Source of the DNA: Caldisericia bacterium
GTDB lineage: Bacteria > Caldisericota > Caldisericia > JAAYUI01
DNA length: 64,000 nucleotides
Direction: 5' to 3'
Assembly (NCBI GenBank): GCA_963674785.1
Contig: OY771555.1
Coordinates: forward strand, 384,001 to 448,000
Numbering within the stretch: position 1 is the stretch's first letter; every line of letters begins with the position of its first letter. Below, in pieces: positions 1 to 64,000 of the stretch. A program made the position numbers and the translations under genes. The notes under the pieces were generated by a model. The model saw only the letters and a list, made by a program, of their open reading frames with translations, made no database searches and was not told the origin of the DNA.

Positions 1-274
1 GAACATCACGTTCACCTTCACTGCTTATATATTCAATGTTGGTTTTAGCAAGCTTTTCATAGAAAATTGCAATTATCAGAAGCAAAAGGACTGCAAATCC
101 CATTATCGAATAAAGGACAATTTCTGTGATTCTTGTGTAAACATAGACCCCAAATGTTGAAAAAAGAACTATCAATAAAGGCACAATTAGCCCCAATAAT
201 GTTATGAACTCAGCCCATATTGTGACTCTTGTCGCGTAATACTTGCCTGATATACTCTTTTCCATATCATTCAT
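1..274 (-). CDS. Membrane protein, truncated by window edge
   Basis: Manual translation from ATG at 274 (GAGG upstream): MNDMEKSISGKYYATRVTIWAEFITLLGLIVPLLIVLFSTFG...IVLYSIMGFAVLLLLIIAIFYEK; two hydrophobic helices; open to position 1. Confidence 0.7.
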   Translation of the reverse strand, partial: MNDMEKSISGKYYATRVTIWAEFITLLGLIVPLLIVLFSTFGVYVYTRITEIVLYSIMGFAVLLLLIIAIFYEKLAKTNIEYISSEGERDV

Positions 275-306
275 GATAATTGATTACCTCAACAAATTCA
301 ATAAGT

Positions 307-1842
307 TCACCTACCATCTGCAACTAAAACTGAGTCTTTCATGCCTGAAGGTTTCTTTAGATTCAAAAGATGAAGCACAAGTCCTGCAACATCTGCAAGC
401 CCTCCACCTTCTGGCAGGTAGTCCACTTTGTTTTCAGGCGTGGGGATAAGGATGCAAGGGACTGGGTTTGTTGTGTGTGCTGTGTATGGCAGTCTGTCTT
501 CATCAAGGTTTTTTTCGGCATTTCCGTGATCGGCGATAATAATGGTATTGTAATTGTTTTTTATCGCGGCATCTGTGACATTTTTCACAGATTTATCAAC
601 CTGGTCTACAGCCTTAATTATCGCAGGGATTATACCGGTGTGTCCAACCATATCACAGTTTGCAAAATTGCACACAATCAGGTTGTATTTGTCAGCTTCA
701 ATTGCAGAAATGAGTTTTTCCTCGACCTCAGGGGCTGACATCTCTGGTTTCAAATCATATGTTGCAACTTTTGGCGACGGGACAAGTATCCGGTCTTCCC
801 CCTCATACTGTTGCTCCCTACCACCGTTTAGAAAGTATGTGACATGTGCGTATTTTTCAGTCTCTGCAATTCGAAGTTGTGTCATTCCAGCATCAGAGAC
901 AACACTTCCAAGGGTTGCCTCAATTTTTTGAGCAAGCATCTCTTCTGTAAAGATTATTGGAAGTGTGAAACTGCTATCGTACTCTGCCATGCAGGTATAA
1001 CCGATTTTAGTAAATTTATCTCTTTCAAACTCAGAGAAATTTTGCTCTGTCAAAGCTCTTGTGAGCTGCCTTGCTCTGTCGGGCCGGAAGTTGAAAAAAA
1101 TGAACTGGTCACCCTCATTGAGACCTGTATAATCACCAATCACACAGGGTTTCACAAACTCATCTGTAATATCTTTGTCATAGGCAGCGGAAACAGCATC
1201 TTCGGCTTTATCGAACTTTTCACCCTTGCCATCTGCCACAAGGTCATAACCAAGCTTTGTTCGCTCCCACCTATTGTCTCTGTCCATCGCATAATATCTT
1301 CCGCAGACAGTGGCGATTCTCCCGACACCTATGCTTTCAAGCTTTTCTTCAATCTGACCAATATACTCAAGACCAGACTTTGGTGGGGTGTCTCTTCCAT
1401 CAAGGAAGGTATGGATACAGATGTTTTCCACACCGTGATTCTTTGCAGTTCTGATAATCTCATACAGGTGTTCAAGGCTCGAGTGAACTCCACCCTCCGA
1501 TGCCAGCCCACCGATATGAAGGGTTTTGCCTTTGGCACTCTCAATCGCCTCAAGAAGTGTAGGGTTTTTCGAAAGCTCCCCACTTGTAACGGCGTTATTG
1601 ATGACTGTGAGTTTCTGATAAACAACCTTACCCGCACCAAGATTCAGATGTCCAACCTCAGAGTTTCCCATCTGACCATCTGGAAGCCCAACAGCAAGCC
1701 CATCTGTTCTGATGGTTGTTGATGGGTATTTTTTCATGAGCTTGAATATGTTTTTTGCCCCAGACTTATAGATTGCGTTTCCCTCTCCGGGAGCACCCAG
1801 CCCAAACCCGTCGAGTATGAGTAGTAATACTTTTTTGTTCAT
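307..1842 (-). CDS. gpmI: 2,3-bisphosphoglycerate-independent phosphoglycerate mutase
   Basis: LILDGFG, GQMGNSEVGH, DGRDTPP, AETEKYAHVT, DMVGHTG, ADHGNAE, HTTNPVP motifs; 511 aa. Confidence 0.97.
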   Translation of the reverse strand: MNKKVLLLILDGFGLGAPGEGNAIYKSGAKNIFKLMKKYPSTTIRTDGLAVGLPDGQMGNSEVGHLNLGAGKVVYQKLTVINNAVTSGELSKNPTLLEAIESAKGKTLHIGGLASEGGVHSSLEHLYEIIRTAKNHGVENICIHTFLDGRDTPPKSGLEYIGQIEEKLESIGVGRIATVCGRYYAMDRDNRWERTKLGYDLVADGKGEKFDKAEDAVSAAYDKDITDEFVKPCVIGDYTGLNEGDQFIFFNFRPDRARQLTRALTEQNFSEFERDKFTKIGYTCMAEYDSSFTLPIIFTEEMLAQKIEATLGSVVSDAGMTQLRIAETEKYAHVTYFLNGGREQQYEGEDRILVPSPKVATYDLKPEMSAPEVEEKLISAIEADKYNLIVCNFANCDMVGHTGIIPAIIKAVDQVDKSVKNVTDAAIKNNYNTIIIADHGNAEKNLDEDRLPYTAHTTNPVPCILIPTPENKVDYLPEGGGLADVAGLVLHLLNLKKPSGMKDSVLVADGR

Positions 1843-1930
1843 GGGTAGTATATTAGCGGTGAAATGTGTGGAGAGTGTTAATTAATGGGAAGAGTTCTGA
1901 ATGTGGGTTATGTTGTTCCAGAAATCTGGT

Positions 1931-2013
1931 GACCATTTTGTTGGCTCCTACAAAATGGTAGAGATGTTGTGCTATACAATTGTTGATCGTTTTCCTGATA
2001 CCAGAAAAACGAT
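1931..2013. repeat. Two related ~28-bp imperfect palindromes
   Basis: accattttg-ttggctccta-caaaatggt (1932-1959) and atcgttttcctgataccagaaaaacgat (1986-2013); a partial third copy at ~2037. Confidence 0.45.
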
Positions 2014-2051
2014 AGTACTCCCCTTTATATCTTAGAATCGTTTCTGGTAGC

Positions 2052-2295
2052 TCAGTATTCTACCATTCCAGAATGTACTTTTATTTTATCATAATCTTCT
2101 TTAGATACAGTCATTCCACATATGCTACAAAATGTTTCCGTTGCATCTTTTAAGGCAGCAATGGCAATTCTTGATATCTCTTTTCTTTTTTTTGCAGAAA
2201 ATGTCCAAAGTGATAACACTATTCACTATGTTAAGTGACAATCGGTGTTTATTCTGAAATTCTAATCCTTTGTCAGGAAGCTCATTCTTGCTCAA
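2052..2295 (-). pseudogene. Small gene frameshifted in an A8 tract; 80 aa with CxxC if repaired
   Basis: GGAGG + TTG at 2295. Removing one A from the tract at 2186-2193 joins MSKNELPDK...DIFCKK to RKEISRIAIAALKDATETFCSICGMTVSKEDYDKIKVHSGMVEY*. Confidence 0.5.
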
Positions 2296-2336
2296 AACAA
2301 CCTCCAAGAGGGTGATATTGTTGTTTGATGCCTAAT

Positions 2337-2588
2337 TTATAGCGACCACTGAATATTTTTTATGAATTCATTAAACTGCGAAATGTCAGTGTTTCCATCA
2401 GCAATGTGCTTCATCATTTCATATCCCTTCGGATTCTTTTTGTCGAACACAAACCAGACATCAAAACCCATAAACTTGATAGTAAGTCTAGTGTTCTTGT
2501 TGATTACTGTCATTCTCTGGATTTGATCTATATTGATTACGATAGGTGTAGATTTGTCCATATTACTGAATTCAATAAATTTTGGCAT
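2337..2588 (-). CDS. Hypothetical protein (83 aa)
   Basis: AAGGAG RBS upstream; clean ORF; no recognised family. Confidence 0.7.
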   Translation of the reverse strand: MPKFIEFSNMDKSTPIVINIDQIQRMTVINKNTRLTIKFMGFDVWFVFDKKNPKGYEMMKHIADGNTDISQFNEFIKNIQWSL

Positions 2589-2627
2589 TTTTATCTCCTT
2601 AAAGCTTTATTTGTTATAAGCAAAAAA

Positions 2628-2882
2628 CTATATCTCTTTGATGATCCCAGCTTCTTTTAACCCATTCACGACCTTTTCATATACTTCATCCCGTTCTTTT
2701 TCAGTTTCAAATTCCCAAATTTGGAAATACTTATTCTGATGATTGATAAATTTTATAGCAAAATCACAATCCTGAACAATACGCGTTCTAATCGGAATCG
2801 GCATTCTAATAGGACCTTTTTCAAAGTCTGATATCAAATCAACCTCAACCCTTGGATAACCATTATATTCAATCCATTTCAT
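2628..2882 (-). CDS. Hypothetical protein (~84 aa)
   Basis: GAGGAGG RBS before ATG at 2882 (MKWIEYNG...); co-oriented with neighbour. Confidence 0.7.
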   Translation of the reverse strand: MKWIEYNGYPRVEVDLISDFEKGPIRMPIPIRTRIVQDCDFAIKFINHQNKYFQIWEFETEKERDEVYEKVVNGLKEAGIIKEI

Positions 2883-3033
2883 GTGCACCTCCTCTTACAT
2901 TGTATAAAATAATCAGCAAATAAAAACGACATTTATTATCTATATTTAATAATATTTTACAAATTTTGTATTTTATACTACAGTATTATTTCATGTAATA
3001 TAATTGCATTGATGATAGCAAAGAGGAAAAAAG

Positions 3034-3585
3034 ATGGATAAATTATTCGACTGCCTAAAAGAAACAATACCTTTTTTGGCTTTAATTGTAGCAATATGTG
3101 TAGGTGTATCTAGCATAAGAATTGCTAAAAGGGCGATGGAATCATCAAGACTTATTGACTTTCTCTCTATGTATAAATCACTTAACATCACTCAAAACCT
3201 AAGTATTTTGAAGAAGTCGCATATTCTTGAAATGCCAAAATTTATAACCTTTTACAAGAATGAGGTAAGAAGCAATGGTACAGTTCAGAAACCTTTGCCA
3301 GATGAGTATTCACAGATATATGACATAATGGAATCTGTTTTCTTTGAGCTTGTTTTAACAAACCAGATAATGACAACATTAGGGATAAAAACTGATGATA
3401 TTGTTTCGACACTTATCCCCGATATTGCAAAATATCGCATTATCACAGATAAAATACTTAAAGATATGGAAATTGACCCTGTATATAAGGATGGGATTCA
3501 TAAGTATCTCGAGTTGCTAGATTCTGCAAAGAAAACTGCAAAGAAAAATGGGTTAAAATTTGAACATCTAACGCTCTCACAATAA
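3034..3585 (+). CDS. Hypothetical protein with N-terminal TM helix
   Basis: GAGG RBS; IPFLALIVAICVGVSSI hydrophobic segment; followed by terminator. Confidence 0.75.
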   Translation: MDKLFDCLKETIPFLALIVAICVGVSSIRIAKRAMESSRLIDFLSMYKSLNITQNLSILKKSHILEMPKFITFYKNEVRSNGTVQKPLPDEYSQIYDIMESVFFELVLTNQIMTTLGIKTDDIVSTLIPDIAKYRIITDKILKDMEIDPVYKDGIHKYLELLDSAKKTAKKNGLKFEHLTLSQ

Positions 3586-3586
3586 A

Positions 3587-3615
3587 AAACCGCCCGATCC
3601 TATTTCGGGCGGTTT
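3587..3615. terminator. Intrinsic terminator between convergent genes
   Basis: aaaccgcccga-tcctatt-tcgggcggttt stem-loop. Confidence 0.85.
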
Positions 3616-3647
3616 GATGAAATATGGCTTATGTAGCCACCTATAGG

Positions 3648-6600
3648 CTACATAATGATAGTTACTGTCTTAGTCTCACCATCCCACTGGACTTCTGCAC
3701 CAAACATCTCTGACATAAACCTGATTGGAACCATGGTTCTGTCATTTGTTATCTCTGGTGCCTGAAGCATCTCAGTGGATTTTCCGTTTACAACAGCGTC
3801 TTTTCGATCGACTCTGCAGATGATGATATCATCCCCACGTCTGAGGGTGATTCTTCTATCTGTCGCATTCCAATCAAGTGAAGCACCAAACTGCTCAGTG
3901 ATGACACGAAGAGGAACCATTGTCGTGCCATCTTTGATGTATGGCGGAGCGTCGATAAGCATATTCTCGCCATTTACGGAGATATATCCCATTCCAATGA
4001 TGAGCTTGATGACAGTTTTTGCATCTGGAAGTTTGACCTTGGTGACTATCGTCTTTGTACCCTTCTGGTCATATACAAGTGCAACGCTCGCATCAAGCTC
4101 AATGTCCTTGCATGTTGCAATCACATCACCCTGATAGATTCGGGTTGTTGCTGTGAGCTGGAATCTCAGAACTTCATCTTTTGTTTTGATGAAAAGAATT
4201 GAGTTGTCACAATCAACAAACACAACATTTCCAACAACTGTGAGGTCTTCCTTGAGTTCACCAAGGGATTCAATTGTTGTTGCATTGAAGATGAATTCAT
4301 TTGCAACATCAAATGCACCAACAACGCTGAGTTCGCCGGCACCGGAAAGGTCAGCAATTGTTCCTTCTTTACCAAAGGCAAGGATTGATGTTGATGATGT
4401 ATATTTGACCATGACAAATCTTGTGCCATCATCATCTGACACCTTCAACCAGATGCTCTGTCTGGATGTATCAATATCCATGAGTTCGCCTTCGATTTTT
4501 CCATCGCTGTCAATTTCACTTGTCGCTGAAATATCATTTGCATTAACAAAAAGGTCAAATGGGTCAAGCATTCCATCAACTGTTATGCTTGCACCAGAGA
4601 GAAGATCAGCACATGTTGCATCTTTCCCCTCAAGGCTGATTGTTGTTTTTTCATCAATCTTGATGAGGATGTATTTTCCTTCTGGGTCGTCATTTGATGT
4701 TTCGATCCAAAGGAGCTTTTTGTCACAGTACACATCCTTGATGACACCTTTTTTGAGTGTCTGGATTGCCTGTCTTGCTGAAAGCGAGATGTTGTTTGTG
4801 GTCAAGACATTGTTGATTGGGTCGATTGAACCCTCAAGCTCCATGATGACACCGGCTCTGAGGTTTTCGAGCGTGAGCTTTTTGTCTCTGTAGGCAAAGG
4901 TCGTTGTTGGGTCGATGTTTATGAGCATGTAGCCTTCATCATCAGCAACCGAGAAGAGTACAATATCCTCTGAAATCTTCTGAAGTCGTACCCATCCAGT
5001 TGACTTATCAACTTCAATGATTTTTCCTGTGACTGTGATTGGCTGAGATGACACTGGAAGCAACTCGATTTGTGTTGCGACGACTTCATTTCCATCACCC
5101 ATGATACCGGTTACCTTAATGAGGTACCCTTCACTGATTTTTTCTGGGTTAATCTCGCCTTGTTTATAATAATGTGTGGTTTCTTCATTGAGAGTGATCT
5201 TCATCTTTGTGCCAGCATTGTATTCATCAATTGCTGTTATGATTCCTGAGTCAACATTGACAGATTCAACTGTAAGTACTGACTGGTAGTCTGCACCAGA
5301 CTGGCTTTCACTTCCAGAGCCTGATCCGCCATCATCACCGCCATCATCACCGCCGCCTGAAGGTGGTTGTGGTGCTGGAGTTCCTCCACCACCACTTCCT
5401 GGAGGAGCAATTGGAGGTGTTCCACCACTGCCAGGTGGAAGGCTACTATTATCAGTCTGCGCGATTATTTTCACAGCAATGAGATTTCCGTATTCATCTT
5501 CTTCATACAAAACTGTGATTGTCATTGGAGGTTCAAGATCGTAGCAAGATCCGACAGTTCCGTCTACAATAATCTCAGTATCAGCATCAATTATGAAGAG
5601 GTACTGTTTTCCATCAGAACCCTCTACAATAATCTTGTTCTGCCAGCAAAGCGCAACTATAAGGTCACCTGACACATAATCATCATCGGTCTCTTCTTCA
5701 ATTTCCTCTGTTTCACCGGTAAGTGTGACTGAGTAAACAACAATATCTCCTGTTTCAGGATCGCAGTTGCCTTTTATTATAACAACCATCCCAACTCTGA
5801 GAGCAGAGCACGTAACTGGGTATCCATTATACTGAAGAACAGCATTTGTGATCTCAAACTGGTAAACCTCATCACCAATAATTACTGTAAGAATTGATGT
5901 TGCACCGCAGGAAACTGCTTTTATTACACCTGTCTTTTCAAATGGACCATTGCATTCATCGTCATCATCGCCCTCGGCATCTTCATCTATCTCAACAATA
6001 AGGGCGATATAGATATCTTCATTTGGAACCTCAATACCAAGGACTGAGACTGTGTCACCAAGACTGATGTCTTCGCAGTAAATGGCTATTCCATCTTTTA
6101 CAAACTGTGTATCTTCAAGCTGGAATGTGATCTTTCCACTGGATGTCATAATCGTGAGGGTTCTTTCTGTACAGTCAATACCTACAACTGTTCCTGACCA
6201 CATATCTTTTTCTTCTGGGTTTTCCTCATCACCAGAGGAATCAAATGCTGCATCAACAGCATCTAGTCTATCATCCACAAGATAACCTGTGGCATGTACC
6301 AAATCTCCAACTTCAAGATCATCACAGGTGACCAGGTATCCATCCTTTGAAAAAGTTGCTGGAAGTGATACGGTTATAATAGCATCTTCAGTTTTGACGG
6401 TTATTTCATTTTCGTCACAGTTTTTAGATTTGATAATTCCGGAAATTGTTACCAATTCTGGGTCTTCTTCAGCTGGTGTGTCAAAAGCGGCACCAGTTGC
6501 ATCGATTCTTCCATCATCAAGGTAACCGGTAACTATTGCAAGATCACCCACCTCAAGGTCTTCACAAGTTACAACTTCACCATCTTTTGTGAAAGATTCT

Positions 6601-8324
6601 GGTAGCGAAACAGTAAAGTCACCATACTGAGTTGAAATTACGATCTCATCATTTTCACAATCGATTGATTTTATGACACCCTGTTTTGTGACTTCAACTG
6701 GTTCCTCTGGGTCTTCTTCTGCTGGTGTATCAAATGCAGCTCTTGTTGCATCAATTCTGCCATCAGTTAGATAACCGACTACATGTGCAAGGTCACCAAC
6801 TTCAATATCTTCACAATTGGCCATAATTCCATCTTTTGTTGTGACCATTGGAAGCGAAACCGTGTAAGTTTCGCCATCATCTCCCTCAATCTCAACTTCA
6901 TTATTCGAACAATCAACGGATTTTACAACTCCTGTCATACTCACAAGTTGTGGATCTTCTGGGTCTTCTTCTGCTGGTGTATCAAAACTTGCTCCAGTTG
7001 CATCGATTCTTCCATCAACAAGATAACCGGTAACTATTGCAAGATCACCCACCTCAAGATCTTCGCAAGTTGCTGCTTCTCCATCTTTCGTGAAAGACTG
7101 AGGCAATGAGACTGTAAAATCACCATACTGAGTCGTTATCACAATCTCATCATTTTCACAGTTGATTGATTTTATGACACCCTGTTTTGTGACTTCAATT
7201 GGGTCTTCTGGGTCTTCTTCTGCTGGTGAATCAAATGCTGCTCTTGTGGCATCAATTCTATCATCAACAAGATAACCAGAGACGTTTACAAGGTCGCCAA
7301 CTTCAAGATCTTCACATGAGGCTATCTGTCCATCTTTTGTGTATGCCATTGGCAATGAGACTATATAGGTTCTTCCATCTGATGCTCTTATGACGATCTC
7401 ATCACTTGCGCAATTAATAGACAGGATAACGCCTGATTTACTAACAAGCACTGGCTCTGGATTTGGTTCAGGCTCCGGTTCTGGCTCTGGCTCGGGCTCG
7501 GGTTCTGGCTCGGGTTCCGGTTCAGGTTCAGGTTCTGTCCTTGTTGCTGACACAGCTGAAGCTTTCAAATTACCATCCTGCCTTGTTCCAGAGATTGAAA
7601 CACTATCTCCCGATTCCAGACTCTGACACGAGGCTGACTGACCATTCAATGTGATTCTCGCCCTCGAAGTGTCTACAGTGTATGTTCCATTTGATGTTGT
7701 CACAGAGATGTTTGGGCAACTTGTCCCAGCAATTGTCCCTGACATTGTGAAACTCTCAACTGGAGATGTTGCGGAAACAGAATTCGCATTGTAGTCATTG
7801 TCTTCCTTCTGTCCTGAAACGTAAACATTATCCCCAATTCTCAAGTCTGAGCAGGTAGAGGCAGCACCATTTCTTTTAATGGATGCTGATGAAACATTAA
7901 CAGTTATTCTTCCACTCGAAGAATTTACGGTAATAGTTGATGGGCAACCCAGTCCAGATATTGTCCCCCTAATACTAAATGGAGTTGGCTGCGGGTCAGG
8001 TGTTCCTCCCCCGCCTCCTCCGCCACCACTGGCTGAAAGTCTGCTGACTATAAGTGTTGTCTCTCCCTGTTTTTCACCTGTCACAAACACTCTCATACCT
8101 GCAGCAAGGTCTGAACAGGACCCCTGAGTCGCATTAACAATAAAGGATGTTTGGGCTGTGAACTGACAGTTGATATACCCAATAGAGCTTGCAACTGTCA
8201 TTGAGCCTGTGCCACCGCAGCTGACAGAGCTTATTGTTCCGCTTATGGATGTTGAAGCGGAAACTAGTGGTATTACAGATAGGAGCATCATTACTCCTAT
8301 TGCAATTGCGATCACCTTCTTCAT
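3648..8324 (-). CDS. Large secreted surface protein: tandem DUF5666-like (OB-fold) repeats + C-terminal copper-amine-oxidase N-terminal (stalk) domain
   Basis: Signal peptide; more than 10 repeats of G.I..I.C....I.......TV......K.G....C.DL.VGD.V.V.G; PE and Gly/Pro linkers; C-terminal APPYIKDGTTMVPLR...RTMVPIRFMSE.FGA.V.WD. Confidence 0.85.
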   Translation of the reverse strand: MKKVIAIAIGVMMLLSVIPLVSASTSISGTISSVSCGGTGSMTVASSIGYINCQFTAQTSFIVNATQGSCSDLAAGMRVFVTGEKQGETTLIVSRLSASGGGGGGGGTPDPQPTPFSIRGTISGLGCPSTITVNSSSGRITVNVSSASIKRNGAASTCSDLRIGDNVYVSGQKEDNDYNANSVSATSPVESFTMSGTIAGTSCPNISVTTSNGTYTVDTSRARITLNGQSASCQSLESGDSVSISGTRQDGNLKASAVSATRTEPEPEPEPEPEPEPEPEPEPEPEPNPEPVLVSKSGVILSINCASDEIVIRASDGRTYIVSLPMAYTKDGQIASCEDLEVGDLVNVSGYLVDDRIDATRAAFDSPAEEDPEDPIEVTKQGVIKSINCENDEIVITTQYGDFTVSLPQSFTKDGEAATCEDLEVGDLAIVTGYLVDGRIDATGASFDTPAEEDPEDPQLVSMTGVVKSVDCSNNEVEIEGDDGETYTVSLPMVTTKDGIMANCEDIEVGDLAHVVGYLTDGRIDATRAAFDTPAEEDPEEPVEVTKQGVIKSIDCENDEIVISTQYGDFTVSLPESFTKDGEVVTCEDLEVGDLAIVTGYLDDGRIDATGAAFDTPAEEDPELVTISGIIKSKNCDENEITVKTEDAIITVSLPATFSKDGYLVTCDDLEVGDLVHATGYLVDDRLDAVDAAFDSSGDEENPEEKDMWSGTVVGIDCTERTLTIMTSSGKITFQLEDTQFVKDGIAIYCEDISLGDTVSVLGIEVPNEDIYIALIVEIDEDAEGDDDDECNGPFEKTGVIKAVSCGATSILTVIIGDEVYQFEITNAVLQYNGYPVTCSALRVGMVVIIKGNCDPETGDIVVYSVTLTGETEEIEEETDDDYVSGDLIVALCWQNKIIVEGSDGKQYLFIIDADTEIIVDGTVGSCYDLEPPMTITVLYEEDEYGNLIAVKIIAQTDNSSLPPGSGGTPPIAPPGSGGGGTPAPQPPSGGGDDGGDDGGSGSGSESQSGADYQSVLTVESVNVDSGIITAIDEYNAGTKMKITLNEETTHYYKQGEINPEKISEGYLIKVTGIMGDGNEVVATQIELLPVSSQPITVTGKIIEVDKSTGWVRLQKISEDIVLFSVADDEGYMLINIDPTTTFAYRDKKLTLENLRAGVIMELEGSIDPINNVLTTNNISLSARQAIQTLKKGVIKDVYCDKKLLWIETSNDDPEGKYILIKIDEKTTISLEGKDATCADLLSGASITVDGMLDPFDLFVNANDISATSEIDSDGKIEGELMDIDTSRQSIWLKVSDDDGTRFVMVKYTSSTSILAFGKEGTIADLSGAGELSVVGAFDVANEFIFNATTIESLGELKEDLTVVGNVVFVDCDNSILFIKTKDEVLRFQLTATTRIYQGDVIATCKDIELDASVALVYDQKGTKTIVTKVKLPDAKTVIKLIIGMGYISVNGENMLIDAPPYIKDGTTMVPLRVITEQFGASLDWNATDRRITLRRGDDIIICRVDRKDAVVNGKSTEMLQAPEITNDRTMVPIRFMSEMFGAEVQWDGETKTVTIIM
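7452..7536 (-). repeat. (Pro-Glu)n coding microsatellite
   Basis: Hexamer repeats with varied wobble positions encoding EPEPEPEP...PNPEP. Confidence 0.9.
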
Positions 8325-8449
8325 GTCTTCTCTCCTTATATAGGCTATTTGAGAGAAATACGACTACTACCTTCTATAGGTTCACTCTATTGAGCGAATT
8401 TTTTAAAAATGATTTACCAAAAAACAGAAAATTATTTCTGTTTTGATTT

Positions 8450-9460
8450 TCATGAGATAATCTCTGAAAATATCTCGTCAAGTTCAATTATTTCTTTATC
8501 TTCATTCAAAACTCTTTCCCGAAACTTTGGAATCCACTCCTTAAACTTGTCATATTCCTTTGTACCCTTTTGAGTGAAAAGCACGGTAAGGAGTTCCAAA
8601 TCCCTGGTTCTCAAAAACAGATTGAATGTTCCAATCCAGCTACTCTCAAACTTAGACTCAGAATTATAACCTTTTAAAAAATTAACAGCAAAGTCTTTGA
8701 TAAAATCTCTCTGATCACTTTCTTTGATGTCCTTCATAAGCCATCTGAGATAGTAAAAAATCACTGCAATATCATATGCAAACCAATAATACATCGAATC
8801 AAAAAAATCAATCACGGCGATTTTGTTATTATCATATATCAGGTTACCGGTATGAAGGTCAGTATGGATAAATCCATAATCTCTTGGGTTTGTATCAATC
8901 TTCAGAAGTTTTTCTCGAATTCGTGAATGCAAGCTTTTGAGTTCTTTTTCATCATCTGGAAGATGTGCTGAAAGGTTTGTTATTTGTTCATCCTCATGCC
9001 AATGCTGAAGCCTTGAACCGGGAAGTTTGGGTTCAAAACTTTTTGTGAGTGTGTGCATCCTGCCTGTGATTTTTCCATATTGTATGGTAAGAGACTCAGT
9101 TAATGCGGCATCTCTTAAAGGTTTTCCCTCTGCTTTTATGTGACCTGTGATATAAAACTCGCCTTCTTTTGCATCAATTGTTTCAATGAAGTTTCCGTTT
9201 ACAGATTTTTTAGGTTTAGTTACCGGTACACCATTTTTGTGAAGATAATCTATCCACTCGATCTGTCCAAGCAAAATCTCCTTTTTTCTAGAGCTGTTGT
9301 GTGTTGCTTTGATTATCAGATTTTCAGACCCATTTGAAGAGTCAAAAACAAAGCTTTCAAATGCACCATGCTCCTTTGTTTTGCTTAAATCTACATCAAA
9401 CAAAGTAAGAGATTTCTTATATATTTCGTCATTCCAATCATCGTATGCTATCTTTTTCAT
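8450..9460 (-). CDS. APH/choline-kinase-like phosphotransferase (type II homoserine kinase / YerI-AmiN-like)
   Basis: YGFIHTDLHTGN catalytic loop, IDFFD metal-binding motif, WFAYDIA. Confidence 0.8.
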   Translation of the reverse strand: MKKIAYDDWNDEIYKKSLTLFDVDLSKTKEHGAFESFVFDSSNGSENLIIKATHNSSRKKEILLGQIEWIDYLHKNGVPVTKPKKSVNGNFIETIDAKEGEFYITGHIKAEGKPLRDAALTESLTIQYGKITGRMHTLTKSFEPKLPGSRLQHWHEDEQITNLSAHLPDDEKELKSLHSRIREKLLKIDTNPRDYGFIHTDLHTGNLIYDNNKIAVIDFFDSMYYWFAYDIAVIFYYLRWLMKDIKESDQRDFIKDFAVNFLKGYNSESKFESSWIGTFNLFLRTRDLELLTVLFTQKGTKEYDKFKEWIPKFRERVLNEDKEIIELDEIFSEIIS

Positions 9461-9643
9461 TTTTTGACCCTCCTAATTTTCTTTGATATTAGACTCATTT
9501 TTTATACATACAATTAAGAACATAAATAATAAAATATAAATAAATTACGTTACAAAAGCATATCAAGGTCACACTATTATTGATTGCCAAACCAAAAATC
9601 GTGTATATGATGATCTTGAAATTCATCAGCTGGAGGATGGAAC

Positions 9644-11008
9644 ATGAGAATTGGTATTATTGGAGCAGGTTCTGCGGGATATGTCTGTGCGATCAGATGT
9701 GCTGATCTCGGTGCAACGGTCACTCTTTTTGAAGAGAACAAAATCGGTGGAACATGTCTAAATGTTGGATGTATCCCAACAAAAGCACTGATTGCCGGTG
9801 TTCACGCAAAAAGAATCGCAACAAGCTCAGAAATCCTTGGGCTTTCAGCCTCTGATGTCAAACTTGACCTCGAAGCACTTCAGGCTCATAAAAATAAAGT
9901 TGTTGACCTCAACACAAAGGGAATCGGATTTCTACTCAAGAAAAGACGTGTAATGGTCTATGATGGACATGCAGAAATCCTTTCACCAACAGAAATTGAC
10001 GTTGATGGTGACACTCTCGAGTATGATAAAATAATCATTGCAACAGGTTCAGTTCCAGCAAAGATTCCCGGAATTGATTTTGATGGAAAATTCATCATGA
10101 ATTCAGATCATGCGCTTTCACTCACCGAGATTCCAAAAACAATGCTCATTGTTGGTGGTGGGGTCATTGGACTTGAGTTTGCCCACATCTTCTCTTCATT
10201 TGGTTCCAAAGTGACAATTGTTGAGATGATGGACAGACTGCTTCCTCAGGATGATGATATCTGCTCCCGTGCTGCTTCAAAATTCGTATCCAAGCATGGA
10301 ATTGATGTCATACTAAACGCAAAGATCACAAAACTCTTCAGAGACGGAAATGATGTTGAAGCACACATTGAAAAAGGTGGAGAGACACTTGTCTCAAGAT
10401 TTGGTCGTTCTCTGATTGCAACCGGCAGAACCCCAAATCTTGATAAAAAATCTCTGATGAGAATTGGAGTTGATTTCGACAAAGGTGGAATCAAAACTGA
10501 CTCATACATGCAGACATCTGTTCCAAATGTTTACGCAATAGGTGACTGTACCGGCGGATACATGCTTGCTCACGTTGCGTATGGTCATGCAAAGGTTGCA
10601 GCAGGACATGCAACCGGTCAGAAATCCCATCCAATGAGATATGATAACATCCCACGTGTCACATTTGTTGACCCAGAGATTTCTGCCTGCGGATATACAG
10701 CAGCTCAGCTTGAAGAGCGTGGAATTGATGTTTCCTGGCACAAATTCATGTACATGGCATCAGGTCGTGCCAAAGCTGAGGGGATAAAAGAAGGACAACT
10801 CACAATCGGTGTTGATGCAGATGGTCGAATCAAGTCAGCTTACATCATCGGTGAGGGTTCAGGTGAGATGCTTGCATTCTTCAGCCAGGCTATCACAATG
10901 GAAACCACAATCGAAAACCTCGAACAGGTAATGGTTGCACATCCAACACTAGCCGAGATGGCTGTTGAGATAATCGAAGTCGCAACAGGATTCCCAATTC
11001 ATACATAG
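9644..11008 (+). CDS. lpdA: Dihydrolipoyl dehydrogenase
   Basis: IIGAGSAG FAD motif, GGTCLNVGCIP redox disulfide, GGGVIGLE, C-terminal HPTLAE. Confidence 0.92.
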   Translation: MRIGIIGAGSAGYVCAIRCADLGATVTLFEENKIGGTCLNVGCIPTKALIAGVHAKRIATSSEILGLSASDVKLDLEALQAHKNKVVDLNTKGIGFLLKKRRVMVYDGHAEILSPTEIDVDGDTLEYDKIIIATGSVPAKIPGIDFDGKFIMNSDHALSLTEIPKTMLIVGGGVIGLEFAHIFSSFGSKVTIVEMMDRLLPQDDDICSRAASKFVSKHGIDVILNAKITKLFRDGNDVEAHIEKGGETLVSRFGRSLIATGRTPNLDKKSLMRIGVDFDKGGIKTDSYMQTSVPNVYAIGDCTGGYMLAHVAYGHAKVAAGHATGQKSHPMRYDNIPRVTFVDPEISACGYTAAQLEERGIDVSWHKFMYMASGRAKAEGIKEGQLTIGVDADGRIKSAYIIGEGSGEMLAFFSQAITMETTIENLEQVMVAHPTLAEMAVEIIEVATGFPIHT

Positions 11009-11084
11009 ACTTTAACAAAAACTAATTCTGATTTTTAAACTGCAATCGATCCTGCACGTATAATAACGAAAATAGGAGGTGCAC

Positions 11085-11138
11085 ATGAGGTTATTGAAGG
11101 GAAAGATTGCAGTTTTTGTTATTTATCCCATCTCCTGA
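11085..11138 (+). other. 17-codon ORF with strong promoter/RBS (gene stub or leader peptide)
   Basis: TATAAT at 11059-11064, AGGAGGT RBS, MRLLKGKIAVFVIYPIS*. Confidence 0.4.
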
Positions 11139-11253
11139 AGTTTTTCTTTAAACCAAACAAATATTCAAAACTAATAATCTTTAAATTTGATTTATAAAGA
11201 AACACAGATTATTATATAAATAGAATCGATGTGCTAAAACTTCGGGGGTAAAA

Positions 11254-13908
11254 ATGAAGAAGAAAATAACTTCTGTTGTGGTAATAATAATCATGATCGC
11301 TTGTCTATTCAATTTTTCAGGTAATGCCAAGTCTGCGGTACCAAAACTAAATCCGCTCTGGCAAACAGAGGAACTCGAGCATCTTGAGGTATTAAAGATT
11401 GTTGGTGATGAGGTTTATGTAAGACATAAAACTCCAGACTCTCCAGAGGTTGAAGCACCAAATGGTTACAGCAACGACATAAACGTCTTGGATTTAAAGA
11501 CTGGAGAGTTCAAATGGGAAACGCCAGTTACCAGCGTTTCAATGTTTCCAAATCTGGCAAGCAACTATCTACAATTTTATGATGACTACATCATTACATG
11601 GCTCAGAAAAGAAGCAGCATCCGATGAAAACCCAAGACATCCAATATATCTGACCTGCCTTGAAGAAAGCACAGGGAAAATAGTATGGGAAAGAGAATAC
11701 GACTATCCAAGAACAGATTACAATTGGGCTTACCACATGTATCCAATGATAGATGAATCTTATTTAACACTGTATGATTCAGATCTGAATATCTATTCTC
11801 TAGTAGAAAAACACATTGTTGATAAGATCGACAAGGAAACTGGTGAACTGATCGATCAAAAAATAAAAGAAATAAAGATTAGTTATGAATCACCTGCAAC
11901 GGATATCTCATACTATATACCATCAACCCGAATATGGAGCTGCGATGATAGGAATTATTTATTATGTACGGGCAACATTCTTATATGTGAAACAGAAGGG
12001 ATTAACCCAATATGGAAAAGAGGGATTTTTCTTGGTTTTTACGGGTATTGGTGGTGGGGCAATTATGATCGGATGGAGCATTGCTTTAGTAAAAGCTACT
12101 CAATTCACTCAGCAGATTATTACAAAGAAAATTTTAAACTGGAACATGAAATAACTTCAAAAACAACAGTATTTGATATTGAAAACGGGGACAGATTGAA
12201 GGAGATACCAGGAGCTAACCCTTATGTGAGGGATAACAATTTGTATCTGATGGAACATACAGATTCAAAGGATGTTATCTCACTTGTATCTATTTCACTG
12301 GACACCTTTGAAGAAAACTGGAGAAAAGAAGAAAAGATAAAAGGCTTTGAGTATATCGAAAAAGAATGGTGGAATTTTTGCCATTTATGTAACAAATTCA
12401 CCTACTATGGCAACAGGATGTATGTTCAGGATACATACAAGACATCGCCAAAATCAACAATACATGTTTTTGATTTGGAAAACGGTGAAGAGGTTGAATC
12501 ATTCGAAATTGATGGGGTTGCTAATCAGTTATTCATCAAAGACTGCAAACTCCTTACAATGAATTGGGACAAGGGTGTTTTATCATGTTTTGAGTTGCCA
12601 AACTGTGAACCAGTAGATGATACACCGATATATCCTGAGTGTATAACAGAAGAACCCGAACCCACTCCCGAACCTACCCCAGAACCTGTTCCTGAACCAG
12701 AACCCGAACCAGAACCTGCGCCTGTTCCAGAACCCGAGCCAATCCCAGAGCCTCTACCGGAACCTGTACCGGAACCTGAACCCGAACCAGAACCCACCCC
12801 GGAACCTGAGCCAGCACCGGAACCTGTTATCTCTGATCCAATAACACTTGAATTCCAGATAGACAGAGAATCATACATCATTGATGGTAGCGAAAGAATT
12901 ATCGATGCTGCACCAGTCATTATGAATGGAAGAACCCTACTCCCGGCAAGATATGTAACTGAACCCTTGGGTGGTGATGTAACATGGAATGCTACCGATA
13001 AAGCTGTTGTTTGTTCACTTGGTGAAACAATCGTCGAATTCTGGATCGGAAAACCAATTGCCAAAATAAATGGTGAAGAAACCCAAATCGACCCGGATAA
13101 TCCAGATGTTGTACCAACAATCATAAACGACAGAACAATGGTACCAATGAGATTCCTGGCAGAGAGTCTTGGTTGTGGGGTTGAGTGGGTAGCAGAGACG
13201 AAGGAGATAATTTTAACGTACCAAAATAGTAATATTGAAACCCAATTACTGGATATAATTACAAAAATCGAAAATGAGGCTCAGAATGAAAATGCGTCTG
13301 ATGAAAGCCCGGTTTTCAAATGCATAGAAATGACAGATATCAACTGGGTAAATTATATTTTCAAATCAGCTGATCAGGTTCAGTTGATGGGATATTCTAT
13401 GGGTACAGGGAAAAATACAAAAATAAAATGGTTTTTTCCTCAAGATGAAAACACAAATGAACCTGATTCGAGAGTTGGTACAAAGGTTGGAATAAACACA
13501 AAAGGTGCGGATTTCTTTGATGCATGGAATCAACCTGGAAGGGTTTTCTTTAACATAAATAATACAGAAATAGATATTGTATTGAGACTCAGATTTGGTG
13601 CTGATCAAACAGAATTAAAAATAGCGATGGATGATAGTTCACATAGCACAAATATTGATACTTTTATTCACAAAGATGTATACGAAAATGAATTCGCAAC
13701 AAATCAGTTTGGAAAAGATCAAACCTGGGTATCATACTGGGTCAATAAAGAAGGAGAATTCAGTGGCAGGGGAACATTGGACTGGGATGATCCGGGGATG
13801 AAGGAGTATCTTGGAAAATCAGATTGTCCAGACCATGTAAAAAAAGCACTAACAAAAGCATGGCATATGGGTTACTATGGCCATCTGGATTTCTATGAAG
13901 AACCATGA
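11254..13908 (+). CDS. Secreted PQQ-like beta-propeller + PE linker + stalk domain + extra C-terminal domain
   Basis: Signal peptide; [11 protein letters not shown] / TGKIVWE repeats; [31 protein letters not shown]; last ~225 aa similar to the next gene. Confidence 0.85.
12726..12917 (+). repeat. 192-bp near-identical repeat, copy 1 (copy 2 at 20004-20195)
   Basis: Manual alignment shows 3 mismatches; spans PE linker and start of the stalk domain. Confidence 0.9.
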
Positions 13909-14678
13909 TAAAGGGGGAAGAATTGAATATAAACAAGCCGAGATTATTTCTAATTGTACTTTTAGTTGGATTGGTAGTTTTTACTTCGTGTGGAGGTAAT
14001 GCACCCGAGAATAAACCCGATGAAGATATATCACTAAATGTCAGCATAGAAACTCAACTGCTAAACACAATTTCGAAGCTCGAAAATGAAACGGCAGAAC
14101 CGATTGAAATGGATGATATTAATTGGATCAAGTACGTTTCAACATCAACTGGGCAAGTTCATCTAATGGGTTATTCGATAGGCTCAGGTGATAAAACAAA
14201 AGTTAGTTGGTTTTTTCCACCAAACGTAGACACAAATGAATCTGACTCAAAGACTTGTATTGGCGAAAAGGTTGGTGCCGAAACAAAGGGACAAGATTTT
14301 TACGATGCCTGGAGTCATCTCGGAGGAATCCCCTATATTATAAACAATACTGGAACAGACCTTGTTCAAAGACTTCGGTTTGGTGCAGATGATACAGAAA
14401 TCAAAATGAGTATCTTTGAAAGTGATGATTCAATGGGAGCACTAAAAAGCAAAGATGTAGCCGATGGATTTAGCATTGATCAATTTGGGACTGAAGGTAC
14501 ATGGGCCGTATTCGACTCAGATGGTAACTACAAGTGGAGCGGGACTCTTGATTGGAGTGACCCAATTTGGGATGAATATTTTCAAGATGAAGATGGTACG
14601 CCATGGAGCTTGGAGAAAATTAACTCTTTGCAGGAGTGTTATACAGAATGCTGGAGAAAAGGATATTTTGGTGAATAA
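13905..14678 (+). CDS. Lipoprotein of unknown function
   Basis: Lipobox VFTSC; paralogous to C-terminus of upstream gene (IETQLL, LMGYS.G.G, RLRFGAD, SG.GTLDW); alternative TTG start at 13923. Confidence 0.8.
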
Positions 14679-16315
14679 TGAAAAATAGTTTTGTGTTTAA
14701 AATAATATCTATTGTTCTGTGTTTTCTATTGTTTAATAGTCCTAATGCCTATGCTACCTGCGACTGGACAAACCATGATTCTGACGTTGGGAACACCAGA
14801 TTTGTAGAGTCAAGCTGTTCACCTGGAACAAGACTAAACAATTCATGGGTGTTTTGTGATGTGAGAAATGGCAATGAGGAAACAGGTGTCCTTGTTTCAG
14901 GGGATACTGTTTTTATCAAAACCAAAGACCACAAAATCAAAAAGCTTGATATTGCAACAGGCAAAGAAACAATATGGCTTGAAAGCTTTAAATATGATGC
15001 GATGTGTGGGATTTCAAACAACAGGATTGTTGTTCATCTGGAGTCAAAAGGCAATTATTACATACAATGTATCGACACTACCACAAAGAAAGTCTATTGG
15101 GAAAAGCCATCTTGTTCGATAATTGAGAATTGCCTGATGAGTGATAAATACTTCCTTCATCACTACATCTGTAGGGATGATTCGGGAAGCGAACTGGGCT
15201 CAAGCCTTGAGTGTATCGATGTCAAAACTGGAAAAGTGTATTGGAAATTAAGATCTGACAGCATAAATCAGATGGCAGTGGAAGGCAGCTACCTTGTTCA
15301 TGAGGTTAATGATGAGCTTCAATGTGTAGATGTCAAATCAGGATATCCAAAATGGACAAAAGAAAAACCTGAATCCTGCTGTAATTCAAGAGTTTTGATA
15401 AAAGGAAATCTGGTGTATTCAGTAAGAAGAATATCAGATTTTGAAAATCCTGAGAGTGAATACACTTACCTAAATGTGTATGACCTTAAATCTGGTAAAA
15501 ATAAATGGTTCAAGAAATTTAATCCAAGTCCTGATGATTGCTGCTTTTCAACAATTGAGGGTGCTGTAAATGATGAATATTTCTTTTTATCAAATGTGAA
15601 TAAAATCTACTGTTTTGATAGGTATACGGGAAAACTTGAGTGGGAATACAAACACAGCACAAATATTTACCAACCTGCAGTGACTGAAAAACATCTTTAT
15701 TTCCTGAATGCTTATTGTACACCAATTTGCATTGATTTATCTAGTGAAAAGATTGTGTCTGAGGGTAAACTGATTCGATATGATAGGAGTAATCAGATAA
15801 TCATTGATAGAGACAGGGTAGGAACCTCAGAATACAGAGCTTGGCTTTCTAGAATTCACATTGCAGAAAAAAGACTGATTGTAAATATTGATTTTGATGA
15901 CCTAGTCTACTGCTTTGGTGGTGCAACAATCATCAGATATGTTGTTGACGAAAAGGGTTATCGGTTGAATGATGATCCAATAAATACCGACATCGCACCA
16001 CTAATCTCTGAAAACAGAACATACCTATCAGCCAGATATGTCACAGAGCCACTCGGTGGAGAGGTATTCTGGGATGCTGCTGAAAGAAAGGTTACCTGCA
16101 AACAAGCTGACAAAGTTATTGAGCTTTGGATAGATAACCCTGTTGCAAAGGTTGATGGAAAAAGCATCCAAATCGACAAGGACAACACAAAGGTTACACC
16201 CATCATCGTAGACGACAGAACTATGGTGCCAATGAGATTCCTTGCAGAAACCTTTGGGTGTGATGTTGAGTGGGTAGCCGAAACTAAGGAGATTATATTG
16301 ACATATTCCCCATAA
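14678..16315 (+). CDS. Secreted PQQ-like beta-propeller + C-terminal stalk domain
   Basis: Signal peptide; CIDVKTGKVYW / CFDRYTGKLEW repeats; [14 protein letters not shown]. Confidence 0.85.
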   Translation: MKNSFVFKIISIVLCFLLFNSPNAYATCDWTNHDSDVGNTRFVESSCSPGTRLNNSWVFCDVRNGNEETGVLVSGDTVFIKTKDHKIKKLDIATGKETIWLESFKYDAMCGISNNRIVVHLESKGNYYIQCIDTTTKKVYWEKPSCSIIENCLMSDKYFLHHYICRDDSGSELGSSLECIDVKTGKVYWKLRSDSINQMAVEGSYLVHEVNDELQCVDVKSGYPKWTKEKPESCCNSRVLIKGNLVYSVRRISDFENPESEYTYLNVYDLKSGKNKWFKKFNPSPDDCCFSTIEGAVNDEYFFLSNVNKIYCFDRYTGKLEWEYKHSTNIYQPAVTEKHLYFLNAYCTPICIDLSSEKIVSEGKLIRYDRSNQIIIDRDRVGTSEYRAWLSRIHIAEKRLIVNIDFDDLVYCFGGATIIRYVVDEKGYRLNDDPINTDIAPLISENRTYLSARYVTEPLGGEVFWDAAERKVTCKQADKVIELWIDNPVAKVDGKSIQIDKDNTKVTPIIVDDRTMVPMRFLAETFGCDVEWVAETKEIILTYSP

Positions 16316-16357
16316 AAAGAGAAGTCAACAGATAGAAAAAAGGAGTTTATAGAGATT

Positions 16358-16501
16358 ATGGATTTTATGCAACGCTTGATTTATGTTTTTTTTGCTGCAG
16401 ATTTTTTGGTCATCATCATATTTTTGATATATATGGCAAATGACCTTAAAAAGATAAAAGCAGAAATAAAAAAGATCAAAGAAAAACTGACAGGTGAATG
16501 A
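16358..16501 (+). CDS. 47-aa single-TM protein with basic coiled-coil tail (below ORF-track cutoff)
   Basis: AGGAG upstream; MDFMQRLIYVFFAADFLVIIIFLIYMANDLKKIKAEIKKIKEKLTGE*. Confidence 0.6.
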   Translation: MDFMQRLIYVFFAADFLVIIIFLIYMANDLKKIKAEIKKIKEKLTGE

Positions 16502-16587
16502 ACATCTGAGATCAATATCTCAAACTATTCCAATTAATCGGAAACTCTGCTAAAGTAAATCAAAGAAATAGGCAAGGAGCGTGACCC

Positions 16588-17133
16588 ATGAACTTTGATG
16601 TCAAAAATGAAAAGCAGATTGATTTTTTGAAAGATGCAAAAACCGCTGTTGATTACACGATGTATCATATCGCAAAAAAGCATTTCTTCACACACGAATG
16701 TGAATTGATTGAGCATGTTATCCATCGAATGGCTCATCATTCATTCCTCATCCGCGGGTGGGCGGTAACAATCATTGTTGGCGCTCTTCTCATGAGCATG
16801 CAGTCATACAAGATTTTTGTGGCATTCCTTCCACTGATTGCCTTCTGGTATCTTGATGCGTATTTCCTACGCCAGGAAAGGCTCTACAGAAAACTTTATG
16901 ATTGGGTTGTTGCAAACAGACTCAAGTCAGATGAGTTCATAATGGATTTGAATGCCTACCGCTTCAAAGACCAAGTTGATTCTAGTTTCAAAATAATGTT
17001 TTCACACACCCTGCTTTGGTTTTATGGGTCAATTGCATTCATTATTATTGCTTATTTCTTTATATTGTTATTGACAGGCGATGGTGGGGCAGCCAGCTCT
17101 GGTGGGGCGCACTTGCCAATTGGAGGACATTAG
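16588..17133 (+). CDS. Conserved 3-TM membrane protein
   Basis: AAGGAG RBS; VIHRMAHHSFLIRGWAVT...FWYLDAYFLRQERLYRKLYD signature. Confidence 0.75.
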   Translation: MNFDVKNEKQIDFLKDAKTAVDYTMYHIAKKHFFTHECELIEHVIHRMAHHSFLIRGWAVTIIVGALLMSMQSYKIFVAFLPLIAFWYLDAYFLRQERLYRKLYDWVVANRLKSDEFIMDLNAYRFKDQVDSSFKIMFSHTLLWFYGSIAFIIIAYFFILLLTGDGGAASSGGAHLPIGGH

Positions 17134-17225
17134 TATTAATCTGGTTTTTACAAAATAAAGGCATGTTCCTCCTTGCGTCAATAATATTGACTCTTAAAGT
17201 TGAGATTAGCAAAGGGGGTACGCAT

Positions 17226-18521
17226 ATGAGAAGTATAAAAACCTTGAAGGTTTTAGTAATAATTCTTGTTCTTCTATCTTACTCAGTTTTTCTTGGTGAG
17301 AAATCCATAGTCGCAGATGAAACCGACTATCTTTGGCAACACGATTTTGGGGAATCAGATGTCAGATTTCTTTCACAAGATGAGAACCACTTATTATTCC
17401 TCAACCGTGAAAACAATAATTATTCATTAGTTACAATCGATATTGTGGATGGTTCTATCGAAGATAGTACTGTACTTGAGTTAGATGGGAGCAATAGTAA
17501 AACATATCCGTTTGTTTTTGATAAACACGTAGTTTTCACCCATGATCAAGATCAAAAGATCAGTACTTTTGACAAAGAAACTGGTGAAAAGATATCTACC
17601 TTGAACATTCTCGATGCTCCAGAAATACCAAAATCATCCTGGATCATTAGCGTGGATGATTTGAAGGAAAACCTATTGGTTGCCATTATTGAAACCAGCG
17701 ATCAAGAATTCAAAATCTGTGTTTTTGATATCCAAACATCAAAGGTAAGATTTGTCAAAGATTCATCTGTTGTTTCCTGTTGTTTCATAAAGAATGGCAA
17801 AATTTTTGCTTTTACAACCAAGGGGTTGATTGTTTATAGAACAGATGGCCAAGAAATCTCCAGAATTGAACATGTAGTGAAATTCCCATCAAACATTTTA
17901 CCCGAGTTTTTTGCTGTCAAAGGAGATTCGATTCTATGGGTTGATGATAACTGGGATATAAATTTCTATGTTGTAGACACAAAAACAAATGAAGTGACCA
18001 CAAACAAGATGTTATGTGAATGCGATTGTGAATGTGGATTTGCGAAGTATGGTTTCAATAGCTTTTACAACGTCATAATCTATGGCGATAAAGATGATTT
18101 AGATATTCAACATATCATAATTCTGTCCAATGATGGTGGTGTTTTAAATAATCTCGATTACAACTCGGCAGATAGCGTTTGGATACATGGAATTGTTGGA
18201 AACAAACTAATACTCTCTGACAATCAAAAGCTATTTTCACTCGATTTCACAAATGGTCAAACAGAACCCATCGAATATGATGGCGTAATTGAGCATTTTG
18301 ATCCAGCAAATAGGATATTGATAAATATCAGTAAAGAAGGATTGATTACTGCCCACAAACTAAACATTGATATTGTCCAGCTAGCATCAGTGATCAAACA
18401 ATATATAGTGACGCATACAGGATTCCAAATAGAGTATTTGTATGTGAGATTGAATGAGTTGGGTATAACAAGGTGGATAATTTTAACGTTGGGCGATAAA
18501 ACATTACATGGGAGGTCATAA
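17226..18521 (+). CDS. Secreted beta-propeller protein
   Basis: Start reassigned to ATG 17226 (AAGGGGG RBS, signal peptide [17 protein letters not shown]); FDKETGE-type repeats; no stalk domain. Confidence 0.75.
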
Positions 18522-18525
18522 TAAC

Positions 18526-20508
18526 ATGCCGGTGATAATTAATCAAAAGATAGTAAGAAAGATTATTATTATGATAGTCTTATTGATATTAATAATCTCC
18601 CCACAGACAGGAGACGGTTACACTAAGGTTTTGGGGCAACTGAAAAAATGGGAAGAACTTCAAGAAAAGCATTTTCCAAATGTTACTTATTATCAGACCA
18701 AAGATGAATCATATGTTCTTGACTGGAAACCGAAACCTTTTTTAGGGAGTGGGATTCTTGAAAGAAAATGGTCACTCGATCTTGATGACGGTTTTGAGAA
18801 TATGTGGAATTTTAGGGACACGTATTCAGGATGGTTATACATAAGAAAAGAGAGTGGATCAGAACTTGAAGAAGGAGATTTTCTGAATTACCTTATTAAT
18901 CCTGCAGATGGAACATTTGAACTTCTTAGTGAAAAGAGTTTTCTTTTTGGGTATACAAATGAAGAACCAAATCTTTGTTCCCCGATTCTCACACATAACA
19001 ATAAAGCAATAAACATCAAACTATTCGGGAAGGGCTTTGAAGGTGGAGAGATTTGGGAGATAAATGATAGTTCAAAACCAGCAATTGCGATTGGATACCA
19101 TCTCCCCCTCTTTAAGTCTGACAACTTTTTCTTTTATGTTTACAGTGGTCTCACAACATTTGATATAAAAACGGGAAAGATAAAATCAAGTCTGAGATAT
19201 ATACCCAACAAAGACATATGGTACGATGAGATCACATATGTATACACAATCGGAGATACTGTTTGGATCAAAACAGAAGAAGGATCGTTCAATATTGATC
19301 TGAAAACACTTGAAGTTTCTGAAAATAGCTTTCATGATGATGGAATGTTCGTTTATGATGAAAACAATCTGCTTGTTCAAAACGGAAGAAATATCTTTAT
19401 GTATGACTATGAAACTCTCAAGTTTAAAAAGAGAATACAACTCAAAGATATGCTCTGTGAATACTATGAGGGCAGTAATTGTACAGGAAAAACACACTAC
19501 TTGATTCATAAACCAATTGGTAACTATACTCCAATAACTCTCTATCACTGCAACATTAACAGACTTCCAAAAAATGGTAATGGTAATGACAAGTTCACAT
19601 ATTATGTGGGATGGGGTCAAGGACATCATAATATATTCCCGAATTACAACTACGTCACCCAACATTTTTTATGGGATAGGGAAAATCCCAACACCCTAAT
19701 AGAAATCCAAAAGGATTCAAAATATTCTTATCTTCAGGTTATAAATGATCACCTTTTAGTTCACACTACTGGTAGCATTATATGTTATGACCCGATAACA
19801 CTTGATAGAAACTGGACGATCGATAAGAGTAACTTCCAAAACCCTGAGGAGTCAACTATTTATGCAATAGACGAATCAGGAGTCTTGATCAGGGATTTTG
19901 AAAAGAAAGAATTTCTTCGAGAAAAATATACTCAGTCAAAAGCATTTTTCTATTGTTATGATATTCTGCCTGAGCCTGAGCCTGTTCCGGAACCTGAACC
20001 AACTCCAGAACCCGAGCCAATCCCAGAGCCTGTACCGGAACCTGTACCGGAACCTGAACCCGAACCAGAACCCACCCCGGAACCTGAGCCAGCACCGGAA
20101 CCTGTTATCCCTGATCCAATAACACTTGAATTCCAGATAGACAGAGAATCATACATCATTGATGGTAGCGAAAGGATTATCGATGCTGCACCAGTAATCC
20201 AAAATGGTCGCACCCTCCTCCCCGCAAGGTTTGTAACAGAACCACTTGGAGGAGATGTTGGCTGGGAAGCCACAGAAAAGAAAGTAGTCTGCACACTTGG
20301 TGAAACTACAGTTGAAATGTGGATAGGGAAACCAATCGCCAAGATAAATGGACAAGAAGTTCAGATAGACCCAGATAACCCAGATGTTGTACCAACAATT
20401 ATCAATGATAGAACAATGGTTCCAATGAGATTCCTGGCAGAGAGTCTTGGTTGTGAGGTTGAGTGGGTGGCAGATACTAAGGAGATAATACTAACATATA
20501 CCCCATAA
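18526..20508 (+). CDS. Secreted beta-propeller + PE linker + stalk domain
   Basis: GGAGG RBS before ATG 18526; hydrophobic N-terminus; stalk domain highly similar to that of 11254-13908. Confidence 0.85.
20004..20195 (+). repeat. 192-bp near-identical repeat, copy 2
   Basis: See 12726-12917. Confidence 0.9.
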
Positions 20509-20682
20509 AAACAGACTCCATTTGAACTTACACTCTATCAATTTGGAACAAGCAAATTAGATATTTAGTTTCTTGAAAATATTTGTCTCACAATCCATTT
20601 GACGGAAGTATTCTTATCGAGAGATTCTAAAAATATCACCCACGCATTAGCAATTTTTTGATATATATGTTATTATTAACGT

Positions 20683-22581
20683 ATGTTAAGCAAAAACTAT
20701 AAACTAACCTGGGAGATTTTGGTTTTATTTTTGATTTGTACAATATTTTCTTCCGTCCTATTGGGGTGTGGACAAACAATCTCAAGCGAAGCAAAATACG
20801 AGGAGACCCAACCACAAAACTCTGATTTGCTTTTACCAAATAATGCTCAACCTCAAGAAAAAGAAGGAAAGAACGACACAGAGGGATTTTTGAAACAACA
20901 TATTATAAGGTTTGAACTAAACCTCGAGAACACGAAAAACAAAGTTTTTTGTGAAAAGGGATTCACGCAATTAACAATCTCAAGCGAAGAAAAAAACGTT
21001 TCTTCGGTTTTTCTGGGAAAATACCGATCTCCGCTATTGCCACATGTAATTTCCAAAATCGATCTTGATGAACTCGGGATACCAGGTAATAAAAAAATAG
21101 AACGTATTGATATAAACGAGGAAAATTCAAATATAATCACAAAAGCCTTTTCTCCAGAGTTTGCAAACATTCAGCTTGGATATTTAAAATACCATATCAG
21201 CAACAGCGAAAATGAATACTACATCGAAGAGAGGCTCGAACCCGAGATTTTTCCATATCTTTGTGATGACAACTTGAAGTATTATGTTGAGGATATAAGT
21301 GGCGAGAGAAAAGCAACGGTTGATTTAAACCCAATAAAAAGGATTTTTCGAATCGGAAGGCTTTGGTTTATCTCGTACTACACAGGGCAGGTATGTTTCG
21401 ACATCAAAACATCAAAAGAAGACAAGGCTCTGGATGACGAATATGATCTCTTGATTATCGCAGATGAGAGATACATCGGAAAACCTCGAAACAGCAAGAA
21501 GCTTATGAATCTTTCAGATTATGCTAATTGGAAGGAACAAAGCTTTGGGACAAAAACAAAGGTCGTATCCCTACAAGAAATCTTTGGAACAAGATACCTG
21601 AAACCGATTGACAAAACCCATGAAATAAAAAAATTTATAATGGATGAACATAAAAAAAGCGGATGCAAATATGTTTTTTTGGTTGGCAACTTTGAGGAAA
21701 TCCCAGGTGAGATTGTCGAGATAGAAAATTTCTCAGCAGTTTCAAAGGTACCTTCCGACTTCATTTTTTGCGATGTCGATATTTCAAATTCTGAATATGT
21801 TGGAGAAATGAGAGTTGGAAGACTTCCAGTGATGAGCATTGAGGAACTTCAAAAGTATCTGCAGAGTGTAAAAGATTACTGCGAAAATGATAATGATGAC
21901 AAATACTATAATCGATACCTTTTTGCAATGGGAGTTGCAAATGAGATGGTAAGATGCCACCTTCACTCAAGGGATATGGTCGAAGAAATAAAAAAAGGGG
22001 TAGTATCTGAGGCTGGCTCAGAACTTGATATTGATTTCTATCATATTGACAGCAGTGACCAAATAAAATCAGTTCTTATTGAAGATATAAATAAGTTCCT
22101 TTCCGAGGTGAAACCGACATTCTTTGACATACTTGACCACGGCACAGTTTACGATATTGCTGGAAATCTTGGATACGAATTTGATGCAAAGGTTCCATGG
22201 ATGCTTTATTCTGTCGCATGTGATAGCTTTGACTTCACAAACATCTACAGCGACAAGAAGAACTTCTACCAAAACCTGCTTTTCTCTGATGACTCAAAGT
22301 GTTTTGCATTCATAGGCAACACCGACAAGAGTGTCACATTCCCCTGCAAAGACACCCTGACAGATAGCTTTTCATTTGGTTGCTCACACGAATTCCATAC
22401 TGAGTTCATAAGCCAAATCATAAGGAAAATTCCAGAATCCGAAAGAACGATAGGGAACCTTTTTCTCCTATCAAAAAATAATAGGTTCTATCTTGGTTCA
22501 GGAAGAGAAGATTTTGAAATCTCATTTCACAGCTTGAATCTCTGCGGAGATCCATCAATTGTTCTGAAACGATCAAAATAG
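20683..22581 (+). CDS. Peptidase C25 (gingipain-like) cysteine protease lipoprotein
   Basis: Lipobox LLGC; YVFLVG, SDFIFCD, VGRLPV, His-Gly (DHG), catalytic Cys (SVAC), terminal NLCGDPS. Confidence 0.8.
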   Translation: MLSKNYKLTWEILVLFLICTIFSSVLLGCGQTISSEAKYEETQPQNSDLLLPNNAQPQEKEGKNDTEGFLKQHIIRFELNLENTKNKVFCEKGFTQLTISSEEKNVSSVFLGKYRSPLLPHVISKIDLDELGIPGNKKIERIDINEENSNIITKAFSPEFANIQLGYLKYHISNSENEYYIEERLEPEIFPYLCDDNLKYYVEDISGERKATVDLNPIKRIFRIGRLWFISYYTGQVCFDIKTSKEDKALDDEYDLLIIADERYIGKPRNSKKLMNLSDYANWKEQSFGTKTKVVSLQEIFGTRYLKPIDKTHEIKKFIMDEHKKSGCKYVFLVGNFEEIPGEIVEIENFSAVSKVPSDFIFCDVDISNSEYVGEMRVGRLPVMSIEELQKYLQSVKDYCENDNDDKYYNRYLFAMGVANEMVRCHLHSRDMVEEIKKGVVSEAGSELDIDFYHIDSSDQIKSVLIEDINKFLSEVKPTFFDILDHGTVYDIAGNLGYEFDAKVPWMLYSVACDSFDFTNIYSDKKNFYQNLLFSDDSKCFAFIGNTDKSVTFPCKDTLTDSFSFGCSHEFHTEFISQIIRKIPESERTIGNLFLLSKNNRFYLGSGREDFEISFHSLNLCGDPSIVLKRSK

Positions 22582-22702
22582 ACTCATTATAATTAAGAAA
22601 TTCTTGGATATTTTTATGAGATATTCCTAATTTACTTACTGTATTTTATTTTAGCTTGCAAAAATTTAGAAATATGTTATCCTTTGACAAAGGAGAGTGC
22701 AT

Positions 22703-23113
22703 ATGAAGAAAAGGATTTCATGTAACTTCAAGTTCAATTTAGAGGCTAAATATCTTCTAATAAGATTCAGCGGATCCATTATCTATCCAACAGATATGGA
22801 AATATGTGCACTCAAAGCATTCAAAAACATCAAAGAATCTGCAAGGATTGCAGGTTCAAAAATATGGCTGATCATCGACTTTTCTTTTCTAGACCTCGAT
22901 AATTTTGTTTTCATAAAAGAGATAGATAATCGAATCAGAAACATGCTCTCAGAAAACGTCGAAGATTGGGTTGCAATTTCAAGAAGCTTGAAACAAAGGA
23001 TGAAGTTAAGCTTGTTATCAACTTTTTACAGAAAAAAAATCACATTCTACAGCTCATTTTTGGCTGCAGAAAATGCAATTGTGGACATCCAGGCAAAAAG
23101 AATGTTTGTGTAA
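22703..23113 (+). CDS. Hypothetical protein, possibly STAS/SpoIIAA-like
   Basis: AGGAG RBS; TTGCAA / TGnTATCCT promoter; LIIDFS strand and F.S...AE C-terminus. Confidence 0.55.
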   Translation: MKKRISCNFKFNLEAKYLLIRFSGSIIYPTDMEICALKAFKNIKESARIAGSKIWLIIDFSFLDLDNFVFIKEIDNRIRNMLSENVEDWVAISRSLKQRMKLSLLSTFYRKKITFYSSFLAAENAIVDIQAKRMFV

Positions 23114-23123
23114 AAAAGAATTT

Positions 23124-23150
23124 GCTCCCCACATCAAAACTGTGGGGAGC
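23124..23150. terminator. Stem-loop between convergent genes
   Basis: gctccccaca-tcaaaac-tgtggggagc. Confidence 0.8.
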
Positions 23151-23161
23151 ATATAACAAAC

Positions 23162-23527
23162 CTACTTTGCATCACAATCCCACTTGAAGATACCAACCAA
23201 ATTATCCTCGGTATCCTTGAAATATGCTGAGTACCCGATTCCAGGGATTGGCATGATCTCAGAAACCATAGTCCCTCCGGCTTCCTTGATTTTTTCAATC
23301 GACTCTTCCATGTTGGCAACCGAAATAACAACATTGTTTGCCATTCCAGGCTCACGCCTCATAATAGCACCATCTATCCCAGGTTCTTCCTTTTCTCCGG
23401 TTGTGCAAAGCCAATAGTCAGCCTCACCACCCCATTTTCCGATTTCCCAGCCAAAGACTGTTTCATAGAATTTCACAGCTCTTTCGGGATCATCTGCGGT
23501 AAGCTCAAAATGATTTACTTTTGCCAT
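23162..23527 (-). CDS. VOC / glyoxalase-bleomycin resistance family protein
   Basis: Start reassigned to ATG 23527 (AAGGAG RBS); VNHFELTADDPERAVKFYETVFGW; FKDTEDNLVGI. Confidence 0.9.
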   Translation of the reverse strand: MAKVNHFELTADDPERAVKFYETVFGWEIGKWGGEADYWLCTTGEKEEPGIDGAIMRREPGMANNVVISVANMEESIEKIKEAGGTMVSEIMPIPGIGYSAYFKDTEDNLVGIFKWDCDAK

Positions 23528-23532
23528 ATCAA

Positions 23533-23901
23533 TTATTCTCCTTTTTTCAAACTCTTTTTCATAAACCAAGTTATTAAAAACAATACACCGAGGATTAGAA
23601 ATATTGTGATAATCCAACCAGAAAAGAATTTTCCTGAGGATATCATGTTTGTGATAACGAAAATAAGATAGCCTGATAGAACAACAATTCCTGCAAGAAG
23701 CTCATGAAACCAAAAGACAACAAGCCCCATAATCATCATACCCATCCCAACAAACATTACGATCTCACTTACTGTCAGACCAACTGGCCACCCCTCAACC
23801 TCAAAGGCTCCTACAAAAAACAGGCACATAAAAATAAACATTATGGCTGCAAGAACTCTCAGTATCCACTTTATCAAATTTACAATCAATCTCTTGTCCA
23901 C
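23533..23901 (-). CDS. Four-TM membrane protein
   Basis: Four hydrophobic helices; GTG start; co-oriented with and 5 bp upstream of the VOC gene. Confidence 0.75.
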   Translation of the reverse strand: MDKRLIVNLIKWILRVLAAIMFIFMCLFFVGAFEVEGWPVGLTVSEIVMFVGMGMMIMGLVVFWFHELLAGIVVLSGYLIFVITNMISSGKFFSGWIITIFLILGVLFLITWFMKKSLKKGE

Positions 23902-24006
23902 TTTATACCCCCGTACGTATCACCGATTCTAGCTGCAATATTAATATAAGTCAATTTGAATGATTCCTTTATTTCAAAACTTACAAATGAGTATAAAGTA
24001 GCAGAT

Positions 24007-25266
24007 GTGAAGGGGATAGGATATTTTATAGTAGCCTGGGGAGTGATTCTCCTTTTTGGATGCAATTCACCGTTTGTTTCGGTCGATCTATGTATTGAAA
24101 CTGTTCCCCCGGGGGCATCAATAATTGTTGAAGGGAAAACGCTTGGGAAAACTCCCAAAACAATCGATGTGAGATCAAACGATTCTGTCACTGTTTCTTT
24201 ATCAGGATACAAGGTCGAAACAATAAGCCCAAAAGAAACATCAGCTCCGAGAACATACAAGTTCATTGAGCTGAAGAAATTACACAAAATTTATCTTGAC
24301 TACAAACCGAGAGGTTCGAAGGTCTACAATTCTGACGACTCATTCCTCGGAACAACACCATGTGAGGTTGAAATGACTCGAGGGGAAAAAACCGTCTCTG
24401 TAAAATTCCCATATCATGAGGATTACATCGATTCATTCGTTGTCACAGGTTCGGGTATGAGAACTGAGGAGCTTGTTCCAACAGTTAAGTATTTCCCAGA
24501 GACATACTGTAATATAACAACAACTCCAGAGGGTGCTTCCGTAAAATCACTGGTTGCATGCGGAGAAAAACTGTTGGGTGAATTTGATGAATGGGGTTTG
24601 ACACCAGTTAAAGGAACTAACTCTGACGTGATGGAAGCAAAATGTGACAGAGTATTTTTCATAAGTCACGAATCAAAATATCCAGCGGTATTGAGATTCA
24701 GAGGAAGCATCAATACAAACTTAGAACTGGCAGACAAAAAAAACATCAATATCCCAGATTTACCAGACAAGACACCACAGAATCTTGAGTTTAAAAGAGG
24801 AATATTTGAAGATGGAAACCAACCCTTCAAAGCTGTTTTTGAAGGCAATTTCTTCAAAATTATCTCAACAAAGTACTTTGTTCCTGTTGAGATAATCGAC
24901 CTTAGAACTGATAAATCAGATATTTCTGGTGCAAGTTGGTTTGATGAGAGATTCTTTATTGTCAGATTTAAAAGTGGCGAAGGTGACACAAAATACTTGA
25001 TTTACGATTCAAAAGAAAGAAGAAGAGTCTCTTTTGACAATTTTGGTCTCTATCATGAAAGGAACATCCCAGGAATCATAAGATGGAAAGAACAGATTCC
25101 TACAAGTCCAACAAGAGTAAATGAGTTTTTTGACATAAGATATTCAGAAAATAATGATGGTTTGTTTTTCTTCCTGAAACTCTATTCAGGAGCTGGTTGC
25201 TGGCTTGTAATAAAGACCGATTTTGAGATAAGCAGTTCACAACTTGTTGATATTTTGTTCCAGTAG
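24007..25266 (+). CDS. PEGA-domain lipoprotein
   Basis: Start reassigned to GTG 24007; lipobox LFGC; three PEGA-like repeats (TVPPGA...LGKTP, KPRGS...LGTTP, TTPEGA...WGLTP). Confidence 0.8.
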   Translation: MKGIGYFIVAWGVILLFGCNSPFVSVDLCIETVPPGASIIVEGKTLGKTPKTIDVRSNDSVTVSLSGYKVETISPKETSAPRTYKFIELKKLHKIYLDYKPRGSKVYNSDDSFLGTTPCEVEMTRGEKTVSVKFPYHEDYIDSFVVTGSGMRTEELVPTVKYFPETYCNITTTPEGASVKSLVACGEKLLGEFDEWGLTPVKGTNSDVMEAKCDRVFFISHESKYPAVLRFRGSINTNLELADKKNINIPDLPDKTPQNLEFKRGIFEDGNQPFKAVFEGNFFKIISTKYFVPVEIIDLRTDKSDISGASWFDERFFIVRFKSGEGDTKYLIYDSKERRRVSFDNFGLYHERNIPGIIRWKEQIPTSPTRVNEFFDIRYSENNDGLFFFLKLYSGAGCWLVIKTDFEISSSQLVDILFQ

Positions 25267-25270
25267 GCTA

Positions 25271-25298
25271 TTGCACCACTTGACTAGGATGCTATACT
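25271..25298 (+). promoter_or_regulatory. Sigma70-type promoter, leaderless configuration
   Basis: TTGCAC-16-TATACT with TG extension; GTG start 6 nt later; no SD. Confidence 0.65.
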
Positions 25299-25304
25299 CA
25301 TTGC

Positions 25305-27650
25305 GTGAAATCCTTTGCTAGATTATCTTTTATTGTCTTTCTTGTGGCTTTGTTGGCTCTGCCACTCACTACAATAGCTGCATCTAGTATCAAGATGACA
25401 ATCGAGTGTAACCCACAGGCAATCGACATCGATCAATCGACAGAGGTATTTATAACTCTCAAAGATGATGAAGGAAAACCAGTTGTTGGACAAAACATCT
25501 TTGTCGGCGTAACTGGCATAAAAGGTGCCTTCAGTTTTGAGATGCTCACAACAGGTTCTGAAGGAACTGCATCAACAACCTTCACCCCGCAAGAATATGG
25601 AATGGGTTATATCATAGCAAAAGCAAGCATCAGACATGGGACTTCGATTCTTTCAATCACAGCAGAAACAACAATAAAAGTTGACAACATGAACAAACCC
25701 CCAACTTCAAAGATCACAAACGCATTCCCTAACCCTGTTTCAATTGGAGAGACAATTCAGTTTTCCGGTGAAGGTGACGATATTGATGGGAAGGTCACAG
25801 AGTGGAAATGGGATATGGGAGACGGAACGGTCTTTACAGGGACAGGAGACAGTTCATCGGTCACCCACATATATGAAAAAGTCGGAGACTACAAAGTCAC
25901 ATTCATGGTAAAAGATAACTCCGATATCTGGTCAAATCCATCCTGGGTAACCATCAAGGCTTATACAAACAATGCACCACAGATCGCAAAAGTTGGAGAA
26001 TGGGAGACCTCTGCTTTAACAGGACACGAGATTACCATCTCTGCACTCATCACCGACCCTGATTCAAATCTTTCAAAATGCATCTTTGATTGGGGAGACA
26101 ACACAACAGAAGAATTTGATATCACTGGTGGAAGCGCAACACTAAAATCAACCCACAAGTACGATAAGACAGGCATCTATTACCTAAAAATACAGGCGGC
26201 TGACTTAAATGGTGGTACAACAATATACCCAGAAGAAGGTTGGAAAATAAATGTTTATGGCATGTCAAAGGGCGGAATAAAGATTCTCTTCCCAGATTCT
26301 GCTGGTGAACAGATTGATTTTATTGGACCTTTCCCAAGCAGAGACATTGCACTTTCAAAAACTCTTGAGGATTGGGGGCTGGATACAGGATTCACACTAC
26401 TCCCTGGCAAATACAAATTATTATCTGGAAATCGCACATCTGCATTGAGACCAATTACTGGAGAGATTGAGATAAAGCCTTTCAAAACAAGTGAGATAAA
26501 GTGTATCAGATGGACTCCGAAACTCGCAACACATATTTTTATAAACGGCAAGAATCCAGCAAAAATTATTGGGAAATTCTATGATACTGATGGGGATATT
26601 GAAAAACCTGCACTCATAAATATCTCAAATGAAAACAATATCGATGGAATATGCTTTAGTGCAAACAATGGCAATTTTACAATTCCAGCAGAGGGGCTTG
26701 AAGAAAGCAACATCAAAATAAAATTTGTGATTGACGGGATTATTGGAGAAAAAATTCTGCATATCCCAAAAGAACTCCCAAACATAAAACTCACAGCCAG
26801 ACCACAGGTGGATGGTTGCATCCAATTGGATGTTGCCGCAGAAGGAATCGACAGCAAAATCAATCTTACCGCAAGTGTTTTCTCCGTTGTCACAGGCAGA
26901 AGAATAAAATCGAATGATGTAATAAATGATATCCCCACCGAATGCACCCCTGGAATCACAAAACTTGAAATCAATCGATTTGATTCATACAAATATATTG
27001 TCCGAATCGATGCAACACACACTAGCAACAACATAACATCCACAGACCACACAAGTTTCGTTCCTTATATCGGTGATCAGAAACTTCATCTGGACTGGGG
27101 ATATTCGGATGATTCAATCGTTTACAGCGGTTACCTCACAAGCAAAGAATCTGGTGAAATTCTCACCGACCAACAATTTGTGGTTTCAAAAGATGGCAAT
27201 TATTTTGGGAAGATCCCAACAAAAAATGGTCTTTTTCTTGAGGAAAAAAATGTTTCAGAATTGCTGAAATCCAGTGATAATGGACTCGAACTAAAAATAT
27301 CCACTATCTCTTCCGGACTCACATTTGAAGAGAAGATGTTTGTCAGGCATCATGACTTTTATCCAAACCTCGAGATAAAAAGAGGCGAAAACGGCTTATC
27401 ATTCACCCTGCTTGATGGTTATGGTGAACCGATTCCAGGCAAATGGATATCCGTACACTTCATCTCAAAAAATGGAATTGTTACCGAAAAAGAGTGTGAG
27501 ATGCTGGGATATCCTGACTCGAGCGTCCGAACATCAATAAACGGGGCTGCAAACTTCACCTTTGATGACAGCGAATTCCAGGAACTCAGCATCCTTATAA
27601 AAACAAATGTTGATGATTATCCTATCTTGAAGCATTTCAAGATAAAGTAG
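25305..27650 (+). CDS. Secreted Big_1/Ig-like + two PKD-domain protein
   Basis: Signal peptide; ITLKDDEGKPV (Big_1-like); WKWDMGDG...HIYEKVGDY and FDWGD...HKYDKTGIY PKD motifs. Confidence 0.85.
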   Translation: MKSFARLSFIVFLVALLALPLTTIAASSIKMTIECNPQAIDIDQSTEVFITLKDDEGKPVVGQNIFVGVTGIKGAFSFEMLTTGSEGTASTTFTPQEYGMGYIIAKASIRHGTSILSITAETTIKVDNMNKPPTSKITNAFPNPVSIGETIQFSGEGDDIDGKVTEWKWDMGDGTVFTGTGDSSSVTHIYEKVGDYKVTFMVKDNSDIWSNPSWVTIKAYTNNAPQIAKVGEWETSALTGHEITISALITDPDSNLSKCIFDWGDNTTEEFDITGGSATLKSTHKYDKTGIYYLKIQAADLNGGTTIYPEEGWKINVYGMSKGGIKILFPDSAGEQIDFIGPFPSRDIALSKTLEDWGLDTGFTLLPGKYKLLSGNRTSALRPITGEIEIKPFKTSEIKCIRWTPKLATHIFINGKNPAKIIGKFYDTDGDIEKPALINISNENNIDGICFSANNGNFTIPAEGLEESNIKIKFVIDGIIGEKILHIPKELPNIKLTARPQVDGCIQLDVAAEGIDSKINLTASVFSVVTGRRIKSNDVINDIPTECTPGITKLEINRFDSYKYIVRIDATHTSNNITSTDHTSFVPYIGDQKLHLDWGYSDDSIVYSGYLTSKESGEILTDQQFVVSKDGNYFGKIPTKNGLFLEEKNVSELLKSSDNGLELKISTISSGLTFEEKMFVRHHDFYPNLEIKRGENGLSFTLLDGYGEPIPGKWISVHFISKNGIVTEKECEMLGYPDSSVRTSINGAANFTFDDSEFQELSILIKTNVDDYPILKHFKIK

Positions 27651-27677
27651 TTACAACCAATAATTTTTCAGATTCAC

Positions 27678-27735
27678 TTGACACGGGTTTCTTATTTCAT
27701 TATCATTGAGCGTATACTCAATGAGTGGGTACTCA
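27678..27735 (+). promoter_or_regulatory. Promoter with tandem palindromic TetR operators
   Basis: TTGACA(27678)-17-TATCAT(27701); ttgagcgtatactcaa (27706-27721) and tgagtgggtactca (27722-27735), both TGAG-N6-CTCA. Confidence 0.75.
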
Positions 27736-28326
27736 ATGAATAAAAGGGAACAACAAAAACTAGAGACAAAAGAGAAGATCATCGACATAGCAACAAACCT
27801 ATTCTCAGAAAATGGTTTCTCAGAGGTTTCCACTCTTGATGTCGCAAAAAAAGCTGGTGTCTCACACGGAACAATCTTTTCACATTTCAAATCCCGCGAT
27901 GAGTTGATTTTTGCGGTTGTTGAAAGATTCAGTGCAAAGCTTCTAACTCGAATTAACACCCTCATGTCTGAGGACATGTCACTAAAAGAAATAATCACAA
28001 TCCATCTTTCAAGTCTGCTTGATTATGAGGACTTCTATAGAGAACTGATAATCGTATCACCAAGGCTCACCGGTAGAGCAAAAAACCAGTACATCTTCCT
28101 GATGTCTTCAATTTCAGAAATAATCAGCTGCGCCAAGGAAGAACAAACGAAACTTGAACCAAACGCGATTTTTACAACATGGGTTTCACTGCTTCACTAC
28201 CACCTCACAAGTCGACCACTCTTTTCACCTGGTGAATCCGTGATCGAGAAAAAAGGCAAGGAGATAAAAAAACTTTTTATGAGCCTTGTGATGGATAAAA
28301 AAGAAATGGAGGGACAAAATGAATAA
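27736..28326 (+). CDS. TetR/AcrR family regulator
   Basis: KIIDIATNLFSENGF...DVAKKAGVSHGTIFSHFKSRDEL HTH; start 27721 or 27736. Confidence 0.93.
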   Translation: MNKREQQKLETKEKIIDIATNLFSENGFSEVSTLDVAKKAGVSHGTIFSHFKSRDELIFAVVERFSAKLLTRINTLMSEDMSLKEIITIHLSSLLDYEDFYRELIIVSPRLTGRAKNQYIFLMSSISEIISCAKEEQTKLEPNAIFTTWVSLLHYHLTSRPLFSPGESVIEKKGKEIKKLFMSLVMDKKEMEGQNE

Positions 28327-30158
28327 ATGCAGGTCGTGTGGAAGGATGCTCAAGGCAGATGAACAGGGGAAAGATTTCTGCAAGCATTGTGTAGATGAGA
28401 ACGGGAGTCTCAAGTCGTACGAACAGGTATCAGAAAATCTTGCAAAATACCTGAGAGAGACACAAGGGCTAGATGAGAGGGCATCGGCCAACGCTGCAAA
28501 AGCAATTGTTTCAAGCCAACCGGTCTGGGAGAAGAAACAGGGAGTATATTTTGAAGGGGATATGAAAAGAAAGAGAAACACAATTGTTACGTTAGTTGTT
28601 GTGTTTGCATTAATTTTGACGGGGGTTGGGATTGGGGTATTTGTTTTTGATAAACCTGAGGAGCAGTTAGCAGAATCAAAGCTTTTTGATAAAGAAAACC
28701 CATTAGTCATAAATAAAACAGTAGGTCATAACACATATATGTTGGATTTACCAGGATATCAATCCAACCCCTCTGTCATAAACCTAGCCAATGAAGGCTC
28801 TGACAAAAAGAATGATGCAATAATTTTCGCATCATATGTGAGACCCCAGAAGACTGATAGGCAAATTGAGCCCGAAGATGAGTACAAACTATTGAGAGTC
28901 AAGATTTCAGATGAAGGAAGCAAGGGGAAAGGTGTAATCTTAAAAACAGAGAAATTAGTCTCTGATAGATATGAGAAAAACTCAAGATTTTTCTTCCTTA
29001 GAACTAAAAACTCTGAGGAAAGTGTTTACACATATGATTCTCTGTTTAATAATCAGAGATATGGTGAAAACAGTGCACCTTTCAAATGGGAACCAGTCAC
29101 AAAGCCATATCACCCGCAATACTCAGTACTTGATGAACACATGAATGAAGATACATACTACCAAGTTAATGATGAATATATAATGTGGTGTGAGTTTGAC
29201 AAGAAATCATCAAGCCAGAGCCTGTATCTCAGAAACTTTGACACACTCAGAACAATTGAGATAAGTAAAACTGTTGCCCCTTACACAAAACCACTTCTTC
29301 TAGCAAACCACATCGTATGGGAAGATAATAGAGAAATATCAAGCAAGTCATGTGCGATATATTCATATAACATTTCGTCGGATAGTGAGAAGCTACTTCA
29401 TCACTCGGATAAAAATGTTGCACTCCTTAAGAGCAAAAATCCAAGCTTCATTCTTTTTGTAACCTATGCTGATGATATTAGAAGTTATGGCAATCCCGAC
29501 TATACTCTCAATATTTACAACCTGATAAAATCAAAGGTTGAATATTCATTTAATGATGAAATAAGAATTGGCGAGACTGGGCTTGGTAACTACAGCAGAC
29601 ACTTGCCGAAAGTATGTATCTCTGAAAATCCAAAGAACCCAATTGTGACCTGGGGAATCATGAAGAAATACGAGGGTGGTTATTGTTTTGGGAAGGGAAG
29701 AAAACTAGTTGATGACAGTTGATGACAGAGAAGGTATCGCAATCCTCAAAGTTGGCGTTGATAAAGAACCCTTCATAATAGAGAAACTTGAAGAGCATCT
29801 CAATATGAATCCTGTTTTTGTTACAGATGAATACGTGATTATTGATAATAGGTGGGAATTCAGAATCGCTAAAATTCCAGAAAACTATGAGCAGCCAAAG
29901 TTAGTCAAAATTTTTGAGCCAATCAAGGAATATATCGATCTTAACTTCAAGATAAATATCGATAAAGATTTCATTTTTTGGAAAGTTCTAACGCACAGAA
30001 AATCAGAGCCTGGAGAAGATAAAGTCAGAAGTATTGGTGGAATAGAAGTGGTGTATGAGGGAGGGACATATGAGATTCAAACAGGCTCAAACATCTGCTG
30101 GGCAAGGTTATCTGAAATTTTTCCAGAGCATGAACTAGTGGGAGCGATGGGAGAGTAA
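28319..30158 (+). pseudogene. Zn-ribbon/TM/extracellular-domain protein paralog 1, split into ORFs 28319-29722 and 29709-30158
   Basis: CRSC...CKHC Zn ribbon then TM; tandem duplication agttgatgac x2 at 29707-29726; removing one copy restores KLVDDREGIAILKVGVDK, collinear with paralog 3 (DKDYGIAYFRIGVDK). Confidence 0.85.
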
Positions 30159-30160
30159 GT

Positions 30161-31984
30161 ATGAAAAAATGTGCTTCCTGTGGAAAAATCATTAAAGGGG
30201 AGGCTGGGGAGAAGTATTGCCGCAACTGTGTGGATGAGAATGGGAATCTCAAGTCGTACGAACAGGTATCGGAAAATCTTGCAAAATACCTGAGGGACAC
30301 ACAGGGGTTGGATGCCCGGGCATCCATCAATGCTGCAAAAGCTATTGTTTCAAGCCAACCGGTCTGGGAGAAGAAACAGGGAGTATATTTTGAAGGGGAC
30401 ATGAAGAGGAGCAGGAGGTTAGTTGTCTCTCTTATCGTTATTATCGCGCTTATTCTGGCTGGGATTGGGATAAACTTTTATGAAAATTTTTTGGGGAATA
30501 AGGAGTTACCACTTTTATCTGGGGGTGAATCGCAAAAGGTGAACACAAGGAATGTTGGGGACGTTCGTGTAAAAGAGCTCATGTTGCCTGGGTCACAAAA
30601 CTGCCCCAAGCAACTTTACGAGCATGACCAAAATATTATTTGTTTTACATCACCGCGATTCAGTAAAAGTGGTAACTGGCTTAAAAAAACCGATCTTTAC
30701 GGGTTTAACACACACAACAATCATGGTTTCAAATTGACTTTTGATATCAAACAATTTACAAAAGTTGCATCATCATATTTCCCTGAAAGTGTTGATACAA
30801 CAATGAGTTCGACACATTTCACAAGAGACGGGATGTGGATTACAACAACAAGAAACACCGATAAAAACGGTGACAAATGGGGCATCAAAGCCGTAACAGC
30901 AAGCATTGATGTGAAGCATTTTTATCCAGAACTCTTCCCAACCGCTGACACCACAAAAGAGCTTGGTTTTTACAGACACTACAACAACTTCATAAAGAAG
31001 GAAGCAAACTGGTTAAACCTTTACTTCCTGGAAAAAAGGCAAAACATTCACTACCCGATTTTGCTTGATGGTTATATCACCTGGTTTGAAAATGATGATT
31101 CTGAATACGGATTCCCAAACATCAAAAGAATTGTTTTATACAACCTCCATACTGAGAGAGAAATCACTGTAACAGAGACGGTTTTTAATGATTATTACAA
31201 GCTGAATGACAGGTTTATTGTCTGGCTTGATAACCGCAAGATAAACGCCCCCGCACCATCTATATATTGTTATGACATAAAAAGTGGTGAAGAGTTTGTG
31301 GTTTATGAAAATGTTCACTCTCAATATTTCACTTTCAATGATTCATACATAATCTTTTCTAAGGATGACAATACCAACTTGCACTTAGTCTATGATCTGA
31401 ACAATCGAAAACTCACAAACAAACACCTCACAAAAAATATCTATCAAGAACCAAGAATGTCTGACAACAACAATGATTATGATTATAAACCCGAAAATCT
31501 CAGAACATCAAGAATCAAGATGTCAAAAGGTTCAGAAAACAAAGATTCATTCATCGCATACAGCGAAATCGAAGGTGAAGAAGAATCGTACGAGGGTTTT
31601 AAAGGGAGGAAGTTAAAAGTTTTTGTCGAAAACATCTCAAAAGATAATGAGGTTTACGAAGTATATGGAGATGATGAAAGTATTTCTGTCCAGGTTCCCC
31701 TTAAAATCACAGATGACTTCGTCATATGGCAGAGTCTTAACTATGAAACCTACACCAACAACCTCTGGATAGGAAGAATCTCTGACGGACAACACGATGG
31801 AATAATAGAATCTGTCCTTATTGACACATCAGCTTTTGAGGAAAACACATTCCCACACTTGAATTTTGGGGATGTTGAGGTAACCGAAAAAAAGGTCTTT
31901 TGGACAAAAACCGATACGAATTCAAATATCTGCTGGGCAGTATTATCAAACATATTTAAGGTGGGAAATAATGAAAAAATGTGA
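30161..31984 (+). CDS. Zn-ribbon/TM/extracellular-domain protein paralog 2
   Basis: CASC...CRNC; TM; IVWLDNR/IYCYDI TolB-like repeats; C-terminal SNICWA.LS.IF. Confidence 0.85.
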   Translation: MKKCASCGKIIKGEAGEKYCRNCVDENGNLKSYEQVSENLAKYLRDTQGLDARASINAAKAIVSSQPVWEKKQGVYFEGDMKRSRRLVVSLIVIIALILAGIGINFYENFLGNKELPLLSGGESQKVNTRNVGDVRVKELMLPGSQNCPKQLYEHDQNIICFTSPRFSKSGNWLKKTDLYGFNTHNNHGFKLTFDIKQFTKVASSYFPESVDTTMSSTHFTRDGMWITTTRNTDKNGDKWGIKAVTASIDVKHFYPELFPTADTTKELGFYRHYNNFIKKEANWLNLYFLEKRQNIHYPILLDGYITWFENDDSEYGFPNIKRIVLYNLHTEREITVTETVFNDYYKLNDRFIVWLDNRKINAPAPSIYCYDIKSGEEFVVYENVHSQYFTFNDSYIIFSKDDNTNLHLVYDLNNRKLTNKHLTKNIYQEPRMSDNNNDYDYKPENLRTSRIKMSKGSENKDSFIAYSEIEGEEESYEGFKGRKLKVFVENISKDNEVYEVYGDDESISVQVPLKITDDFVIWQSLNYETYTNNLWIGRISDGQHDGIIESVLIDTSAFEENTFPHLNFGDVEVTEKKVFWTKTDTNSNICWAVLSNIFKVGNNEKM

Positions 31985-33722
31985 TTCTTGTGGAAGAATA
32001 TTGAAGGAAGAAGAGGGGAAAGGGAGTTTCTGCAAAAATTGTGTGGAGGAGAATGGGAATCTCAGATCATATGATGAAGTATCAGATAGTCTTGCGAAGT
32101 ATCTGAGAGATACGCAGGGACTGGATGAGAAGGCATCCATTAATGCTGCAAAAGCAATTGTTTCCAGTCAACCGGTCTGGGAGAAGAAACAGGGAGTTTA
32201 TTTTGAAGGGGATATGAAAAGAAAAAAGAATTTAGTAATTACTTTAATAGTGGTCATTGCATTGATTCTAACAGGGGTTGGGATTGAGATATTTGTTTTA
32301 GATAAACCTGAGGAAGAAGTGACAGAATCAAAACTTTTTGATGATAAAGAAAAAAACTACGTCATCACACATGAAATCGATGGTCACAAAACATATGAAC
32401 TTGATCTACCTGGCTATCAGACAAATCCAACGGTTATAGTTCCAACAAAAGAAGAACTAAAAAGTAAGTACGACGCTTTCATCTTTGCATCAGAAGAAGA
32501 CACAAATAAAAATGGTGATGAAGTCTATGATCTTTGCAGATACAAAATTGCCAAAGATGGCTCAAAAGAATATGGAATATTGTTAGATACGGAGAAATTG
32601 GTATCAGATACAATAGAAAAAAACGGAATTTTTGTATTTCTTAAAACCGTAAAATTCGATGAAAGTGTTCGTTCGATCAATGGATTGTTCAATAATAAGA
32701 AAAACAATAGCGATTCATTACCTTTCAAATGGGAACCAATTTCCAAACCTTATCACCCACAATTTTCGATTCTTGAAGAACATATGGACGAAAAATCATA
32801 TTTTCAGGTAAATGAAAAATATATAATATGGTGTGAATTTGACAGCAAAACATCTAGTCAAAGTCTATACCTAAGGAATTTTGATACGCTTCGAACAATT
32901 GAGATTTCTAGAACTGTTGCACCGTATACAAGACCATTACTCCTTTCGAACTATGTTGTATGGGAAGACAACAGGAATATAGAAGAAAAAAACTGTTCGA
33001 TTTTCGGGTACAACATTAGCAACTCATCAGAAAATATCCTTTTCCACAGCAATGAATCCATTGGCTTATATTCATCAAAAAATGAAAATTACTTCATCTT
33101 TACCACTTACAACAAAAAAGATGATTCACTCTCGGCAATGGATTACACGCTTAATGTTTATGATCTAAAAAAAATGAAGGTGGAACACATAATTCACGAT
33201 GATTTTTGGTTTGGATCCAGCTATCTAAATAGCTACACTTATTCCTTTCCAGCATTCTTTATTTCGGATGATCTAGAAAATCCAATAATTACGTGGGGAA
33301 TTCGGAAGGATTTTTCTGAAGAATCGGAAGATATCAATTCATCAGACAAAGATTACGGTATAGCATACTTCAGAATAGGAGTTGATAAAAAACCCAACTA
33401 CATAAAAACTGAGGACGACGAGTTTTATAATGTTTATCCAATTGGAAACACTAAAGATTATGTTTTGGTCAATGGAATCAATAAATTATGGATCGTTAAA
33501 ATATCAGAAAGCGGCTTGGAACACAAAATTAAAGAATTAGTCGAATGGAATGACCACATTTTCTTTCCAAATATCTCGAAAATTGATGGAGATTTTATAT
33601 TTTGGTTATCACCCAAAATTGAAAACGTACTATCAAATGAAGATGATGGGATCTTAAAAAGTTCAGTTACAGGCTCAAACATCTGCTGGGCAAGATTATC
33701 TGAAATCTTCCCAGAGGAATAA
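31971..33722 (+). CDS. Zn-ribbon/TM/extracellular-domain protein paralog 3
   Basis: CDSC...CKNC; TM; VVWEDNR/IFGYNI; C-terminal GSNICWARLSEIFPE. Confidence 0.85.
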   Translation: MKKCDSCGRILKEEEGKGSFCKNCVEENGNLRSYDEVSDSLAKYLRDTQGLDEKASINAAKAIVSSQPVWEKKQGVYFEGDMKRKKNLVITLIVVIALILTGVGIEIFVLDKPEEEVTESKLFDDKEKNYVITHEIDGHKTYELDLPGYQTNPTVIVPTKEELKSKYDAFIFASEEDTNKNGDEVYDLCRYKIAKDGSKEYGILLDTEKLVSDTIEKNGIFVFLKTVKFDESVRSINGLFNNKKNNSDSLPFKWEPISKPYHPQFSILEEHMDEKSYFQVNEKYIIWCEFDSKTSSQSLYLRNFDTLRTIEISRTVAPYTRPLLLSNYVVWEDNRNIEEKNCSIFGYNISNSSENILFHSNESIGLYSSKNENYFIFTTYNKKDDSLSAMDYTLNVYDLKKMKVEHIIHDDFWFGSSYLNSYTYSFPAFFISDDLENPIITWGIRKDFSEESEDINSSDKDYGIAYFRIGVDKKPNYIKTEDDEFYNVYPIGNTKDYVLVNGINKLWIVKISESGLEHKIKELVEWNDHIFFPNISKIDGDFIFWLSPKIENVLSNEDDGILKSSVTGSNICWARLSEIFPEE

Positions 33723-33767
33723 GTGGCTTCCTGAGGATGATGAGAAAACCTTTTTTTGTATAAAATA

Positions 33768-33828
33768 AAACTCCCCACCCCTGACCTTTTCTCCTAGGAA
33801 GGGGAGCGGTCAGAGAAGCGGGGAGTTT
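33768..33828. terminator. Long bulged hairpin between convergent operons
   Basis: aaactcccc/ggggagttt outer stem, ctgacc/ggtcag inner stem; A-tracts on both flanks. Confidence 0.65.
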
Positions 33829-33855
33829 GCGAAAAAAAAGTGTACAATAAGAAAG

Positions 33856-34968
33856 CTATTCGAATTTCAACTGCTGATAACCACCAAAGTAAGCTTCAGA
33901 AAGCTGATCATAAGAAGTTCCACCAAGTAGCTTTATTATTATCTCATCAAATTTCGTGGCAGGGTCTACATCTGCAAACTGCTCAGGGTAAAGGATTGAA
34001 CCAATAAAATAAGCATCAGCAATTGCCACGCCTATGTTTGTGTAATAATAATTATACGGCATGTGCATATACACATTCCCATTTTTAAACGCCTTTAAGG
34101 CATTATAAAACTCTGGATTTTCCGAATAATCTTCTTTTGCAAGCGAGAGACCACCACCATCAATGAAGATATAATCAGGGTTCATCTCAAGGATTTTTTC
34201 TTTATCGAGCATTATGTATTTTGCAATACCAATCTCCGAAACTGCATTCCTTGCACCGATTGCATTAAAAATTGAAAAATCACCGTCTGTGCTTTCAATA
34301 CCATGTGCTCCACGTGAACTCATGCAACCCATATATGCAAGGGGTTTTTCCTCCTTACTGATACCCACAGTGCGTGAAGAAAGGTCAGACTCCATCTCAG
34401 AAAAGAAATTAATCACTTCGGATGCGCGTTCCTCATTGTGTGTAACTTTTCCAATAAGTTCAATCGATTTGTCAATGGCTGGATCAAACATCTCTATCTC
34501 GCCATAGCTTAATGCAACTACAGGGATTCCAGTTTTCTGCTCGAGTTCATCGACTGCTGATATGTCAGAGTTGTACATCGAAAAAATCACATCTGGATTT
34601 GCAACCAAGAGCTTTTCGGCATCTGGTGTGTTGTTTGGACCACCTGGGCCAATTGAACTTAAAGATTCGAAGCTTTCATTGATAATCCTGTATGGTCGGC
34701 CTGTTTCGTGATTCAATTCCAAATCTTCGATACCCACAAGATTTGATACGTCTGCTGTGTAACAATACAATCTCAGGCATCCTGGCCCAATTGCTACAAA
34801 CTTCTCTGGATTTGCAGGTACTGTTACATCTCTTCCAAGGAGGTCAGTCACAACATAATCGGTTTTTTGGTCATTTGAGGCAGGATCTATCTTTCCCTGT
34901 CCGCAACCAGCAAAAATTGGTAATAATAAAACAACGGCAAGCACAAACACAAAAATCTTTTTTTTCAT
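33856..34968 (-). CDS. Iron-chelate/cobalamin-type ABC substrate-binding lipoprotein
   Basis: Lipobox FAGC; VTDLLGRDVTVP, EKLLVANPDVI, LKAFKNGNVY. Confidence 0.9.
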   Translation of the reverse strand: MKKKIFVFVLAVVLLLPIFAGCGQGKIDPASNDQKTDYVVTDLLGRDVTVPANPEKFVAIGPGCLRLYCYTADVSNLVGIEDLELNHETGRPYRIINESFESLSSIGPGGPNNTPDAEKLLVANPDVIFSMYNSDISAVDELEQKTGIPVVALSYGEIEMFDPAIDKSIELIGKVTHNEERASEVINFFSEMESDLSSRTVGISKEEKPLAYMGCMSSRGAHGIESTDGDFSIFNAIGARNAVSEIGIAKYIMLDKEKILEMNPDYIFIDGGGLSLAKEDYSENPEFYNALKAFKNGNVYMHMPYNYYYTNIGVAIADAYFIGSILYPEQFADVDPATKFDEIIIKLLGGTSYDQLSEAYFGGYQQLKFE

Positions 34969-35026
34969 AGGTTTTCATCCTCCTGATATATAAGTTTTTT
35001 TGGTCACACAAAGTATGCCTTTTCCA

Positions 35027-35782
35027 TTAGTTAATCGGTATCACAACCGGAGTTCCGCCATAGTTTTCTACGACAACATCAATTCCATATACATCTCCGA
35101 TGTTTTCTGCTGTCAAAACGTTTCTTTCACCTGCAGCAAAGATTTTTCCATCTTTCATCATGATGAATTTGTCGGCAAAACGCATCGCAAGATTCAGGTC
35201 ATGCATAGTAACTACTGCTGAAATATTGTTTTCTGAAACAATATCTCTGATGAGTCTGATAACCTCATATTGATTTTTCAGATCAAGGTTGCTTGTTGGT
35301 TCATCAAACAACAAAACATCAGATTGCTGGGCAAGCGCTCTTGCAATTGCTATCTTTTGTGTTTCTCCACCAGAAAGATGTGTCACCATACGCATGGCAT
35401 ATTTTGAAAGTGAGAGCCTATCCATGATGTCTTGCACAAGTTTCAGATCATTATCTGTCACATCCCACTTTATGTATGGTTTTCGTCCCAAAAGAATGGC
35501 ATCAAAAACTGTTGTTTCTGAGAATTGACTGGTTTGAGCAACATAACCAATCTTCTGTGCAAGAGTATTTGAATCCATTGTTTGAATGTTATCTCGATTG
35601 ACAAGAACATCGCCCGATTTTGACCTCAGTATTCTATTTAAACACTTGAGCAGTGTTGATTTTCCAACACCATTTGTCCCAAGGATTGCGACACACTCAT
35701 TCCTTTTTACAGAAAAAGTCACATCATTTAAAACATCATTGCTGGGATACTGAAAACAAAGGTTTTTGACTTCAAGATTCAT
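35027..35782 (-). CDS. ABC transporter ATP-binding protein (FepC/BtuD-like)
   Basis: GTNGVGKST, LSGGETQ, FDEPTSNLD, MHDLNLA. Confidence 0.95.
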   Translation of the reverse strand: MNLEVKNLCFQYPSNDVLNDVTFSVKRNECVAILGTNGVGKSTLLKCLNRILRSKSGDVLVNRDNIQTMDSNTLAQKIGYVAQTSQFSETTVFDAILLGRKPYIKWDVTDNDLKLVQDIMDRLSLSKYAMRMVTHLSGGETQKIAIARALAQQSDVLLFDEPTSNLDLKNQYEVIRLIRDIVSENNISAVVTMHDLNLAMRFADKFIMMKDGKIFAAGERNVLTAENIGDVYGIDVVVENYGGTPVVIPIN

Positions 35783-36852
35783 CAGACTGTTTTCCTTCCC
35801 TTAAGAAGCAAATACAAAAACATTGGGCCACCAAACAAGCTTGTCAAAGCACCAACCGGCAATACAACCGGAGATATAACGGTTCTTGCAAGTGTGTCAG
35901 CGATAAGAAGAATAGCAGAACCAGCAAGTGCCGATGTTGGAATCAAAAACCTATGATCCTCTCCAACAATTCGTTTCATTATCTGTGGGCCAATCAAACC
36001 AACAAAACCAATCATGCCAAGAAATGAAACCGATACAGATGTGATCAGTGCAGCCACAAGAAGACCCCAGAATCGAACTTTTTGGGTGTTTATTCCAAGA
36101 CCTTTTGCTGTCTCCTCACCATTTGCAAGTGCATTGTAGTTCCATCTCTGAAAGAAGAAATACACCATGCCCAAAACTACAATGATGGCTAAAATCAATA
36201 CCTCCATCCATGATACTCTACCGAGGTCACCAAATGTCCAGAATATCGCAGCAGCGATTTTTATGTCCGATGCAAAATATTGTAGTATTGTCGTACCAGC
36301 CATAAAAAGTGAGCCCAGAGCAACACCAGCCAGAACAATTGATTGCGGTGAAAAACCACGCATCTTTGCGAGTGCAAGTATGATTGCCATTGCACCCATA
36401 GCACAGGCAAAAGCACAAACAGTTACAAGGTATGGGTTGTTTATAGAAACAGCATCGCCTGCAGTATTTAGGATTGTTCCTGCACTAAGTCCAATAATTG
36501 CAAGGTTTGCACCAAATATGGCAGCGTTGCTGATTCCCAATGTTGAAGGGGATGCGAGTGGATTTTTTAATGTATCTTGCATTACGCAACCAGATATTGA
36601 AAGCCCAGCTCCAGCGATAAGTGCAGCAATAACTCGAGGCATCCTAATTCTCCAGATTGCAATTGTTGCCATCTCATCACCGTAACCCAGGATTGTTTTG
36701 AATACCTCAAGTGGATTTAGGTTTGCCGCACCCGCATTAACACATACCAGCATCATAACAAAGACAAACACAACCATAAGCAGGATGATTATCCACTTGC
36801 GTTTTATGTGTTTATGGTATGCCTTTACTCCGGCAGTCTGATCAGAACTCAT
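35782..36852 (-). CDS. FecCD-family ABC permease
   Basis: IRMPRV, KNPLASPSTLGIS, GMIGFVGLIGPQI, LPVGALTSLFGGP. Confidence 0.95.
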   Translation of the reverse strand: MSSDQTAGVKAYHKHIKRKWIIILLMVVFVFVMMLVCVNAGAANLNPLEVFKTILGYGDEMATIAIWRIRMPRVIAALIAGAGLSISGCVMQDTLKNPLASPSTLGISNAAIFGANLAIIGLSAGTILNTAGDAVSINNPYLVTVCAFACAMGAMAIILALAKMRGFSPQSIVLAGVALGSLFMAGTTILQYFASDIKIAAAIFWTFGDLGRVSWMEVLILAIIVVLGMVYFFFQRWNYNALANGEETAKGLGINTQKVRFWGLLVAALITSVSVSFLGMIGFVGLIGPQIMKRIVGEDHRFLIPTSALAGSAILLIADTLARTVISPVVLPVGALTSLFGGPMFLYLLLKGRKTV

Positions 36853-36858
36853 AAAAAG

Positions 36859-37392
36859 TTACCAGCCTCGATTATAATCTACGTAACAATCTATGCATAC
36901 TTTTTTGTCGTCCTGCAACCTGATCATGTGTTCTGGAGCCGACTCTCCACAGATTTCACAAATCACACTTGAAAAAAGTCGGGCATATTCGGGAAGCTCG
37001 AACTCTGGTTCTTTAATAAAAAATGCCTCTTCTGCTGGTGCTTCCAACAAATATTTCTGCCATTGCTCAAGCTCAATATCAGGATCTGACTTTGGTTTCA
37101 AAACAATACGTATCTTTTTACCACTATCACGACAGAAAAATGAAAATGCCATTTTTCCAGTGGGACGGTAAATTAAGTTTCCTTTTCCAATTGTGCAACC
37201 AGTTATAACCTGCACTGCATCAACACAACATGCATCGTTTTCTGTTACACAGACAATCTTTTCATCACTTGAGGGGGACATATCAATTCCGAGTCTTTCA
37301 ATAGCGATTTGTGCTGCCCTAAATCCGATCGCAAGTCCTGGACATTCATGACCATGAAAAGACACACACTTATCCCATAAATTCTTATCCAT
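36859..37392 (-). CDS. FmdE-family protein with C-terminal Zn finger
   Basis: FHGHECPGLAIG, CCVDAVQVITGCTIGKGNL, CEICGE...CIDC. Confidence 0.9.
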   Translation of the reverse strand: MDKNLWDKCVSFHGHECPGLAIGFRAAQIAIERLGIDMSPSSDEKIVCVTENDACCVDAVQVITGCTIGKGNLIYRPTGKMAFSFFCRDSGKKIRIVLKPKSDPDIELEQWQKYLLEAPAEEAFFIKEPEFELPEYARLFSSVICEICGESAPEHMIRLQDDKKVCIDCYVDYNRGW

Positions 37393-37415
37393 TTTTGTTC
37401 TCCTTGATTACACTG

Positions 37416-37913
37416 TTATGAAAATAATTCCAATGATTTTTCAGCAAAGCGTGTTCCAAACAATTCAAAGATTTCACGCTTTCCATCAAGATCATCTTTA
37501 AGTGCGATTGGCCCAAGATGGATAAAAGGTCGTCCACATCCAGCACCCGATGAATATGCAAGCATGCCGCGGACAAGGGCATGTTGAAGAGTTGTTAATA
37601 TGGCAACATCTGCACCACCGTGCATGCAGTTGGCTGTTGCAAAACATCCAGCCAGCTTTCCTTCGAGTTTGCAATCCCAGCATGTATCAAAGAATTTTTT
37701 GAGTTGCCAGCAGGTATTTGCAACATAACAAGGAGTACCAAAGATAACGGCTTTACTATCATTTACAAAGTCAAAATCAATGTTTCCGTCAGATTTTATA
37801 TTCATAAGTTTCACATCAATTGAGCTTTCCGTCTTAAGAAGCCCATCTTTGATGAAACCTGCCATTTTTTCTGTATTTCCAGTTTGACTAAAATAAAGAA
37901 TTGTTATTTTCAT
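37416..37913 (-). CDS. Flavodoxin family (WrbA-like) protein
   Basis: YFSQTGNTEKMA FMN loop; IFGTPCY; GKLAGCFAT. Confidence 0.9.
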   Translation of the reverse strand: MKITILYFSQTGNTEKMAGFIKDGLLKTESSIDVKLMNIKSDGNIDFDFVNDSKAVIFGTPCYVANTCWQLKKFFDTCWDCKLEGKLAGCFATANCMHGGADVAILTTLQHALVRGMLAYSSGAGCGRPFIHLGPIALKDDLDGKREIFELFGTRFAEKSLELFS

Positions 37914-38740
37914 ATCAACTTCCTTTCATCCATTCTCCAACCCATCGTGCAAATTGTTGTTTGAATTGTTTCTTCGATAATTCCATCTGCTGAGATTCCC
38001 ACTAGATAATCGACCAACATTTTTTCTGTCTCAGTATCAATCTCTTGATGAGACTTAAGTCTGTTTAGATACCATCCCTTTGCCTCTTCAATATTTTTTT
38101 TCATCTGCCAGACAGCTGGGTGATAAGACACAGTTGGCAATTTTCCCATTTGCCAGAGTATTGAGAATGCGTACATCATAGAACTATCAAGTTCATTACT
38201 TTTTGAATCTGAATCAGCCATACTTTTCAGTTTGTCAAAAACAGGGTCAATTCTAAAAACAGGTTTTATAAGGTAACAATATTTTGATGAGAGAGACAAC
38301 ATTTTTTCAAACGAAGAAGCATCAGAGATCGCCGGAGTCATATGGGCAAAAACAAGGTCAAATTTTGCATTTCCAATATCAAAATCGTTGAAATCAGCAT
38401 TAACAAAAGTCACATTTGAAATATCTTCTTTTTCTGTCAAGGAGTTTGCATACCCGAGCATCTTGGAAGATATGTCAACACCAAAAACTCTGCCAACTTT
38501 ATCTGCCAGAACAACCGAATAGATGCCCGTGCCACACCCAATATCAAGCACAGACATGCTCTCATCCCAATCAATATCATTTTGCAATTTACCTAAAAAT
38601 GGATCACTTTTCCAATCCGGCAGTGAAATCTCCTTGAAATAGCGGTCAGCCATGCTGTCCCACGACGCCAACTGCGCCTTCTTGTCAGTGAATTTGTTAT
38701 TCCATGAATCTCTTATTTGCAATAAACTCACAATAATCAC
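37910..38740 (-). CDS. Class I SAM-dependent methyltransferase
   Basis: VLDIGCGTG, GVDISSKML, FDLVFA. Confidence 0.9.
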   Translation of the reverse strand: MIIVSLLQIRDSWNNKFTDKKAQLASWDSMADRYFKEISLPDWKSDPFLGKLQNDIDWDESMSVLDIGCGTGIYSVVLADKVGRVFGVDISSKMLGYANSLTEKEDISNVTFVNADFNDFDIGNAKFDLVFAHMTPAISDASSFEKMLSLSSKYCYLIKPVFRIDPVFDKLKSMADSDSKSNELDSSMMYAFSILWQMGKLPTVSYHPAVWQMKKNIEEAKGWYLNRLKSHQEIDTETEKMLVDYLVGISADGIIEETIQTTICTMGWRMDERKLI

Positions 38741-39107
38741 CTCTGAAAAAGACGATAACGAATTCGGTTCAAGAATAAAATTAAATCTTATTAGATTTGA
38801 TATTTAATCTTATAGACAGGTAAATATGTATTCGATGAATTATAATAAACATAGAATCAAAGGTATTTATAACACAATATGAAAGCAAACACTCAAATTT
38901 GATTATTTAACTCAATATAAATATTTATTCAATACTTTGGATACGATCGTGTCTTATAATCAATCTGAAACTTGGAAATAGCACTGATTTTATGAATATT
39001 TACAGGAGAATATGGGTAATTATTCGAAATTCTCAACCATTCTTTGTGTTTATTTAGCTAAAAGGAATATGCGAATAAAAAACATCGGTAAATTTGTTCA
39101 GATAAAA

Positions 39108-41741
39108 TTACCCTTCCTTCAAAACCCTCACAGTTCCGGCACTACCATCCACCTCAATCATCATTCCATCTTTGAGTCGCTCTGAAGCAAGTCCAATCCC
39201 TGAAACACATGGTTTTCCGTACTCTCTTGCGACCATAGCACCGTGTTGAAGCATTCCACCCATCTCAAGAACAACTGCAGTAGCATTTACAAAGAGCGGA
39301 GTCCAACCAGGGTCAGTTGACCTTGTGACAAGAATTTCTCCAGGGTGAAGAGGTTTTTCAAAGGGTGAATGGAGAACCTTCACCTTGCCTATAACTTTTC
39401 CAGGTGAAATAGCGTCCCCCACCAACAAGTCTTTGTCACCCTCAGGTGCAGCAGGATTGATGATTCTTCCCCTTGAATCAAAAATTGCTGGGAATTTTTT
39501 GATATGAGAAATCCTGCTTGTATATCTGGTATTGTATTTTCTTAAGTCGTGAATATCAAATTTTTCATCCGCAAGAACCATGTCAATCTCTTCAATCTTT
39601 AGGTCAAATATCTGATTAGGGTAGTCCAATCTACCATCTGTCACAAGTCTTCTTCCAGCTTTTAAAATCTCTCTTTTAAACACTGACATTGCCCAAACAA
39701 TCCAATATTTGTGAGATTCACGGTAATAGAGATGCGCATTTAATACCTCGTAGGCTTTCTCAAATTTCTTTGCTTTGCCTATTTTTTCTGCTATTCTTTT
39801 GAGCTCTTTGAATGCCTGTTGCCGTTTTTGGGCAGATTTCTCAAAAACATTTCGAGGGTCTGATTCCGGATCATCTGATTCTGCCATCACCTTGAGTTGA
39901 TCAAAAATCAATTTTGGATTTTCATAAGGTTTTTCAGAAGCGACATCCAATTCCATTGGTGCTCTAAATCCATACTTTCTCATGAAATCTTCCCAAAGGC
40001 TCATAAACTCAGAACTGAATGATTTTCCCTCAAGACCTTTGATAAACTCACCATAATCCCTGGATTTTTTCACTTCATCAAATCGAGACAGGTCATACAT
40101 AGAAAAACCCATCTCCATGGTGACATTTCCAGGGAAGGATTTTTGAACATCAATAATGAGATCGGAATAAGCAGGCATCTTTTTAAAGATTTTCTTTATG
40201 ACTGTCTGCGCCTTTAAAACCGAATAGACTGTATAGAGAGAAACAGAGATCAGATCATGAGCATATATGCACATTTTCCTGGCAAACTCTGTATAAGAGC
40301 TATAATTTTCAGCCAAGTTTTCAATGTTGCTAACATATTCCTTTTCTTTTTCATGCACCAATTCCATATATTTTTCTGGGTCTTTGTATGCAGCAAAGTA
40401 GCTTTTTAGACTACCACTTGTTCCTTTGAAGCCTTTGATGAGTTTCCAGAACATAAATCTCAGATTTTTTGGGACTCTTTTTGGCTTATATTTTTTGAGA
40501 TTCTCCATTATTGTTTTGGTTGTAGAGCTGTCCAAACCAATGTTCATTTTGTTAAGAATCCACCTGCCAGACGTCGAAGCAGAGAGGTTGCTGACGTTCA
40601 GATAGTATTTACCATGAATAAAAATGAATATCCCATCTTTGACTTCAAAAAAGCCTTTTGCCAACTTCTCTCCCAACATTGGTTTCGTGTAATAATAAAA
40701 ATAATCTGAACCCAAAATTGAGAAATGCTTTTCAACCCCTTGTCCAGTTATTAATGCATCCACATAAAGAAGTCTGTCCTGTCCAGGTTCTGTGGTCATC
40801 TCATCGGGAATTGGAATGTACGTTGTTACATGCCTCGCTTGAAGAATAAATATTTTTCCATCAGAAACACACCATTCAATATCCGTTGGGTGTTTGTAAA
40901 GAGCCTCAATCTCCTTGCAGTTTTCTGCAAGTTCATGGATCTGTTCATCTGATAATGAGAACTCAGCATTCATCTCAGATTTTTTCTCAATAACATGACC
41001 AGTTTTTTCAGATATAATAACAGTTTCCTTTGACCCAATTTTCTTTTCAATGATGTGACCAGAAAGTTTATTATATATAACGGTATCAGGTTCAACACTG
41101 CCAGAAACTACAGATTCACCAAGCCCAAAATTTGAATTAATTACCAACTCATCAAGGTCATTTGTCACCGGGTTTACGGTAAAGGCAACCCCACTGGCAT
41201 CTGCATCAACTATCTCTTGCACAACAACAGCAATCTTGATTGATTCCTGAGGGATATTGTTTTCATGTCTATAGCTGATTGCACGTGCAGTCCACAGTGA
41301 TGCAAAACATTTGATTATGTGTTCTTCAACGTCTTCGGCCATTATATTTAGATACGTATCTTGAAGACCAGCAAAGCTCATTGTGGGTAGGTCTTCAGCT
41401 GTTGCAGAAGACCTTACTGCGAAATTCCTATCGAAGTTTTTAAGTTCTGTTTCGATTTCATTTGAAATCTCATCTGGCATTGAAACCGACAAAAATGCAG
41501 ACCTTATTTTTTCAGAGTATTTTTCAAGTGAAACCTGTGAGGAATAGTCGACCGCAAGCAAACAGGATTTGATTATTGCATCTAGTCCATTCTCAGTAAC
41601 AAACTCAAGATAAGCCTCAGTCCCCACTGCAAAACCATCAGGTACAGAAAAGCCAGCATTCATAAGTTTTGAGAGGTTTATAGTTTTCCCACCAAAAAGC
41701 TCAAATTCATTTGAGTCCTTAAGTTTTGCAGTTAGAAGCAT
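39108..41741 (-). CDS. PEP-synthase-like phosphotransferase, RPH/PigC architecture, paralog 2
   Basis: N-terminal ATP-grasp (GGK, AVRSSATAEDLP.MSFAGLQDT, DIEW, ILQAR); C-terminal swivel domain TDPGWTPLF, GGMLQHGAMVAREYG. Confidence 0.9.
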   Translation of the reverse strand: MLLTAKLKDSNEFELFGGKTINLSKLMNAGFSVPDGFAVGTEAYLEFVTENGLDAIIKSCLLAVDYSSQVSLEKYSEKIRSAFLSVSMPDEISNEIETELKNFDRNFAVRSSATAEDLPTMSFAGLQDTYLNIMAEDVEEHIIKCFASLWTARAISYRHENNIPQESIKIAVVVQEIVDADASGVAFTVNPVTNDLDELVINSNFGLGESVVSGSVEPDTVIYNKLSGHIIEKKIGSKETVIISEKTGHVIEKKSEMNAEFSLSDEQIHELAENCKEIEALYKHPTDIEWCVSDGKIFILQARHVTTYIPIPDEMTTEPGQDRLLYVDALITGQGVEKHFSILGSDYFYYYTKPMLGEKLAKGFFEVKDGIFIFIHGKYYLNVSNLSASTSGRWILNKMNIGLDSSTTKTIMENLKKYKPKRVPKNLRFMFWKLIKGFKGTSGSLKSYFAAYKDPEKYMELVHEKEKEYVSNIENLAENYSSYTEFARKMCIYAHDLISVSLYTVYSVLKAQTVIKKIFKKMPAYSDLIIDVQKSFPGNVTMEMGFSMYDLSRFDEVKKSRDYGEFIKGLEGKSFSSEFMSLWEDFMRKYGFRAPMELDVASEKPYENPKLIFDQLKVMAESDDPESDPRNVFEKSAQKRQQAFKELKRIAEKIGKAKKFEKAYEVLNAHLYYRESHKYWIVWAMSVFKREILKAGRRLVTDGRLDYPNQIFDLKIEEIDMVLADEKFDIHDLRKYNTRYTSRISHIKKFPAIFDSRGRIINPAAPEGDKDLLVGDAISPGKVIGKVKVLHSPFEKPLHPGEILVTRSTDPGWTPLFVNATAVVLEMGGMLQHGAMVAREYGKPCVSGIGLASERLKDGMMIEVDGSAGTVRVLKEG

Positions 41742-41751
41742 CTATTCCTCC

Positions 41752-44373
41752 TTAGGTCTCGTCTATGATTGATATTGTACCAGAAGAACCATCAACCTCA
41801 ATAAGCATTCCGTCCTTGAGTTTTTCTGTTGCATCGATAACACCCGCCACGCAAGGCTTTCCATACTCTCTTGCAACCATCGCACCATGTTGAAGCATCC
41901 CACCGATTTCAAGAACAACCGCAGCGGCATTGATAAAAAGAGGAGTCCAGCCGGGGTCAGTTGTTCTTGCAACAAGGATCTCTCCTGGAAGTATCTCTTT
42001 TTCTGTTGGGCTTTTTAAAACTTTCACACGTCCCTTTGCTCTTCCGGCAGATATTGCCTCTCCAAGAAGCTGACCTTCCTTTTCTTCGGGTTTTGGTGGA
42101 ACAGGGATTCTGCCCCGTGAGTCAATTATTGTTGGAAAATGTTTGATATGCTCGGTTTTTCTGATGTGTCTTGTGTTTTCTTCCCTGAGCTTTTGTACAT
42201 CTATACTTGGATTTTCCAAGATTTCATCAATCTGCACAACCTTCAGGTCAAAAATCTCATTAGCATCATTCAACCTTCCATCGGCAACAAGCTTTTTTGC
42301 AACCTTCAAAATCTCTTTTTTCATGGCATCAATTATCATCACAATATAATATTTGTGGGTTTCTCGATATCCACCGAGTGTGATTGTTACCTCATAGTTT
42401 TTGGGAAGCTTTGAGGAAAAACCCTTTTCATTTGCAAACTCCATGAGCTCAACATATGTTTTTTCACGCTCAGATACTGATTTTTTGTGAAGATAATCTG
42501 GTTTCATCATAGGTTCTGTGATTCTGCTCATCTGCTTGATCTGGTCAAAAACCATCTTTGGATTCTCCCATGGTCTCTCAGATTTCATATCAATTTCCAT
42601 CGGGCATCTGAATCCATATTTTTCCATGAAGGTTTCCCACTTATTTGAGAAAATCTTTGAAAATTTTCTGCTTGAAAAATCAAAATAATCTTTTGATTCC
42701 ACAATCTCAGGAAAACCCGATAATTCAAACATATCGAGCCCCATCAGGACTGTGATATTTCCAGGAAGAGACCTTTCAAGCAGATTTACCTTTTCTTTCA
42801 TTTCAGGATATGGAGCAAACAATTTATCAAGCCCAACCCTTGCTTTCTCTGATGCATATGTCGCCATCAGAGAAACCGAAATGAATTGACTATATAGTTC
42901 ACCTAGTGTCTCCGACAAAGAGTTTAATGATTCATATGATTCAAATGCTAATTTTATGTTTTCCTTTAGCCATTCCTCTTTTTCCAATATCTCAGCTAAA
43001 TACTCTTTTGGTTTATTGAATGCCCTAAAATACCCTCCAAGCCTTGGACTAAAAACGAAACTCTGTACTGATAAAAACCCCGCAAATCTGAGATTTCTTG
43101 GTCTTTTCCTGATTCTATAGTTTTTGATATTTCCCTTCATTGTGGCAAGGGTGACACTGTCTGCGACCCTTTCCCACTGATTTAAAAACCTATCCCCAAA
43201 CACACTGTACATATTGCTCAGATTTACATATCCTCTGCCATGAGAGTAGAATGTAAAACCATCCTTGATGCCATCTGTTTCTGTCCCAAAGATTGACTTT
43301 GAAAATGGTTTTTGGATATATCTGAAAAAGTTGATTCCAAGAACCGAGAAGTTTTTTTCAATCCCCTGACGTGAAACCATGAAATCAATATACAGAAGCC
43401 TTTCTTCGTCGGGTTTTGTTTGCATCTCTTCGGGGATTGGAATATATGTCGTGATGTGTCTTGCTTGAAGAATATAGATTTTGTCGTCTTTTATGCACCA
43501 TTCAATATCCATTGGATGGTCATAATGATCTTCGATTTTTCTAGAAACCTTTGATAATTCAAGTATTTGAGAATCAGAAAGTGATAATCTGCCCGGGTTT
43601 TCTGATTCTTGTTCTTCTGTGTTTCCACCTTCTTTTGGTATGATAACCTTTTGCTTTGAGCCGATTTTTTTCTCTATGATTTCACCAGAATACTTATTGA
43701 TAATAATATTGTCTGGCTCAACTGCACCCGAAACAACAGATTCACCAAGCCCAAAATTAGCATTTATTACAAGCTCATCATAATCATTGTTTGCTGGATT
43801 AATTGTAAAAACTACTCCGCTGACATCAGCATCGATTATCCTTTGAACAACAACAGATAATTTCACCGTTTCCTGCAAAATATTGTTTTCATTTCGATAA
43901 CTTATTGCCCTTGCTGACCAAAGACTTGCAAAGCATTTTTTTACATACTTCTCGATATCTTCAGCTTTGATATTGAGATATGTATCCTGGAGACCAGCAA
44001 AGCTCATTGATGGGAGGTCTTCTGCAGTTGCAGATGACCTTACCGCAAAATGTGTTCTCTCATCAAAACCTCTGAGATTTTCTTTTATTTCAGCTGAGAT
44101 TTCCGATGTCATTTTTCCTTTTTCAAATTGTCCAACAATAACAGATGACGTTTCTTCCAAGGATTTTTGAGAGGAAAAATCGAGCTTTGAAAGGTTAGAT
44201 TTTATGACTGTTTCAATTCCATTTACTATTATAAATTCATCATAAGCGATTGTTGAGATAGCAAACCCTGCAGGAACATTAAACCCAGCATCAGTAAGTT
44301 TTGCAAGATTCGAAGCCTTCCCGCCATATAATTCTAGTCTTGAGGTATCCTTAAGCTCTGCTGTATATTTCAT
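41752..44373 (-). CDS. PEP-synthase-like phosphotransferase, RPH/PigC architecture, paralog 1
   Basis: Same motifs; start reassigned to ATG 44373 (GGAGG RBS, ATGA overlap with upstream stop). Confidence 0.9.
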   Translation of the reverse strand: MKYTAELKDTSRLELYGGKASNLAKLTDAGFNVPAGFAISTIAYDEFIIVNGIETVIKSNLSKLDFSSQKSLEETSSVIVGQFEKGKMTSEISAEIKENLRGFDERTHFAVRSSATAEDLPSMSFAGLQDTYLNIKAEDIEKYVKKCFASLWSARAISYRNENNILQETVKLSVVVQRIIDADVSGVVFTINPANNDYDELVINANFGLGESVVSGAVEPDNIIINKYSGEIIEKKIGSKQKVIIPKEGGNTEEQESENPGRLSLSDSQILELSKVSRKIEDHYDHPMDIEWCIKDDKIYILQARHITTYIPIPEEMQTKPDEERLLYIDFMVSRQGIEKNFSVLGINFFRYIQKPFSKSIFGTETDGIKDGFTFYSHGRGYVNLSNMYSVFGDRFLNQWERVADSVTLATMKGNIKNYRIRKRPRNLRFAGFLSVQSFVFSPRLGGYFRAFNKPKEYLAEILEKEEWLKENIKLAFESYESLNSLSETLGELYSQFISVSLMATYASEKARVGLDKLFAPYPEMKEKVNLLERSLPGNITVLMGLDMFELSGFPEIVESKDYFDFSSRKFSKIFSNKWETFMEKYGFRCPMEIDMKSERPWENPKMVFDQIKQMSRITEPMMKPDYLHKKSVSEREKTYVELMEFANEKGFSSKLPKNYEVTITLGGYRETHKYYIVMIIDAMKKEILKVAKKLVADGRLNDANEIFDLKVVQIDEILENPSIDVQKLREENTRHIRKTEHIKHFPTIIDSRGRIPVPPKPEEKEGQLLGEAISAGRAKGRVKVLKSPTEKEILPGEILVARTTDPGWTPLFINAAAVVLEIGGMLQHGAMVAREYGKPCVAGVIDATEKLKDGMLIEVDGSSGTISIIDET

Positions 44374-45158
44374 ATTTTCATTCCTCCAAGTATTATCCAT
44401 ATGTTGCTTGCATGTTTGATTTCCACATCAAAACCGACACTTCCAAAAGTTTTCACAAGATTATCGGGTTCAAACGTGTTGATACTGAGAAACTTCTCAC
44501 TTGGTCTCAGTCCACCTTTTTTCCTTCTTCTTCCACATGCAATTGAAATCTTCCCACCTGGTTTCAAAACTCTGTTCATCTCTGAAAGCACAAGCTCTAC
44601 ATCATGAAAAAGATGAAGCGCTCCAGTACAGTTTATGCCATCAAAGGTATTATCGGGAAATGGAAGTTTATGTGCATCGCCCCTCATAAACATTATATTA
44701 TCAAGATTATCTCTTTTTGCATACCTCACAGCGATAGTCAACATCTGTGGAGAATAATCCAATCCGATTACATACCCATCTGGTGAGTTTCTTGCCATCA
44801 TCCGTGTATAGAGTCCTGGTCCACAGGCAATATCTAAAGATTTTGCATTTCTTGGTGTGGACTGGATTCCCTCGATTATCTTCATCTCATCGGTTAGTGA
44901 TATTCCAAACAGTTTCTTTTCCCAACCGCTATTCCTCCAAAGTTTTCCTTCATAGATTTTTACAATCGGGTTCCATTTCATCATTTTTTGAGCAAGGGTA
45001 TCTTTTGTTTTTTCTATTTTAAGGAAATCGATGTATCCATCTTGAATCATATATTTTTCTCCACAAACTCCACAGGAATAGCCACCATCTAATGTGGCTA
45101 GCTTGCCCGTGATGCCACAATTTTTACACCTAATCATGTTTGCAAATTCAGTCTTCAT
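44370..45158 (-). CDS. Class I SAM methyltransferase with N-terminal Zn-ribbon
   Basis: CKNC...CGVC; LDIACGPG, GLDYSPQML, GDAHKLPF, RVLKPGG. Confidence 0.9.
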   Translation of the reverse strand: MKTEFANMIRCKNCGITGKLATLDGGYSCGVCGEKYMIQDGYIDFLKIEKTKDTLAQKMMKWNPIVKIYEGKLWRNSGWEKKLFGISLTDEMKIIEGIQSTPRNAKSLDIACGPGLYTRMMARNSPDGYVIGLDYSPQMLTIAVRYAKRDNLDNIMFMRGDAHKLPFPDNTFDGINCTGALHLFHDVELVLSEMNRVLKPGGKISIACGRRRKKGGLRPSEKFLSINTFEPDNLVKTFGSVGFDVEIKHASNIWIILGGMKI

Positions 45159-45205
45159 AGATATTCGATCTCCTTTAAAAATATGAATAACTTATCTACA
45201 TTTAC

Positions 45206-45256
45206 TTCATATTATTCAATTAAATTGACATGTCAAGTATTTATGAATAATATGAA
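45206..45256. promoter_or_regulatory. Overlapping divergent promoters within an inverted repeat
   Basis: TTGACATGTCAA (45225-45236) gives a -35 on each strand; ttcatattattca (45206-45218) and tgaataatatgaa (45244-45256) each contain a TAATAT -10. Confidence 0.8.
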
Positions 45257-45260
45257 TATT

Positions 45261-45893
45261 ATGAGTTCAAATAATCGCACAAGTGATGGTTTCAACAAAA
45301 GAAGAGAGGCGAAGAAGGCCGCAATCATCGATTCTGCAAATGAACTGTTTGCTCAATATGGTCCTGAAAAAGTTAGTATTGCAGAAATTGCTTCAAGGGC
45401 AAAGGTTTCACCTGTAACAATATATAATCACTTCGGAAACAAGGATGAGTTGATAACAAAACTAGTCAGACACACGACAGATGGAATACTTGAAAGATAT
45501 AAAAAAATCTCTCAAAGCAACGCTCCATTTCCTGAAAAGATTGACATGGTTTTTGCTTTCAAGAGAGAAAATGCAATGTCTGCAAAATTCAACTGGATCA
45601 CAAAAGCTGCCAGCACAAACAAACAAGTCAGGGCTGAGCTTCAAGACTATTTTGACAACAGAACAAAAGGTGAGATGTTAAAACTCATCACACAAGGCAA
45701 GAACGAAAACTATATAAACCCAGAGCTTTCGGATGCTGCTGTTATGATCTTCCTCGATATTTTTGTGAATTATTATCTTAATAACCCTGAAATAACGAAT
45801 AAAATTGTGAGTGACGAAAAGCTCATGAGAGAGGTCTATTCAACCTTCTGGTGGGGGCTGGATGGTGAGAGAAGGGATATAAAGAGAGGGTAG
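45261..45893 (+). CDS. TetR/AcrR family regulator (probably leaderless)
   Basis: AIIDSANELFAQYG...EIASRAKVSPVTIYNHFGNKDEL; ATG 45261 lies 7 nt after the -10. Confidence 0.93.
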   Translation: MSSNNRTSDGFNKRREAKKAAIIDSANELFAQYGPEKVSIAEIASRAKVSPVTIYNHFGNKDELITKLVRHTTDGILERYKKISQSNAPFPEKIDMVFAFKRENAMSAKFNWITKAASTNKQVRAELQDYFDNRTKGEMLKLITQGKNENYINPELSDAAVMIFLDIFVNYYLNNPEITNKIVSDEKLMREVYSTFWWGLDGERRDIKRG

Positions 45894-45970
45894 GGGCACC
45901 CTTTTCAAAGATAGTAAATATAAGTCTAACAAGACTATTGTACAAATATATGTACAAAAAATACGACTTT

Positions 45971-45997
45971 TTGAACACGTTCTGGGGACGTGTTCAA
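45971..45997. terminator. Stem-loop between convergent genes
   Basis: ttgaacacgt-tctgggg-acgtgttcaa. Confidence 0.55.
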
Positions 45998-46079
45998 ATC
46001 TTGAACATATATTAATAATCTGTGGATAATTTGGTGGATAACTACCTGTCCCCTAATGACTGTTTCTCTACTTATTACT

Positions 46080-47219
46080 TCACTTCCCAGCTGATAACCT
46101 CAAACAAGTAACTGAATTCTCATATTCGGGGTCATTTGAATAAACAGGCAAGATTCCATCATAAAGCAAAAACGGAATATCTTCAGTGTGTTCATCTGTA
46201 ACCAAGAAAGTTTCACCAGAATCCAGATGATGACCCATGAGTTTGCTATTTTCTGAATCTAAGACGTCATTCCAGACAAGAAATTCACCATCTGTCATCA
46301 AGTCCATTTTGTGGTCAGCACCAACAACAATTGTGCTTTTTTCCACACCATCATCAAGAATGGAAATCGTTTTGATCTGACTATCTGAATAATTCTTGAT
46401 ATGAGTTTCAGGGTCTCTGACAACAACCGATGAAAGATAAAAGACTTTATTTTCGAGAAGATTGACGCTGTGAACATATCTTCCACTCACATCCAAATCA
46501 ACAACCTCACCGGTTTTATGATTCACCATATGAAGACCATCAAAGTCTTTATAGATAAGATTTTCTCCAGATAGTCCAATGATTTTCTCGGGTTGAACTC
46601 CTACCTCAAACTCCTTCATCTCACCAGATTCAAATTCATGTGAAAAAATGTTTGAATTTTCGACCCAAAAAACAAATTGATCTGATGCAAAAACCTCATC
46701 ACACTCCCCATCAGAAATAGATTTTATCCCACCATAAACAGAATCGAAGAATTTCAATCGCAGAGTCTCAGCATCCTCAAAATCAGGGTTTGACTCTAAC
46801 CAAACAACCTTTGCCTGCAGAAGGGTTGGATTCAACAAATTTGAACAATCCACATTCAATGAAATCTTTTCACCGCTTGGTCTGTCAAACAAAATCAACT
46901 CAGTATGATTCTTTTGTTCATTCCACTCATACCATATTGCCTTATACTCATTTAGCTGAGGATGTGTAACAAAAATATCCGGCTCATAGATGATTTCTTT
47001 TTCGCCGGTTTTTGTGTTGTAGGATGTAACGGCATACACCTTATCTGAATCACCTGTGGAGCTTGCAACATAAACAATCTCATCACCATGACAATCTGCA
47101 CCTACTCGGTACTCGATCTCTGTGAAGACACCAACACCAAGCTCAACTGGTGAGATTGTTATCGTCACCCCAGAAAATGCTATCACCAGAGACATCGCAA
47201 CCGTAAAAAGTTTCATCAT
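46080..47219 (-). CDS. Secreted TolB-like beta-repeat protein
   Basis: Signal peptide; AIWYE / VVWLE / VFWVE / LVWND repeats. Confidence 0.75.
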   Translation of the reverse strand: MMKLFTVAMSLVIAFSGVTITISPVELGVGVFTEIEYRVGADCHGDEIVYVASSTGDSDKVYAVTSYNTKTGEKEIIYEPDIFVTHPQLNEYKAIWYEWNEQKNHTELILFDRPSGEKISLNVDCSNLLNPTLLQAKVVWLESNPDFEDAETLRLKFFDSVYGGIKSISDGECDEVFASDQFVFWVENSNIFSHEFESGEMKEFEVGVQPEKIIGLSGENLIYKDFDGLHMVNHKTGEVVDLDVSGRYVHSVNLLENKVFYLSSVVVRDPETHIKNYSDSQIKTISILDDGVEKSTIVVGADHKMDLMTDGEFLVWNDVLDSENSKLMGHHLDSGETFLVTDEHTEDIPFLLYDGILPVYSNDPEYENSVTCLRLSAGK

Positions 47220-47311
47220 AAACAACCCCCTTCCACAAGAGAGTCTATCACAACGAGTGAAGTATCAAAGAGGAAGATGGTAACATTGATGTTAAGAAGA
47301 ATTCTATGATT

Positions 47312-48685
47312 CTAATTAGTTTTGAAATCAGTATCTCTTTCTGGTGTCGGTGTTCTAATTATGTAGGCATCATTTATGTCATACATAAATGGTTCATGAC
47401 CATATATTCCGATACCTGTAAAGTTATGTTCAATTGAATGGACATCTTCCATCTCTTCATCTGGTTGATTTCTGTCCTCGAGCAATGCCCAACCAACAAT
47501 TGATTCATCCTCAGGGTCTTGTAGTTTGTACCACATTCTCTCAAGTCTCTCTTGGACAAGTGCATTTTCTACATTTTCGGATGAATCATCACATCTAATC
47601 CTTGATCTCACCCAACATCTTTCTTTTTTGGGACCATCTGAATCTATAATTTTCATATAATCAAACTTTTCCAACTCAGCCATCACTTTAGAGTTTTTAT
47701 TGGCTTTCTCATAAAGCTTCACACCATAAATATCAATCTTTTGGTCATTAACAATTGCAGATTGAACATCTTCACATATCAATACATAGTTTAAACCTTC
47801 TGGAAGCATCGGTATGTCTGTAGCCTTTTCTTGTATAACTAACCGAGATTCTGATACATAAACATTGTCTCCAGAAACCTTTTCAACAAATGCAAGTTGC
47901 CCATATCTGATGGTATTTCCATTATCATCAATTATTGTATCCCACAATAAAACATCTCCAGCAACAGGAAGACTTTTTGAGCTTGAATACTTTTCTATTG
48001 AAAAACCATAATCTAAAAGCAAATAAGCATTGCTTTTCCAATTCATCTCACCACTCACAAACGGAAACCTAAGTGCTTGGTTTGGGTACATAATCTTTGT
48101 TGTTGCAATCTTTTCTGAAAGCACACCCGTTTCCTTCATCCTTCCATAAACAAACCATTTTTCATTGCCGGTATATGAGTGTTTAGCGATAAACTCTGTA
48201 TTATCATAATCAACTAAAGTATAGCGGACACTTAAGTAGCTTTGATCATATGAGAAAATAGAGTCAACATAGTGAGGACTTTTCAAATCTGCAATATCCA
48301 AAATTACATTCTTCTCCAAAACATCTTGTTGTCTTGATCTAATCTCAAAAAGTATCTGAGGGATTCCCCACGTACCGATAAGAACAACTCCACACAAAAT
48401 AAGAAAGATAAGCAGATATGACACAAATACATTAGATCGAGTTCTCAAATAATCGCTAAAAATCTGAATTTTTCTACTATAAAACTTATTCAAAAAAATA
48501 TAGAGCACAAAAACAAATATTATTACCGGGACAAATAACCAAAATAATGCCCATTGAGACTTAAGAAATGATGCAAATCCAATAATAATTGTCACAAATA
48601 AGGAGGATACACCAATGATATTTCCAATACTCTCACTCGATAACGTTCCCCCAGTCTCAATTTCATCACCATTTCTTTCAGGCAT
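47312..48685 (-). CDS. 3-TM protein with degenerate CHAP domain and SH3b-like domain
   Basis: Three N-terminal TMs; YTGNEKWFVYGR and PVAGDVLLW...YGQLAFVEKVSGDNVYVSES; VKLYEKANKNSKVMAEL...WYKL...VGWA; start ATG 48685. Confidence 0.65.
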   Translation of the reverse strand: MPERNGDEIETGGTLSSESIGNIIGVSSLFVTIIIGFASFLKSQWALFWLFVPVIIFVFVLYIFLNKFYSRKIQIFSDYLRTRSNVFVSYLLIFLILCGVVLIGTWGIPQILFEIRSRQQDVLEKNVILDIADLKSPHYVDSIFSYDQSYLSVRYTLVDYDNTEFIAKHSYTGNEKWFVYGRMKETGVLSEKIATTKIMYPNQALRFPFVSGEMNWKSNAYLLLDYGFSIEKYSSSKSLPVAGDVLLWDTIIDDNGNTIRYGQLAFVEKVSGDNVYVSESRLVIQEKATDIPMLPEGLNYVLICEDVQSAIVNDQKIDIYGVKLYEKANKNSKVMAELEKFDYMKIIDSDGPKKERCWVRSRIRCDDSSENVENALVQERLERMWYKLQDPEDESIVGWALLEDRNQPDEEMEDVHSIEHNFTGIGIYGHEPFMYDINDAYIIRTPTPERDTDFKTN

Positions 48686-48822
48686 ATGCACCCCCTTATC
48701 TTTTGCTGGGACACAGAGACATCCCAACAGGCACATGCCCATTATACATCAAAAAAAAGGGGGTTACTTATTCTGAAAACTCAAAAAATGTCGAAAATAG
48801 GACATAAATGTCGATATTGTTC

Positions 48823-50271
48823 CTACCCCTTTATAACCCCCAGCGGAACCATCTTCGCGACCTTGTTTGCAATACCCGCATTGTGAAGAACCCCCACCAC
48901 CTCAGATACATCCTTGTAGGCATCGGGTGCCTCTTCGACAAATGTGCTGTTGCTTTTGGCTTTTGCAAAAATTCCTTTGTTTTTGAGGGTTGCAAAGAGG
49001 TCTCCCGCTCTGAATCTTTTTTTCGCTGCAGTCCTTGATAAAGCACGTCCTGCCCCATGACAACAGGATGCAAAGGTTTCCTTTGCACCCTCTGCAGTTC
49101 CGACCATCACATATGAACAGCTGCCCATATCCCCTGGCACAAGCACAGGGTGGCCAGAATTCTTGTAAGTTTCTGGCAGGTCTGGGAATCCCGCTGGGAA
49201 AGCTCTTGTTGCACCTTTTCTATGAACGATCAGTTTTTTACCATCATGGATTTCACGCTTTGCGATGTTGTGGGCAACATCATAAACAATCTCTCCACCA
49301 ATTTTAGAAATAGGCATATCTAAAACTGTGACAAGGCTTTCACGCACCCAGTGTGTTATGAGTTGTCTGTTTGCCCAGGCATAGTTTGCAGAGGCAACCA
49401 TCGCAGAAAAATATTTTTTGCCCTCAGGGCTATCAAATGGTGCGCATGCAAGCTGTCTGTCGGGAAGTTCAATATTGTATTTCCTGACAGCCTTTTGCAT
49501 GACTTCAATGTAGTCACTTGCGACCTGGTGACCAAAACCACGTGAGCCAGTATGGACAAGTACCACAAGCTGACCAGGGAAAAGCCCAAAGGTTTCAGCA
49601 ATACTGCTGTCAAAACATTTATCAACCTTTTGAATCTCTATGAAGTGATTCCCCGCACCAAGTGTTCCAACCTGCCCTGCTCCACGCTGATAGGCTTTAT
49701 CTGAAACGGCTGTGGGATCTGCTCCCTCCATTGCTCCACCCTCTTCGATGTGTTTGAAGTCATCATCAAATCCAAAGCCTTTTCCTATCGCCCACTTTGC
49801 ACCCTTTGTCATCACCTCTGTCAGCTCATGTTTGTTTGCATGATATCTTCCAGATGATCCGACTCCTGCTGGGATATTTTTGAAAAACTCAAAAACCATG
49901 GCTTTCACTTTTTCTTTGACCTCATCAGCTTTCAGGTTTGTCCTGATGAGCCTTACACCGCAATTGATGTCATATCCAACTCCTCCGGGAGAGATCACAC
50001 CATCAGACTCAGTAAACGCTGCAACACCACCAATTGGAAAACCATAACCCCAGTGGACATCAGGCATGGCGATAGAATTGCCAATAATCCCCGGAAGACA
50101 GGCAACATTACAGACCTGCTCTGGAGCGTTATCTGCTAGAAGCTTTTTTTCAAGAGTATCATTACAGTACACAAGCCCATCTGTTCTCATACAGGGTTTG
50201 TTGCTTCTTGAAATTTTCAATCTATTACTATCAATTCTTTCCTTTTTTCCGTTCCATGGCTGTTTTGGCAT
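48823..50271 (-). CDS. rtcB: RtcB-family RNA ligase
   Basis: MPDVHWGYGFPIGG, GYDINCG, GTLGAGNHF, HTGSRG, HRKGATRA, HGAGR, EEAPDAYK. Confidence 0.97.
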   Translation of the reverse strand: MPKQPWNGKKERIDSNRLKISRSNKPCMRTDGLVYCNDTLEKKLLADNAPEQVCNVACLPGIIGNSIAMPDVHWGYGFPIGGVAAFTESDGVISPGGVGYDINCGVRLIRTNLKADEVKEKVKAMVFEFFKNIPAGVGSSGRYHANKHELTEVMTKGAKWAIGKGFGFDDDFKHIEEGGAMEGADPTAVSDKAYQRGAGQVGTLGAGNHFIEIQKVDKCFDSSIAETFGLFPGQLVVLVHTGSRGFGHQVASDYIEVMQKAVRKYNIELPDRQLACAPFDSPEGKKYFSAMVASANYAWANRQLITHWVRESLVTVLDMPISKIGGEIVYDVAHNIAKREIHDGKKLIVHRKGATRAFPAGFPDLPETYKNSGHPVLVPGDMGSCSYVMVGTAEGAKETFASCCHGAGRALSRTAAKKRFRAGDLFATLKNKGIFAKAKSNSTFVEEAPDAYKDVSEVVGVLHNAGIANKVAKMVPLGVIKG

Positions 50272-50424
50272 GATGACCTCCTGATTGAAATTATTTTAGC
50301 AAAAATATGAATGATTTCTACAAGCCAGATTTTTAAGTGTTGTTTAATAAACATTTATTGAAGATAAGTGGATTAATGATGTAGCAAAGAATAAAATCAG
50401 AGCTGTAGAAAAAGGGGGTGCTTT

Positions 50425-52980
50425 ATGAAAAGATTTTTAAAAAACACTGTGATTGTTCTTTTATCGGTTGCGATTCTTTTGGTGGGAAACAGTTCTATCC
50501 CAAACTGCAACTCAGCTTACAATGAAACAAACCAAAGTCTGCAGATAAGGTTTGAGATTGGAAACACAAACTATTGGGTAAATGGGGTTCCAGTTGAAAA
50601 ACAGGTAGTTCAGGAGACAGCACCTGTAATAAAAAATGGCAGAACATTCATATTGCTCAGGTATCTTGTCAAACAGCTTCCCTGGATAGGCGAAATGAAG
50701 TTTGAAAAGAATGTAGAGCTTTACCCTAAAGGAAGAGTAGAGATAGGCTTCACAGATAGAGACAAAAAGATATATCTCTATGTTGATGAGTCAATTGCAG
50801 AGGTCGTAGAAGATGGAAAAACCTCAAAGATTCAGATAGACCCAGAAAATGAGGATGTGGTTCCTTTCATAATCTCTGGAAGGCTTCACCTTCCTCTCAG
50901 GTTTCTTGGAGAGCAAACTGATGCAATAAAGATCCTTTGGGATGATGAAAAGAAACTCGCAGAATTATGGTATATCAGTCCATATGAAGTAGCTCTTACA
51001 AACAGAACTCCAGTAAATGGATACAACTCCTCAAGAGCAAGATTTTCTGAGGTAACTCACCATACAGAACCACTTGATGATTTCTGTTTTGATGAATACT
51101 GGGAAGTAAAGATTGAATACGACTCATGGGATTTAAGTACCAAGAATGTCTTGTGTGTTTCAAAGAAACTTGGGGCTGAGATTGAGAGACTGAATAATGA
51201 AGAATCATATGTTCTCTTCAAATATCTCTGTATTGGGAAGTATATATTCATCATTGATGTAAAAGAAGATGATTCAGAGGTCACGGATTGTTGTGATTTT
51301 GATGTTGATATTGAGGTTGAAGAATCCAATCCAGGTTTAATGTGGAGAATCTGGCTAAAACAAAATACAAAATGTTCTCAACAGGTAACTTTACGTGCAG
51401 ATTGCAATAACCGGGATGGATTAAGAGATGCAGGATATTATTGCTCAGATAGCAACAAAGTTTTTGGTACTTTTTATGAAGAACAAAACAATGAGAGTCT
51501 GCTTCCAACCTATGAAAATCACTTCGGTAATGATGAATATTCAGAAGAAGATGATAATTATTACAATATAAAAATTGAGGAAGCTTTTGATACAGTATCT
51601 ACATCGGATGGCAATATTCATCTACTCTGGACTGAAGAATATATCCTATATAAGAGCAAAAACTTCTACCTACTGAATTATGCATATTATGATGGCAAAG
51701 ACTGGAGAAACGCCAAAAATGAACTTTACCCTGAAAATTCAGCTCTTGTTTCCAGACATGCTGAGAGAATTCTTGATGTCAGTCTTGCGGTTGGGGAGAA
51801 CAATACCCCTCATATTGCCTGGGACTATAATTATAAAGAAGGTCACAAGGATGTGATCAGGCTTAGTTATGCAAGATGGAATGGGACAGAATGGGTTGAT
51901 AACTCAAACAAGAAATTGACAGAAGAGAACTATATTTGCCGCTCAGGTTCAGAACCAGAATTACTTCTGGATAGCAGCAATAACCCATACATTTTTTGTC
52001 TAAATAAAGGTAGCATTTTTGAAGTATCTGAATTAGGGTTCATCTACTCAAAAGAACCTGGTGTGTGGTTAAACTTGGAAAATAAAAACATAAAGGATGA
52101 CATTGATGGGCTTGTCATCAGAGAGATTCCTACCGGACTTAATTATGGGTTTGACGACTGGTTTGAGACGAGTAGACCATTTTCAGTAGTTATGGATTCA
52201 AAAGATAATATACATCTCGTGTACCAGGCTGATTATGATGGGAAGTGCTGTATATTTTATGATGTGTTTTCGGATGGAAAATTCTCTGAAAATAGTGAAC
52301 CAGTCAATTATCTTGAAGGGATGAATCCAGTGATTTCAATAGATGAAGATGATAATCCAATCATAATGTGGTCTGATTATTACAAAGAATACGGCAAATG
52401 GTCGACTCTTGCTAGGATATTTTTCATCAAAAAATCAGAGAATGGATGGGAGAACATTCATGGGGAAGATATTCAAAATAATTCTGCATTGTTGTTTTTC
52501 CAATCATCATTTATAAAGATTGTACCTTATATCTACCCTCTCGGAGATAATAAGTATACATTTATTCTTCGCGGTTCAGAGCATGGATTTCCTTCATACA
52601 AATCCATTATCAAAAAATGGCCTGAAGATATACACTCTGCACAAGAATATGAGGCTTTAGATGATCTGTGGGTATTCCCACCCCTTAAAAATACAAACAA
52701 CATGGATTATATCCTGCGCAAAACCTTTGAAGGGATATATCTTTACAAGACGGATGAATCACTAAGCTCATTGCAATCTTTGGATAAGGAAAAAGTTGGA
52801 ATCGATTACTCGGGAACAGTAGAACTCCAAAACTGTGAACTCAAACATTACAATGCATTCATGATTTTTGAAAAATATGATTATCATGCTGATGTAGAAG
52901 CTGAATTACCAATAACAGTTGACATCATCATTGAATCAGATTGCGGGATAACAAAGGAATACTCGGTTCAGATTGAATAG
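50425..52980 (+). CDS. Secreted protein with N-terminal stalk domain and beta-repeat region
   Basis: Signal peptide; APVIKNGRTFILLRY, GRLHLPLRFLGE; IHLLW / PHIAW / IHLVY / PIIMW repeats. Confidence 0.8.
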   Translation: MKRFLKNTVIVLLSVAILLVGNSSIPNCNSAYNETNQSLQIRFEIGNTNYWVNGVPVEKQVVQETAPVIKNGRTFILLRYLVKQLPWIGEMKFEKNVELYPKGRVEIGFTDRDKKIYLYVDESIAEVVEDGKTSKIQIDPENEDVVPFIISGRLHLPLRFLGEQTDAIKILWDDEKKLAELWYISPYEVALTNRTPVNGYNSSRARFSEVTHHTEPLDDFCFDEYWEVKIEYDSWDLSTKNVLCVSKKLGAEIERLNNEESYVLFKYLCIGKYIFIIDVKEDDSEVTDCCDFDVDIEVEESNPGLMWRIWLKQNTKCSQQVTLRADCNNRDGLRDAGYYCSDSNKVFGTFYEEQNNESLLPTYENHFGNDEYSEEDDNYYNIKIEEAFDTVSTSDGNIHLLWTEEYILYKSKNFYLLNYAYYDGKDWRNAKNELYPENSALVSRHAERILDVSLAVGENNTPHIAWDYNYKEGHKDVIRLSYARWNGTEWVDNSNKKLTEENYICRSGSEPELLLDSSNNPYIFCLNKGSIFEVSELGFIYSKEPGVWLNLENKNIKDDIDGLVIREIPTGLNYGFDDWFETSRPFSVVMDSKDNIHLVYQADYDGKCCIFYDVFSDGKFSENSEPVNYLEGMNPVISIDEDDNPIIMWSDYYKEYGKWSTLARIFFIKKSENGWENIHGEDIQNNSALLFFQSSFIKIVPYIYPLGDNKYTFILRGSEHGFPSYKSIIKKWPEDIHSAQEYEALDDLWVFPPLKNTNNMDYILRKTFEGIYLYKTDESLSSLQSLDKEKVGIDYSGTVELQNCELKHYNAFMIFEKYDYHADVEAELPITVDIIIESDCGITKEYSVQIE

Positions 52981-53204
52981 ATGATAAACTAAAAATTAAC
53001 AAACCCCAACTATTTCCAAACAGATAATCCAGAAAATAGACATAAAAATATCGCAAAACGTTATAAAAAACTGCCATTGAAGGGTCATATTTCATAATCA
53101 TCAAAACTAAAACCCATGCCCACAAGTTCAGTTTTGTTAATGATATTTTTTTGCAATATGATAATCTGGAGTTAATTTTTTTCACATCACCAAGGAATAT
53201 CGAT

Positions 53205-53232
53205 TTGACAATTCAGATTAAGTTGATATTAT
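53205..53232 (+). promoter_or_regulatory. Sigma70-type promoter of the V4R operon
   Basis: TTGACA-16-TATTAT with TG extension. Confidence 0.65.
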
Positions 53233-53313
53233 TTTAATGTGTGAAGAAGCACTTTTCTATTAGCTGAGATGGGGAAAATCCCCACATGGTATGTAATACT
53301 TTGGAGGTAAGTC

Positions 53314-53793
53314 ATGTCCGAAATTGATGAAAGATGGATCAACTCTCTTGTCAACGGATTTTTAAGATCCTTTGCCTATATCGTTGGAGTTGAACAGTTG
53401 AAAATGTTCGTTTCTAAAGCTGGTGAAGCAATTATGGCTAGCGCTGATGAAGATCAATCTATGCCCGTAACTGGGTCTTCGATTCCAGAAATAGTAAAAT
53501 CTGTTGGAGATATTTTTGTTGCGGTAAACCCGACTAACCTGGACTGGAAAACAGATGCAACAGAAAATGGTGTGAAATTATCCATAAACAAATGCCCATT
53601 TTCAGGTCTCTGTTCTGAGATGATTGGAGAGATTATTGCCAGTGGTCGAGTTGAGAAAAAAAGAGTTCCATGTTTAATGTCAGAATTTGCAACAGGTAGC
53701 TGCAGAGTTAAAGGTATTAAGGCTAGAGCTACAATCGATTCCTTCTCACCAGGACACCTTTGCGTTTCAGAAATCGCAAAATCGGAGGTTTAA
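53314..53793 (+). CDS. V4R-fold / methanogen output domain 1 (MetOD1)-like protein
   Basis: GGAGG RBS; KCPFSGLC...PCLM...GHLC Cys pattern. Confidence 0.7.
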   Translation: MSEIDERWINSLVNGFLRSFAYIVGVEQLKMFVSKAGEAIMASADEDQSMPVTGSSIPEIVKSVGDIFVAVNPTNLDWKTDATENGVKLSINKCPFSGLCSEMIGEIIASGRVEKKRVPCLMSEFATGSCRVKGIKARATIDSFSPGHLCVSEIAKSEV

Positions 53794-53794
53794 T

Positions 53795-54343
53795 ATGAGT
53801 CTCAGAGAAAACATGATGAAACAAATCGATGTTGATGCAGAAAAATCTGAACTGAGAGTTGCTGGACAGCTGTTTGCGTATCACTGTGACAAATTCAACA
53901 CAAGGATTTTGAAGGGACTTGAAGACACACTTGGATTTGAAAAAGCAAGAGATCTTCTTGAAAATTCTGCAGAATCCACAATGTATGATACACTCACAGG
54001 GATGTTTGATCTCTTTGAAGGAAGCACCCCAGAAGAAAAGCTCAATTCAATCTTCGAGGCTTACAAGGTTCTTGGTCACGGAAACATCTCCGTAAAAGAG
54101 ATTTCAGCATCTGGTGGAACAGCCACAGCAAAACCCTCATACATGGTCGAAGGGTGGCTCGAAAATGAAGAACGCTGGGGTTGGGGAAAAAGAGAAAATC
54201 CAATATGTCATGATGAAGCAGGTGCAATCGCAGCAGCATTCGAGATAGCATTTGGGCTATCAAAAGGTTCAGCAAAAGTTACCGAGACACAGTGTTATGT
54301 CACAGGTGCAGATTCCTGTGAGTTTAAGATTGAGGTGGCATAA
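53795..54343 (+). CDS. Stand-alone V4R-domain protein
   Basis: Start ATG 53795 (GGAGG); LGHG, PICH..AG, ETQCYVTGADSCEF motifs. Confidence 0.85.
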   Translation: MSLRENMMKQIDVDAEKSELRVAGQLFAYHCDKFNTRILKGLEDTLGFEKARDLLENSAESTMYDTLTGMFDLFEGSTPEEKLNSIFEAYKVLGHGNISVKEISASGGTATAKPSYMVEGWLENEERWGWGKRENPICHDEAGAIAAAFEIAFGLSKGSAKVTETQCYVTGADSCEFKIEVA

Positions 54344-54960
54344 TGATAGATCAAGAAGCAGTAAGAAACGCATTCCTGGGCATGGGTCTTGTTGGAAGTG
54401 AAGCAGACGGGATACTCAGAAAGTTCAATGTCATCCTGAAAGCCGACAACGCAAACTACCTCATTGGTCGTGAATTTGATTTAATAGAAAACATGGGTGG
54501 GGAACCATCCAGAAAACTTGCCGAAAAAGTTCTCATTGATGCTGCACAGTGGTGTGCCGTTGCAACATTTGGTGGAATCATGGGTTCAGATGAATGGAAA
54601 CAGATGATTGAACCAAACATCTCAAACAGCCAGGACAAGTTCGCAGGTATAGTAGCAATAACAAATTGTCTCGGCTGGGGAAAGGTAACAGACTGGAAAC
54701 TCGACGAAGAGGCAAAAACTCTTGATCTGACAGTTTCTCACAGTTACTATGTTGAAGCATTTAAAAGCAGATACGGCAAAAATGCTCAATTCCCAATATG
54801 TTACATGTGGACGGGAGTAGCTGGTGGTTACCTGGATTTGCTTTTTGACAAGAGACCAGGTACATTTACCGGTGTGGAAAATGAATGTGCAGCTATTTCA
54901 GGAGATGTTTGCAAATTCAGCGCAAAAGAATCCAAGAAGAAATTCGGATTTAATATGTAA
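54343..54960 (+). CDS. Stand-alone V4R-domain protein
   Basis: LGWG, PICYMWTG..GG, ENECAAISGDVCKF; TAATG coupling with upstream gene. Confidence 0.85.
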   Translation: MIDQEAVRNAFLGMGLVGSEADGILRKFNVILKADNANYLIGREFDLIENMGGEPSRKLAEKVLIDAAQWCAVATFGGIMGSDEWKQMIEPNISNSQDKFAGIVAITNCLGWGKVTDWKLDEEAKTLDLTVSHSYYVEAFKSRYGKNAQFPICYMWTGVAGGYLDLLFDKRPGTFTGVENECAAISGDVCKFSAKESKKKFGFNM

Positions 54961-54971
54961 GGAGTGTAAAA

Positions 54972-55349
54972 GTGCCATCAATAACAGAACAATTGTCTTC
55001 CATTCTGAGTAGCTTAAAATCAAATGTGATGGGTGTTGAAAAAGCGATCGTAGGTTCATCAGATGGTCTTATTCTTGCTTCAACTACCCATGAAGAATCT
55101 GATGAGAGAATGTCCGCTATGTGCGCATCTCTCCTTTCAATTGGCAGAAGAACAGCTGAGACCCTTACAAAACCAACTCTTGATGATGTTACAATCAGAA
55201 CAGGAGAAGGTTATATAACAATCTTTGCTGTCGCAAGGGAAGCCGTTATCGTTGTTTCAACATCTGGAGAACAGAAAAACCTCGGAATGCTCTACCTCGA
55301 AGGAAGCAAAGCCGCAAAAGCCATGCAGAAGGTTTTTGAGCAGTCATAA
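54972..55349 (+). CDS. Roadblock/LC7 (MglB-like) protein
   Basis: GVEKAIVGSSDGLILAS, MSAMCASLLSIG, NLGMLYLE; 125 aa. Confidence 0.9.
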   Translation: MPSITEQLSSILSSLKSNVMGVEKAIVGSSDGLILASTTHEESDERMSAMCASLLSIGRRTAETLTKPTLDDVTIRTGEGYITIFAVAREAVIVVSTSGEQKNLGMLYLEGSKAAKAMQKVFEQS

Positions 55350-55358
55350 TCAAAAAAA

Positions 55359-56525
55359 ATGTTTAAAGCTGATTTCCCTGCTGCCAAAGATGTTCACAAT
55401 TTTGACTCTGCGGCAACAGGACTTTTACCGAACTCTGTGATAGATGGTGTGACAGAGTATTGGCAGAATTCCTGCTCGAACGCAGGGAGATCGGCATATT
55501 ACAGGTCGCTTGAGATAACTGACTTCATCGATAATGCAAGGTCGGAAATCGCCAGTTTTTTTGGTGCCTATTCTTCCGAGTTGCTCTTTACACCTGGAGC
55601 GACTCATTCAATCAACTGGGTCGCCCTTGGCTGTCTCAATTCCAAAAGCGATTCGATTCTTGTAACAAAAGCTGATCATCACGCCAATATCTTACCCTGG
55701 CTAAATCTTCAAAAAAAGGGTGTAGAAATAAGATTGGTTAACTGTGATAAGTTTGGCAGAATTGATATTGACGATTTCAGAGCCAAAGTCAAAGGCTGTA
55801 AAATTGCAGCATTTTCCGGAGCATCAAATGTTACCGGAGCAATCCAGGATATTAAAACCCTCACAAAAATCGCAAGGGATAATGGTACACTCTCCCTCAT
55901 TGATGCAGCACAGCTTGCACCCCACAAAAAAATCAACTTCAAAGAAACCGGTTGTGATTTTATGGCGATTGCTGGTCATAAGCTTCTCTCTCCAAAAGGG
56001 ATTGGCATCCTTCTTTCAAGAGTCGAAAGTCAAAATCAAATCGACCCATGTATTCTCGGTGGAGGAGGAATAGAAGATATCAATGAATCAGACTTTTCAA
56101 TGAAGGGGTATCCATTAGGTTTTGAATCGGGCACACCATCAGTAGAAGGCATAATTGGACTTTTTCATGCTACAAAATGGTACAGGGATAAAAATCAAGA
56201 CATAGTTTACCAACATGAAGAGCTGCTGAGAAACAAGATTCAAAAACATTTTACTGATATGGGTATAGAAGTAATTAACCCGAAAAATTCAACCCCACTT
56301 ATAACCTTCAACATCGAAGGTTTACGACCACACATAATCGCAAGCAAACTTGACAGATTCGGCAGAGTTTTGGTGCGATCTGGACACATGTGTGCCATCC
56401 CATTTACAAGAACTGTCCACAAAAAGAGGAATGGATTCATAAGAGTATCAATTGGTCCATGGAATAATAATGATGATGTTGAAACCCTTGTTACAACAAT
56501 GAGGAGAATTCTTGATGAGAATTAG
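55359..56525 (+). CDS. SufS/CsdA-like cysteine desulfurase (PLP, class V)
   Basis: FDSAAT, DHHAN, DAAQ, AGHK (PLP Lys), VRSGHMCA (catalytic Cys). Confidence 0.9.
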   Translation: MFKADFPAAKDVHNFDSAATGLLPNSVIDGVTEYWQNSCSNAGRSAYYRSLEITDFIDNARSEIASFFGAYSSELLFTPGATHSINWVALGCLNSKSDSILVTKADHHANILPWLNLQKKGVEIRLVNCDKFGRIDIDDFRAKVKGCKIAAFSGASNVTGAIQDIKTLTKIARDNGTLSLIDAAQLAPHKKINFKETGCDFMAIAGHKLLSPKGIGILLSRVESQNQIDPCILGGGGIEDINESDFSMKGYPLGFESGTPSVEGIIGLFHATKWYRDKNQDIVYQHEELLRNKIQKHFTDMGIEVINPKNSTPLITFNIEGLRPHIIASKLDRFGRVLVRSGHMCAIPFTRTVHKKRNGFIRVSIGPWNNNDDVETLVTTMRRILDEN

Positions 56526-56784
56526 GGTTTTAGAGCTTTGTTCATATGGAAGCACCGGAGATTTTGAGGCAATTGATTTTGATGGGGAGAGAATTGACCT
56601 CGACCACATTCCAGAAGGTTGGGAACCCAAGGGTGGCAACCAAGAAGCCAAGAAGTTCATTAAGAAGAGTTGGACAATTGAAGTCTACGCAGAGGGAAGA
56701 ATTATTCTGCTTGACATACCAACAAAAAATGGCAAAGAAATATCAGAGTCGCTATTGTTAGGCTGGCCTCGACTCAAAAAATAA
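56512..56784 (+). CDS. Small hypothetical protein coupled to the desulfurase
   Basis: GAGGAG RBS within upstream gene; single Cys (ELCS); IEVYAEGRIIL. Confidence 0.65.
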   Translation: MMRIRVLELCSYGSTGDFEAIDFDGERIDLDHIPEGWEPKGGNQEAKKFIKKSWTIEVYAEGRIILLDIPTKNGKEISESLLLGWPRLKK

Positions 56785-56789
56785 TACTA

Positions 56790-57335
56790 CTATTCAGGTG
56801 ATACTGGCTGGTTAAGAATCACCTCAAAGAAAACGGTATAAAGAGCATCTTTTGCGCTTGCCTTATCCCTGCCAACACATTCAACAATTTTGCAATCGAC
56901 AATCGGCTCAAAATACTGCTTCATTCCCTCCATTGAGATAACACTTGGAAGGTCGGATTTGTTTGCAACAATTATTATTGGCACATTTGTTCTGCTTGTA
57001 TAAAACTTAACAAAATTCTTTGCACCCATAACAGAACTGAAATCAGATCTATCAACCATAATCATTATTGCAATCGAACCATTTATCTGGTCTTCCCAGA
57101 TAAAATCAAACCTTTCCTGACCGGGAGTTCCAAAAAGATAGATTGAGAGATCTTCAGATATAATTATCTTCCCAAAATCAATCCCAACTGTCGTGTATTT
57201 TTTTTCACCCTCTGCACCAGTTGATAAAATTTCTTCTGTTGCGACAAACTCAGTATCGGATAAGGTTTGAATAAAAGTAGTTTTTCCAGAAGAAAAGGGG
57301 CCGGTTATCAATATTTTATATCTTTCTTCCATCAT
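56790..57335 (-). CDS. MglA-type small GTPase (Ras superfamily)
   Basis: G1 GPFSSGKT, G2 TTVGIDFG, G3 GTPGQERF, G4 NKSD. Confidence 0.92.
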   Translation of the reverse strand: MMEERYKILITGPFSSGKTTFIQTLSDTEFVATEEILSTGAEGEKKYTTVGIDFGKIIISEDLSIYLFGTPGQERFDFIWEDQINGSIAIMIMVDRSDFSSVMGAKNFVKFYTSRTNVPIIIVANKSDLPSVISMEGMKQYFEPIVDCKIVECVGRDKASAKDALYTVFFEVILNQPVSPE

Positions 57336-57934
57336 CCACCAAGTCTTTCGAGGAATTTTCTTATCTTTCTTATAAGGGAAAAGCCAATGCTTGCGGTTTT
57401 TTCTTTTCTTACCCTTTTGATAATATTGACATTTTCAAGTCCATAAAGAATCTTTGAAATCGATTCTATGTCCATTTCCAGAGCCAACCTTATCTGAAGG
57501 ACAGATTTTTTTTCAGAGAGTTGAGCCAGTACCTTCCATTCGTCAGAATCCAACTCAAGATCACCAAGGTTGAGAACTTTAGACAATTCAAACAGCATAT
57601 CATCGCTGTATATATCTAGGCAAACCTCTGGTCTCTCCATTTGCTTTGTGAGTTTATGAACGAATTCGTCATGTGAATCATTCACCGAATAACGATACTC
57701 CCTGGGATAGACTGTTGACCCAGAAAAATAATAATTTCCACTTTCAACAGAAACAATGAGATCAATAAAAACACCTTCATGGTCAGAAGCTCCGCCAATA
57801 ATTGCGCCATCTCGAAAATAGATGTCAACGGTCTTCTCGCCATCAAGGGTCAATGTCCCGGAAATCCTGATCGATGCAAGAAGACTTATCACATCAATCA
57901 AGATACTTCTTTCAAGTTCTCCTCTGATATCCAT
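57332..57934 (-). CDS. DUF4388 (PATAN-like) protein with C-terminal winged-helix-like region
   Basis: IRGEL....IDVISLL.....SGTLTL......IYFRDGAI; EWKVLAQL...LYGLE; ATGA overlap with GTPase. Confidence 0.8.
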   Translation of the reverse strand: MDIRGELERSILIDVISLLASIRISGTLTLDGEKTVDIYFRDGAIIGGASDHEGVFIDLIVSVESGNYYFSGSTVYPREYRYSVNDSHDEFVHKLTKQMERPEVCLDIYSDDMLFELSKVLNLGDLELDSDEWKVLAQLSEKKSVLQIRLALEMDIESISKILYGLENVNIIKRVRKEKTASIGFSLIRKIRKFLERLGG

Positions 57935-58044
57935 ACCACCATTGTAGCAGCTTTTTTTTGATTTGCAAGCAATAATATTTACAAAAACATTTTGTTCTTT
58001 CTTGAATCATGTATAATTGTTGATATTTATTTTACCAATAAAAA

Positions 58045-58692
58045 CTACTTAAATCCGAGTTTTTTTGGTTGTCGTTCTGCAGCTGCGTTAAAAGCCAAAT
58101 TGGACAGAAACTTTTTGATTGAACCTGCCAAATTCACCGTGTTTGTTATGCCTGCTTCAATTCTTACTCTTTTTACAACCCCAATTTGCTCAAGAGCAAA
58201 AATGATTTTCCTTGAAGTTAAATGGCTAAGACCAAGTGCTATTGAAATCTTGCTAATATCAGTCTTTTCGGAAAGCATCGCTACAACCCTCCACTCGTTA
58301 ACATCAAGAGTAACTCCATCGAGAATAAAATCCCTAGAAAGCTCAAATTCGAATTGTGTATCGTAAAGATCTGGATTTATATAGTCATCACTGATGTTTT
58401 TTGCGATAAGATGAATTATTGAATTTGTTGAGATATTGGGTTTGATTCCATCAATATTAGGAACAGGATTTTGGTCGGCAAAAAAATAACTTCCGCTACC
58501 AAAATTTGCGATCTGACTGTAAACGGACTCTCCGTCCTCGTTTGCACAAAGGGTATCTATCGAGCCATCTTTAAAAACTATTTCAATTGCACGGTTTCCG
58601 CTTAGAGAAAGTATGCCTGAAGCACCAGAGGAATTCAAAAAACTAATGACCTCCAACGGTGTAGTTTTTCCAATTCTTCCTTGTATACCCAT
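58045..58692 (-). CDS. DUF4388 (PATAN-like) protein, paralog
   Basis: IQGRI....LEVISFL.....SGILSL......IVFKDGSI; EWRVVAML...LEQIGVV. Confidence 0.8.
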   Translation of the reverse strand: MGIQGRIGKTTPLEVISFLNSSGASGILSLSGNRAIEIVFKDGSIDTLCANEDGESVYSQIANFGSGSYFFADQNPVPNIDGIKPNISTNSIIHLIAKNISDDYINPDLYDTQFEFELSRDFILDGVTLDVNEWRVVAMLSEKTDISKISIALGLSHLTSRKIIFALEQIGVVKRVRIEAGITNTVNLAGSIKKFLSNLAFNAAAERQPKKLGFK

Positions 58693-59165
58693 GGAGTTAA
58701 TTTACCAGATTTTGGGATTAAGTCAAATAGTTTATTAACAATTATTAATAAATCGATAGAATATGCTATCAAATCATGGAATATCCAAGAAATCTTTTTG
58801 TAGTAGATATTCGAAAAAAGTTGCATCAAAACCCAGAATCTTGATTCTATGAAGCATACAAGCAGATTGTAATAAATGTCGTTTTTCAGATATAAGTATC
58901 ATCTATTTTAGAATATATTTATCTTAATTTTATTTTACTAGAATAATTATACGGAGAGATAGAAAATAAATATAGATGAATAAAGGATTTCTGGTGTCCC
59001 ATTCGTTTTGAGGACTCCTAAAACAATTGTCATCATAAAAAATACAGTGGAAAGAACACATCGAGTCAACCTTTTTATGTTGGTTAACGTATTAAAATGT
59101 AGTGCCAAAATCATCAAAGAGGTATAAGTATGCATCACTCAGATGAAAGAAAAGGGAATATATTT

Positions 59166-61163
59166 ATGAACAAAATTAATACAAAAGTCAGCTTTATTGT
59201 GGTCTTATCAATCATAATTCTAGCTTTCTCTCCATCACTTGACGTTAACGGAGACATTGAAACCATTAAGTTTCCTATTCTACCATCTGGTAACAAGACC
59301 ATCTCAGCAAGTGTTTCAAATAAACCATGTGTATTTAGTTTCGGCACCCTTTCACAGTCACTTAACAACAAAAGAACAGGGAATAACTCAAATGAATTCT
59401 TCATTACCAATAAGAATCTTGATATCACTAACACAGTAAATGCAGCTCAGAGGATTGATACTTTTGACACAAATGGAAGCTATTCACAGATCTTCCTAAA
59501 TCCCGAGTATATCAAATACACCGATGAAACAAAAAACCTTGGAATTTCAATTCTTTACGCAAATGGAAAGATAAAAGCTTTAGTTGGCAAAGATGTAAAC
59601 TGCCATCCACAACTTGACCTGATAACATTCACTGATGATGAATTCTTCTTTGTCTACGACACAAATTCTCTTAAAGAAATTGGGAGAATCGAGATTAGTG
59701 AAACATTAGAATCTGATTTTGAGGTTGAGTTTCTTTCCAAGATATTTGCGTTCATCAACAACGATACCGGCAGACATCTTTATGATTTCATAAATCATGA
59801 ATACATCCTCGAAGATTATGAATCAATTTTCAAAACTACATTTGGGGATTCCGATGATTTCATTGTATACCACGATCATCTTGTTGATTTGAACACTCAA
59901 AATATTTATCCACTGGAAATCCCTGAAAAATATCTTAATAACAAAGCAGGGACAACAAAAATACATGATGATTTTATAGATACATACATTGTGAGCTCTG
60001 ATCTTGAAAGCTATATGATTAGATTTGATATGTCAGGTGGCTTTGTAGATGAGTTTCCACTTGAAGCAATAGGTATCGATCAGGCATTGATCATTGATAC
60101 CTCAAAGGAATACATTATTTCATATGTTCCCCATAAAACCATTCCTATGAGAGCAATTGGTCTTAAAGTAACAGATTTACAAGATTATGCGGAATATATA
60201 ATCCCATATTCCATTTACACTTACTGTGAACCAATTGACATTGATGATGAATACATTTACCTCTCTGGAAAAAATGGATTCTTCAAAATCAATCATGAAA
60301 CAAAGGAGGTTTCAGTTAAACACAAACAACTATACACCTCAAAACCAGCAGTCTTCCAGAAAGATGAAAACCTGTTTGTGGTATACCCAGAAAGTGTGAA
60401 GGATGACTCAAAGCTTATCGCCTATCCAATCGATAATGACTTCCAAATTGACCCATCAAAATCTTTCACAGTTGAGAATGATTTTGAGTCTGGTTTTGCA
60501 GCAACCGATGAGCTAGCAGAAAATATCTCTGAAAAATTCGGTAAGTCTTTTTGTCACAAAAACTTTGAAACAGAAACATACCACGGTGGGCACATCATCT
60601 CAGACTCAGGGGAGGTCATTCAAAACGGACTTGGAGCATGGGAATTTCTAAAGGAATGTGATGATTATCTAATCGGTCTATCAAAGGAGTGGAAATTCTT
60701 TGGCACCCTCGGCAACACCCTCTGCAGATTTGAACCATGCCAGACATTCTCTTTAAAAAAGCTAGATTCGCAAACAGATGATGAGGTAAGATTTGAAATC
60801 GTAGCAACAGGAAACGGTGGGATTTTTGATGGAAAGGCCTATTTGGTTCCATGGTCAAATAATAATAGCAGCTCAACACCAAGATTTGCAAAACTTGGAG
60901 AAGCAGTTCCAATCAAGTTGCTTCCTGGCATGAAAGAGATTATTACACTCAATACGCCCGAGGAGAGGAGCTTGATAAATTCGACAAATGAGACTAATGA
61001 AAGTAGATGCTTCGCCCTAATCATTGAATCAAATGGATTGCTCGATATTAAAAACTCTGAGCTATCTGAAATAGATGATAGAGTAAGACCACTTTTTGAT
61101 GGGACACCTATTTCATTTGAGGAACAGAAAGCTGTCTCTTTGACTATGTGGGAGGTTGAGTAG
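59166..61163 (+). CDS. Secreted protein with conserved C-terminal domain (family member 1)
   Basis: Signal peptide from ATG 59166; C-terminal EPC.TFS...FALIIESNG.LD...RPLFDGTP. Confidence 0.8.
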   Translation: MNKINTKVSFIVVLSIIILAFSPSLDVNGDIETIKFPILPSGNKTISASVSNKPCVFSFGTLSQSLNNKRTGNNSNEFFITNKNLDITNTVNAAQRIDTFDTNGSYSQIFLNPEYIKYTDETKNLGISILYANGKIKALVGKDVNCHPQLDLITFTDDEFFFVYDTNSLKEIGRIEISETLESDFEVEFLSKIFAFINNDTGRHLYDFINHEYILEDYESIFKTTFGDSDDFIVYHDHLVDLNTQNIYPLEIPEKYLNNKAGTTKIHDDFIDTYIVSSDLESYMIRFDMSGGFVDEFPLEAIGIDQALIIDTSKEYIISYVPHKTIPMRAIGLKVTDLQDYAEYIIPYSIYTYCEPIDIDDEYIYLSGKNGFFKINHETKEVSVKHKQLYTSKPAVFQKDENLFVVYPESVKDDSKLIAYPIDNDFQIDPSKSFTVENDFESGFAATDELAENISEKFGKSFCHKNFETETYHGGHIISDSGEVIQNGLGAWEFLKECDDYLIGLSKEWKFFGTLGNTLCRFEPCQTFSLKKLDSQTDDEVRFEIVATGNGGIFDGKAYLVPWSNNNSSSTPRFAKLGEAVPIKLLPGMKEIITLNTPEERSLINSTNETNESRCFALIIESNGLLDIKNSELSEIDDRVRPLFDGTPISFEEQKAVSLTMWEVE

Positions 61164-63623
61164 GTGAAGCGATTTGCTTTTTTAAGTTTTATTTTGATCA
61201 TTATTTTATCAGGCAACTCAATTGGAGTATCTGCAAAAAGGCAAGTCAAAGCACCTTTTCTTTACTCTGGCTTTTCATATTCATCTGGAAAATACTTTTT
61301 TTCAGATTCCACTGTTAAAATCGGCAGATGTATCGAAGATGATCTTGTCAATTCCAAAGATAGTCCGCCACTCTCCTACATCTATGATGGAAACTTGAAG
61401 GTTTCAAATTTCGGAAGTTTTATCCTCACCTCAAACCCTGATGATAGATGGAGTGATACATTTCTTACTGGAGATTTCGGTTCAAACACAATCTTTTCTA
61501 GTGATATGAAATATGTGGCTTACATGAAAGACAACGGTTTTGCCAGAGACTATGATTATCTGATGGTCATTGATACAGTAAAAATGGAAATCATCTACAG
61601 CTACAAATCAGAAACCATTTATAGCTACTTGTCTGCTCCGGAATTTATTGATGACATATTGATCTTTGGTGGCGATGAAGAATACCACTTTATCGATCTG
61701 AATACTGGTAGTAAATTTCTGACACTATCTGGAAATGAATATGGTTATCAGGAGTTTGATGACCATTACGGTTACCTCTATCTCAGGGAATCTAGGAAGA
61801 TTATTGATAAGGAAAGCAAAAAGATTCTTGGTGAATTCAACGTTCCTGGAGAACACAGCACACATAAATTCAGAGATGACCACATTGAGGTTCTACACTT
61901 TTATTTTCATCCACACGGAAACTATGGTGCAACTGAGTTGAAAGTGACAAGATGCGATAAATTCTTCAATATCACAGATGAATTCTCATTTACCCCAAGA
62001 GGCAATATAAAAAATAAAACATTATTTGGATCATTCGAAAATCTTGCATTGTGTCTTGATTTTGTCAGCCACACTCTTGAGGTCTATGACATGATTTCGG
62101 GAGATTTGAGATTCACACAACAGTTTCAAAAAAACCAAATTGAGAATGTAGAATTCAGAGGTTCTAAAGCTCTCATCAAGTGGGAAGGTGGACTTGAAGT
62201 TCTAAATCTTGAAACACTTTCAGTGGAAAATCAGTTCACATTCCCAAGAAAGACAGAATTATTGAAACATAAAAACTCAGTTTTTCAGATTAGGGAGTTG
62301 ATTGATGAAGACCTAAAAATGTCAAATGAACTCTTTCAAATAGGGTCTGACAACAAACCAATTTACCACACAAGAACAATCCTTCCCCATGGAGGTGTGT
62401 CCGTGTTCATGAACGATGAAACAGAGGTTGTGACAATTGAGCCAAAAACCAGAATTATCTCAAACAATGGAAAACCTGAAATCTACGGGTACATAGCACG
62501 ATTTCATAAGCTTGGAAGCAGAAACCATTACAAGGAATATCTCATGGGTTATAGCTATACCAAGGATTTTTTCTACAAAGATGGGAATGTTTACACAATT
62601 TCCGAAAGAGGTATTTTTGAATACAACCTAGAAACAGGAAATGACTCAATTATTGATAACTCAGGAGTTGTTAGGGGAGCTGAAAAAGCTGACTGCTCTT
62701 ATAATTACAATAATGAGAACCTGCTTGTTTCTTTCAAATCTTATTCTCATACTTGGACAAGATGTTATGATTTATCTGAAAAATCTAAAATCTTCGAGGA
62801 CGAGAAGTATTCAGAAAATATTCATCTTTTTTGTGGAGCTTTTGTAATTGATAACAAAGTGGTTCCAATAGACACATTAAAAGAATACGAATTCGAAGGA
62901 ACTCCTTGTTTTGTTGATGGAGAAATTTTCATCTATGCAAGTGGAAACACAACATATTTCCTGGATTTGGAAACAGGTGAAAAAACAGATAATGGTGGTG
63001 TTTTTGCTGTGACTCAAGATTTTAGCAAACTTGGAGGTCTTTATCTTTCTGGGCAGACCATCATAGACTCAAAAGGAATCCCAATTCAAAAGCTGAACTT
63101 GTCACAAACTGCAATTTCTGAAAACCAGCTGTTTTATGATAATGAAAGTTATCTTTCATTCTTTAGCACACTTGAGCCTTGCCCGACATTTTCTATTAAA
63201 AGGATTGAAAATTCCGACGATGATAAGATTTCTTTTGAAATCGAGTACACAAGAAATGATGGAATTACCACACCACTTGAAGGGCAAGCCTATCTTATTC
63301 CATGGAAGTATGACCTGATTTTAGCAAGAAACAGCAAAAAAGTTCAGCTGGAACCAATGCTTCCAGGGATGAAACAGAATATATCTTTTGAACCAGCTGA
63401 TTCGAATTCAGCGATCTTTGCCCCATCCCTTTCAAGCGAAACAAACACAGAAGACGAGGGAAATCATTTTGCACTGATTATTGAATCAAATGGAATGCTC
63501 GATGTAGCAAACTCTGAGTTATCTGAAATCGATGACAGGGTAAGACCACTTTTTGATGGGACACCTGTTTCATTTGAGGAGCAGAAGGCAGTTGTTTTGA
63601 CTGTGTGGGAAAATGAGCCCTAA
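61164..63623 (+). CDS. Secreted beta-propeller-like protein with same C-terminal domain (family member 2)
   Basis: GTG start, GGAGG RBS, signal peptide; DLNTG / NLETG / DLETG repeats; C-terminus similar to member 1. Confidence 0.8.
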   Translation: MKRFAFLSFILIIILSGNSIGVSAKRQVKAPFLYSGFSYSSGKYFFSDSTVKIGRCIEDDLVNSKDSPPLSYIYDGNLKVSNFGSFILTSNPDDRWSDTFLTGDFGSNTIFSSDMKYVAYMKDNGFARDYDYLMVIDTVKMEIIYSYKSETIYSYLSAPEFIDDILIFGGDEEYHFIDLNTGSKFLTLSGNEYGYQEFDDHYGYLYLRESRKIIDKESKKILGEFNVPGEHSTHKFRDDHIEVLHFYFHPHGNYGATELKVTRCDKFFNITDEFSFTPRGNIKNKTLFGSFENLALCLDFVSHTLEVYDMISGDLRFTQQFQKNQIENVEFRGSKALIKWEGGLEVLNLETLSVENQFTFPRKTELLKHKNSVFQIRELIDEDLKMSNELFQIGSDNKPIYHTRTILPHGGVSVFMNDETEVVTIEPKTRIISNNGKPEIYGYIARFHKLGSRNHYKEYLMGYSYTKDFFYKDGNVYTISERGIFEYNLETGNDSIIDNSGVVRGAEKADCSYNYNNENLLVSFKSYSHTWTRCYDLSEKSKIFEDEKYSENIHLFCGAFVIDNKVVPIDTLKEYEFEGTPCFVDGEIFIYASGNTTYFLDLETGEKTDNGGVFAVTQDFSKLGGLYLSGQTIIDSKGIPIQKLNLSQTAISENQLFYDNESYLSFFSTLEPCPTFSIKRIENSDDDKISFEIEYTRNDGITTPLEGQAYLIPWKYDLILARNSKKVQLEPMLPGMKQNISFEPADSNSAIFAPSLSSETNTEDEGNHFALIIESNGMLDVANSELSEIDDRVRPLFDGTPVSFEEQKAVVLTVWENEP

Positions 63624-63651
63624 TTTTCAACATGAAGGGGAGTGACTACCA

Positions 63652-64000
63652 ATGAAAAAGATAGTAAGTTTCTGTTTGGCAATTTTTCTGGTTTTTGGTT
63701 TGACAAGCATCTACGCAACTCCAGAACTACCAACCTGGCATAACCCAATGGAGGATGCAAGCTTCATGGGGTATGTTGATGAGGATGTTGCACTTCCAGT
63801 TTTAGCAAATGGTACACTTGAGCTTGGAGGAAGGGTAGAATTCAACTACTTTGATGCTGATAGGTATATAGATGGTACATTTAATGGATTATCATACCTA
63901 AAACCAAATGGTGATTTTACAAAACCATACCTTTCAAATAATTATGATATGTACTTCTTTCCATATCCTGAAATCACTTACTTATACACAGATATTTCGA
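63652..64000 (+). CDS. Secreted protein, truncated by window edge
   Basis: GGGGAG RBS; MKKIVSFCLAIFLVFGLTSIYA signal peptide; open to end of window. Confidence 0.75.
   Translation, partial: MKKIVSFCLAIFLVFGLTSIYATPELPTWHNPMEDASFMGYVDEDVALPVLANGTLELGGRVEFNYFDADRYIDGTFNGLSYLKPNGDFTKPYLSNNYDMYFFPYPEITYLYTDIS

Follow-up and report, generated by a model that had tools for sequence, protein, structure and literature searches.

A conserved triple-V4R and cysteine desulfurase operon adjoins Ras-like GTPase switch genes in a Caldisericia bacterium

In the 2.23 Mb genome of a Caldisericia bacterium, three tandem V4R-fold genes and a Roadblock/LC7 gene face a Ras-like GTPase gene and two DUF4388 genes. 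We asked which of these genes belong together and what the assembly might do. The window analyzed is a stretch of 64,000 nucleotides, and all nine ORFs of the locus were found at the positions first given (Table 1). A preliminary description had listed the V4R, Roadblock, GTPase and DUF4388 genes, and these are present, but it had overlooked a SufS-type cysteine desulfurase gene and a small gene, orf90, inside its own interval. Its observation of the locus was partly confirmed and its interpretation partly supported. The V4R genes are as tightly packed as described, with a gap of 1 bp between V4R1 and V4R2 and an overlap of 1 bp between V4R2 and V4R3. The desulfurase gene starts 9 bp downstream of the Roadblock gene, and the start of orf90 overlaps its end. 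The operon and the GTPase/PATAN genes are convergent and therefore not co-transcribed.

Table 1. Features of the operon and of the genes that face it (positions within the window)
Feature	Position	Strand	Description
Promoter-like site, candidate	53205..53232	+	TTGACA, 16-nt spacer, TG-TATTAT; 11/12 matches; ~80 bp 5' of V4R1
Palindrome TGGGGAAAATCCCCA	53270..53284	+	Between promoter-like site and ribosome-binding site; from sequence inspection
V4R1	53314..53793	+	159 aa; V4R/Bet3 fold (predicted); without sequence-family match; invariant C94, C100, C120, C150
V4R2	53795..54343	+	182 aa; Pfam V4R; invariant C138/E164/C167/C175, and C31 in near-invariant HCDKFNTR
V4R3	54343..54960	+	205 aa; V4R2 homolog over full length; invariant C153/E179/C182/C190
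Roadblock/LC7 protein	54972..55349	+	125 aa; GTG start; PF03259 52.6 bits
SufS-like (type II) cysteine desulfurase	55359..56525	+	388 aa; class-V aminotransferase (PF00266, 306.6 bits); PLP Lys (GHK), catalytic Cys (RSGHMCA)
orf90	56515..56784	+	89 aa; single TBP-like domain; invariant L8, C9, D16, G61
Small GTPase	56790..57335	-	181 aa; G1 GPFSSGKT, G3 FGTPGQE, G4 NKSD; MglA-family "type A"
First PATAN(DUF4388)-winged-helix protein	57332..57934	-	200 aa; 4-bp overlap with GTPase start
Second PATAN(DUF4388)-winged-helix paralog	58045..58692	-	215 aa; apparently transcribed as a separate unit

Since promoter-like sites in the region (19) were not more numerous than in shuffled sequence (19.5), the one upstream of V4R1 is listed as a candidate only. 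The palindrome that follows it is possibly an operator or a 5' UTR hairpin. The ribosome-binding site of V4R1 is GGAGG at 53303-53307.

The assignment of three V4R-fold genes holds for all three at the level of fold, but not for V4R1 at the level of sequence. V4R2 passes the Pfam V4R profile (PF02830, cut-off 31 bits) with 44 bits and also matches MJ1460, a V4R protein of solved structure (E 1.3e-4). V4R3 scores 20.3 bits, below the cut-off; PF02830 is nevertheless present in most of its orthologs, and the V4R3 profile can be aligned to that of V4R2 from end to end (hhalign 97.4%, E 1e-11). V4R1 had no match in Pfam or NCBIfam, and its profile showed no similarity to that of V4R2 or V4R3 (probability <1%). 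It is the AlphaFold2 model of V4R1 (pLDDT 90.2) that supports the fold assignment: Foldseek paired it with MopR/PoxR sensor domains, Thorarchaeota TRAPPC3 and Bet3 (E 1e-4 to 2e-3, TM 0.57-0.65; 0.60-0.65 for the last two). By analogy with PoxR and Thorarchaeota TRAPPC3, the conserved Cys/Glu columns of the three proteins would most simply be structural zinc sites; the invariant H30, C31, D32 and K33 of V4R2 lie outside the zinc-like site. V4R2 and V4R3 retain 38-60% identity across lineages (mean column identity 61% for V4R3), a level no less in keeping with an enzyme or structural machine than with a ligand sensor.

The three V4R genes are most tightly linked to those for the cysteine desulfurase and for the TBP-fold cysteine protein orf90. 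The SufS-like enzyme retains its PLP lysine and catalytic cysteine. Because an IscS-like/IscU pair is encoded elsewhere in the same genome (799673-801273), the operon enzyme is an extra copy rather than the housekeeping one; SufBD and IscA had no match in this genome. No SufE, SufU or TusA match was obtained for orf90. Its family comprises 138 representative clusters, four of which are ThiF-family proteins that carry the orf90 domain at the C terminus, with modest E-values (2.6e-6 to 2.1e-4), and retain its "LCG" cysteine.

The Roadblock gene is well above the cut-off of its profile (23 bits). The GTPase had been called MglA-type from its G3 motif, which is indeed MglA-family-like in having PGQ and no aspartate but differs from the canonical TVPGQ of MglA; the protein also lacks the Arg-Thr pair present in type B sequences. 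Both DUF4388 proteins of the window score below the profile cut-off of 25 bits (24.4 and 19.6), although orthologs or paralogs pass it with 37.6 and 55.9 bits and have a C-terminal winged-helix match; the second resembles the first with E 1.5e-28. The same genome has a paralogous PATAN-GTPase pair in an unrelated context and, at 1794848-1795974, a canonical MglB/MglA pair, the TVPGQ-type ortholog being 1.36 Mb from the operon. The genome has 5 Roadblock, 4 V4R and 8 DUF4388 matches in total, and we estimate the chance of adjacency within 15 kb at a few per cent. Among the genes scanned at 47.3-63.6 kb there was no kinase, receiver, sigma54 or STAS gene, as had been stated, but receiver fusions are found in two related clusters (L022 and L023). 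As WOR-3 and Anaerolineae loci have such fusions, the term "kinase-free" does not describe the system in general.

To see how far this arrangement extends, we compared 45 related loci, which represent about ten bacterial lineages and are labeled Caldisericota, WOR-3, Chloroflexota classes, Zymogenus, Zixibacteria, Hyd24-12, Solibacteraceae, Myxococcota, Deltaproteobacteria, Cytophagia and KSB1. The order V4R1-V4R2-V4R3-(Roadblock)-desulfurase-orf90 was retained wherever the contig permits. V4R1 was present in 41 of the 45 loci, the remaining four having at most 121 bp upstream. The SufS-like gene was found in all 38 assessable loci (the other seven end at most 38 bp past the last V4R gene) and orf90 in 28 of 28 (the other ten SufS-bearing loci end at most 58 bp from SufS).

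The switch genes are linked more loosely. Long flanks (4 kb or more upstream and 2.5 kb or more downstream) were available for 18 loci, of which 17 had a Roadblock gene nearby, 8 an MglA-family GTPase gene and 7 a PATAN/DUF4388 gene, at varying positions; Pfam confirmed these genes in nine loci of other lineages. This recurrence shows that, for the system as a whole, V4R genes are linked to Roadblock and GTPase genes as proposed. The switch genes appear in shuffled order and as fusions: REC-DUF4388-Roadblock, DUF4388-Roadblock, MglB-like Roadblock with TVPGQ MglA, and PATAN with GTPGQ GTPase. The TVPGQ MglA genes of the related loci are preceded by MglB-like Roadblock genes of ~170 aa. Only core and switch genes formed clusters common to at least three unrelated loci, and no radical SAM, ThiF, ThiS or transporter gene was recurrent across the loci.

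The particular GTPase/PATAN pair of the window is not a stable partner, as it adjoins the operon in only three of six assessable genomes of its own family; its ortholog is 55 kb away in G002, while G004 and G006 have it on other contigs. The linked GTPase of most other lineages belongs to the different, canonical MglA subfamily (TVPGQ). In Zixibacteria L026, a GTPGQ GTPase gene and an upstream PATAN gene directly follow orf90 in the same direction. No Roadblock, GTPase or PATAN gene was found near L036 (long flanks) or L024 (6.9 kb upstream, 2.0 kb downstream). Canonical MglA homologs are encoded elsewhere in four of five genomes whose core has no adjoining GTPase; in G045 the query used did not retrieve any MglA match.

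We tentatively favor, at somewhat below an even chance, a reading in which the six genes from V4R1 to orf90 form one conserved unit, a cysteine- or persulfide-fed V4R sensor or adaptor module that would feed Roadblock-controlled small-NTPase/GTPase switches. The SufS-like enzyme, whose catalytic residues are present, would take sulfur off L-cysteine, hold it as an enzyme persulfide and hand it to the invariant Cys9 of orf90. We propose this transfer because the two genes overlap and because some ThiF-type sulfur-transfer enzymes carry the same cysteine-bearing domain as a fusion. A complex formed by the three V4R/Bet3-fold paralogs would then receive the sulfur or a ligand built with it, and the Roadblock protein would sense the state of this complex and modulate an MglA-family GTPase. 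The candidate GTPase in the window is the convergent GTPGQ type, with putative output through its PATAN-winged-helix partners; in other lineages the switch would be a canonical MglB/MglA pair. Several observations speak against this sulfur-fed module: a desulfurase dedicated to a low-copy sensor would be unusual, GTPase/PATAN adjacency is inconstant (3/6), L036 and L024 have no switch genes nearby, G045 gave no MglA match, the E-values of the ThiF fusions are modest, and V4R2 and V4R3 are strongly conserved.

That conservation, together with the dedicated extra desulfurase, the invariant polar residues and cysteine of V4R2 away from its zinc-like site, and the fusion of the orf90 domain to ThiF-type enzymes, could be explained if the core were a biosynthetic or sulfur-trafficking machine rather than a sensor. 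The desulfurase and orf90 would then supply sulfur to the V4R complex, either for a metal-sulfur center on conserved cysteines, such as the four of V4R1 or C31 of V4R2, or for thiolation of a bound hydrophobic substrate, and the Roadblock protein and GTPase would only regulate or localize it. To our knowledge every labeled lineage is anaerobic, a further point in its favor. A 2026 preprint also terms V4R "ligand-binding or enzymatic". However, substrate-processing enzymes do not recur, and the Roadblock/PATAN/REC/GTPase genes that persistently surround the core are a typical signaling context; we regard this explanation as somewhat improbable. The original proposal, that the V4R trio is a hetero-oligomeric ligand sensor or TRAPP-like GEF scaffold acting via Roadblock on the adjoining GTPase, with DUF4388 effectors, which would leave the desulfurase outside the signaling, is unlikely. 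It rightly identifies a real set of folds whose genes co-occur across lineages, and L026 has a comparable GTPGQ GTPase and PATAN neighbor, but it omits the two most strictly linked genes, its particular GTPase is unstably linked within its own family, and neither a longin-type subunit nor evidence of GEF action was found. Another possibility is that rearrangement alone brought the GTPase/PATAN pair to the operon, which would use another switch, such as the distant MglB/MglA pair, or none. The convergent orientation, the inconstant adjacency, the unrelated context of the paralogous pair and the predominance elsewhere of TVPGQ GTPases, whose ortholog here is far away, all point in this direction. 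On the other hand, L026 provides a second, independent adjacency, and we consider chance rearrangement distinctly unlikely.

We found no description of a triple-V4R-desulfurase operon in the literature, and its recurrence alongside the genes of Ras-like GTPase switches in some ten lineages is apparently unstudied. Several known systems share parts of it. The operon resembles the desulfurase relays SufS-SufE/SufU, CsdA-CsdE and IscS-TusA-TusBCD in that its type II desulfurase gene precedes that of a small protein with a single essential-looking cysteine; the three paralogous small subunits of TusBCD are paralleled by the three neighboring V4R genes. In contrast to these relays, orf90 is TBP-like rather than SufE, SufU or TusA, SufBD had no match, and the paralogs have the V4R and not the DsrEFH fold. 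The eukaryotic TRAPP core, a GEF for Rab1/Ypt1, consists of Bet3/TRAPPC3, Trs31 and Trs33 with longin subunits. It and Thorarchaeota TRAPPC3 share with our locus, in fold only, Bet3/V4R paralogs (three encoded together here) accompanied by a Roadblock/longin-class protein and a small GTPase. The TRAPP adaptor is a longin protein and no desulfurase or TBP-fold partner is known, whereas here the adaptor is a Roadblock protein and both partners are integral. V4R1 has a four-cysteine site like the zinc site reported for Thorarchaeota TRAPPC3 (PMC10933270). The same paper notes that GTPase genes of the Asgard MK-D1 genome as a rule do not share operons with those for Roadblock, longin or TRAPPC3.

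The MglA/MglB polarity switch of Myxococcus and Thermus, as treated in the MglA-family classification of Wuichet and Sogaard-Andersen (2014, PMC4316618), likewise has a Ras-like GTPase without the G3 aspartate, Roadblock regulators and nearby PATAN genes, but its GTPase has TVPGQ where that of the window has GTPGQ and no type B Arg-Thr pair. The available main text of that study contains no occurrence of V4R, desulfurase or aminotransferase and no TBP-fold gene. It does describe the actinobacterial conservon CvnABCD, which shares a Roadblock protein, an MglA-family GTPase best matching ATP_bind_1 and a small winged-helix-like partner; the CvnA-type histidine kinase is not in our locus, and G4 is canonical here but deviates in Group 2. 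The proposed logic parallels that of the V4R-asparaginase conflict systems (bioRxiv 10.64898/2026.10.19.760177), where a neighboring amino-acid enzyme would generate the V4R ligand. Those systems have an asparaginase instead of a PLP desulfurase, V4R fusions to effectors (TIR, HEPN, ParA), a proposed role in immunity and, in the text available, no Roadblock or MglA. According to a 2026 preprint, ParA can replace MglA in MglA-MglB systems.

In the window, six tightly packed genes occupy the plus strand between positions 53314 and 56784, and a small GTPase gene and two PATAN (DUF4388) genes lie opposite on the minus strand. The preliminary description had named seven of these nine genes; it missed a SufS-type cysteine desulfurase gene and a small ORF (orf90), both of which lie within the span that it described. 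We refer to the V4R, desulfurase and orf90 genes, usually with a Roadblock gene, as the core and to the Roadblock, GTPase and PATAN genes near it as switch genes. The window's genome is one contig (C1) of 2.23 Mb (GC 39%, 92% complete by marker genes), of which the window spans positions 384001-448000, with a bacterial tRNA-Ile/tRNA-Ala spacer pair, and close homologs of the operon genes are labeled Caldisericia and Caldisericales.

Features of the locus and its surroundings (window coordinates)
Feature	Position	Strand	Size	Remarks
Membrane protein	47312-48742			upstream of RtcB gene; weak CHAP-domain match
RtcB RNA ligase	48823-50271	-		full-length; PF01139, 576 bits
Promoter-like site (candidate)	53205-53232			upstream of V4R1; TTGACA, 16-nt spacer, TG-TATTAT, 11/12 matches
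Palindrome TGGGGAAAATCCCCA	53270-53284		15 nt	perfect; between best promoter-like site and V4R1 ribosome-binding site
V4R1	53314-53793	+	159 aa
V4R2	53795-54343	+	182 aa
V4R3	54343-54960	+	205 aa
Roadblock/LC7	54972-55349	+		GTG start; PF03259, 52.6 bits, cut-off 23, passed
SufS-type class-V aminotransferase	55359-56525	+		PF00266, 306.6 bits
orf90	56515-56784	+	89 aa	size from ATG; overlaps end of SufS-like gene
Small GTPase	56790-57335	-		converges on operon
DUF4388/PATAN gene	57332-57934	-		its end overlaps GTPase start by 4 bp
Second PATAN paralog	58045-58692	-		converges on operon
Large paralog	59130-61163		677 aa	signal-peptide-like N-terminus
Large paralog	61164-63623		819 aa	signal-peptide-like N-terminus

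Promoter-like sites in the region were no more numerous in total than in shuffles, and the one upstream of V4R1 is therefore a candidate only. A GGAGG ribosome-binding site precedes V4R1, and the palindrome may act as an operator bound by PATAN-winged-helix proteins or form a hairpin in the 5' UTR. For positions 53200-58800, two DNA-type sequencing runs from a single study were listed, and no RNA run. As the preliminary description had stated for histidine kinases, no kinase domain was found in any gene scanned between 47.3 and 63.6 kb. With no CvnA-type histidine kinase among these genes, membership in a conservon (CvnABCD) was ruled out. The window GTPase is also set apart from the GTPases of the conservon group by its canonical NKSD G4 motif.

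V4R2 was recognized by the Pfam V4R profile (PF02830, 44 bits, cut-off 31 bits), and the profile of its family aligns with MJ1460, a V4R protein of solved structure (E = 1.3e-4). V4R3 scored 20.3 bits, below the same cut-off, although most V4R3 orthologs do carry PF02830, and it is homologous to V4R2 along its whole length (hhalign 97.4%, E = 1e-11). V4R1 gave no Pfam, NCBIfam or meaningful PDB-sequence match and an hhalign probability of <1% against V4R2 or V4R3; it does not belong to the PF02830 family by sequence and matches at the fold level only. Its AlphaFold2 model, built from 21 orthologs, was confident (pLDDT 90.2, pTM 0.85). Foldseek matched this model to the phenol-sensor domains of MopR and PoxR (E ~1e-4, TM 0.57-0.62), Thorarchaeota TRAPPC3 (TM 0.65), a Drosophila TRAPP core subunit chain (TM 0.62) and mouse Bet3 (TM 0.62), with H-NOX also among the best matches. 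Because the model matches V4R/Bet3 structures, the earlier claim of three V4R-fold genes holds at the level of the fold, while V4R1 lacks the corresponding sequence-family match.

V4R2 and V4R3 each contain an invariant C-x25-E-x2-C-x7-C pattern, V4R1 has four invariant Cys, and V4R2 carries an invariant H30-C31-D32-K33 motif. We take the conserved Cys/Glu columns to correspond to Zn-site residues of PoxR. The simplest reading, by analogy, is that these conserved positions in the three V4R proteins are structural Zn sites, since, according to the available part of a study of Asgard proteins, four Cys bind Zn in Thorarchaeota TRAPPC3 and PoxR has a comparable site (PMC10933270). The TRAPP core differs in having longin subunits, with which its Bet3-fold subunits make up a Rab GEF: no longin gene was seen at this locus, where only the V4R1 fold was compared. 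A complex prediction of the three V4R proteins with Roadblock, based on an alignment for each chain and run without controls, scored 0.12 against a mark of 0.32 and neither supports nor opposes binding.

The SufS-like protein can be aligned over its whole length to cysteine desulfurases of known structure (5b7s scoring best, E = 4.8e-69) and retains the PLP lysine (GHK) and the catalytic cysteine (RSGHMCA). It scored 305 bits against the NCBIfam SufS model TIGR01979, below the 475-bit cut-off; judged by this score and by the lack of a SUFBD_core match in the genome, it is a member of the broad type II desulfurase family and not a SUF-system SufS. Nor is it the housekeeping desulfurase, since an IscS-like gene followed directly by IscU sits elsewhere in the genome (C1:799673-801273). 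The same pair rules out the operon as a substitute for a missing Fe-S system, despite the lack of any match to SufBD (PF01458, matched in 14/14 control genomes) or IscA/SufA (PF01521, matched in 10/14) in the window's 92%-complete genome. That single IscU is the only Fe-S scaffold found there and, together with these two null results, suggests a minimal Fe-S machinery. Two more stand-alone desulfurase-like genes were seen at genome positions 1818811-1820022 and 1263081-1264250.

The orf90 product itself has no Pfam or NCBIfam match. Residues L8, C9, D16 and G61 are invariant in its alignment, and its structure model is very confident (pLDDT 95.2). Foldseek against the PDB gave nothing at E ≤1e-3 and the ESM Atlas no usable match. 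In a VIA-align wide search, on the other hand, TATA-binding proteins (TBPs) ranked at the top with ~85 residues aligned (Z 9.1, 8.8 and 8.1), a Z of ~9 being somewhat above the typical background of this search. Among 1.84 billion representative proteins, a profile search recovered 138 relatives, nearly all of ~100 aa, and one distant family member (P0105) matches Pfam TBP (PF00352, 37.2 bits). Four others (P0108, P0141, P0149 and P0158) are ThiF-family (E1-like) proteins in which an orf90-like domain, without Pfam annotation, is C-terminal (E 2.6e-6 to 2.1e-4) and retains both the “LCG” cysteine and a “GR” motif. In E1-like enzymes this domain may represent a new sulfur relay. Sulfur from cysteine desulfurases is passed on with the help of ThiF/MoeB-type enzymes, some of which have a rhodanese domain in that C-terminal position. 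By analogy, orf90 is a candidate persulfide-accepting domain, a reading indirectly supported by the fusion of the same domain to ThiF-type enzymes.

When V4R3 was used to search 40 relatives, orthologs were found in 3/3 other genomes of the genus and 3/4 of the sister genus, but in 0/3 of a third genus; one genome of another family gave only weak partial matches. The order V4R1-V4R2-V4R3-Roadblock-SufS-orf90 is kept in the six ortholog-bearing genomes, one of which reaches a contig end inside SufS. For a broader view we collected 23 loci with a V4R3-alignment scan (one genome per species) and 22 loci on metagenome contigs with a V4R2-alignment scan; all 45 were annotated by iterated profile searches, and nine from other lineages were checked with Pfam. 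V4R1 was found in 41 of the 45 loci (the other four have ≤121 bp upstream), the SufS-like gene in 38 (the other seven stop ≤38 bp past the final V4R gene), and orf90 in 28 of the 38 loci with SufS (the other ten stop within 58 bp of it). Every core gene is present wherever a locus has room.

Going by the depositors' labels on these metagenome-assembled genomes, the core occurs in Caldisericota, WOR-3, Anaerolineae/Ardenticatenia/Ornatilinea, Candidatus Zymogenus, Zixibacteria, Hyd24-12, Solibacteraceae, Myxococcota, Deltaproteobacteria, Cytophagia and KSB1. It is rare and patchy, with at least 23 species genomes from a pattern-based scan, and all carriers seen so far are uncultured genomes. 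All-against-all clustering of the 23 genome loci revealed no family besides core and switch genes in three or more unrelated loci. A fourth V4R2-like paralog lies beside the core in four loci (L023:10359-10916, L032:10264-10929, L044:4403-4960 and L058:6801-7448), and at the contig start of L033 the V4R2-V4R3 pair is apparently duplicated in tandem.

Linkage of V4R genes to Roadblock and GTPase genes in other genomes, set beforehand as a test of the proposed system, was found. Among the 18 loci with long flanks (≥4 kb upstream and ≥2.5 kb downstream; eight Caldisericia-like and ten others), 17 have Roadblock, eight a small GTPase and seven PATAN; for the ten others alone the counts are nine with Roadblock and six with GTPase. 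Only L036 lacks all three. The window's 2.23 Mb genome has just 5 Roadblock, 4 V4R and 8 DUF4388 matches, and chance adjacency of core and switch genes is therefore unlikely (an estimated few per cent per 15 kb).

The position and architecture of the switch genes differ between loci. The Solibacteraceae locus (L031) reads Roadblock, GTPase, DUF4388, V4R1-3, Roadblock, SufS, orf90. In Ornatilinea (L028) the order is a 174-aa ORF (Roadblock-like by jackhmmer only, with no Pfam match), GTPase, a 129-aa ORF, a DUF4388-Roadblock fusion, V4R1-3, SufS, orf90, and in Anaerolineae (L023) it is REC-Roadblock, Roadblock, GTPase, a 128-aa ORF, a DUF4388-Roadblock fusion, V4R1-3, SufS, orf90 and a fourth V4R. 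Two Roadblock genes, V4R1-3, SufS, orf90, DUF4388 and GTPase follow one another in Zixibacteria (L026); WOR-3 (L022) has Roadblock, a REC-DUF4388-Roadblock fusion, V4R1-3, SufS, orf90 and REC-DUF4388. Several Roadblock genes stand downstream of orf90 in Cytophagia (L037) and KSB1 (L038), and between them lies a conserved ~370-aa protein without a Pfam match (L037:10917-12008, L038:2595-3737). A DnaA-type ATPase protein of ~435 aa (PF00308, ~78 bits) separates the PATAN gene from V4R1 in Hyd24-12 (L030:1068-2387) and in an uncultured bacterium (L032:5306-6604).

The PATAN proteins of the window scored 24.4 and 19.6 bits against PF14332 (cut-off 25), covering the first ~47 of 122 profile positions. 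An ortholog in a relative's genome (G002) scored 37.6 bits together with a MarR match of 24.5 bits, and a paralog in the window's own genome scored 55.9 bits with a winged-helix match. Loci of other lineages have PATAN fused instead to a receiver domain or to Roadblock.

The window GTPase belongs to the MglA family by its G3 motif FGTPGQE (PGQ, without aspartate), G1 motif GPFSSGKT and G4 motif NKSD. An alignment of 12 GTPases separated two kinds that share 19-29% identity. Type A is made up of the window gene with its L016 and L017 orthologs, the gene of L026 and a paralog located at genome position 1761888; it has the G3 motif FGTPGQ(E/V)RF, and a PATAN gene always precedes it, whose product carries a winged-helix match next to the window gene's orthologs and paralog. 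Type B comprises the gene at genome position 1795392 and those of L023, L028, L031, L032, L051 and L058; it has the G3 motif YT(V/I)PGQ and an Arg-Thr pair, and in most loci a Roadblock(-like) gene of 161-181 aa (135 aa in L032) precedes it. Canonical Group 1 MglA has TVPGQ at G3, according to the available part of Wuichet 2014 (PMC4316618). Group 1 is further marked by an intrinsic arginine beside the G2 threonine. The window GTPase departs from Group 1 in its GTPGQ and in reading “YTTVG” where type B reads “ERTLFFDF”, and the canonical MglA copy of its genome lies at 1795392-1795973. The label “MglA-type G3 (GTPGQ)” was thus imprecise: the gene falls within the MglA family broadly defined and is not a canonical MglA. 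The best solved-structure matches of the window GTPase are Arl8 (E = 6e-10) and Rabs; MglA follows with E = 1.5e-5.

A type A ortholog was found in 5/5 genomes tested of the window's family, although its position varies: in G002 it is separated from the operon by 55 kb, and in G004 and G006 it sits on a different contig. The neighborhood of GTPase and operon that had been described is thus kept in 3/6 assessable genomes of the family and not in the rest. In Zixibacteria (L026), however, a type A GTPase gene is adjacent to the core and co-directional, an independent case that speaks for a link which still has meaning. Canonical MglA homologs are encoded elsewhere in four of five genomes that lack a GTPase beside the core. 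The window's genome also holds a canonical MglB-like/MglA (TVPGQ) pair among sigma factor, redoxin and nitroreductase genes (C1:1794848-1795974) and a second PATAN-winged-helix/GTPGQ-GTPase pair among genes for MutS2, a TPR protein and TldD/PmbA (C1:1761259-1762430), both unrelated contexts.

The presence of the genes, their folds as described, the retained catalytic residues, and the collinearity and co-occurrence are directly established. From these we propose that sulfur would pass from cysteine through the SufS-like enzyme to Cys9 of orf90, and would then be given to, or act on, a complex in which the three V4R paralogs join as hetero-oligomer. The state of this complex would be sensed by Roadblock proteins, which would next control an MglA-family GTPase. 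In the available part of a recent preprint, a neighboring asparaginase is proposed as the maker of a V4R ligand, and ParA is able to replace MglA in MglA-MglB systems (bioRxiv 10.64898/2026.10.19.760177). The logic proposed for the asparaginase is analogous to the one that we suggest for the desulfurase. We put this whole reading forward tentatively, as possible rather than probable.

On the main rival reading, the core would itself be a machine for inserting sulfur or assembling metal-sulfur centers, which the switch genes merely regulate. V4R2 and V4R3 are very highly conserved and V4R2 has the invariant H30-C31-D32-K33 motif, two features that suit such a machine at least as well as a Roadblock-controlled switch; even so, we consider this rival unlikely. 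Still more doubtful, and in our judgment improbable, is a bacterial assembly made of the folds of eukaryotic TRAPP and Ragulator, in which a platform of the Bet3-fold trio with Roadblock sets the nucleotide state of an MglA-type GTPase; cysteine would gate the platform by way of a dedicated persulfide relay from the desulfurase to the putative TBP-fold protein. If true, bacteria would have a small-GTPase pathway that senses an amino acid (cysteine/sulfur), and it would serve as a living model for the origin of Bet3-fold and Roadblock/longin control of small GTPases.

The association of MglA, MglB and PATAN is published (available part of Wuichet 2014, PMC4316618, where Makarova 2006 is cited), and the Roadblock/MglA switch is already known as a kind of system; no description of the V4R-desulfurase module with its putative TBP-fold protein was found in the literature searched. 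The search also found no link between V4R genes and cysteine desulfurase, or between DUF4388 and Roadblock under those names. The available parts of papers on V4R with Roadblock/MglA do not describe the present cluster, although the neighborhoods in Wuichet supplementary table S2 might include such loci. None of the words roadblock, MglB, operon, desulfurase and GTPase occurs in Podar 2008 (PMC2253512).

The inputs to MglA/MglB/PATAN switches are known mainly from Myxococcus. Here, a strictly collinear module of five to six genes accompanies such switches in about ten lineages; in it, three paralogs with the V4R/Bet3 fold stand with a cysteine desulfurase of their own and a new cysteine protein of putative TBP fold, and in most cases with Roadblock. 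It offers a candidate new persulfide-acceptor domain that is fused elsewhere to ThiF-type enzymes, a possible tie of sulfur/cysteine status to a GTPase switch, and a prokaryotic genetic linkage of Bet3-fold, Roadblock and small-GTPase genes. This linkage is the more useful handle because, in the available part of a 2024 study, GTPase genes of the Asgard archaeon MK-D1 generally lie outside operons with Roadblock, longin or TRAPPC3 genes (PMC10933270).

Some Roadblock proteins (L031:8660-9016, L032:3718-4074 and those of L037 and L038) also match Pfam MAPKK1_Int (22.7-28 bits, cut-off 25), which we take to be the MP1/LAMTOR3 family; the window's Roadblock protein does not match it. Beyond the second PATAN gene of the window, Pfam gives no convincing match for the two adjacent large paralogs. 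Their C-terminal ~45 aa are almost identical (ALIIESNG.LD..NSELSEIDDRVRPLFDGTP.SFEEQKAV), and another secreted-looking ORF begins at 63652.
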